DNA from: Chrysochromulina tobinii
Lineage: Eukaryota
Direction: 5' to 3'
NCBI GenBank assembly: GCA_001275005.1
Contig: JWZX01003295.1
Coordinates: 1-34,698 of the forward strand
Length of the DNA: 34,698 bases
Shown: positions 1 through 34,698 of the stretch, piece by piece
Layout: the number at the start of each line of letters is the position of its first letter
How positions within the stretch are numbered: position 1 is the first letter of the stretch
The notes under the pieces: generated by a model
Told to the model about the DNA's origin: nothing
Seen by the model: only the letters and a program-made list of their open reading frames with translations
The model's database searches: none
Position numbers and translations under genes: made by a program

Positions 1-282
1 CCGGACGGAGCCGGCAGCCCCCCGCCGGATGCCGGCGGCGGCAAAGCGACGCGGACGTCGGCAAGGCGGAAGCCACCCGACGCCACGGAAAGAACTACTG
101 TACCGGTACTTGTTTTTAACTGAAATGCATCTTTCCGCACCCACGTGCGTTCACGTTCACGTTTAAATTGCCAACACGGCAAGACGCTGCGTGGCAGTGT
201 TTCGCGTGGTACAATTGTAGTGGCTGGTCGGTACCTTGTGTGTCGATTCAACTGACACTGACTCTTTCTCAAGACGCACGAC

Positions 283-300
283 AAGCAAGCAAGCAAGCAA
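283..300. repeat. (CAAG)n microsatellite
   Basis: aagcaagcaagcaagcaa. Confidence 0.85.
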
Positions 301-381
301 AAACGCACGACCACAGGTCCGTAACGTGGAGGGCGCGGTGAGTGTAATCCAAGAGTGTAACCGCATCCGTACCGGTTCAAA

Positions 382-445
382 GTGTGTGTCCCGGCTCCCC
401 GGGTGAACCGTTCAAAAACACCGGGGGGGAGCGCGGACGCACACG
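382..445. repeat. Inverted pair of the dispersed CACCGGGGGAGCCGGGACACAC motif
   Basis: gtgtgtgtcccggctccccggg (382-403) and aaaaacaccgggggggagcgcggacgcacacg (414-445). Confidence 0.7.
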
Positions 446-668
446 AGAATACATGTACCGGTACATTTTTACCGGTACTGTGGTACTGGTCGTGTCAGCT
501 CACTCGTGCTGTGAAAAACAGGAAACACACGTACGCGCACACTCTCCGGGCCCCCAAGCACGAGGGCCTCTATCGCAATGGACTTCAGCACACTCAATTA
601 CAGTTTAATAGAGGAACTTTATTCAACAGACAAAATACATCTGATGAAGATGGTGTTACGCGTCGTTT

Positions 669-2466
669 TCACGCGGTGATGGCCTGCAGAGCTCCTGCCA
701 CGACGCTGCCAGCAGTCGCCAGCCACACGCGCTTGTCAATCGCTCCGGCAGTCAGGAGGCCAGAGAGGACCGCGCCTGTCACGCCATCCGTCGCGATGTC
801 CTGTCCAGTCAGGTACAAGTTTGGCAGCGGCGTCTGCGGCGTGAGCCACTCTTGCGCGAAGCGCGCAGGCGTATGGCTCAGCCCATACGCCTCGCCCCAT
901 TGGGTGCCCAGATAGTAATTGTTCGAGAGCGGCGTGCCCAGATCACAGTACGCGAGATGGCCTCTGAGCTGCGGCAGCTTGGCAAGGACGGCTTCGGTCA
1001 TTCGGCTGGTCAGCTTCCTCTTGACGTCCTCATACTCCGCACCGCGATGTTTGATGCGAGTTCCCGCCCAGCCGGCCCAGTACTCGCAGCGCGACGGTGC
1101 GAGTGCGAGCACCACCTGCTTGCTGCCATGGCGGGCTGTCCAAGCAGGATCTTTGGACGAAGGCGACGAGATGAACAAGAGCAGGGGATGCTCCTCAGCC
1201 ACATTGCCGAGGGCCGGGGGTAGCGCGCCGTGTTGAGCCTCGTGGTCCCAGCCGTCGAAGCACCACAGGTTGTGCTTCGGTAGGTCGACCACCTTGGGGG
1301 ATGTCCCTTCGACCCCAAGGAACAGATAGAGGAACGCACAGGAGGGCTCCACTTCGCTCTTCGTGCCGACGGGCGGCGCAATCGGCGGTGCATCTCGTAT
1401 GGATCGGAGAATGCCATCGAGCCGGGGGCGCTGTCTACTCGGCACGAGGCGGCAAAAGGTGTTGATGGCGCCGACCGCCGAGATGACTCGCGTCGCTGTT
1501 AGGGTTTGGTCGCGCACGATCACGCCGAGGACCGCCCCGCTCGCCTCATCGCACACGAGCGACGAGACTTTCGCGCGCACAAGCACGGCCCCTCCCGCTG
1601 CTTCAATGGTGGGCACGAGGCGGGCGGCGAGCTGTGAGCAGCCGCCCACCGGGTAGTAGCCGCCGTTTGCATAGTGATTCAGAAGGACCAAGTGAAGGGC
1701 GTACGGTGACCGCGACGGCGGGACGCCGTAGGTGCCCCAAATGTAGCCAAGGAGCTGCTGGAGCTTCGGATCATTCGTGAGCGAGGCGAGGCCTTGCGCC
1801 GTCGTCTGCATCGGGCCCAGCATCCACCGCAGCGGCACGCCGATGGCGGAGGGCAGGTTCTTGAGGCAGAGGTGGAGGCTGAGCGCTACGTGTGCCCACA
1901 CAACGGCCCAGGGGTAATGACGGAGGGCGGCGGCCTCTCCAGGGAAGCGGCGGCGGAGCTCGTCGAGGAATGCCGACTTGGGGCTCAGGATGGGCACGCG
2001 CTCGGCTCCGAAGTGGACCTCATCAACCAGCGCTCCCGTGAGTGCCCACTCGATCCTGCCTGAGGTCACCGTGTTCATGAGCGTGCCGAGGATGTCGCCC
2101 ACGTAGTGCAGCCCAGTGTCAAATTCGAAGCCCCGCTCCTCGAAGGTGTGCGTGCAGCCGCCGGCAACGTCGTGCTGCTCGAGCACCAGCACGCGTTGGC
2201 CGCGCTTGGCCAGCAGCGCAGCAGCCGTGAGGCCACCCATACCGCTGCCGATGACGATTGTATCGATCTCGGCTGGCACCTTTTTCGAGGTGTAGCCATT
2301 CTTGAGGACGGCAAGGCTTGCCAGTGGCGCAGGGCTCTCACGTGGCTCGAGGATCTTGCCATGCAGACGTCGCCGAAGCACGAGGAGCCACAGGAGCAAG
2401 TAGGCGACAAGCAGTAGAGCAGCGCCCGCGACGATCCACAACGCATAGGCGTATGCTTCAAGCGGC

Positions 2467-2497
<31 letters not shown>

Positions 2498-2540
2498 GCA
2501 GCGGCCGGGAGAGAAGACGTGCAATCCACTTGGGTGCCAT
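669..2540 (-). CDS. RETSAT: All-trans-retinol 13,14-reductase-like / phytoene desaturase-family FAD oxidoreductase with N-terminal membrane anchor
   Basis: 623-aa ORF. Poly-Pro and TM helix, then Rossmann motif IVIGSGMGGL, LEQHDVAGGCTHTF..GFEFDTGLHYVG, YYPVGG, and C-terminal GTPLSNNYYLG / YGL / TPLPNLYLTGQDI..GVTGA, typical of the RETSAT/CrtI family. Confidence 0.88.
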
Positions 2541-2612
2541 TGTGCTGGTCTATAAGAACGTGCAGTATTCATAGTACACAGTACAGTAGGAATACCAGTA
2601 CAGTACCGGTAA

Positions 2613-2776
2613 CGGGGGGAGCCGGGACACCTACCGGTACTCCTCGCCGCTCCCGCCATAAGCTTCATGCCCGCCATAAGCTTCATGCTCACCATGGGCA
2701 TGTCGCACTTCTAAACCGCCCCCGCGCGGTACCCGCCAAAGTGTGAATGTGTGTCCGGCTCCCCCGGTGTCTTTTT
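2613..2776. repeat. Inverted pair of the dispersed motif (MITE-like arrangement)
   Basis: cggggggagccgggacac (2613-2630) and tgtgtgtccggctcccccggtgtc (2748-2771), with an internal 18-bp tandem cccgccataagcttcatg x2. Confidence 0.7.
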
Positions 2777-3126
2777 ACTAGTACTTGGTCGCGTAGGTTG
2801 GTGATTGCGGTTCATCAAACTACATGTACACAAAGGCAGCCTGGTGAGCGCGACATCCCGCTTTTCCCGGTCCCTGCTAAAGCTAGACCAGGCTTAGAAC
2901 ATCGCGGTGCTGGGTGGGAGGGAACACATCATCTCTCTTATCACTCATATGTACTTCTGGCTTGCGCGCATCAAATCGTGCGACGGGCTGTCGTGAGGAA
3001 TCGTGTGACCCCAAACGGCGGAGATACCCCATACCCAGGGCTCTCCGTATCCCCCCGTGCCCCGATCTTGTTCCATGATGGATACCGTACCATGTCGCAT
3101 GTGTGATGTGATCGACACCTTCACCA

Positions 3127-3855
3127 TCAGGCCGATCTTGATCGTGTGGTGTGACCGCGCGGAAGGTCGACCTTAGACAAATCGGCCGCCCGCTTTTCCT
3201 CCATGAGCCTATCTAACTTGGCGTACTCGGCGAGGAGTTCGTCATCATCCGCGTCGATGCCACCCAGCTGGCGGTCCATCGCATTATCAATCTCCCGCGC
3301 GTCCGTATGCACCTCCACCAAACCGTCCATTAACTCCTCCACTTTGTCCACGCCGCCAATCGTCTTTATCAGCACGTCGTTAGCCATTAAGTAGTCATTC
3401 AAAGACATAATGGTCGACTTCAGGTTCTCGAGGTTCATCTTCGACATATCGAGGGTCGTCAACCTTTGCTCATACATCTTCTTCCTCTTGAGACACTGCA
3501 GCGCCTCCCGTTTCTTGCCCGCCGCGTGAAACTTCATCGCGTTACCCCATTCCGAGTCGAGTTTGCACTGAAAGTAGTCCTCTTTCTTCCCGATGTTCAC
3601 GATCTGTTCGTCAATATTGGGAATCGCCGCCTTCGCCAGCAGCGCAGCAGCCGAAAGGCTTGCCAGCGGCGCAGGGCTCTCACGTGGTTCGAGGATCTTG
3701 CCATGCAGACGTCGCCGAAGCACGAGGAGCCACAGGAGCAAGCAGGCGACAAGCAGCAGAGCAGCGCCCGCGACGATCCACAACGCATAGGCGTATGCTT
3801 CAAGCGGCGGCGGCGGCGGCGGTGGCCGGGCGAGAAGACATGTATTGGGTGCCAT
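3127..3855 (-). CDS. Chimeric ORF: duplicated RETSAT N-terminus (TM anchor) fused in frame to a divergent Snf7/Vps32 (CHMP4-like) ESCRT-III domain
   Basis: 3631-3855 is a near-identical copy of 2205-2540 lacking 84 nt and with a shorter poly-Pro. The remainder has Snf7 hallmarks KKREALQCLKRKKMYEQRL, VDKVEELMD and DDDELLAE. Confidence 0.8.
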   Translation of the reverse strand: MAPNTCLLARPPPPPPPLEAYAYALWIVAGAALLLVACLLLWLLVLRRRLHGKILEPRESPAPLASLSAAALLAKAAIPNIDEQIVNIGKKEDYFQCKLDSEWGNAMKFHAAGKKREALQCLKRKKMYEQRLTTLDMSKMNLENLKSTIMSLNDYLMANDVLIKTIGGVDKVEELMDGLVEVHTDAREIDNAMDRQLGGIDADDDELLAEYAKLDRLMEEKRAADLSKVDLPRGHTTRSRSA

Positions 3856-3993
3856 GGGCTAAACGAACACAAGTGAGGGTTGTTTGATGATATGGGCCGA
3901 ACACAGCATGACTTTGCAAAAAAGGAGGTCAGCGCGCCGTCTTGATCACTTAAAAGGAACCGGGTCCACGCCTTGCGGTTCTCTGCTCTCTTT

Positions 3994-5523
3994 CTAATAG
4001 ACGAAGGTGCTGTGCGCGGCCATCCCCTTGATCAGCGCGTGCTGCAAGGCGTGTGCGCACAGTGGCCTGGCCGGCTGGTATCTCAATGCCCACCGCAGTG
4101 CGATCGCTTCACTGAATGTGGAGCGTCGGTATCCAGCAGGGCCGCAGAATTTCGACGTCGCGAAGAAGCCACGCGGCGCGGCGGCACTGACGCCTTGTTC
4201 CACGAGCATAGCGACCGTGCCTCTGGACAGCCAACTGCTGCTGCCCTCGAGAAGTTCGCTCGATTTGGCTGTTGTACCGGTACCTGCCTCGAGCGCAGCT
4301 AGGTCCGTACAGTTGAACAGCTTGCACAGCCCGCTCAAAAGCGGCGACCGAACGCCGCCGGGCGCGTTGGTGGCAACAAAGAGGGACGCGCCCGCGCCGC
4401 GGCTCCCCCCTGTGAGCCGGTGGACGATGCGCGATTGCAGCCAGGCCACATCACGCAGCATCTGACGCTGAGCAGCTTCAGCGGTGGCGAGCGCCGTGGT
4501 GGGCGCCCCGCCCTCACTGCCGATGCGGACGTCCGTATCCAAGAGGCGAAGATGCACGGAGGCGAACGGGGTGCGGTCGAAGAGCGTTCGGACGGTCGCC
4601 TCATGCATCCGACCGATCGCCGACGACCAGGGAAGCCGCAGCACCGCAGCGTACACAGCCTCAAAGCACGCATCGGTACGACGCAAGCCGTCGAGGTCGA
4701 CGTGCAAAAAATAGGCGCTGCCCATGCGCACGACCTCCTCGGCATGCAGCGGCTTGAACGCCTCGCGCAGGCTCACGGCCGAGTAGCGATGGTCTCTCGT
4801 GCAGCCGAGCAAGGGGAGCGGGAAGCTCCCGAAGGCTCGTCGGGTGCGCACAGGGAGCTTGGCGTAGTCGGCCACGTGCAAGCCCAGGCTCGTGAGCTCG
4901 TCAAAGTCGAAGGCACGCAGCAGCGATTCATACGGAGGCGACGGGTCGCTTGTAGAGCCGACCCTTGCCGCCGCCTTGAGCATCGCAGTGAGCTTGCGCT
5001 CGTAGAGCGCTTCGGCTCGCATTTGCAAATCGCTTTGCCAGCTCGAGTTCCTGCAGCGCACCTCGGGTACGCCGAAGGCGAGGTCCGAGTGTCGCAAGAT
5101 GGGTGGCAGCACGAGAGTGCGATTCGTCACGTACGCCACAAGCAAAGCACGTCGCAATGCAAACTCCTGGTTGCCAAAGCCGGAATGAGCGGCGTACACG
5201 AGAAGGCGGTCACCTCGCACCGGAGCGCAACGCTCGCGGAGAGACGACGATTGGAGTGCGGGCGAGCTGCTCGGAATTGTCAAGGTCGGAGGTGGCAGAG
5301 GAGGCGACAACGACTGTGGCTTCATGACCTGAGGCACGCTGCTGTTGAGCAAGAGCATCGCAAAGAAGCTGCTGGCAAGCAGCGCCGACAAGAAGACGAC
5401 ACGGCGCTTGATCCGCAGGGACTCGGCCGGTGTGTCGGGATGCCGCTCGTCTCCGTCGTCTGCAGCTGCTCCACCGTCCGCAGCGGTTGCGGCCGTGGTC
5501 GAACGAGCTCGGACCGACGCCAT
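3994..5523 (-). CDS. GDP-fucose O-fucosyltransferase-like type II membrane glycosyltransferase
   Basis: Short cytosolic tail, TM VVFLSALLASSFFAMLLL, Pro/Ser stem, GFGNQ..RALLVAYVTNRTLVLPP, SVHLR, LFVATN, and VEQ..S....F..STFS motifs of the O-FucT/POFUT-like GT-B fold. Confidence 0.75.
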   Translation of the reverse strand: MASVRARSTTAATAADGGAAADDGDERHPDTPAESLRIKRRVVFLSALLASSFFAMLLLNSSVPQVMKPQSLSPPLPPPTLTIPSSSPALQSSSLRERCAPVRGDRLLVYAAHSGFGNQEFALRRALLVAYVTNRTLVLPPILRHSDLAFGVPEVRCRNSSWQSDLQMRAEALYERKLTAMLKAAARVGSTSDPSPPYESLLRAFDFDELTSLGLHVADYAKLPVRTRRAFGSFPLPLLGCTRDHRYSAVSLREAFKPLHAEEVVRMGSAYFLHVDLDGLRRTDACFEAVYAAVLRLPWSSAIGRMHEATVRTLFDRTPFASVHLRLLDTDVRIGSEGGAPTTALATAEAAQRQMLRDVAWLQSRIVHRLTGGSRGAGASLFVATNAPGGVRSPLLSGLCKLFNCTDLAALEAGTGTTAKSSELLEGSSSWLSRGTVAMLVEQGVSAAAPRGFFATSKFCGPAGYRRSTFSEAIALRWALRYQPARPLCAHALQHALIKGMAAHSTFVY

Positions 5524-5886
5524 TCAGTATTGCGGCAACCCTCACAAACACAGCCAGCCATCATTCCAACGTGTCCGCTTTTGTTGATTGGCTAACTTTG
5601 ACGTAAGGCGCCGAAGGATTTCCAAACCATTCCTTCTATCCTCTTGCTGAGATGACTCAAAAGGCAAGAGTGTACAAGCATTCTCCGACACGCAACTTTC
5701 TATTTCCGATACACATACACATGACCAGATAACCATGAGATCTTGCTGGACCTCTAGCGAGCCCACAGAGAGGTATCAACTGATACCTGACTCATGTGGC
5801 GACAAACTTGTCTAGGAAAGGCAACGCGAGGCGGCGACCTCATCATCTTCGAGGTCACATGTACCCCGATCATCTTCGGGCGCCAA

Positions 5887-8800
5887 ATGGAGCCCGCACG
5901 GGCATTCACGCTGCGTGCCGACAGCGACGCAGAATCATCGGCCCTCGAACGGGAAGAGGTCGACAGTCGCGGGCTGCGCCTGTCCTTCACATCGGAAAGT
6001 GTGCGCCGTTCATTGCAAGGGGAAGAGTTGCATGAGACCTTGGGCGGCGGCACGTCGGGGTCGTTGTGGCGGCGCGCTGGGGAACTATTGACCTCACGCC
6101 ACGGCATATCGGTGGCCTCTTCAAATGACTCGTACACTTCTCATCGGTGGCACAGCCGTTGCAACGTCGACACCGAGAGCTCGCACTTGTTTGGCTCCTC
6201 GGCAGCGACGCTAGATTGCACGCTCCCATGGCATGCAGTGCTGCCGAGTGCACGGCCGGTCACAGCGGTGCCGCACCTAAACTTTGGCACGAGCCGCGCC
6301 GGCGACGCCGTGCCCCAAGCAATCGAATGGACGAGACGGCTTGGGTCCAATGGAGTGTACGATTCGAGTCATCGACCATTGAGCCTGGCGCGCTCGGGCG
6401 AGGGGAGCTCGTCGGGCACGCTTTTGACGGATCCCTTTGGCGCGTGTGCGCCGCCCATAGGCATCGGGGCCCCGTCCTTTGTCGGGTGCGGCGGCGTCGA
6501 CGGCTGGGGCCGCGCGAGCTTCGTCAATCGTGGCGCATTCAGAGCGGCGGCAGACTCGTCGGAAGTGTCGACGACATCGCATGTGGGGCGTGCGTGCGCG
6601 CGCGGCGTGGCCACGACACCACCGCCCCAAGCCGAGGCGGCCCGCGTCGCGGCTCGACTGATCGATGAAGTCTTCCATGCCTGTCGGGAGGGTGCGCCGC
6701 CGCAGCCATCGCTGATGCCACAGCGCCCACGGACGGCGCCAGCGCTCGTGCCGGCGGCGTCAGCGGTGCTCGCGGGCAGCGCTCCCTCCTACGCCCGCCC
6801 TCACGCGCGCGCCATCCCTCCTACGCGTGCCTTCTGCTCACCACGTCGCGCCATCCGCTCACCACGACGCTCATTCTGCTCACCACGACGCGCAACCTGT
6901 TCACTACGGCGCGCCTTCTGCTCACATACCGGTACTCGCGCCGCGCGAACTAACAGCGCTGCTGCCGGCCGCGTGGGAGGTTGTCGCCGGCGACGCCGTG
7001 CCCCAAGCAATCGAATGGACGAGACGGCTTGGGTCCAACGGAGTGCACGATGCGAGTCGTCGACCGTTGAGCCAGATGAGGGAGGCAATCAGCATGCAAT
7101 CAGAGGGGGGCTCGTCGGGCAGCCTGATGAGGGAGGCAATCAGCATGCAATCAGAGGGGGGCTCGTCGGGCAGCCTGATGAGGGAGGCAATCAGCATGCA
7201 ATCAGAGGTGGGCTCGTCGGGCACGCTCTCGATGGATCCCTTTGGCGCGTGTGCGCCACCCATAGGCATCGGGGCCCCGTCCTTTGTCGGGTGTGCGCCG
7301 CCCTTTGCCCCACTGGCGGACGCGGCCGAGGGGTGCGCAGCCGCAGCCGCAGCTGAAGCCGAAGCACCGGAGACGGTGGCTGCACCAGAGGCGGCGGCAA
7401 CAGCACCAGAGGCACCAACAGCACCAGAGGCAACAGCACCAGAGGCACCAACAGCACCAGAGGCACCGGAGGCGGCGGCAACAGCACCAGAGGCGGCGGA
7501 GGCGGCGGCACCGGAGGTGGAGGCAGCGGCTGCAGCAGCACTCACGGCGGCAGAGACGACATCGGCGCCAGCGCTCGGGACGGCGCCAGCGCTCGGGACG
7601 GCGCCAGCGCTCGGGACGGCGCCAGCGCTCGGGACGGCGGCAGAGACGACATCGGCGCCAGCGGCAGCGCCCGAGGCGGCGCCGGACGATGTCGCTTTGC
7701 GGGCGGAGGAGCCACCATGCTCAAGTGAGCGAGTGGTCGAGGCACTCGCGGCACAGGCGGCCTCGAGACACGCGCGTGAACGTGCCGCGGAGTCGCAACG
7801 GTCGCTCAAGGCAGCTGTTCTGCGTGCGCAAGCGAGCAACGGGCGTGCCGCCTCGTTTCTCGAGACGCTGACGGCTTCGGTCGCTGAGACGATCGCACGA
7901 GCGCGCGCTCAGGTAGGCACGCCGATGGAGGCGAACACTCCTCTACCGACGGCGCCGCCAGCCGGCACAGCGCCCGTCACGGCGCCCGTCACGGCGCCCG
8001 GCACAGCGCCCGGCACAGCGTCGTCACCGCCCATACCCTTGCCAGCTTCTGGGCTGCGCGCCTCGCTGGTACCCTCCTTGACGATGCCGCCATCCTCATT
8101 CGTGTCGCCGGACCGCTCGCCGGCCGCCTCGCCGCACCAGCAGCCGTTGGCACCCCTCGCGCCGCTCGCGCCGCCGTCGCGGCGCGTGAGGAGCGATGGG
8201 TTCCGACGCTCTCCCGACTCTGTCGTGGCGAATGCGGATTGGCTACCACCGATGGCCCTCCTTGGCAGCGATGTCGGCGGGAGGAGCGCTGTACCGAGCA
8301 GTAGCAGTGGCGGCCGCAGCGCTGTACTGAGCGGAAGCGACAGCGCTCATGCCTCAGCCTCGTCCCCGCTCGGTACAGCGCTCCTTCCGGGTGAGTACTC
8401 TCTAGACGGCGTCAACGTCGACACGGAGCAACTCCATGAGTACACGACGAGCGGCCGGTGCATCCTGCATGCAGACGGTACGCTCAGTGGCGAGGCACAG
8501 GAGACGAGCACCGCCTGGGAGAACAAGCTCACGTACAAACTCACACACGGCCATTGGACACCGGTGGGCCATCTCTGCTTCCGGCTGCAGCATGCCGACC
8601 ACCGCGCCGCCTACTTCGACCCCTTCTACTTTTCGGTCCAGTTCCAGCCCGCGCTGCCACGAGCGCTCACGACGGCGCGGTATCGGGGCGAGGACTGCCG
8701 CACGAGCTCGACCATCTCCTCAATCACGTCGATCTCGTCAATCACGTCGATCTCGTCAATCACGAGCCGCACGAGCTCCACCATCGAACGCCGCCGGGGC

Positions 8801-9028
8801 GAAGGCGGTCCTGGCGCCAAAAGCGACGAGGCGGCGGCGGCGGCGGCGGCGGAGGAGGAGGAGGAGGCGGTGTGGATGGCCGTAGCAGGATGGTGGAAGA
8901 CGTACGACGGCACGATCGCGCCACCAGCACGCGCGGCTCCCGGGGGTGCCGCCATGCCGTGGCAGGGCAGCTACGGTCGGCTCAAGCGCATGCGCCTCGT
9001 GCGGGTGGGCGCGGCGTCGCCTGCTTGA
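5887..9028 (+). CDS. Hypothetical low-complexity protein with internal duplication and possible C-terminal globular domain; predicted exons 5887-6826 and 6957-9028
   Basis: ORFs 5794..7356 and 6827..9028 join in frame via a GT-AG intron 6827-6956 (gtgcc...gaactaacag, CTAAC branch-like motif; C+CG=Pro). APEA and TAPALG repeats. No family recognised. Confidence 0.55.
6828..6925 (+). repeat. ~21-bp degenerate tandem repeat (gccttctgctcaccacgacgc-like, about 4.5 copies) inside the predicted intron
   Basis: Repeated ctgctcaccacg / ccgctcaccacg / tgttcactacg units. Confidence 0.75.
7076..7222 (+). repeat. 51-bp tandem repeat x3 containing ATGAGGGAGGCAATCAGCATGCAATCA
   Basis: Units start at 7076, 7127 and 7178 and read in frame as MREAISMQSE(G/V)GSSG. 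Confidence 0.9.
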
Positions 9029-9738
9029 GCTCGGAGGAAACCTCGGACCGGACGATCCAGATCCTTATCGATGGCACGGCACGGCAGTACACGGAGTAGC
9101 CAGTCGGATACCAGTAGATGGGTCCGCTCACGTCACGGGGACGAAATCGACCCATTGTGTAAGTCGACCGGATCTGCGCTTGGGAATATGGGAAAATTCG
9201 CTACACCCGTACGGTACGGTACACTGTGTCCGAGCCTCGCCTGTATTATCGCCTGTATACACCGCGTACCGCAACGCGGTGTGACGTGTGTGCAGTGCTG
9301 CAGTCACTCAGCAGTCGAGTGTGGGTCGCGATACGGAGGGTGAGCTCCACGATACTGCGAGCTAAAGCAAACACGTCCGCGACACTTTCCCACAGTTCCC
9401 AAGAGTCGGTTGGCTCACCGTCGACGCAAGCGGTACAGAGTGCAGTCGACTGTGCACACGGAGACAGGAGAGCGCTCCTGTGGTCGACACACCCGTGTCC
9501 ACGGCCCGGCGCCGTGCCACGCCCGCACACCATGGCGCTCGAGAGCGCGCGTGCTGAATGCAGCGCCGCGCGCCTAGCCCTCCCGCCGGTCGCTATGAGT
9601 AGACGTGCGCCATTCAAGGCTCAATCGTCTTTCAAATGGTACTCGCGGCCAGCACCGTCGCCCTCAGCACATCATTGCACCCTGCCCATCGAAGAGCCCT
9701 TTCTTACAGCACCTTGGAGGCCACCATGCTGAGCGCAC

Positions 9739-9784
9739 TGTGGATTGCATCCCTCATCAGCATGCTGATTGCATCCCTCATCAG
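9739..9784. repeat. Two copies of gattgcatccctcatcag (reverse complement of the CTGATGAGGG..CAATC motif), probably in a CAX 3'UTR intron (about 9793-9713)
   Basis: Direct repeat just downstream of the CAX stop. The minus strand reads tgaag|gtacgtcatctgatgaggg...ccaag|gtg. Confidence 0.55.
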
Positions 9785-9795
9785 ATGACGTACCT

Positions 9796-11323
9796 TCATT
9801 GCATGCGGAGCGCACGGTCGTCGTGCCCGTGGTCGGCGCCCTCAAACTCGAAGAAAAAGAAGGCCGAGCTGATGATGATGTACGTGGAGATGAGCATGGC
9901 GCCCTCGAGCCAGTTCGTCGAGCCGTCGTTGATGACGCTTGCGACGATCACCGTCGAGAGGAAGGTAATCTGTTCGAGCAGGACGAGGTCCATCAGTGGG
10001 AATCAAAGGTCATCCGAGGTCACGCAGTCAATGGGAAACAAAGGTCATCCGAGGTCACGCAGTCAATGGGAATCAAAGGTCATCCGAGGTCACGCAGTCA
10101 ATGGGAATCAAAGGTCATCCGAGGTCACGCAGTCAATGGGAATCAAAGGTCATCCGAGGTCACGCAGTCAATGGGAATCAAAGGTCATCCGAGGTCACGC
10201 AGTCATTGGGAATCAAAGGTCATCCGAGGTCACGCAGTCATTGGGAATCCAAGGTGCTCAAGGACATGCGCAGCGCCGATCCAAGGTACTTCCCACAGGT
10301 ACTCACCGCACTCTCAAAGAGGCCGAAGTCGAGGTCGAGGGGCTGGCCGATGAGCCAGCCGAGCAGCACCATCACCGGGACCACGAAGAGCGCAATTTGG
10401 GTCGACGAGCCCTGCGCCACCGCCAGCGCAAGGTCCATCTTCAGCCGGAACGCCATCACGACCGCCGTCGAGTGCTCGGCCGCGTTGCCGATGATCGGGA
10501 TGATGACGAAACCCACGAATGCGGGCGTGAGGCCCATGCCCTCGGCGGCGCCCTCGACAGCACCCGAGAGGAGCTCGGACAGGTACGCGAGCACAAGCGT
10601 CGCCCCGAGCAGCCACAATATCGACCCCCAGAAGCCCAGGTACGACTCCTCTTCTTCGCCCTCCTCGGCCTCCTTTTTGTGTTCCTCCTCGCCAGGCTTG
10701 AGAGCCGGGCACGGGCAGAGCGTGTTCATGAGGAAGAGCGCGTACAGGAAGAGGAAGATGACGGAGATGAAGCGCGATATCGAGAGCGACTCGTTGCCGT
10801 GGGACTCGAACTGACCGGTGGCCGTCATCAGGGTAGGGAGAATGACGCCGATCACGGACACCTGGAGCATGGTGGTATTCGCTGTCGCCGTCGTCGATCC
10901 ATAAGCCACGTTCCGCTTGACGGAGCCGGAGGCCAGGCACGCGAACCCGAGCACGAGGAGGGCGTTCGAGAGGATGGATCCGAGGAGCGAGAGCTTCACC
11001 ACCTCGAGTTGGCCAGCTTTGAGGAGGAAGAAACAGATGATCATCTCGGTCGCGTTGCCGAATGTCGCATTGAGGAGCCCGCCGATCGTCTGGCTGGTGT
11101 GGAGCGCTGTCTGCTCCGTGGCGTCGCCGAGCAGAGCGGCGAGCGGCAGGATTGCAAAGCAGCAGAGGCTGAAGATGATGGCTTCGGACTCAAAGAACTC
11201 CTCGCTCACCAGTGCAATCGGAACAAACAACAGCAGAATGTACAAGCGATTGCCGGTCAGCATCGTATAGCTGCCCTTGAAGAAGCTGCCCACACCATCG
11301 GCGGCGGGCGGGGGGTGCATCAT
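9796..11323 (-). CDS. CAX: Ca2+/H+ exchanger (CAX/VCX1 family); exons 11323-10307 and 9969-9796
   Basis: Alpha-1 GGLLNATFGNATE and alpha-2 IIPIIGNAAEH..AV..A...KMDLAL..AQGSSTQIALFVVP, with an acidic central loop. Intron gtgagt...cag (10306-9970) joins GLFESA to ITFLSTVIV...DGSTNWLEGAMLISTY. Confidence 0.93.
9998..10255. repeat. 35-bp intronic minisatellite (gggaatcaaaggtcatccgaggtcacgcagtcaat) x7 plus a partial copy
   Basis: Units start at 9998, 10033, 10068, 10103, 10138, 10173, 10208 and 10243, nearly identical, all within the CAX intron. Confidence 0.95.
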
Positions 11324-11577
11324 GTTGGGCGGTGAGGTCGAGTCTTCTCGAAACTCACAGCCTCTCGCGTTACATCGCGAGGCGAAACGAAGAGGTTTTT
11401 TAGGCAAGTTCGAACTTTGATTGACGAAACTAATTGCAAAAAAATAATCCGAGGCCAGTAACAAGGCCTCGCACCTTGCCCCCCCTCCCTCCCCCTCACA
11501 TGCGCACGCAAGCACGTGGCCCGTCCGTCACGCAAAACTCACGGAAACAATCCCCCGCGTCGCGTTGGGCACGAAAA

Positions 11578-12354
11578 ATGTGCGTCGTCACCTCCTGGCC
11601 AGCGACCAAGGTAGCGAAGCTCACGCTCGTCATTGAGCTGCTCGGCCTCCTCTTGAGCGTTCGCCAGCTGCAAGACAACGAGCCGCTCATGCAAGCCATC
11701 TCGATGCCGATGGTGGCGTACGGTGTCGGCGCAGCCGGATGCACGGTCCTCGCCTTCGTCGCCACTGTGCCCAAGGATCCGCTGCGCCTCCGCTGTCTCC
11801 TTTTTCTGGCAATGGCGACGTTCCTACACGCGAGAACCTCCTTCGGCGCAATACCAAAGTACCAAACCGCCCTCGAAAAGCAGGCGGTAGCCGTCTGCAC
11901 GAAGTGGGGCTCGCCTGAGGAGCCGCTGGCTGCGGCCGCATCCGAGCTGCACGCCATGTTCATGAACCCGATCGCCGAGCGCAACCTGAGGGCGGACACG
12001 GTCGTGTCGAACGTCAAGCTGTACGTGGACGGTAGTTTGGAGCAAATGGCCATGATTCGCAACGTAAAGAAGCTTGAGCCGGCAACCAGCGAGATGCTGT
12101 CGGCCATGCGGCAGATGTCGTGCCAGGCGGCGCTTGTGAACTTGGTGCAGGGCGACATGAAGGTACCGGTCAAAGGGATTGGCATCCTCAGCTTCATGGG
12201 CGGGCTGCTGTGCGTCTACATAGTGATGCGGCTATGGTGCGAGGATTTCGAGAGCGGCGCGCGCTTCCGGCGACGGCTCTTTCCCGAGGAGCACGCTGAG
12301 GAAATCGCCGCTGAGCGGGCGGCGGCGGCGGCGACGGCGAAACGGAAGGAATAG
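11578..12354 (+). CDS. Hypothetical multi-pass membrane protein (about 4 TM)
   Basis: Clean ORF from MCVVTSW with hydrophobic segments LTLVIELLGLLL, VAYGVGAAGCTVLAFVA, CLLFLAMATFL and GIGILSFMGGLLCVYIVM. Divergent from CAX. Confidence 0.65.
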   Translation: MCVVTSWPATKVAKLTLVIELLGLLLSVRQLQDNEPLMQAISMPMVAYGVGAAGCTVLAFVATVPKDPLRLRCLLFLAMATFLHARTSFGAIPKYQTALEKQAVAVCTKWGSPEEPLAAAASELHAMFMNPIAERNLRADTVVSNVKLYVDGSLEQMAMIRNVKKLEPATSEMLSAMRQMSCQAALVNLVQGDMKVPVKGIGILSFMGGLLCVYIVMRLWCEDFESGARFRRRLFPEEHAEEIAAERAAAAATAKRKE

Positions 12355-12522
12355 AGACTGCTGGGTAACCTTTGGGACCTCGAGACCTTGAGGACACCCA
12401 CACCGTATCGACCTTATTTACGTGTGACAACTCGCACACCGGACGGACGGAGGCGAGTACTCCAGGCGACTTGTGTGACCGCTGGGCCGGGGGCAGCGGA
12501 GCCGTCGCTTCCGGAGACGGTG

Positions 12523-12546
12523 GTAAGTAAGTAAGTAAGTAAGTAA
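12523..12546. repeat. (GTAA)n microsatellite
   Basis: gtaagtaagtaagtaagtaagtaa. Confidence 0.9.
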
Positions 12547-12755
12547 ACATCGCCAACCGGCAGCGGTGGTGTGGTGTGCGCGAGGGGGGGGCGACATACG
12601 TACCTTTACCGGCCTGCATTGCCGGCCTGATCATTCATCATTGGAATAGAGAACGGGACGGCGCCTTAATCCCCTTAACTGCAGGTGCAGCCCCTCCTTT
12701 CTCATCGTGAATGGGAGCTCCCACGCTGCGCGCCGGGATGGCCCAATGTGGGGAA

Positions 12756-12898
12756 GCTCGCTTTCTTCTAGTTCCTGTCAACTTCCGAACCACCCAAGAC
12801 AGCGGGGCGAGAACCCGGGACGCGGCTCTGCCACCATCGAGGCGCGCTACCCCGTCGCAGCGCATGCTCGCTTTCTTCTAGTTCCTGTCAACTTCCGA
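12756..12898. repeat. Perfect 33-bp direct repeat pair (gctcgctttcttctagttcctgtcaacttccga) upstream of the methyltransferase
   Basis: Copies at 12756-12788 and 12866-12898 with a 77-bp spacer. Confidence 0.85.
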
Positions 12899-12958
12899 TC
12901 AGAGAACGCCGTCTGTCTGCACATCTTCGGCCGTCCGCGAGTGCGGAGCCACCTTTTC

Positions 12959-14600
12959 ATGGGCCGAGCAGCCAACGTGGATGGCCCGCAGTGCGATGAT
13001 GACACCGTCTGGCCCGATCTCCTTCGCGTCGTTCTCTGCGGCAGCAGCATCCCGGCGGCCGTGCGGCCCGGCTTCTCGAGATCGTGGGGCATCTTGGCGG
13101 TGGACGACATGTACGCGAGTGTGACGCCGGATTCCATCGAGGTCCGTGTGCTATTGCCCGATGGATCCCGCGAGCTCGTGGACGGCACCGTCATGGCCGA
13201 GATCGAGAGCGGAGACCGCCTGTCCATTCGAGTGAGTATGCAGGCGCCGTCGTGGCTCACCTTTGAGGTGGAGTTGCTGGCGAAGCGGCGCGGTCGAGTG
13301 GTGCTGCCGCTCACCGTCGGACCCATCGAGGTGGTGCACACGCTACCTCGCCCCCTGCTCGGTGCGCAATGGTCGCGCCACATTGCGCTCTTGCTCGGCT
13401 GCGGCGCAGCGGCGTCCGGTGAGGATGACGTGGCCGACGGTGCGCACAACCGGATACACCCCAGCATGCAAGATTTCACCACGGCGTCACGTCCCCACAG
13501 GTACGCCCAAGCTCCGAGTGCACGAGGCTCAGGCAAGCACTTCGACGATCGCGTCGGCGACGTGGGACCCCGGCGTGCTCCTCGCAGCGTACCTGTCGCA
13601 CACATGGCACGCTGGCACCCTACTGCGCTCGCTCGGGGATGCCGAGGAAGTCGGAGTCGCGTCCGGTGGGGGCGGCCTCGTCGCCGCGACGGGCGGCCTG
13701 ACGGCGTCCGCCGACGGGTCGATTGCCAACGGGCTCCTCCACGATGGCGCCCACGATGGCGCGCCGTTGCGCTGCGTCGAGCTCGGCTGTGGCGTGGGTA
13801 TCGCTGGCCTCGCTCTCGCCGCCGCCGCCGCCGGTCGGGTGCGTCTCGCGTTGACGGATGGCGACGCGAGCGCGTGCGCCCTCGCCAAGCGGAACGCGAC
13901 GGCCAACGGCCTGGGAGGCTGTGCGACGACCCACGAGCTCCGGTGGGGTGGGAGTGTAACGGAGGTGTGCGAGGCGATGGGCGGCCGGCCGCACGTCATC
14001 CTGATGGCCGATGTCATCTATCGGCATGAGACCTTCCGTCCGCTCGTTCAAACGCTCGCCAGCCTCTGTGATGCGCCAAGCAGCCCCAACTCGGGCACGA
14101 ACACGCGCCGTACCGAGCGCGGCGCGCCACTCGTGCTGCTCGCGTATCGCCCACGCGTCGACGACGGCCACTTTTGGCACCTATTGCGCGAGGAATTCGC
14201 AGTGGAGGCCCTCCAGGCGCCAGAAGCTCTGCGCAGCCCCGACGCCGCCTCTGCCTCTGCCTCGGCCACGGCGACTGCGACTGCTCCTGCCAGACACTCT
14301 ATCACTGCCGGCAACGGCGGCGCCAAGGGTGGCGGCAATGGCGCTGTCTCTGCCCGCGGGAGCGGTGGCAGAGGCGGCGGCAGCGACGACGCGGAGGCTG
14401 GCCTCTCGCCTACCGTACAGACGCGCATCTTTCGCCTGCGCCGCCGCGCCGTGCGCGTTCCCACTAGCTGTCGTGACTGCTGCCTGCGCGCCGCCGTGCA
14501 CGCGCGCATGGGTATTCCACCGCTCGACACATGCGCCATGGGCCAGCAGCCCCTGCACCATGCGCTTCGGTCGGTCGTCGTGCCTGCCTCTGCCCGGTGA
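12959..14600 (+). CDS. METTL21-like (Methyltransf_16) class I SAM-dependent protein methyltransferase; exons 12959-13439 and 13501-14600
   Basis: A 61-nt intron gtgcgc...ccccacag joins the two ORFs in frame. Motifs TWDPGVLLAAYL, VELGCGVGIAGL, LTD, LRWG, ILMADVIY, LLAYRPR. The 3' end could splice further at gtgagc (14597). Confidence 0.8.
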
Positions 14601-15314
14601 GCGAGCACGCAGCTGACCGCAGCGCGCCTCCCATGAGGCTCACATGTGCGACGACCCAAAGGAAGGCGGAGCAGCGCGCGGTGTCTCGCGTGTCGGTTAC
14701 GTTGGTGCGCATGCCCGATTTGTACGGCGCGCGGTTCGGTTCCGCTCCGAGAGTCGTCGTTTTTGCCGCGGCGTTCGATTGCGCGCGCTTTTTGCGCGCT
14801 TCCGGAGGGTGGTCGTCGCAGTTCCGCCTTCGGCTTGGAAATGGGGCGTAGCCGTCGGCGTGCGGTGGGCCGTCGCCATGGCGATGGCCGTCGCGTTCGC
14901 GGTTCGGTTGGGCCGGCATCGGCGGCCCACGACGCGGGCATCGCGCGCGCCCTCACATCCGCGCATCGTTCGGCCACGTCATGGGCCATGGGGGGACATG
15001 ACACGTCGGCGCGGCGGCGTTTCACCGCGCGAGACAGTTCAACTACGCGACACTCGTCACTCCGCGCTCGAACACGGGCAGCACCGCCACTGTCACTCAC
15101 AGTCCCACACGCTCTACAGGCACAGCACCGCGGCACTGAAAGCCTGGAACCCTCGGAAGCAGCACTAGGTAAAGGGAGCAGCAGACAAACAGCAGACACA
15201 CCAGGGTGGTTTCTCACGTTCGGTTCTGGCAGAGCGTCTCTCGGTACGCTCGCGGTACGAGTGGCACTCCCCTCTTACTCCCCTCAGGTATTTCGCTCCC
15301 CCATAGAGTCCGTA

Positions 15315-17171
15315 TCAGATGTGGAACCACGCATGCTCCAGCGCGGCCTGTGCAGTCGGGCGCGCCTTCGGGTCAAAGGCGAGCAGCCTGCCAAGGAGCT
15401 CCTTGCACTCGGGGCTGAGGGCACGCCACTTGCCCAGCGCCACTTTATGCGATTCCTTCTTGAAGCTTTCGTCACTCAGCGGCCGCGCGGGCTGCGAGGG
15501 CTCGGCGAGGGCTGCGAGGGGTATCGGCGGGTACGGGAACTGCTGCATGAGCAACACATACAGGACGACTCCCAAGCGGAAGATGTCCATCTCCTTGGTC
15601 GCATGCGGCAACACCGGCAGCAAGCTCTTTTGCGCCTGGTTGAGCAACTCGGGTGCGCAGTAGGCGAAGCCGCACGTGCCCGGGTTGGCCACCTTGGGCT
15701 TCTTACCCGGGAAGCTCGCCAGCCCAAAGTCGATGATCTTGGCCTGCAGCTGCGCGGTAGTGCCGCCCGTCCCGACCACGAAGAGGTTCTCGAGCTTCAC
15801 GTCGTTGTGCAGCACGCCACACTGGCCATGAAGGTGCGCAAAGGCGCTGAAGATTTGGTGGAAGAGGTGCTTCGCAGTGGCCTCGTCCACGCCCTGCTCG
15901 TAAAACGCCATCAAATCCTCACCATCGAGGAACTCGCACAGCACGAACGCCTCGGCATCGGTTTCAATCACCTTGTCGAAGCGCATGATGTTTGGGTGCG
16001 GAGTGAGATCGCGCGCCGCGCACAGTTCAGAGATGAGGTCCTCGTGGTCGAATTTCTTGTAGCACTTCATGACCCGATGCTCACCCGTCGCGATGTTGGT
16101 CACTTTCCACAGGGCGTGCGACGATTGATCACCGCCCGAATTGGCGATTTGGTCTTGCATGTCAAGCCACACGTCGCCGTCGGCCGAGGTGATGAGCCGT
16201 TTGGTCGTCACGGATCCCTCGGTAGCCCCTTCGAGCCGCTGTTTTTGTTTCAAACGCCCACCTGCGTCGAACACGACCTTCGAGATGAGTGCTGCGCCCT
16301 TGCGGCGCGACTCGAGCCCCCATTGGGCCTCTCGGAGCTTCTCCTCGAGCAGGCGGTTCTTCTCGTGAGCGGCACGCCTCTCTGCCTCAACTTGTTGCTC
16401 CTTGCGCTCGTTGGCCTCGAGCTCCGCCTTCGCCTTTGCCAGCTCGGCGTTCGATGCTCTGTCGGCGCTTCCCCCGGGGCTCCTAGCGGTGGAGGCGGCG
16501 GCGGCGGCGGCGAGGCGCAAGCACCGTTCCTTGAGCTGCTTGCCTTCGGTGCTCAGCGCGGCGAGCTCTGCCTTCCGGTCGTCCTCCTCCTTTTGCGAGC
16601 GCCTCAGGTCGGTGCTGAGCGACTCGATGCTGCCCGTGAGCACGAACACGTCGCGGACCGCCGCCGCCACCAGCGCCGCGAGCACCAGCGCCATCCCCAA
16701 AAAGACCAACCGCTGCGTCTCTCCCGCGTCGCCCCCGAGCTCCTTGATGTCGTCCGTCGCCCCGGGGAGCTCATCGATGCCGTCGAAGAGGCGTAGCAGC
16801 TCGTCGTCATCAAAGCCCCCATCGCCGTCCTCGTCGAATCGTCCGAGCAGCTTGCCCCACCGCTTCACCGCCGCCGAATCGTCCGACTGGTTCAGGCTCG
16901 CCAAGAACCAGCGCGACACTTCTTCCTTGCTGAGATTGCGGTTGCCATCGGCGTCCATCCGCGCACGGTACTTGGCGAGCACCACAGCTTGGCTGTGCTG
17001 GATGTACACGCCGTGCCCGATCACGAACAACGAGACGCTCAAAAGCGCGACGAGGAGGAGCTTGAGTTGAGACGGGTTATCAAATTTGCCGCTCTTGGGC
17101 ACACTGAAGAAGTCCCGTGCACTCGGCGGCCGCTTCGGCGTGAGTGGTCCATCATCCGGCTGCGGGTCCAT
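15315..17171 (-). CDS. Two-TM protein with EF-hand pair, coiled coil and C-terminal CAMK-like Ser/Thr kinase
   Basis: TM LLLVALLSVSLFVIGHGVYI; EF loops DADGNRNLSKEE and DEDGDGGFDDDE; TM LVFLGMALVLAALVAAAV; E/K/R coiled coil; kinase motifs VMK, HPNI, HNDVKLEN, DFG, GT..AYCAPE, DIFRLG, RPTA..ALEHAWF. Confidence 0.85.
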   Translation of the reverse strand: MDPQPDDGPLTPKRPPSARDFFSVPKSGKFDNPSQLKLLLVALLSVSLFVIGHGVYIQHSQAVVLAKYRARMDADGNRNLSKEEVSRWFLASLNQSDDSAAVKRWGKLLGRFDEDGDGGFDDDELLRLFDGIDELPGATDDIKELGGDAGETQRLVFLGMALVLAALVAAAVRDVFVLTGSIESLSTDLRRSQKEEDDRKAELAALSTEGKQLKERCLRLAAAAAASTARSPGGSADRASNAELAKAKAELEANERKEQQVEAERRAAHEKNRLLEEKLREAQWGLESRRKGAALISKVVFDAGGRLKQKQRLEGATEGSVTTKRLITSADGDVWLDMQDQIANSGGDQSSHALWKVTNIATGEHRVMKCYKKFDHEDLISELCAARDLTPHPNIMRFDKVIETDAEAFVLCEFLDGEDLMAFYEQGVDEATAKHLFHQIFSAFAHLHGQCGVLHNDVKLENLFVVGTGGTTAQLQAKIIDFGLASFPGKKPKVANPGTCGFAYCAPELLNQAQKSLLPVLPHATKEMDIFRLGVVLYVLLMQQFPYPPIPLAALAEPSQPARPLSDESFKKESHKVALGKWRALSPECKELLGRLLAFDPKARPTAQAALEHAWFHI

Positions 17172-17654
17172 GATCCTGCAGCAGCCAGGGGGGTGAGGGG
17201 CCACACTCAGCAGTCACCTCCGAGTCGCACTTGTCAGCGGGCGAACGTGGCGCGACGACAAGGCGTGGGCGGGGACGGCCAGTTTCAGCTTGAAAACTAA
17301 TCTCGAGGTTGGTATTCTCAGCCCCGCGTGCGCGCGCAGCGCGGAAGCCGCAGCGGCGGGTCGACAGTATCTGATCTGCTTTTCATCATGTGCGGCCGTC
17401 CCCCGGGCCACGCTGGCGCACGCTCAATCAGCAGCACTGGGCACACAACACACCGCCGCGATCGCGAATCCACCTTTCGTTCGCGGCCCAGAAGTATACG
17501 GGTAGAATCAGGCGAATCTCATGCATAAGAAATCACACATTCATTCACACATACACCGTTTCACACGGCGGGGACCCCCGGCGCGGTTTAGAAGGGCGAC
17601 ACATGTCCACGGTGAACTTGAAGCTCATGGCGTGTGCGGCGAGAAGGATGGTTG

Positions 17655-17791
17655 CACCGGGGGAGCCGGGACACACATACGGCCAGATACGGGCCGACTC
17701 ACCGGACGCGTGTGAAAGACCACGACACGACACCGGTGCCAAGCTGCCAACCCAGCGGCATCCGGTATGCGCTGCGTGTGTCCCGGCTCCC
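17655..17791. repeat. Inverted pair of the dispersed motif between divergent genes
   Basis: caccgggggagccgggacacaca (17655-17677) and gtgtgtcccggctccc (17776-17791). Confidence 0.75.
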
Positions 17792-18001
17792 GCCTCTCCC
17801 CGTGGATTCGCGAACGAAATTACGACGCCCAAATTCGTGCGTCTTCATGCGGGCGACGATATGGGCCGAACAACAAAACGGGTTTTGGTTTCAAGCGTGC
17901 GTGACGAAAAGATTCCGCGGCGCTCGACGAATCCCCCAGGTTGGAGCTCCCAGCCCCTTGGTCGGAGGTAATTTTTGTCACACGTCTGTGCTGGATCCGC
18001 C

Positions 18002-18421
18002 ATGGCTGCGGTCTTCATGCTCTTGAGCTCTTCGTACATCACCATGCCAGTTATGGGTCCTCGTCCTGGTCGCGGTGTCGGTGTGTTCTCAAATATCGTC
18101 ATGATCTATGGCGAAGACATTGATTATGACGGCTGTTCCTCGTGGGAGGACCAGCTGGTGGCGCAGGAATCTGCGTGGATGATGGATCCACGAACTGAGC
18201 ATCAGATGGCCCACAATGTGGAATGGGCGGTGCCGCAATACATCGCAGATGGCGCTCCTTGGATCGAACAGCCGCACATGGACAACGCATGGCCGGAGCC
18301 ATGGATGGCTGAGCAGCCTATGGGTTTGTGGCCACCGCAGCCGGCCGAGATCTTGACGGATAGCTACTATCCCGGCCAATACCCGCTGAACCGCCCGGGA
18401 CCCAACGGTCTTGCCTACTGA
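18002..18421 (+). CDS. Small hypothetical protein with signal-peptide-like N-terminus, rich in W/P/M/Q
   Basis: MAAVFMLLSSSY.. hydrophobic start followed by a basic Pro/Gly stretch and an acidic W/P-rich tail. No family recognised. Confidence 0.5.
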   Translation: MAAVFMLLSSSYITMPVMGPRPGRGVGVFSNIVMIYGEDIDYDGCSSWEDQLVAQESAWMMDPRTEHQMAHNVEWAVPQYIADGAPWIEQPHMDNAWPEPWMAEQPMGLWPPQPAEILTDSYYPGQYPLNRPGPNGLAY

Positions 18422-18782
18422 GAGCACCATGTGTACGAGCTGCCATCATTGTGGATACATCGCACGACGCCTAAGGGCGTCGAGATGTGATCTCCTTTTG
18501 ATCGCGCGCCGATGTAACAACAAACATGCGTTGGGTCCCCGTCCATTAAGGAGCGGGGCGTAGGTGCAGTAGAGTGTCAGGACTGGTTAGTGGCTAACGG
18601 CTGGTAAGTCTTGTCTTGGTTTCTTCAGATGATCGTGGATCAGCGCTCCCCCGCGCCCTCGACGGTCGCGCCCGCGAGGCACCCGCGAGGCGGTGGCTGG
18701 GCCGGCCCCATGGCCCTGCCCCCGGCCCGCCGCGCTCGCCGTTGCCCACACCGCGCATTGGTCTACCATCCACGTCCACCAT

Positions 18783-18890
18783 CCGCTTCGATTCAGCCGC
18801 GCATCTGCGGCCATCTCAGGCGCACGGCTGAATCGAAGCGGCCATCTCAGGCCATCTCAGGCGCATCTGCGGCCATCTCAGGCGCACGGC
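18783..18890. repeat. 17-bp perfect inverted repeat (18783-18799 / 18825-18841) plus gccatctcag direct repeats
   Basis: ccgcttcgattcagccg ... cggctgaatcgaagcgg. The loop unit gcatctgcggccatctcaggcgca recurs at about 18863-18885. Confidence 0.8.
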
Positions 18891-19244
18891 GGCGCACGCT
18901 CGGAGTGCCCCGCTCGCCCAGCTGAGCAGGTTGAGTGGCAGCCCCGTCGCGGGAAGCGGCCTAATCAGCTGCTCGCCAAAATAGCTCACAAACCGCTGCC
19001 CGAACTCAGCCACGGGCACCACGGCGTGATTACGCTCGCCGGCGACCAGGTCGCGCGAGATCGTCTTGCGAAAGTCCTCGAAGAGCTCCGGCAACATCCA
19101 CTCGCGGAGGTAGTCGATGAGGGCCATCCGTAGGACGACGGGTACGCACTGCTGATGCGGCGGCGATAGCGCCTGCTGCTGCGGCGGCGGCGCCACGTCA
19201 GTGAGTTGGTACATCGCGGGGATGAGAGATGCCGAGGTTCTACT

Positions 19245-19276
<32 letters not shown>

Positions 19277-20009
19277 CCTCGACGTCACGTGCAACCTCGT
19301 CGCAGTCCCGTGCCGGCCCCGCCACCCAGACCGAAATGAGGTACGAGAAGTCGACAAGTCCGTGGCCGGTGAGGAAGCGCACGTCGGCCTCAAGTGAGCG
19401 GCGGAGCTCGGCGGCGCGGCGTGCGGGCACGCTCAGCCCGCGCGCTCCGAAGGTCTCTGCAAACCGCCGTTCGTGAGGGTACAATCGAATGCCCTTCATG
19501 TCGAACGGTCGCCACATCGGCACGCCGCTGCTGCTGCCCGGAGGACACCGCGCGGCGTTCTCGAGCATCAGCGCCTCGAACGGTGCATCCCCTTTGGGCG
19601 GCACGTAGCGCAGCCACCCGAGCAGCGGCGTGAGCAAGCTGCCCGCGCCGTTGGCGTAGTGCTCGACGAGCTTCGGATAAAAGGACCGCAGAAGCGCGGC
19701 CTCCTGCTTGTTACCCTGCTTGAAGAGAACACTGTACGACGCGCTAACAGATAGGTTGACGCCACCACCGCCAGGCACGAGGAAGGCGCTTCCAGATTTG
19801 CCGTTCTCGACAAGCTTGCCGCGAAGCGGAGGCGGAGGTGACTCGTCGCAGCCGAATTCCCTCCAAAGGGTATGGCGCCGAGCGAGCAGCTGTGGACCGG
19901 AGATGCTTGGCATGACGAATTCTGCTCCGATAGGCTTGCTTGCCGACGGTGCTCCGAGCGCGACGCACACGGTCCGTGCAAGCTCGAGGCGGCAGGACTC
20001 CGAGCACAT
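18816..20009 (-). CDS. Phosphatidylinositol phosphate kinase (PIP5K core, Fab1/PIKfyve-like variants); 5' and 3' ends uncertain
   Basis: GKSGSAF, LFKQ, SLLTPLLG, MLEN, FDMKG, LEADVRFL..HGLVDFSYL, ALIDYLREW, VVP..EFGQRF. The last ~25 codons fall in a repeat-filled probable intron (about 18760-18890) with a further exon near 18594-18762. Confidence 0.8.
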
Positions 20010-20275
20010 GTCTCCGAGTCCGTCGGTCCAAGCGTGCTCGTGGTATTGCCGCTCTCAATGGTTCTGTCTTTCGGCGACGCAGGGGGCGAAAGTCCAAAAA
20101 GCGAGCACCGCGTAAAGACCCCAAAGAGGGGAGGACGCGCGCGCTGTTGATCGTGACCGAACGTAATCTGAACTCAACAAAAGTTTACATGTCCTGCTCA
20201 AGAAAAGTTTCGTCAGTTGCGGCATTTTGTGTGGATCCGCTCTTTCGCGAACGCGATGTGCGGCCATTTCACAAA

Positions 20276-20871
20276 ATGCTTCTCTGCCTGGACGGCCGCC
20301 TTCTATGCCTTCGCGCGGGTTTCCAGCCCCGGGCTGTATCTCCCATCGCCGTGAGCGTGCTCCGATAGCACTCCTGCCATCAAGCACAATGCCATCGGTG
20401 TCCAACGCAGCACATTCGTTCATTGCATCATTGACCCAGTCTCGCTCACGATCGCAAAGGTGCTGCTGGCGGCCGGCGGCGTCGGCGTGGCAGTGTCGAT
20501 CAAGGATGAGAACAACCTGAGTATCGGCGCACGCATGGCCTCGGGCTTGACTGGTGCTCCGGCCGATAAGGTCCAGTCATGGTATGACGCACGGCCTATG
20601 ACGCTGCCGCCTTGCGGCATACCATGCTATACGAGATAATGGCAGCGGCGACGCCGTGGTCCATTCCTGGTTCGACTCGGGTGTGCGGCTGGAGCCGGTA
20701 GCGCAAGTCGTGTCCTGGTTCGATGCCGGCGTGCGTCTGGACCTCGCGGCGCCGGTCAATTCCTGGTTTGATTCGGGCCTTCGCCTCGAGGCTTCAACGT
20801 CCATCTCAACACCAGTCCATGAGGCTTCCACAACGGCCCTAGCCCTGTGCGAGCTGACGGGAGTCGACTGA
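20276..20871 (+). pseudogene. Disrupted gene for a signal/transit-peptide protein with SW[YF]D[SA]GxRL repeats
   Basis: MLLCL..AGFQP leader, stop/frameshift near 20366, TM-like KVLLAAGGVGVAV, SWYDA at 20577, then three motifs at 20665, 20713 and 20761 (48-bp period). Confidence 0.5.
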
Positions 20872-20899
20872 CGCTGCAGCCGCTCGACATCGATCGCTG

Positions 20900-21400
20900 A
20901 GGCCAGCTTCAGGCGCACGGCCATGTCGAAGCTCGCCAGCAACACTTCTGCACTCTCAAGGCGAACTCCGGAGTCAAACCACGACAGGACCGGCGCGCTG
21001 CTTCTGGAACAGTGACCAGGCGAACGCCGGAGTCGAATCACGACAATTCTGTAACTGCTGCTGCTGCCGGTGCGAGCGCTGCGAGCGCTGTGGAAATATG
21101 GAGGCGAAGACCCGAATCAAACCACGAAAGGGCCGGCATCAACGATCGCTTGCAGGTGGTGGCCGTTGTGGCCTTGGGGATGCTGACCTCGTTGGGCTCG
21201 AGGCTCGGGTAATCCAGCCAGGACAGGCCGGTGCCACAGCGGGCATCAAGGTGGCGACGGTGGCGGGCTCGACAGCACCCTTGCCGGCCTGCGCACAGAG
21301 ACGCGCTCGGTCTCGATACGAAGGCCTCGTCGGCATGCGCACAGAGACGCGCTTGCGCGTCGAGGCTTCGGGCATGGCGATCGTCGCGGCCTCGGAGAGC
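20900..21400 (-). pseudogene. Convergent decayed paralog with SWFDSGxRL repeats
   Basis: Motifs at 21127-21101, 21043-21017 (Trp TGG to TGA) and 20984-20958, with frameshifts between them. A possible leader MLFIHTLNVIFTASAG lies at 21775. Confidence 0.5.
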
Positions 21401-21519
21401 CTGTCACTGAGGAGACGTCCCCACAGGTGCGCCTCCCAAATTTGGGCATGGCGATCGTCGCGGCCTCGGAGAGCCTGTCACTGAGGAGACGTCCCCACAG
21501 GTGCACCTCCCAAATTTGG
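21370..21519. repeat. 74-bp tandem duplication containing ccccacaggtg
   Basis: Copies start at 21370 and 21444. A third ccccacaggtg lies near 21528. Confidence 0.85.
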
Positions 21520-22186
21520 CCCATGTTTCCCCACAGGTGTTTCTTGGGCCGTCGATCGCATATGTCCGCACGGGCGAGGCGACACCGTCGCTTTGGCCAC
21601 TCCTGCCACTGGTCGGTCGCTGGGCAGAATCCGCTCAGCGCAGCACGCGTTGAGTGGCTGAGACTGCCGCGCGCATGGTGACCTGCATGGCGGCGGACAT
21701 CTCATCCTCCCGCTATCCTGCGTACGTGCCTGCGCTGGCTGTGAAGATCACGTTGAGCGTGTGAATGAAGAGCATGGCTGGTTCGATACCGCGGCATGGA
21801 GGCGATGGCGAGCAAGGAGCAACGTGGCTCGACCAGGTTTGATGAGAGATGTGGCTGGATCGGGTTGATGCGCACACAAAGACTATAACAGTACACACAT
21901 ACATGTAAGTTAATAGGTGGATAATCCCAACGGTGTATATTACGGACCTCGGACGCCTAGAAAGTGTGTCCCTTACGCGCACCGTGCTGCGGGTGACCTG
22001 ACTCCGTCGGACTGTATCTGTTCAAGAACGCGAGGAAGTGACTGAACCGACAGGCGCCGTGCGCGTTCTGGGCTGCACTAAAAGCGTCGTGTTGAACAGA
22101 ATCGATTGCGCTCGTCAATCGCTGCAGTCAATCGCGTCGCTCGCGCTCGCGCCCTCGCTCGCTCGCGCGCCCCTTTTGTGCGAACG

Positions 22187-23194
22187 ATGGCAGCGCTGAC
22201 GTTGGCTTCTCTGACCTCAGCGATTGCTGCCGCTGCCGCCGCCGCCGGTGCAAAAACAAGCTCACAGCCAAAGACGTTGGGCACCTTCTACGGCTCGATC
22301 TCGCCCACGCGCGTCAGCTTTGCCTTCTTCCTCGCGCTGGCCATTTCTGTCCGTGGGTATCGGAAGGGATCGCTGAACAGAAGTGGCGCTACGCTGGCGC
22401 TCTTCGTCGGATTCATTTCGTGCGCGGCGAGCGTCAGCTTTGGCATCACCCTGATCGTATTTTTCCTCGGATCCAGCAAGGTGACGCGTATTGGTGCCGA
22501 GAAGAAGAAGAAGATTGAGGACGGCCACCAGGTCGGCGGCAACCGCAACTGGGTGCAAGTCGCCGCAAATGGCGGCTTTGGCACCGCGGTTGCGTGGCTA
22601 TTCTTGACTCGCTGGATGCCGCTCGGGCTGCCCGCCGAGCTGCCGCTCGACAACGCGCGCCACCCTGTAGAGACGTGGCTGCAGCTCGCCTATGTGTGCC
22701 ACTATGCCGCGTGCAACGCCGACACGTGGGCGTCGGAGCTCGGCGTGCTGAGTACGGTAAAGCCCCGGCTGATCACTGCGCCGTGGCGGGAGGTGCCCAC
22801 GGGCACGAACGGTGGCGTCACCGTCGCTGGCACGGCTGCGAGCGCCGCGGGCGGCCTCGTCATTGGCCTCACATTTTGGCTCGTGGGCCTTGTCATGCGC
22901 ACGAGCTGGTTTCTCTCGCCTAGGCTGCTGACCGAGGCGCCGCCGCAGTGGCCGGTGGTGTTCGTCGGCGGCGCGGCGGGCTTGCTGGGCTCGATGATCG
23001 ACTCGTTGCTCGGCGCGACCCTGCAGTACTCAGGCTGGTGTTCGAAAAAGAAGCTCGTCGTCGAGGAGCCGTCGGACACGTCGACGAGGATTTCGGGATG
23101 GGACGTACTCAGTAACCACCAAGTCAACTTCTTTGCGGCCGCGTTCACGGGGTGGATTGGCGCACGCACAGCCCGGCGGGTCCTCTTCTACTAA
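22187..23194 (+). CDS. TMEM19: TMEM19 / DUF92 family integral membrane protein
   Basis: KGSLNRSGA, LIVFFLGSSKVT, GGNRNWVQVAANG, ADTWASELG, PRLIT..REVPTGTNGGVT..GT, GSMIDSLLGATLQ, LSNHQVN. Confidence 0.92.
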   Translation: MAALTLASLTSAIAAAAAAAGAKTSSQPKTLGTFYGSISPTRVSFAFFLALAISVRGYRKGSLNRSGATLALFVGFISCAASVSFGITLIVFFLGSSKVTRIGAEKKKKIEDGHQVGGNRNWVQVAANGGFGTAVAWLFLTRWMPLGLPAELPLDNARHPVETWLQLAYVCHYAACNADTWASELGVLSTVKPRLITAPWREVPTGTNGGVTVAGTAASAAGGLVIGLTFWLVGLVMRTSWFLSPRLLTEAPPQWPVVFVGGAAGLLGSMIDSLLGATLQYSGWCSKKKLVVEEPSDTSTRISGWDVLSNHQVNFFAAAFTGWIGARTARRVLFY

Positions 23195-23799
23195 GTTGGA
23201 GAGGCGGGCAACGGTCGCACGGGAGCATACCGCACGACCTCGATGGCCAGCTGGAGCCTCAGCCTCTCGTAGTCACGTCGTCACTCGCGTGAGGTGAGAG
23301 GTGAGTACACGGAGCTGGGAGCTGCGTGTAGAAACGAACATATCCTGACACACATCCCCATTGTCATCGTGAGTTGTCTGCGAGGAGCGGAGACGAGAGA
23401 GTGAGCGAGTCTTGAGGTCTCTATCGTGTATTCTGTCATTGTATTCTGTGGGGTGGAACGAGACAAAGCTATCAATGTTAAACCGGAACCGTATCCTCCG
23501 TATCGGCTCGCGTGTACCAGAAATGAGGCCTCTGAGTACTGATAAAGACAAAGATGTTCAACCGTATGTACCGGTCCGGTAGTTTGTACGATATTTACAC
23601 ACAGGTTTACACACCGCGTCTCAAAAAAAATGAGAGGCGACCATGTGTTGCGTAAACGTTTACATCGCACGCTTGGGCGCTGAGCATGCATCGACCATCG
23701 TCGGTCGGATGGTGCGTCGCTTGCTCGCGATTCGCACTTTCAGCCAGCTGCTCCGAGCCGAGGAGCGAGGACCTCGCACCCGCCCGCGCCGCGGGGGAT

Positions 23800-26700
23800 T
23801 CAGACGTCGATGGTGACGTTGTACTGGATCGCCGCTTGACGCAGCGCCGCCTTGCCCATCTCGTTGATCATGTCGTCCTGCGCACCGATGTACTTGATCG
23901 ACTTGTTGTGCGGCAGCATCTCAATGATTGTCTTCGCTCCCTCGTAACCGATTTGGTTGGCGAGGAGGAACACGCGGTCCACGGAGGTGTTGATCTTGAG
24001 CGCATCAGCGAGGGCCTTCATGCCCTCAGCATGGATGGCACAGAAGCGCAAGTCGAGGTCGCGCACGTCGTCATTCGTCTTGAGCATCTCGGCGATGTAG
24101 GCCATGCCCTCTGCCTTGAGCGGGTTGCGCTCCAGCCCGAGCTCGAGGAGCACGGGTCTACAGTTTGTGATGAGCCTCGCGATGAGCGAGGCCGAGAGTG
24201 GCCCGAGGCGACGAGACGAGAGGTCGATGAGCTCCTTGGGCTTAAAGCCTTTGAGCTGCAAGACGGGCACCCCATGCGAGTTCGAGCCCGCGAGGGACTC
24301 AAGCACGAGTGTGTCAAGCGTGATGTTGCTCGTCACGCCCTCGTAGAGCGCGTTGATACCCTTGACGTCGATGCGCTCGTTGCCCGACAGCCGCATCATG
24401 CTCAGCTTCGAGTTGAACGTCAGGGCTCTCGCGAGCTCGGCAACACCGTTATTGTCGAGCTCGTTGCCATGCAGATCGATGGACACGACCGTCCGATTGA
24501 AGCGCAGAAACTGGCGGAGAGCCTGGCAGCTCTTGATGCCGAGCTTGTTCTTGACGAAGTTGAGCTCGACCATCTCTGGACCTGCGTTTAGCGCGATCGC
24601 CCAGACCAGGTTCACGCCAAGGACGTCAGCAAGGCCCTCGCCCGAGCACCCGGCAACCGCCACCGTCGACAGCGCCCTATAGCTACCGAGCGAGGCGATC
24701 TTTTGCGTCACATCGAGCATGGCGTCGTCGTCGGGCACGGCTATCTTTGCCGCGCGTAGCTGCTCGAGGGTCACATCGGCTCCGGGCCCTGCGACGAGCT
24801 CGAGAGCGAGGCCGGCTTGCGCACACTCCTTGAGGGCCGCAAAGGTCGGTGATCCGACGCCAAGGCTACCAAGAATCTCCTTGGCTGAGTAGCCGATCGT
24901 CTCCAGCTCTGCGGTCGTGTACTTGGAATCGCGCAGGTCCATGGCGCTGAATCCAGCGAGCATGAGATGCTTGGCCATCTCATCAGGGAAGGCGGACGCG
25001 CTCTTGCCGCCCTGTTTGAACACGCTGGCAAGCGTCTCATCGGCCGACGCGGAAACACAGATGCGCGAGGCGTCTGAGCTTGGCGGCACCATCTGCACGC
25101 TCGCGAAAGTGCTCGGCTCGAGCATGCCACCGCAGCAGTTGCGCAGGGTCGCGGCGACGAGGATGGCGTCCACGTCGCTCATGCTGCTGATCTGCGCCGC
25201 ATGGACGGCGCCGCAGAAGCGCAGTTTCTTGCGGTTTGCGGCCGCGGAGACCAGCATGACGGCAGCCTCCACGCCAATGCGCGCGGGCAATCCAAAATCG
25301 AGATTGGTCAAGTTGGGGAGCTCTGAGGCGTCGGCAAGCAGCGCAGCAAGCGACGCAACGCCCGCCGACGTCTTCTCGCTAAAGTCGATGTTGCCGGCAA
25401 AGGGCAGCGTGAGCTCCCTGAGCGCGGCCTGGCCGCGCAGCGGCTCCCAGTTGAGGGCGATGAGTACCTTGATTTGGTGCTCGGTCACGCGGAGCTCCAT
25501 TAGACCCTTTCCGAGGCGCTGTGACACGGCGTTGCCGATCGTGGTGCCGCAGATGGTGAAGCAGTTGAGCATCCAGCGGTCGTTAAGCACATGCAACGCG
25601 CCGCGCTCCCAGACGGACTGCGCCTTCAAGGCCAAGTGCTCAGGAATGAGTTCATCGCTCAGTCGCGCGGGCGTCCAGCACAGGCCCTCCGCGAAGAAAG
25701 ACTCCTGGAAGGAGAGATGCTTGAATTGGTACTTGGTGAGTGGATCGGTCGTCTTTCTGGTCGCTTCGGCCACGCTCAAGCCCACATCGAGTGTCTTGAT
25801 GAGCGGCACGCCGGCCTCTTCGATCTCGAGCCGCTGCCACATGGCGAGGCCCGCATCATCGCCCTCGAGCACAAGCTTCACGTCGAGGCTCGTGAACTCG
25901 CGCCGCTGCACCAGGTGGTTGGTCATCGCAATCTTGGCGAGCATCAGCCCGCAGGTGACGTACTCGGCGTGGTCGGTGAAGCGGCGCTTCATCGACGCGC
26001 GCACCGCCGCAGTGTACAAGTGGAGCCGGGATGTCGGCAACGAGCCCGAGCCATAGGCGGCAATGTGCTCCAGGCAAAGCACGTACATCGAGAGCATCAC
26101 GGGGACAGCGCTCGCCAGCTCAAAAAATTCCATCGTGTTTGCGAACACCGCAGGTGCGTCTGCCTTCGCGACGCCGCTCTTGAGCAGGTTGGAGTAGATG
26201 GCGTCGTACGACCCGCCGCCCAGTTCCCTCATCACGGCGAAAACCTCCTCGGACTCCTTACCCGCCGCCCGCGCCGCCTTGCCGATCTTGACCAGTACGA
26301 TGAGGTGGTCGTACTCCTTGCTGTTCTTGAGCTGGAACGCGACCGCCTGCTTCTGCTGCTCGTCGCTGAGCGGCGCCAAGTCCATTGTGATGAACTTGCC
26401 ATACCTTTCGAGCCGCACGCCCTCGGGGCGCGACGAGGCGACCATGCGAATGCCCATCGGGTTGAGGCCGTCAACGATGAGATTCTCGATTTTTGCCTTG
26501 AGGCCGGCTGCCTCGTCGACGCCGTCGATGCAGAGCACGAGAGCGCGCGCCTCGTACGCCTGGAGCAGCAAGTCCCTGGTCTGGCCTGTAAACTCAACGT
26601 TGATGTACGCGGAGAGCAGGTCGCTCTCTTGCGAATTGAGGGTGCCCCGCTTCATGTACGACGCGAGGCGCTGCACGCTGAGCAGCATCGGAACCAGCGC

Positions 26701-27603
26701 GATGCCCACATCAGTTTTCGATTTCGACTGGAGGCGCTTTGCCACCAAGCGCGTCAACTGCTGCAGTGAGACCGTCTTGCCCGTCCCAGGGCCGGCACGC
26801 ACGAGCACGCCCTGGGCGCCATGCATGCCCTGCGCGCGCTTGGACGATGACTTGGTGAGGTGCTCCGTCAGGTCCTCCATGCTCGAAATGCCCGCCCAGG
26901 CTGTGCCCTCAGACTTCTTATCGGTCAGCACGGTGATGTAGATGAGTTGATCGTCGCAGTTGAGGCGGTTGCCGGTGATGGCATCCTCGATGAGCGAAAA
27001 CTGTTCGACGACCTCCTGCAAGTACATGGCACGCACCTTGTTGTACTTCGCCACGGACTCAAAGCGCTGCTTCGCGTGGTTGAACTTGTTCAGGTCGATG
27101 AGAGTCTTGCCCGGCTGCCTCGCGACAGTCACCTGGTGCGTGCTGCCGCTTCCGACCCGCTTCACGACGGTCGCGTCGACGACACTCTGCGAATCCTTGG
27201 TGACCATAAAAAGGCGCTCGCCCGGCTCATACTTTGGGATTTCGGCCAAGCGCCCCTCGACCTTACGGTTGCCGATGTGCACGTCGATGGCGCTGCCAAT
27301 CTTCTTGGGCAGCTTCATGACGAAAGCATTGAAATCTTCGGCGGCGGCATCATCGTCGCGATTGGCCGCGTCTTCTGTGTACGCGGTGAAGTCTTCGAAG
27401 GTCGCGCTCGCCGCGGGGCGCTTGAGCACGACCTTGATCACCTCGCCGCCATTGTCTGCGAAAAGTTCGTACTCGTTTTTGTTCTCCAACTTCTTTCCGA
27501 CCTTGTACGACGACCAGCCGTCACCCGCCGGGATCTCCACTCGCACGGGCACACCCTTGCGGATCATGAACGGGTCCTCGGGGGAGCTCAGCCCGCACCC
27601 CAT
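23800..27603 (-). CDS. NACHT NTPase-LRR (NLR-like) protein with N-myristoylation/palmitoylation motif, about 1267 aa
   Basis: Start MGCGLSS; Walker A AGPGTGKT; Walker B LCIDGVDE; ASSRP; VPVML; winged-helix YQFKHLSFQE; C-terminal RNI-like LRRs (DLHGNELDNNGVAELARAL, LAN.IGYEGAK). Confidence 0.85.
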   Translation of the reverse strand: MGCGLSSPEDPFMIRKGVPVRVEIPAGDGWSSYKVGKKLENKNEYELFADNGGEVIKVVLKRPAASATFEDFTAYTEDAANRDDDAAAEDFNAFVMKLPKKIGSAIDVHIGNRKVEGRLAEIPKYEPGERLFMVTKDSQSVVDATVVKRVGSGSTHQVTVARQPGKTLIDLNKFNHAKQRFESVAKYNKVRAMYLQEVVEQFSLIEDAITGNRLNCDDQLIYITVLTDKKSEGTAWAGISSMEDLTEHLTKSSSKRAQGMHGAQGVLVRAGPGTGKTVSLQQLTRLVAKRLQSKSKTDVGIALVPMLLSVQRLASYMKRGTLNSQESDLLSAYINVEFTGQTRDLLLQAYEARALVLCIDGVDEAAGLKAKIENLIVDGLNPMGIRMVASSRPEGVRLERYGKFITMDLAPLSDEQQKQAVAFQLKNSKEYDHLIVLVKIGKAARAAGKESEEVFAVMRELGGGSYDAIYSNLLKSGVAKADAPAVFANTMEFFELASAVPVMLSMYVLCLEHIAAYGSGSLPTSRLHLYTAAVRASMKRRFTDHAEYVTCGLMLAKIAMTNHLVQRREFTSLDVKLVLEGDDAGLAMWQRLEIEEAGVPLIKTLDVGLSVAEATRKTTDPLTKYQFKHLSFQESFFAEGLCWTPARLSDELIPEHLALKAQSVWERGALHVLNDRWMLNCFTICGTTIGNAVSQRLGKGLMELRVTEHQIKVLIALNWEPLRGQAALRELTLPFAGNIDFSEKTSAGVASLAALLADASELPNLTNLDFGLPARIGVEAAVMLVSAAANRKKLRFCGAVHAAQISSMSDVDAILVAATLRNCCGGMLEPSTFASVQMVPPSSDASRICVSASADETLASVFKQGGKSASAFPDEMAKHLMLAGFSAMDLRDSKYTTAELETIGYSAKEILGSLGVGSPTFAALKECAQAGLALELVAGPGADVTLEQLRAAKIAVPDDDAMLDVTQKIASLGSYRALSTVAVAGCSGEGLADVLGVNLVWAIALNAGPEMVELNFVKNKLGIKSCQALRQFLRFNRTVVSIDLHGNELDNNGVAELARALTFNSKLSMMRLSGNERIDVKGINALYEGVTSNITLDTLVLESLAGSNSHGVPVLQLKGFKPKELIDLSSRRLGPLSASLIARLITNCRPVLLELGLERNPLKAEGMAYIAEMLKTNDDVRDLDLRFCAIHAEGMKALADALKINTSVDRVFLLANQIGYEGAKTIIEMLPHNKSIKYIGAQDDMINEMGKAALRQAAIQYNVTIDV

Positions 27604-27718
27604 CCCGGCGAGCGAGCGGACGAGCGCGCCGAATGGAAGCACAGTAGCCTCTATCCACGCTGTGCGCGCCAACCACTTACAAACTTTCAACCTTAAGTTT
27701 TCGTACCTTCCCAGTTCC

Positions 27719-27747
27719 AAAACACCGGGAGGAGCCGGGATACACAC
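27719..27747 (+). promoter_or_regulatory. Solo copy of the dispersed motif in the NLR/PFDN3 bidirectional promoter
   Basis: aaaacaccgggaggagccgggatacacac. The regulatory role is inferred from position only. Confidence 0.4.
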
Positions 27748-27859
27748 GGGACGGACGCACAGATCACACAGATCTTCTCGTGACGCCATAGTGTGGAATG
27801 CGAAATGCAAACGGCGTTCGTGACGGCGCTCTGACGACGAAGAGGCCTGCGCCGCGAAC

Positions 27860-28564
27860 ATGGCGGCCCCCTTCACTGCGGAGGATGCTGAGGCCTCGAC
27901 GAAAGAGGCCATGCCGACGGCTGTATTCATTGTGCGCTCGCGCGCCTGCCATGATGCCGACTCCCCAAGTCGCTGCACGCTATGCCGAGCTTTGTCCGAC
28001 CGTCGCGGCTCCCGCCTTTCCTCTCGTTGCTTGCAGGAGGACATCGAGGCTTACATGAAGAAGGAGGGCGACCCTGGGACGGCGCTCGACAAGTTACAGA
28101 AGCTCTACCAGGTCTTCAAATTCATCGAGCAGCGGCTCACGCAGAAGAAGAACAAACTCAAGATGAAGAAGCCTGAGATTGAGAAGACGTATGCAGCACT
28201 ATGCGCAATGGAGGAGCAGGCGAAGAAGGGCGAGCCGCTCGTGATGCACTACGAGCTGGCGCAGTCGGTGAGCGCGAAGGCCATCGTCAACGTGCATGAG
28301 AGCGACAAGGTTTGCCTCTGGTTGGGCGCGAACGTCATGCTCGAGTACCCGCGCGCTGAGGCGATCGCTCTGCTTGCGCAGCAGCTCGCAGACTGTAAAA
28401 AGGCGCTCGCGACGACGATCGATGACATGGGCTTCCTGCGCGACCAGATCACCACGACCGAGGTCAACATGGCGCGTGTCTTCAACTGGGACGTTAAGGA
28501 TCGGCGGATCAAGAAGGAGAAGGAGGAGAAGATTGCACGCGGCGAGGCGGTCGACGTCGAATGA
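27860..28564 (+). CDS. PFDN3: Prefoldin subunit 3 (VBP1/PAC10); exons 27860-27931 and 28037-28564
   Basis: MPTAVFI|EDI after removing a 105-nt in-frame intron gtgcgc...ttgcag. KVCLWLGANVMLEY and FLRDQITTTEVNMARVFNWDV are diagnostic. Confidence 0.95.
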   Translation: MAAPFTAEDAEASTKEAMPTAVFIVRSRACHDADSPSRCTLCRALSDRRGSRLSSRCLQEDIEAYMKKEGDPGTALDKLQKLYQVFKFIEQRLTQKKNKLKMKKPEIEKTYAALCAMEEQAKKGEPLVMHYELAQSVSAKAIVNVHESDKVCLWLGANVMLEYPRAEAIALLAQQLADCKKALATTIDDMGFLRDQITTTEVNMARVFNWDVKDRRIKKEKEEKIARGEAVDVE

Positions 28565-28745
28565 GGCGTGGAATGGGGGGCGGTTGCGTTGCGAAAGAGC
28601 ACCCCTCCTTCGCGCGTTAGGTCCTATTTCACCTTCAAAATCTATTCACATTCACATGCATTCATACAACGACGGCAGGTTCGCAAACCGTCAGACCTGT
28701 CCGGAAAGGAGCGCTGAGCGCTCTCCTCCCCTTGCCCGACCGGCC

Positions 28746-31700
28746 ATGGTAAACTGGGACTTCGGCGTGCCTCACTTCGCCGCTAAAATCGAGTGCGACT
28801 GCTTGGGATGCCGGTCGGAACGTCAACTCGAACCAAAGACGGGCGAGGAGACCGCGACCGGCCCGCGGCTCCCGCCTCTGCCCCCGCTCGCCGAGAATGC
28901 CATCCTCGAGCCAGGCGAGATCGTCGAGCGCGACAAGCCGGTGCTCACGATGTTCGCGGGCTCGTACCTCGCACCGCTGCTTCCTATGACCCGCTCGACG
29001 ACGTGGGAGATACGCCGAGGTGCGATCACCTCTCTTGCGCGCCTCTCGGATGACCACCTGCGGGCGGCGGTCGCGGCCCTGCGTAGCTTTAAGGGCCGGT
29101 CGGTGCTCGTCGACATCATGGAGTACTGCTCAAGTCAGCTCGTCGACGCGGTGGCGCGGCGCGAGGCAGTCGAGGGACTTGTCAATCTGCTCGGGCACAC
29201 GCACGCGCAGAGCGAGCTCCGCGCCGAGGGGCTGCTACCGGACCTCCTCATCCTCCTAAGGTACGTCGAGACAGACTCGGGGATGAAGCTCAGGTTTCCG
29301 ATGTTCATCCGCGGCATCGAGGGGCTGTGCCGGAACCGGAAGCTCGCGATGCTCATGGTGCGCGTCGGCTTCGGCCCCGATCTGCTCCGCGTGGCTTCGG
29401 ACCTCTCGGGTGGCGCAGGCCTGATCGCGGCGGGGGTGCGGAGCGCGGCTGTGAATGCGCTCATCTCGATGTCGCAGAACCCGGAGGCTCGGGTGCAGTT
29501 GAAGAATGAAGGGGCGCTCGTGCTCGCCACCGATCTACTGCGCAGCGAACTTCATGAGCTGCGGCGCAGTGGCGGCACCCTAGCGTGCAACCTTTGCCTC
29601 CACCCGGATAACCGCCTGGACGCGCTGCGTTCCCCACTGCTTGAGCAGATGATCATCTCCGCGTCCACCCCCAAACCGGGCGAGGATGCCGACCTGGCCC
29701 TCGCGCTCGCGTCGCTGGTGGCGGACGTGCAGCTCGTGCGCTCGCTCTCGTCCCCGGCCATGTGCAACGCGCTCCTCGCGCTCCTGCGGCACGGCTCTCG
29801 CGAGGGCTGCCGTCACGCGGCGTGGGCGAGTTCCAACCTAGCGAGCTCTCGACCGGTGGCGCCCTCGATGCTGCAGCCCGAGTTCCTGGACGTGCTCCTC
29901 TGCTTGTGCGAGGACAACACGGCCTCGGCTGCCGCGCTCCTCGGCGGCCGGCGCACCGACAAGCAGTGCAAGCGTGACGCTAAGAAGACGCTGTGCTGGC
30001 TCGCTCCCCTGGCGCTTCGCGAGCTTCAGTCAGGCTTGGCAGTCCGTCGTCGGCTCGTGAAGCTCATCGTGCGCTGCGCCGAGTCGACCGATCCGGAGAT
30101 TCAGTCGTCGGGGCTGCTGGTGCTTGGGGTGTGGTCCGAGACCCTCGCGCTGCACGACGAGCTTGTGAAACACGGCATGCTCCTGCCTCTCACCTTGGCC
30201 ATCTCGGCGCCCACGCGCCATGCCGAGCACTCGCCCGTCGCCCATCTGCGCGGCGCACGGGCGCTGGCATGCCTCACCGTGCACCAGCACTACCACCGCA
30301 ACCTCTCAGAGGATGGCGTCGTCGCGCCGCTGCTCCAGCTGCTTTGTTCGTGCAACCAGATGGTTCGTGTGTACGCGGGCCGCGCGGTGCTGAACCTCTC
30401 TCGCAACGTGCATGCCGCGCTCGAACTCGTGCGGCAGGGGGGTCTGGCCACGCTCCTCATCATCCGGCGCGGCGACGACCCGTCCTTCTCGAAGGCTCGC
30501 TTGGCGCTCGATCCGGACGGCGCTCTGCAGCCGCAACGCACGGCCGCTCTCATGCTGGCCCGGAAGGAGGCGGCTGAGGCCGAGGCGGCGGCCGAGGCGG
30601 CAGCGACGAGCGCGACGGCCAAGACGGACGCGGCCGTGGCCGCGGCGATCGCCGCGGTTCGCCCAGCCGACGCCGAGGCGGCGGCGGCGGCGGCGCGCCG
30701 GTCGGCTGAGCTGTCGACGCTCGAGCGCGAGTACGCTTGACACGTGTCCGATCACACGACCCTCTCATTTCCGAGGATTGCCCCCTGATGGCCAGTGATT
30801 GGATCCCTCATCAGACCCTCTAATGTCCGAGGATTGCCCCCTGATGGCCAGTGATTGGATCCCTCATCAGGTACGCTCGACAGGCGTCCAACAACCTTCT
30901 GCGAGCGTGGGAGCTGCAGGAGGAGAAGATGGCCGTAGATGATCGACACTTGGAGATGCTGTGGCAGGACTTGCTCTACCTGCACCAGCAGATTACCGGG
31001 CTCACTGCCCGGGAGTTGGCCCGTCAGCATCAACGTGAGCGTCTGAATCGCAACGAGGACCCCGACGTCGTCGCCGTCAAGCACGACGTGCCCGAGTCGG
31101 AAGTCGTAGCGCCGCACAATGCGTCCGCGGCGCGTGTGGTCGCGGAGAGCGTACGATTAAAGGCCAGAATCGCTGTCCATGCGCCGGTGCTCATTGCCTG
31201 CCTGTACGGCTGGCACTATCTCGCGGCGATCAGAAAGACGGGGACGGAGCTCGATCAACGCATGCGCGCGGCGGGCATCCTACAGCAAGCCAACAAGAAT
31301 CATCAAAAGCGGCGGCGCGTGGCCAAAGCGACTCGCATTCAAGCTGGCTACCGCGGATGGAGCTGTAGGCGCAAGCTTCGGAGGGCGGCCTTGGAAGGGG
31401 GCGAAGACGCAGACCTCGCCCGCGCCGCCGCCTCCATCGGGCGGTCCCGTGATCGATGGAATTCCGTGCGATCCATGGAATTGAGCCCCATCACGATTGA
31501 TGAAGCGATTGATGCGGCAGCGGCCGGCGGCGACCTCGAAGACGACGCCGCGCCGCCGCTGCTGCCACCACACGTAAATTCGAGATACGATCGGTTGTCA
31601 CCGTCGCGGTTCACGCCGCTGCCATCGCCGGCAGCGACCAGCCCCGCGCATGCCAAGGCTTCCAGTAATGAAGGCAAGGCACTCGAATCGAATATGGAAG

Positions 31701-32584
31701 GTCACCTGCCTAATTTGGAAGGAGGCACGCCCCAGACCGAGGCACGTCCCGCGGAGCCAGCGCCGGTCTTTGGTTCAATTTTCGGCTCGAGCGAGTACTT
31801 CAAGGATTTGGAGGTGGAGGTGCCGTTGCAGCGCCCCAGGCAACGTATCTCCAGGGCAGTAGCGGCAGCCAATGCGGCGGCGGCAGTCAAGGCGAAGGCC
31901 GAGGCGAAGGCGAAGGCGAAGGCGGAGGCCGAGGCAGCGGCAGCCAAGGCGACGGCCGAGGCCGAGGCGGCGGCGGCCGAGGCAGCCAAGGGGGTGGCCG
32001 AGGCGGGGGCAGCCAAGGCGGTGGCCGAGGCAGACGCGGCGGCGGCCGAGGCCGAGGCTGCGGCGGTGGAGACGGCGGCGGCCGAGGCAGCCAAGGGGGT
32101 GGAGGTCGAGGAAGCGGCGGAGGTCGAGGAAGCGGCGGTGGCGGGCTCGGGAAATGAGAACTTCGAAGCGACCCAATTTGGAGTTCAATCACCTGAGGCG
32201 CGTGAGGCGTCTGAGGCGTCTGAGGCGCCCTTGGGCGTGGTTTCTGCAGCTGCCGCCGCGACGGAAGAGCCCTCCGAATGGGTGCACTCCGTTCAGGATG
32301 ACGAGCACTCCGAGGCGGCGCTTGAGGCGACGATGGCGGAGCTGCGAGCGCGCGAGGCGGTGCTTGAGGAGACGATGGATGAGGAACTCGCTGAGGAGAT
32401 GGCTGGAGGTGTGCAGCTCGCTGAGGAGATGGCTGGAGATGTGCAGCTCGCTGAGCCGGAGGCTCCGGGAGATGTGCAGCTCGCTGAGCCGGAGGCCGAG
32501 GAGATGGCGGGAGATGTGCAGCTCGCTGAGCCGGAGGCTCCGGCCGAGCCTGTAGCTGAGGTGGACGCAGACGCGGAGCCGTAG
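28746..32584 (+). CDS. Armadillo-repeat protein with IQ calmodulin-binding motif and Ala/Glu-rich tail; exons 28746-30730 and 30871-32584
   Basis: ARM-like helices (AVNALISMSQNPEARVQLKNEGAL, AAWASSNLA, GVVAPLLQLL..AGRAVLNLS). Intron 30731-30870 joins GA+G=Glu in frame. IQ motif ATRIQAGYRGWSCRRKL; VQLAE repeats. Confidence 0.75.
30759..30870. repeat. 56-bp tandem repeat x2 ending in gatccctcatcag, supplying the intron acceptor
   Basis: ccgaggattgccccctgatggccagtgattggatccctcatcag at 30771 and 30827. Confidence 0.9.
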
Positions 32585-33072
32585 GCTGTGGCTCGGGTGG
32601 GCGCGCGAAGTGGTGCCTGGTCGCACGTTGGCGGCGTGTCGGCACAGGCAGTTGGAAGAGGCAACAGCGCCCCGTGGGGCGATGGCTGATGGCTCCGAGA
32701 CAGTCGCGCCGCACGTGACGAAAACGTACGTTTAATATATTATACGTACACGAACACCTACTCACCTGAAAAGTTTGTCTTTTGTCTCACTGGACCGTAC
32801 CTAACGAGTTACTAACGAGGCGGGCGACCCTTCGGGCGGCTAGAACTCCCCCGCAGCCCGCTGGCGAGGGCCGAGGGGCGGTTCGTTCGTCGTTCCTGTT
32901 TAGGACACCGGACCGCGTATCGGTGCCTCTTGACTTGACTTGACATGACTTGCCCTTCCTCAGCATTCACGAGCGCGCAAACCAAGAGCGTCACAGTCGG
33001 TCCCATGCGGTCCTGGCTCGAGCTATCGGAAGCGTTGCGGAACAATTTCACCAGTGTTTACCCCTAGAATTT

Positions 33073-34058
33073 ATGCCAGTCAGCCACCGCACGCTCTCGC
33101 TCGCCAGCGCGGCGGATCCCGAGGAGCGCCAATGCCGCATCTGCTTCGACATCAATGACCCGGAATCGCTCATCGCCCCGTGTCTGTGCTCTGGCACGCA
33201 ACGATGGATTCACCGAGCGTGTCTCGACGAGTGGAGGGCGCAGGAGCGAGTGCCGCGTGCATTCTCTCATTGCCCTACCTGCCGCTTTGAGTATCTTACG
33301 GCCTTGCACGAGTCGGAGGAGGCCTCACGATCGCGTTCCGTGCGGTTTCGCATGTTCGTTGTGCGCGACACCATTCTTGTGTTCGCGGGCGTGCAGAGCA
33401 TCCTCGCGCTCGTGGGTCTCCTCATCCACCTATGCGACAGGTCGGGCGCTGTGCAGAGCCTCTACCCGCGCTCGTGGGCCGCACGCACGGCAGCAGAGCA
33501 CCTGGCAATCGGGCCTTACTACATGAGCGCCGTCGTGGTATGCCTTGCGTTGCTCGGGCTGATCAGCATGTGGCTGCAGCACACTGGCCGGCTGCCTGCG
33601 ACGCCGCCGCGGGCTGCCATCGTGCGACGGCACGAGCCCGTAGCGCCAACTTGCGACGTGTGCTGCAACGGCTGTGTGAGCAGCAGCGGCTGCGACGTGG
33701 ATTGCCAAAGCTGCTGTGCCGTGTGCGAGGGCGGAGGCGGCGGCTGTGCGCTCGAAGGTTGTGGCGCGTGCGACGCCAGCGGCTGCGCGGCCGAGGGCGC
33801 CGGCGTACTGGTCCCGCTCACAATGGTCGCACTGCTGATTGCTTCGCTGTCGTGGGCGTCTTCTACGCACTGTTCTTTGCAACGATTGTGATGCAGCGGC
33901 TGGCACAGCGCCACGTGCACCTGCTGCAAATGCGGAGCGAGACGAATCGCGTGGTCGTGTGTGACCTCGCGCACGAGGGCAGAGAGGGCTCGCTTCAGCG
34001 CAGCTCGAGCAAGGCCCCCATCGCCATGCCCATGGAAGGGATCGCCATGCGCGTGTGA
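33073..34058 (+). CDS. RING-CH (RINGv, MARCH-like) membrane E3 ubiquitin ligase with a 1-nt frameshift near 33840
   Basis: CRIC..LIAPCLCSGTQRWIHRACLDEW..CPTC, two TMs and a Cys-rich segment. The conserved-looking end FAVVGVFYALFFATIVMQRLAQRHVHLL lies in the -1 frame. Confidence 0.8.
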
Positions 34059-34385
34059 TACGTGGGCAATCGTTCTTCGCTGCATAATTTTCCAAGAGCT
34101 AAAAGCACCAGAAACGGGTGAACCGTCGGAAAATCTCCTGTATCTTCATGTTTAACTTCATATTCGAAAAAAGCCTTTTTTGGAATGTTTATTTCGTATT
34201 TTTCGGACTCCTCATCAGAAGCACTAGGAGTCGAAAGGTCTGCAACCTGCTGCAGGCTCGGGCAAACTTGCCTGCGCATGCGGGCCTATGGGAATTCATC
34301 ACCTTTCAGTCTCGTTCACGCGGTGCTTCGGAGTACCTCTCCAGCATCAGATGAACGACAAATACCCACTCCATCTTCCCCGCCC

Positions 34386-34671
34386 ATGAGCATTGCAAAG
34401 TTCCGCGAGAGGGAACGACAAGAGATGGAAGCAGTTCGGGTCAGGAATGAGTCTGCCGAATTCCACAGCGCAGAGGAGTTTTTGGAGAGGCAGAGCCTAC
34501 TGGTGCTGCCCGGCAGGGGCGGAGGAAGAAAGCTCCGCCACGCTTGCCAGCACGGGAAGCTGGAGGAGGCCCGTGAGCTGCTCGCGTGTGGCTGCCAGCC
34601 AACGTCGACTGACGAGGCATTCGAGCGCACCGCCCTGCACTGGGCAGCGTGGAGCGGCGATGTCGAAGTCG
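34386..34671 (+). CDS. Ankyrin-repeat protein, first exon (partial, gene continues beyond the window)
   Basis: Not in the ORF track because it has no stop. Reads MSIAKFRERE...KLRHACQHGKLEEARELLACG..TDEAFERTALHWAAWSGDVEV, then a likely donor gtgagc at 34672. An upstream in-frame ATG exists at 34278. Confidence 0.75.
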
Positions 34672-34698
34672 GTGAGCTGCTTTTTACGCACCCTTCAA

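What the first reader, a model, noticed from the sequence alone, without database searches (positions are those of the whole stretch)
3127..3855. Young chimeric gene: RETSAT membrane anchor fused to an ESCRT-III (Snf7) core
Seen: the first ~75 codons are a near-identical copy of the adjacent RETSAT 5' end (2205-2540), including the TM helix ALWIVAGAALLLVA[Y/C]LLLWLLVL-RRR. They run in frame, without stops, into a Snf7/CHMP4-like domain (KKREALQCLKRKKMYEQ, DKVEELMD, DDDELLAE) that looks more AT-rich than the host genes. Known: canonical ESCRT-III subunits are soluble and bind membranes transiently through an amphipathic N-terminal helix or myristoylation (Vps20), and are recycled by Vps4 via C-terminal MIMs. 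Inference: the Snf7 N-terminal membrane helix has been replaced by a true TM anchor, helix 3 looks shortened and the C-terminal MIM region looks lost. This would be a permanently tethered ESCRT-III seed or inhibitor, possibly at the ER, created by local exon shuffling.
Basis: partly seen in the sequence, partly recalled or inferred. Interest (0 to 1): 0.85.

Follow-up and report, generated by a model that had tools for sequence, protein, structure and literature searches.

The report
Membrane-anchored, tailless Snf7 chimera in alga
In a freshwater haptophyte alga, a real, transcribed gene joins the membrane anchor of a neighbouring enzyme to a tailless copy of the membrane-cutting protein Snf7; it is one of many scrambled Snf7 copies in this lineage and may act as a tethered brake on membrane scission, though it may equally be a near-neutral duplicate.

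Summary
The chimera is real. The 242-aa ORF (3127-3855, minus strand) has a 27-residue transmembrane segment copied from the adjacent RETSAT-like gene, fused in frame to a Snf7 domain (Pfam E 6.7e-16). Contigs bridge the junction in 2 of 2 DNA runs and 1 of 5 RNA runs laid. The protein's 90% cluster has 37 members, including a Chrysochromulina parva gene model. The Snf7 part is host-derived, not viral. It lacks 10 residues of helix 3, and a frameshift replaces the 38-residue tail with 11 unrelated residues. The joins are intra-exonic microhomologies, not exon shuffling. The chimera belongs to a lineage-specific swarm of mosaic CHMP4 copies (tandem Snf7; PDZ, ARM or ubiquitin fusions; MGxxxS myristoylation-like starts); a prefoldin control shows no such swarm. 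Function is not shown: dN/dS on the chimera lineage is about 0.94, RNA contig depth is low, and three records look disrupted. Against pure drift, 5 of 6 indels or joins are in frame and the gene sits near single-copy depth in both DNA runs. Best reading (0.45): a tethered, Vps4-resistant ESCRT-III inhibitor, analogous to retroCHMP3. Near-neutral duplicate: 0.40.

The parts
3127..3855 (-). Chimeric ORF, 242 aa: signal-anchor + Snf7/CHMP4 core + frameshifted 11-aa tail
3655..3855 (-). Piece A, copied from RETSAT-like 5' end (2313-2540); 172-nt core 97% identical, 3 synonymous and 1 non-synonymous change in 50 codons
3718..3798 (-). Predicted transmembrane segment aa 20-46 (27 aa, Kyte-Doolittle 19-mer maximum 2.94), 5 basic residues in the 15 after it
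3631..3659 (-). Piece B, copied from RETSAT 2205-2233 after an in-frame 84-nt skip at a GCCT microhomology
3630..3634 (-). RETSAT-to-Snf7 junction; RETSAT and the parent CHMP4 share CCAAG here
   Evidence: bridged in X5, X10, X12
3175..3627 (-). Snf7 domain (PF03357 aa 77-227); helix 1-2 hairpin modelled at pLDDT about 90
3367..3369 (-). Site of the 30-nt in-frame deletion, matching yeast Snf7 about 108-117 (helix 3)
3127..3162 (-). Frameshifted tail: 11 unrelated residues replace the parent's last 38
2895..3126 (-). Likely 3' UTR, covered by contigs in RNA runs X11, X12, X13 and X15 (in part)
669..2540 (-). Intact RETSAT / CrtI-family FAD oxidoreductase gene, donor of the anchor
3994..5523 (-). 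Upstream neighbour, weak O-fucosyltransferase match (below cut-off); used as a depth and polymorphism control

Best explanation
This is a real, transcribed fusion gene in a Chrysochromulina-type haptophyte that joins the transmembrane segment of the neighbouring RETSAT-like gene to a diverged host CHMP4/Snf7 copy lacking most of helix 3 and the whole C-terminal tail, and it likely acts as a membrane-tethered, poorly recycled brake on ESCRT-III filaments. Shown: sequence anatomy, host origin, presence in several samples, RNA across the junction in one run, membership of a swarm of mosaic CHMP4 copies. Inferred origin: microhomology-mediated template switching put the RETSAT 5' end onto an already diverged paralog from a clade in which most members start with an MGxxxS motif, so one membrane anchor was probably swapped for another. 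Inferred mechanism: the anchor inserts N-out/C-in and holds the Snf7 hairpin in the cytosol. The retained helix-2 face (K60, K68, K71, S83, L87, I94 equivalents) would bind the membrane and a wild-type CHMP4 neighbour. The missing helix 3 would stop it adding on at the other side. The missing tail would remove autoinhibition and Vps4 removal. The product would be a one-sided, persistent cap or poison at low dose. The target process (virus budding, endosomal sorting, secretion) is unknown.
For: Junction bridged in DNA runs X5 (3498-3736, depth 74; neighbours 105 and 96.5) and X10 (3499-3718, depth 73.8; neighbours 72.3 and 69.5), so the gene is near single copy in both. PolyA run X12 has contigs over the junction (3578-3795), the helix-3 deletion (3339-3445) and the 3' UTR, and none over 3818-3949, where DNA runs continue. 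37 cluster members; all 15 listed keep the junction and the same C-terminus. 5 of 6 indels or joins outside the poly-Pro repeat are in frame (p 0.018), and a neutral copy stays stop-free with probability 0.17, 0.09 or 0.05 at 0.10, 0.15 or 0.21 changes per site. The anchor piece shows 3 synonymous to 1 non-synonymous change. Polymorphism is 4 synonymous to 3 non-synonymous, like the neighbours (5:6 and 9:7; p 0.06 against neutral). The chimera sits in a 100/91-supported clade of 7, of which 4 start with MGxxxS and a fifth has it near the start, against 4 of 127 other representatives. Helix-3 residues M114, I117 and M107 are needed for Snf7 polymerisation (PMC4720517, passages). C-terminal truncation of CHMPs blocks sorting and viral budding (PMC7618577, passages). 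Truncated CHMP3 copies are natural inhibitors (bioRxiv 2021.04.27.441704, abstract and section 5).
Against: Snf7 core against the parent: dN 0.139, dS 0.208, ratio 0.67, bootstrap 0.36-1.39. Polarised with L007, the chimera lineage has 18 non-synonymous to 5 synonymous codon changes, ratio about 0.94, not different from neutral (p 0.80; 11 ambiguous codons of 122 left out). Five other swarm hairpins pool to 0.74. Only 1 of 5 RNA runs laid bridges the junction. In X12 the chimera's contigs have depth 9-25, against about 1476 for a parent-like piece and 310 for a sister paralog (contig depth is a poor measure of expression). Disrupted forms exist: P0049 and P0409 end early at aa 127, and P0001 lacks the TM. 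The in-frame statistic is inflated because the finding was chosen for having an ORF and because joins between coding sequences favour frame. Several yeast-interface equivalents on helix 1 and late helix 2 are also changed (R25, H29, Q90, E95, E102, M104), so it may not bind CHMP4 at all. No protein-level evidence.
Confidence: 0.45

Rival explanations
1. Near-neutral duplicate. The CHMP4 locus of this lineage spawns rearranged copies; this one picked up the neighbour's 5' end, is weakly transcribed and drifts, its frame kept by chance or by selection only against harmful products.
For: Lineage dN/dS about 0.94; low RNA contig depth; three disrupted records; neutral stop-free probability up to 0.17; many swarm members are heavily scrambled.
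Against: Near single-copy depth in 2 of 2 DNA runs; 5 of 6 indels or joins in frame; synonymous-rich anchor and polymorphism; no swarm for prefoldin 3; repeated gain of membrane-anchor-like N-termini.
Confidence: 0.4
2. Tethered seed. The protein works like Vps20/CHMP6, nucleating wild-type CHMP4 filaments at the membrane where the anchor resides, without ESCRT-II.
For: It keeps the helix-2 face and lacks helix 3, which fits a first-subunit position in the Snf7 filament geometry; it lacks the autoinhibitory tail; sister paralogs carry MGxxxS starts like myristoylated CHMP6.
Against: An integral, Vps4-resistant seed could not be removed after scission (inference); no purifying selection seen on the core; helix-1 basic residues R25 and H29 equivalents are lost.
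Confidence: 0.12
3. Assembly artefact between the 97% identical repeats.
For: The 172-nt repeat can collapse in short-read graphs; X12's junction contig carries two RETSAT-type alleles; L001 and L002 are identical to the window and may not be independent.
Against: Unique sequence on both sides of the junction is bridged in X5, X10 and X12; L003 differs by 2.5% yet has the same fusion, and L004 links the chimera's 3' end to the RETSAT 5' end; a C. parva gene model has it (P0075).
Confidence: 0.02
4. The Snf7 part was captured from a giant virus or other foreign source.
For: GC 0.533, below the host genes.
Against: About 86% DNA identity to the host's intron-bearing CHMP4 over the hairpin; nested in a 97/92 clade with it; no relative in viral contigs in 2 scans.
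Confidence: 0.01

Closest known systems
Snf7/CHMP4/Shrub (ESCRT-III, PF03357)
   Same: Helix 1-2 hairpin, helix 4 and the acidic helix-5 region; best PDB sequence hits are Shrub 5j45, CHMP4B 4abm and yeast Snf7; descends from the host CHMP4.
   Different: Integral TM anchor instead of the short N-terminal motif; 10 residues of helix 3 missing; 38-residue tail replaced; relaxed evolution.
retroCHMP3 of New World monkeys and mice (bioRxiv 2021.04.27.441704)
   Same: Duplicated, C-terminally truncated host ESCRT-III lacking VPS4-binding and autoinhibitory sequence, with an ORF that persists.
   Different: CHMP4-derived rather than CHMP3-derived (that paper found no truncated CHMP4B retrocopies); has a TM anchor and a helix-3 deletion; retrotransposition not shown; inhibitory or antiviral activity untested; in an alga.
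Vps20/CHMP6 myristoylated nucleator
   Same: ESCRT-III core with a dedicated N-terminal membrane anchor; sister paralogs have MGxxxS starts (motif rule recalled).
   Different: No Gly2; the anchor is a TM helix; derived from CHMP4; ESCRT-II binding not tested.
Bacterial PspA/Snf7 homologs with a TM segment (PMC11237479, passages)
   Same: ESCRT-III-superfamily coiled coil joined to a TM segment; the paper notes fusions in under 5% of eukaryotic Snf7s.
   Different: Independent origin; those occur in operons with AAA+ ATPases and transporters; this one is a eukaryotic, lineage-specific chimera.

Membership tests
Snf7/CHMP4 (ESCRT-III) | PF03357 above gathering score | tested here: met
   58.9 bits against 27.3
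Snf7/CHMP4 (ESCRT-III) | Helix 1-2 hairpin fold | tested here: met
   Model helices 63-111 and 115-166, pLDDT about 90 over aa 81-140; top Foldseek rows are Vipp1, Asgard ESCRT-III and Snf7, though none reaches E 0.001; CHMP4B hairpin rmsd 1.9
Snf7/CHMP4 (ESCRT-III) | Descent from host CHMP4 | tested here: met
   97/92 clade of 45 rows with the parent; only 77 columns for 62 rows
Snf7/CHMP4 (ESCRT-III) | Short N-terminal membrane-insertion motif, soluble monomer | tested here: not met
   Parent's N-terminus replaced by a 27-aa TM segment
Snf7/CHMP4 (ESCRT-III) | Intact helix-3 polymer interface | tested here: not met
   30-nt deletion matching yeast about 108-117
Snf7/CHMP4 (ESCRT-III) | C-terminal tail with Vps4-binding motifs | tested here: not met
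   Last 38 aa replaced by 11; reading the lost motifs as MIMs is by recalled analogy
Snf7/CHMP4 (ESCRT-III) | Polymerises on membranes | not testable with these tools
   Needs biochemistry
retroCHMP3-type inhibitor | Extra copy of a host ESCRT-III with the intact parent retained | tested here: met
   Parent at L005/L006, 231 aa, one 101-nt intron
retroCHMP3-type inhibitor | C-terminal truncation | tested here: met
retroCHMP3-type inhibitor | Derived from CHMP3 | tested here: not met
   CHMP4-derived
retroCHMP3-type inhibitor | Retrotransposed (intron lost) | tested here: inconclusive
   The parent's only intron lies 5' of the copied part
retroCHMP3-type inhibitor | ORF persists beyond neutral expectation | tested here: inconclusive
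   Stop-free probability 0.05-0.17, in-frame p 0.018 with ascertainment bias; lineage dN/dS about 0.94
retroCHMP3-type inhibitor | Blocks ESCRT-dependent budding | not testable with these tools
   Needs cell assays
Vps20/CHMP6 nucleator | N-myristoylated Gly2 | tested here: not met
   Starts MAP
Vps20/CHMP6 nucleator | Binds ESCRT-II Vps25 | not tested
   No Vps25 sequence was in hand

The most novel reading that the evidence does not exclude
Freshwater Chrysochromulina have turned CHMP4 into a fast-evolving, combinatorial family of ESCRT-III decoys: Snf7 cores re-anchored by myristoylation motifs or a true TM helix, or fused to ubiquitin, PDZ, ARM repeats and other ESCRT-III pieces. They poison or redirect membrane scission, for instance against budding giant viruses. 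This gene would be an integral-membrane eukaryotic ESCRT-III and an algal, CHMP4-based counterpart of retroCHMP3.
Probability: 0.2. Interest if true: 0.88.

Novelty: new variant of a known kind. Interest (0 to 1): 0.55.

Why it matters
Eukaryotic ESCRT-III subunits are soluble and are recycled through their tails. Among 139 further representatives returned by the profile search, none had an N-terminal TM segment. A natural TM-anchored, tailless, helix-3-deleted CHMP4 is a ready-made test of what one-sided, non-recyclable subunits do to filaments. The swarm it belongs to matters more: an essential, conserved gene has been repeatedly duplicated and re-fused in one algal lineage while a control gene has not. 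If selected, that would extend the retroCHMP3 idea (host-encoded ESCRT poisons) to algae, in whose relative Emiliania a giant virus is reported to exit by budding (PMC5371807 and PMC12489294, passages). If neutral, it is still a clear case of new-gene formation by local template switching.

Tried and rejected
No whole genome is held, so the swarm could not be counted per genome. Viral origin: two viral-contig scans found no relative; a third, with a deep alignment, could not be run. Complex prediction of the chimera core with a parent-like CHMP4 (P0008) gave no verdict (score 0.02, alignments not used); it is no evidence either way. The ESM Atlas returned only Snf7 clusters at 0.84 for the chimera and nothing for the C-terminal piece of P0115. 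My recalled impression that P0107, P0115, P0118 and P0122 carry CC2D1/Lgd (DM14) pieces was not supported by Pfam, PDB, NCBIfam or the Atlas and is dropped. The second ESCRT-III-like piece in P0121 gave only weak hits (Shrub E 0.5, Vps60 E 4); calling it Vps60 is a lead only. Many 'headless' Snf7 hits (for example P0008, P0014) are exon 2 of normal orthologs called from an internal Met, not swarm members. I first read X12's depth-310 contig as the parent; it has 3 differences and 194 intervening letters where the parent has 8 and 200, so it is a sister paralog. The two other representatives with a strongly hydrophobic stretch (P0163, P0161) have it at the extreme C-terminus and look like read-through gene calls. 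RNA runs X11, X13, X14 and X15 cover only the 3' half or UTR; lack of junction cover there is no evidence of absence. Three look-ups of earlier scan findings returned nothing. Literature: ten searches showed no paper on Chrysochromulina ESCRT-III expansions or a eukaryotic TM-Snf7, judged from listings; the library lacks most subscription papers.

Full report
Observation. The window has an ATG-to-stop ORF at 3127-3855 on the minus strand, 242 aa, upstream of an intact 623-aa RETSAT/CrtI-family oxidoreductase at 669-2540 (several cluster members are named all-trans-retinol 13,14-reductase by their source). Residues 77-227 match Pfam Snf7 (E 6.7e-16), and the best solved relatives are Shrub, CHMP4B and yeast Snf7. 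The 5' part is copied from the neighbour in two pieces: 3655-3826 equals 2313-2484 at 97%, and 3631-3659 equals 2205-2233 at 90%, with 84 nt skipped between them. The copied part carries a 27-residue hydrophobic segment followed by five basic residues in fifteen. By the positive-inside rule (recalled) that predicts a cytosolic Snf7 domain.

It is not a misassembly. Of 20 runs listed I laid 2 DNA and 5 RNA runs. Both DNA runs have a contig across the junction at depth close to the flanking genes (X5: 74 against 105 and 96.5; X10: 73.8 against 72.3 and 69.5), and neither shows a joint that skips the gene. PolyA run X12 has contigs across the junction (3578-3795), across the helix-3 deletion (3339-3445) and over the 3' UTR, and none at 3818-3949, part of which is a skipped repeat. 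X11, X13, X14 and X15 cover only the 3' half or UTR. The exact protein lies in a 90% cluster of 37; all 15 members listed span the junction, and one is a Chrysochromulina parva gene model. L003, 2.5% divergent, has the same fusion; L004 links the chimera's 3' end to the RETSAT 5' end; L001 and L002 are identical to the window and may not be independent.

Origin. A metagenome scan returned 11 loci. L005/L006 hold a normal 231-aa CHMP4 with one 101-nt intron, which I treat as the parent. Against it the chimera shows a 30-nt deletion, a 6-nt deletion, a 9-nt insertion and a 2-nt frameshift, after which 11 unrelated residues replace the last 38. Both joins fall on short shared words: GCCT for the 84-nt skip, CCAAG between RETSAT and the parent. 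Neither donor piece is bounded by introns, so template switching at microhomologies (inferred) fits better than exon shuffling. In a tree of 62 hairpin sequences (77 columns, so many forks are unresolved) the chimera falls in a 100/91 clade of 7 fast-evolving paralogs inside a 97/92 clade of 45 that includes the parent. Viral contigs gave nothing in two scans. The lower GC (0.533 against 0.599) does not indicate foreign DNA. The age is uncertain, because gene conversion may be homogenising the 172-nt repeat.

The swarm. Searches returned 61 near-length hits of 143 candidates, 14 longer hits of 965 and 481 representatives, 150 listed. By my reading about 30 of the 45 rows in the parent's clade are rearranged rather than normal. 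They include tandem multi-Snf7 ORFs of 600-730 aa (L008, L010; one is annotated in C. tobinii, P0403), a PDZ insertion (P0111, just below the Pfam cut-off), ARM repeats (P0114, P0119), a ubiquitin domain lacking the terminal GG (P0121) and MGxxxS starts. Five of 43 proteins in that clade begin with MGxxxS/T and five more have such a motif near the start, against 4 of 127 other representatives; these may trace to only one or two captures. Some single-record mosaics could be assembly chimeras, but P0106, P0108 and P0115 have 4, 10 and 7 members. As a control, prefoldin 3 from the same window showed no swarm: of the 120 best hits I inspected the 18 oddest or closest, and the odd ones were intron read-throughs or partial calls of normal genes. 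That is one control only. X12 also holds a sister paralog with intact helix 3 at contig depth 310, an L008-like piece at 69 and a parent-like piece at 1476, against 9-25 for the chimera; these depths are a poor measure of expression.

Structure and likely mechanism. The model (mean pLDDT 71, pTM 0.45) has helices at 18-51, 63-111, 115-166, 172-194 and 204-228, confident only for the TM segment and the hairpin. Foldseek's top rows are Vipp1, Asgard ESCRT-III and Snf7, none at E 0.001. The deletion maps to yeast Snf7 about 108-117. In Tang et al. (PMC4720517, passages) helix 2/3 of one protomer packs on helix 3 of the next, M107E and M114E abolish filaments, and K60, K64, K68, K71, K79, K112 and K115 face the membrane. 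The chimera keeps the K60, K68, K71, S83, L87 and I94 equivalents but loses helix 3 and changes R25, H29, Q90, E95, E102 and M104 equivalents (register after 95 is less sure). It would therefore be at most a one-sided subunit. Tail truncation makes CHMPs dominant inhibitors of sorting and budding (PMC7618577, passages). I infer a tethered, Vps4-resistant cap or poison. A seed role is the mirror reading of the same geometry. Binding to CHMP4 is not demonstrated.

Is it under selection? Mixed. Against: core dN/dS is 0.67 (0.36-1.39) pairwise and about 0.94 on the chimera lineage, 18 non-synonymous to 5 synonymous, with 11 ambiguous codons of 122 left out. P0049 and P0409 stop at aa 127 and P0001 lacks the TM. 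For: 5 of 6 indels or joins are in frame (p 0.018, biased by ascertainment), the neutral stop-free probability is 0.05-0.17, the anchor differs by 3 synonymous and 1 non-synonymous change, and listed polymorphisms are 4:3, like the neighbours (3:2 if two RETSAT-type alleles are dropped; p 0.06 and 0.09; 11 rows's table were not shown). An inhibitor needs little constraint, so a ratio near 1 does not exclude function, but it gives no support.

Comparison with known systems. By descent it is a CHMP4 derivative, but it fails three defining features of a working Snf7 (N-terminal motif, helix 3, tail). It most resembles retroCHMP3 in logic (bioRxiv 2021.04.27.441704, abstract and section 5) but is CHMP4-based, TM-anchored and not shown to be retrotransposed or inhibitory. 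TM-bearing PspA/Snf7 homologs are noted in bacteria, and eukaryotic Snf7 fusions are under 5% (PMC11237479, passages). None of 139 further representatives has an N-terminal TM segment. Budding of a giant virus from the haptophyte Emiliania is mentioned in PMC5371807 and PMC12489294 (passages); neither mentions ESCRT, so the antiviral link is speculation. Ten literature searches showed no report of this gene or swarm, judged from listings. No supplements were read.

Verdict. A real new variant of a known kind. Tethered inhibitor 0.45, near-neutral duplicate 0.40, seed 0.12, artefact or viral origin 0.03. Interest 0.55, carried as much by the CHMP4 swarm as by this gene.

Noticed in passing
L008:297-2483, L010:2404-4473, L011:2-1300; P0106-P0123, P0403: Long in-frame mosaics of CHMP4 pieces with PDZ, ARM, ubiquitin (no terminal GG) and unidentified segments; a lineage-specific swarm that deserves its own study. 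Two sub-lineages (parent-like and P0009/P0012-like) each seem to have their own derivatives.
   Followed up: partly
window 2572-2933 and 400-580: High-copy interspersed repeats flank the RETSAT gene (summed contig depth up to about 70-110 times single copy in X5 and X10; inverted arms 386-411 / 2605-2630; a related copy at 17560-17632). Possible role in the rearrangement untested.
   Followed up: no
window 669-2540: Some public models of the RETSAT-like protein (P0080, P0083; 523 aa) start at an internal Met and miss the TM anchor that the chimera copied.
   Followed up: no
P0072, P0065, X12 contig 3578-3795: Chimera records carrying RETSAT-type N-termini or alleles: gene conversion between the adjacent copies, or graph collapse.
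   Followed up: partly
P0003: Single record with the chimera's C-terminal half (helix-3 deletion, frameshifted tail) but an MGAGSS-type N-terminus: either an ancestral or recombinant form, or an assembly chimera.
   Followed up: no
window 23800-28044 (-): 1414-aa ORF with a P-loop-like motif and leucine-rich C-terminal repeats by eye (NLR-like; label recalled, not scanned).
   Followed up: no
window 15315-17171 (-): Protein kinase with weak EF-hand matches and two hydrophobic segments N-terminal to the kinase domain.
   Followed up: no
window 9993-10255 and 6297-7293: Near-identical local tandem repeats: 70-nt units at the 3' end of a Na/Ca-exchanger gene, and duplicated 89-nt blocks in 6297-7293.
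   Followed up: no

What the first reader, a model, noticed from the sequence alone, without database searches (positions are those of the whole stretch)
30731..30889. Intron built from duplicated exon sequence plus a motif-supplied acceptor (introner-like gain)
Seen: the intron's first 19 nt (gtacgcttgacacgtgtcc) match the first 19 nt of the next exon (gtacgctcgacaggcgtcc) at 16/19. The rest is mostly two 56-bp units ending in ccctcatcag, which is the acceptor. The junction ccctcatcag|gtac is the reverse complement of gtacctgatgaggg, so the motif can give an acceptor in one orientation or a donor-proximal end in the other (as at about 9793, gtacgtcatctgatgaggg). Known: introners create introns using element-encoded splice sites and target duplications. 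Inference: a bidirectional intron-generating system without obvious TIRs.
Basis: partly seen in the sequence, partly recalled or inferred. Interest (0 to 1): 0.7.

Follow-up and report, generated by a model that had tools for sequence, protein, structure and literature searches.

The report
New introns copied from existing introns
A 140-base intron in a freshwater alga starts with a copy of the next exon's first 19 bases, and dozens of other introns in this alga are built the same way from a 10-48-base duplication plus filler that in several cases matches another intron, which likely means new introns arise here by sloppy copying of existing ones rather than from a classical jumping gene.

Summary
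Observation confirmed: intron 30731-30870 (140 nt, GT..AG), 16/19 match to the next exon start, two 56-nt units. An RNA contig skips exactly these 140 nt. The organism is Chrysochromulina tobinii. It is a family trait: 43 of 68 distinct motif-ended sites in metagenome loci repeat their exon start upstream (control 0.35%). Duplications run 10-48 nt, mostly start GT/GC, and there are no TIRs. One site is empty in another assembly. The filler is not a bounded element. Exon-derived bits of three parent introns reappear in other introns, the best match lies in the same locus 8 of 71 times (0.9 expected), junctions show microhomology, and copies inside existing introns do not end at AG. 'Bidirectional' is not supported: 108 of 126 sites are sense. 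Best reading: templated insertion with duplication, likely during break repair (0.5); retroelement priming is the main rival. A published introner survey lists zero families for this genome. The scan noted the duplication footprint before at another locus of this genome (e1-2577349).

The parts
28746..30730 (+). Exon 1 of an armadillo-repeat / IQ-motif protein gene
   Evidence: Open frame, Pfam Arm_2 and Arm matches; a cluster member is KOO22260.1 of C. tobinii on a 34,698-bp contig
30731..30870 (+). Spliceosomal intron, 140 nt, GT..AG, phase 2
   Evidence: Sequence; RNA contig skips exactly this stretch; spliced frame open
30731..30749 (+). Intronic copy of the exon-2 start; supplies the GT donor; carries the in-frame TGA (30738-30740)
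   Evidence: 16/19 to 30871-30889
30750..30757 (+). 8-nt spacer between duplication and repeat body, source not found
   Evidence: Sequence
30758..30813 (+). 56-nt unit 1, degenerate array of CTGAT-type ~10-mers; followed by G it forms an internal acceptor-like AG at 30813-30814 whose use would shift the frame
30814..30870 (+). 56-nt unit 2 plus final G; branch-point-like CTAAT (30820) and CTGAT (30841); acceptor motif CCCTCATCAG (30861-30870)
   Evidence: branch-point role inferred from the CTRAY consensus (recalled)
30871..30889 (+). Exonic (original) copy of the duplicated 19 nt
   Evidence: a 48%-identical homolog P0106 runs uninterrupted through this position
30871..32584 (+). Exon 2 (weak IQ motif, Ala/Glu-rich tail)
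   Evidence: covered by RNA contigs
9738..9815 (-). Related insert in antisense orientation at the 3' end of a Ca/H-exchanger-like gene, flanked by a degenerate ~14-nt duplication 77 nt apart; splicing untested
7070..7223 (.). Same motif family as a 51-nt triplicated patch inside a segmental duplicate; the paralogous copy at about 6296-6490 lacks it

Best explanation
This is a spliced 140-nt intron made of a duplicated exon stretch plus repeat filler, and it likely arose when a break or stalled end in the exon was extended on an existing intron as template and then rejoined 19 nt back. Shown: the intron, the duplication starting at GT, the family-wide architecture (exon | GT-duplicate | CTGAT-type repeats | CCCTCATCAG | exon), filler shared with other introns, and one empty allele at a sister site. 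Inferred: (1) the 3' end at the end of the future duplicate anneals by a few bases to the repeat body of another intron, more often a nearby one; (2) synthesis copies the 3' part of that intron with its branch-point-like words and acceptor; (3) the strand returns to the host upstream of the break, re-copying 10-48 nt. Where the return point is a GT/GC donor-like site the product is spliced out exactly and survives; other products persist only inside introns or untranslated DNA. Each new intron would be a template for the next, and unequal exchange between the direct repeats would give the tandem units and precise losses seen. The enzyme (polymerase-theta-like end joining or synthesis-dependent annealing) is not identified.
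For: 43 of 68 terminal motif sites repeat the exon start upstream against 16 of 4556 shuffled pairs; the signal starts at +1 and decays by +40. Duplication length varies from 10 to 48 nt (one 72) and last-unit filler from 29 to 184 nt. 71 of 80 duplicates start GT/GC; 35 of 71 are perfect. Microhomology at the duplicate/filler junction averages 2.5 nt against 1.3 in controls (50 of 71 testable, p 2e-4). The best 3'-anchored match is in the same locus for 8 of 71 (0.9 expected), and neighbours share more 9-mers, falling with distance (0.050/0.034/0.028 against 0.022; 24 of 5000 permutations). Three parent loci have their own duplicated exon start inside other introns: L127/L051 to L058, L082, L128/L038; L130 to L042; L113/L026 to L041. 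The captures that landed inside existing introns at L128/L038 and L041 do not end at AG. At L128/L038 the junction homology runs into the parent's upstream exon, and parent and child lie 2.6 kb apart on one contig. L082's target shares its first 10 nt with the parent's exon start. L061 lacks the L033 intron at its exact site while keeping other introns.
Against: No parent was found for this intron's own filler: best match 33 of the last 40 nt among sampled loci; closer sisters appear only as 37-45-nt pieces in runs X1 and X13. The capture cases are few, found partly by eye, and my automated control windows were contaminated by neighbouring introns. Locality is modest: 63 of 71 best matches are elsewhere, though the sample is a small part of the genome. 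Exon starts of best-match pairs agree only slightly more than random pairs (2.5 against 2.1 nt). A constant 3' end, variable 5' end and variable long duplication are also the textbook footprint of target-primed reverse transcription (recalled). CpG decay is symmetric between copies (9 against 9), so it does not mark the intronic copy as the decaying one. An empty allele can also arise by loss between the direct repeats. All sites were picked by the acceptor motif, which biases toward AG-ended products.
Confidence: 0.5

Rival explanations
1. A LINE- or Penelope-type reverse transcriptase nicks the target, primes on the acceptor junction of an unspliced or partly spliced RNA, copies the intron's 3' part and is truncated, leaving a long variable target duplication.
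For: Constant 3' end abutting the downstream copy, variable 5' end with microhomology, duplication 10-48 nt. A non-LTR-classed introner that co-opts its 5' site is listed for a Pavlovales haptophyte (PMC12130899 supplement file 8).
Against: Captures inside introns do not end at AG and one junction includes the parent's upstream exon, so an excised intron cannot be the template there; the excess of local parents is not expected for trans mobilisation; no poly(A) or tail; no RT-like motif in 388 kb of loci by a crude pattern scan.
Confidence: 0.25
2. Reverse transcriptase copying a pre-mRNA jumps from an exonic GT to another intron's acceptor junction on the same or another RNA, jumps back, and the cDNA converts the gene.
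For: Explains sharing between introns of one gene (L033, L053, L028), the sense bias and homology at both junctions; named as a proposed mechanism in PMC3443670 (passages).
Against: Needs two jumps plus conversion; predicts loss of neighbouring introns, and L061/L033 differ at only some introns; antisense-oriented patches exist at 9738-9815 and probably 7070-7223.
Confidence: 0.13
3. A classical non-autonomous DNA-transposon introner that carries the acceptor and takes the donor from its target duplication.
For: Same splice logic as Symbiodinium/Polarella classes 4, 5, 6, 8, 10 (bioRxiv 10.1101/2020.10.14.339549, parts 1-2 of 4 read); marine Chrysochromulina MAGs hold introners.
Against: Those classes have fixed 3-8-nt duplications; here 10-48 nt. 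No TIRs (1 of 71 inserts reaches 9/12, target 2/12). No shared 5' boundary or length.
Confidence: 0.05
4. An old intron whose 5' part was overwritten, or a purely local slippage, with the motif being just the species' acceptor consensus.
For: The intron appears fixed in sampled strains (13 of 15 listed cluster members stop at or just after the donor); tandem units spanning acceptors are common (18 of 71); 63 of 143 motif-ended sites show no strong duplication.
Against: In 54 of 71 sites the duplicate follows sequence other than an acceptor motif, as here; a homolog is uninterrupted at this position; empty allele at a sister site; foreign exon bits inside introns cannot come from local slippage.
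Confidence: 0.05
5. Two separate genes, or an assembly artefact.
For: The NCBI model of this gene (P0029) does not use this intron; some RNA contigs include intron sequence.
Against: RNA contig spans the junction; DNA run X1 matches the window through the intron without differences (may be the source sample); homolog P0106 is continuous.
Confidence: 0.02

Closest known systems
Introners that co-opt the 5' site from the TSD and carry the 3' site (Symbiodinium; Polarella glacialis classes 4, 5, 6, 8, 10; bioRxiv 10.1101/2020.10.14.339549 and 10.1101/2022.06.06.494994)
   Same: Donor from the duplication, acceptor from the insert, no change to the mRNA, many sites per genome.
   Different: Fixed 3-8-nt TSD per class and, in Symbiodinium, inverted repeats; here 10-48-nt variable duplication, no TIRs, no fixed element boundary, filler traced to other introns.
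Introner family of a marine Chrysochromulina MAG (10.1101/2022.06.06.494994 Fig. 2C, passages)
   Same: Same genus label, no TIRs.
   Different: 4-bp TSD, carries the 5' site and co-opts the 3' site: the reverse of this case.
Emiliania huxleyi fam24 (PMC12130899 supplement file 8, one table row seen)
   Same: Haptophyte, 'co-opt 5' carry 3'', annotated with 10-bp terminal direct repeats, mechanism unknown.
   Different: 5 members, 2 of them in paralogs; sequences not seen, so kinship is untested.
Daphnia pulex new introns from staggered double-strand-break repair (PMC4202315, passages)
   Same: Direct repeat of adjacent exon at the opposite intron end, secondary internal duplications, presence/absence polymorphism.
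   Different: Repeats 4-12 bp, AT-rich filler of mostly unknown source; here longer repeats and filler that is a shared, splice-signal-bearing family copied from other introns.
Tandem duplications at breaks with complementary 3' overhangs (CST/Pol alpha-primase NHEJ, Pol theta backup; PMC8355091, passages)
   Same: Small duplications from 43-50-nt overhangs, microhomology at junctions in the Pol theta route.
   Different: Shown in mammalian cells with induced breaks, not as a source of introns; the enzymes were not looked for in this alga.

Membership tests
Spliceosomal GT-AG intron | GT..AG ends and removal restores the frame | tested here: met
Spliceosomal GT-AG intron | Absent from mature RNA | tested here: met
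   One RNA contig of another strain skips exactly 140 nt; contig level only, no reads
Introner (operational definition, PMC12130899 methods passages) | Similar introns at many unrelated loci | tested here: met
   143 acceptor-type sites spread over about 78 regions
Introner (operational definition) | Similarity reaches both intron ends, 5' with 5' and 3' with 3' | tested here: not met
   5' ends are locus-specific exon copies
Introner (operational definition) | Similarity not mainly due to simple repeats or satellites | tested here: not met
   Bodies are arrays of ~10-mers such as CTGATTGCAT and CTGATGACCT
Introner (operational definition) | Recent gain shown by empty orthologous sites | tested here: inconclusive
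   1 true empty site among 26 compared; none for the target intron; direction not polarised
TIR DNA transposon / MITE | Terminal inverted repeats | tested here: not met
TIR DNA transposon / MITE | Fixed short TSD | tested here: not met
   10-48 nt
Non-LTR retroposon (SINE / truncated LINE) | Variable long TSD, constant 3' end, 5' truncation with microhomology | tested here: met
   the feature list is recalled
Non-LTR retroposon (SINE / truncated LINE) | All copies end at the element's 3' end | tested here: not met
   Captures at L128/L038 and L041 end elsewhere
Non-LTR retroposon (SINE / truncated LINE) | Autonomous RT partner sharing the 3' end | tested here: inconclusive
   No RT-like motif in 388 kb by pattern scan; no whole genome held
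Intron gain by break repair with templated insertion | Direct repeat of flanking exon, junction microhomology, identifiable template | tested here: met
   Family level; template of the target intron itself not found
Intron gain by break repair with templated insertion | Dependence on end-joining enzymes | not testable with these tools
   Needs genetics or mutation accumulation
Tandem genomic duplication at AGGT (PMC3443670) | Both splice sites come from the duplicated exon | tested here: not met
   Exon 1 ends in GA; the AG comes from the filler
Known structured RNA (Rfam) | Match to a family, or unusual folding | tested here: not met
   0 matches at E<=1; z -0.55

The most novel reading that the evidence does not exclude
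Chrysochromulina tobinii is undergoing large-scale intron gain without any transposon: existing introns serve as templates in repair, each new intron gets its donor from a long exon duplication and becomes a template itself, and the shared AG|GT junction steers new copies to donor-like sites. This would be a self-amplifying, element-free route to thousands of introns that introner surveys filter out by design.
Probability: 0.4. Interest if true: 0.88.

Novelty: new variant of a known kind. Interest (0 to 1): 0.72.

Why it matters
The source of new spliceosomal introns is a long-standing question, and current surveys attribute bursts of gain to transposons (PMC12130899, passages). Here a burst-like family shows parent-to-child copying between introns, long variable duplications and strain differences in an alga with a public genome and lake populations. 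That survey's supplement lists this genome with zero introner families, and its filters (similarity at both ends, no simple repeats) would remove this family, so such cases may be undercounted elsewhere. It also affects annotation: the public model of this gene does not use the intron.

Tried and rejected
No whole genome is held and the metagenome contigs could not be extended, so no genome-wide count or partner search was possible. Motif scan of viral contigs: 0 hits. Prokaryote genomes: 15 single hits, read as chance from their titles and number, not examined further. Three low-GC metagenome loci (L020, L031, L141) are likely chance; they stay in the 68 and are dropped from then on. A directional CpG-decay argument (2 of 3 mismatches at the target are C>T at CpG) failed family-wide, 9 against 9. 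Five of six sites flagged EMPTY were artefacts of tandem units; several of the 26 comparisons may be re-assemblies of one strain. Automated controls for foreign-exon capture were contaminated by neighbouring introns and are not used as statistics. The open-frame test could not tell strands apart (43 against 41 of 51). I tried to tie RNA run X15 to the strain of P0019: they share one amino-acid change only, so this was rejected. A search for longer homologs found none, which is weak evidence; exon-2 look-ups found no exact record. No Rfam match or unusual folding. Paper searches for this family listed nothing that describes it; I read only the papers named, and subscription journals are mostly not held. 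Two supplement files of PMC12130899 were not searched and the supplement of PMC9860276 was cut, so the TSD calls for marine Chrysochromulina families were not seen.

Full report
Observation. The stretch 30731-30870 is 140 nt, begins GT and ends AG. Its first 19 nt match 30871-30889 at 16 positions, and 30758-30869 is two 56-nt units at 96% identity. The chance of such a match within 250 nt is about 1e-4, and outside two tandem arrays it is the only such geometry in the window. Keeping the stretch gives a stop at 30738-30740; removing it gives one frame of 1232 codons with armadillo repeats and a weak IQ motif.

Splicing and host. In polyA run X15 one 2115-nt contig lies at 29670-30661 and 30871-31924, with 69 record letters between, equal to 30662-30730, so exactly 140 nt are skipped. 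The joint table did not list it, probably because the tool skipped a repeat at 30662-30704. A contig of run X13 starts exactly at 30871. Contigs of X12, X13 and X14 also cover intron sequence, as unspliced RNA or DNA. X15 is another strain, so an intron-less allele is not formally excluded. However, 13 of 15 listed members of the exon-1 protein cluster (67 members, 40 read) stop at or two codons after the donor, which suggests the intron is present across sampled strains; a read-through protein would cluster elsewhere. A 48%-identical homolog, P0106, runs without a break through the position; whether it came from DNA or RNA is unknown. One cluster member is KOO22260.1 of Chrysochromulina tobinii on a contig of the window's length; that model does not use this intron.

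Family test. Of 163 matches, 151 had context, forming 86 clusters, 68 of them last units before unique sequence. In 43 of 68 the next 18 nt recur within 250 nt upstream at >=14 matches, against 16 of 4556 shuffled pairs; moving the probe 10, 20, 30, 40 and 50 nt on gives 33, 15, 6, 2 and 2. A relaxed search of the same loci and the window gave 143 acceptor-type sites, 80 with a clear duplicate, 71 of these starting GT or GC, 35 of 71 perfect. Duplicates are 10-48 nt with one of 72; filler is 29-184 nt per last unit, without TIRs, and is built of ~10-mers containing CTGAT, with a branch-point-like word 17 nt from the end in 100 of 143. In 27 long loci there were 48 further sites in 162 kb; these loci were picked for holding the motif, so this overstates density.

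Polymorphism. Of 26 sites covered by a second locus, one is truly empty: L061 lacks the 132-nt intron of L033, leaving one copy of the 28-nt duplicate, while keeping three other motif introns of that gene. L061 also lacks a 68-nt motif intron that has no duplicate, and one 94-nt tandem unit. L094 lacks a 96-nt duplicate-flanked insert of L100. Loss between direct repeats could give the same picture, so direction rests on the architecture.

Where the filler comes from. The junction between duplicate and filler shows microhomology, 2.5 nt against 1.3 (50 of 71 testable, p 2e-4). The best 3'-anchored match lies in the same locus for 8 of 71 sites, 0.9 expected, and neighbours share more 9-mers the closer they are. 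Three parents are recognisable because their own duplicated exon start travelled with the copy. The intron at L127/L051 reappears 5'-truncated in the unrelated genes of L058 and L082 and inside an intron at L128/L038. The tandem block of L130 sits in the L042 intron and is not seen in the part of the same intron held in L123. The duplicate of L113/L026 sits inside an L041 intron. The L128/L038 and L041 captures are themselves flanked by duplications but do not end at AG; at L128/L038 the junction homology runs into the parent's upstream exon, and L127 and L128 are 2.6 kb apart on one contig. So in that case the template included exon sequence: DNA or unspliced RNA, not an excised intron. These cases are few and my automated controls were contaminated. 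The target's own parent was not found, though runs X1 and X13 hold other loci matching 37-45 nt of its end.

Bidirectionality. A codon model trained on window genes (110 of 116 held-out windows correct) places the motif on the host's sense strand at 108 of 126 sites and 24 of 25 GTAC-followed sites; the 12 duplicated exceptions are mostly near-ties. None of 9 odd sites has an antisense splice solution. An antisense insert does occur at 9738-9815, after a stop codon, and probably at 7070-7223, as an in-frame patch absent from a paralogous copy. Insertion may therefore go either way, but intron creation is seen in one orientation only.

Mechanism. The data fit templated insertion with duplication: a 3' end at the end of the future duplicate anneals to another intron's repeats, copies its 3' part, and returns upstream. 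Products that return at a GT/GC site are spliced out exactly. These steps are inferred (0.5). Target-primed reverse transcription on pre-mRNA gives a similar footprint (0.25), as does RT template switching (0.13). A TIR transposon is unlikely (0.05). No RT-like motif was seen in 388 kb by a crude scan, and no genome was available.

Comparison. Dinoflagellate introners with the same splice logic have fixed 3-8-nt TSDs (10.1101/2020.10.14.339549, parts 1-2 of 4). The marine Chrysochromulina example has a 4-bp TSD and the reverse logic (10.1101/2022.06.06.494994, passages). PMC12130899 lists C. tobinii with zero families (supplement row), requires similarity at both ends and removes repeat-driven families (passages), and lists E. 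huxleyi fam24 with 10-bp direct repeats (supplement row). Daphnia new introns have 4-12-bp repeats and mostly unknown filler (PMC4202315, passages). PMC3443670 (passages) lists the proposed routes, and PMC8355091 (passages) shows duplications at staggered breaks. The C. tobin genome paper mentions introns once, about one per gene (PMC4580454, passages). Passages of PMC11282704, PMC8469720, PMC3488318 and PMC11782384 added nothing on this family. Searches listed no description of it.

Verdict. It works like an acceptor-carrying introner but fails the membership tests for one. New variant of a known kind; interest 0.72.

Noticed in passing
window 7070-7223 versus 6296-6490: A segmental duplicate in which a 27-nt motif patch replaces about 12 nt between short homologies and is then triplicated as a 51-nt in-frame unit; looks like a templated replacement rather than an intron.
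   Followed up: partly
window 9738-9815 (-): Antisense motif insert with a degenerate duplication at the end of a Ca/H-exchanger-like gene, present in L029, L107 and L132 too; a GT..AG cut from the duplicate would shift the frame, a cut at 9793 would be a 3'-UTR intron.
   Followed up: partly
window 9993-10255: 7.5 copies of a 35-nt unit inside a candidate intron of the same exchanger gene; no exon-start duplication seen by eye.
   Followed up: no
window 21370-21519: Two 74-nt units containing CCCCACAG|GT, a second acceptor-like motif; the 96-nt polymorphic insert in L100 ends in a similar motif, so a second filler family may exist.
   Followed up: no
window 2320-2520 and 3650-3840: The 5' end of the FAD-oxidoreductase-like gene is duplicated about 1.3 kb away and fused to an AT-richer stretch (about 3100-3650) of unlike composition (by eye).
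   Followed up: no
L033 about 2713 (minus strand) versus L061: A 68-nt motif-ended intron without a duplicate is precisely absent in L061: either precise loss or a second route of gain.
   Followed up: partly
L037, L080, L140; L024; L111: Whole duplicate-plus-filler units are tandemly amplified and differ in copy number between assemblies.
   Followed up: partly
protein cluster of window 28746-30730: 7 of 13 members stop directly after the last exon-1 codon and 6 two codons later, which suggests alleles with a changed fourth intron base; gene-caller effects not excluded.
   Followed up: partly
window 27932-28036: An ordinary GT..AG intron without the motif is confirmed by RNA contigs of three runs.
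   Followed up: no
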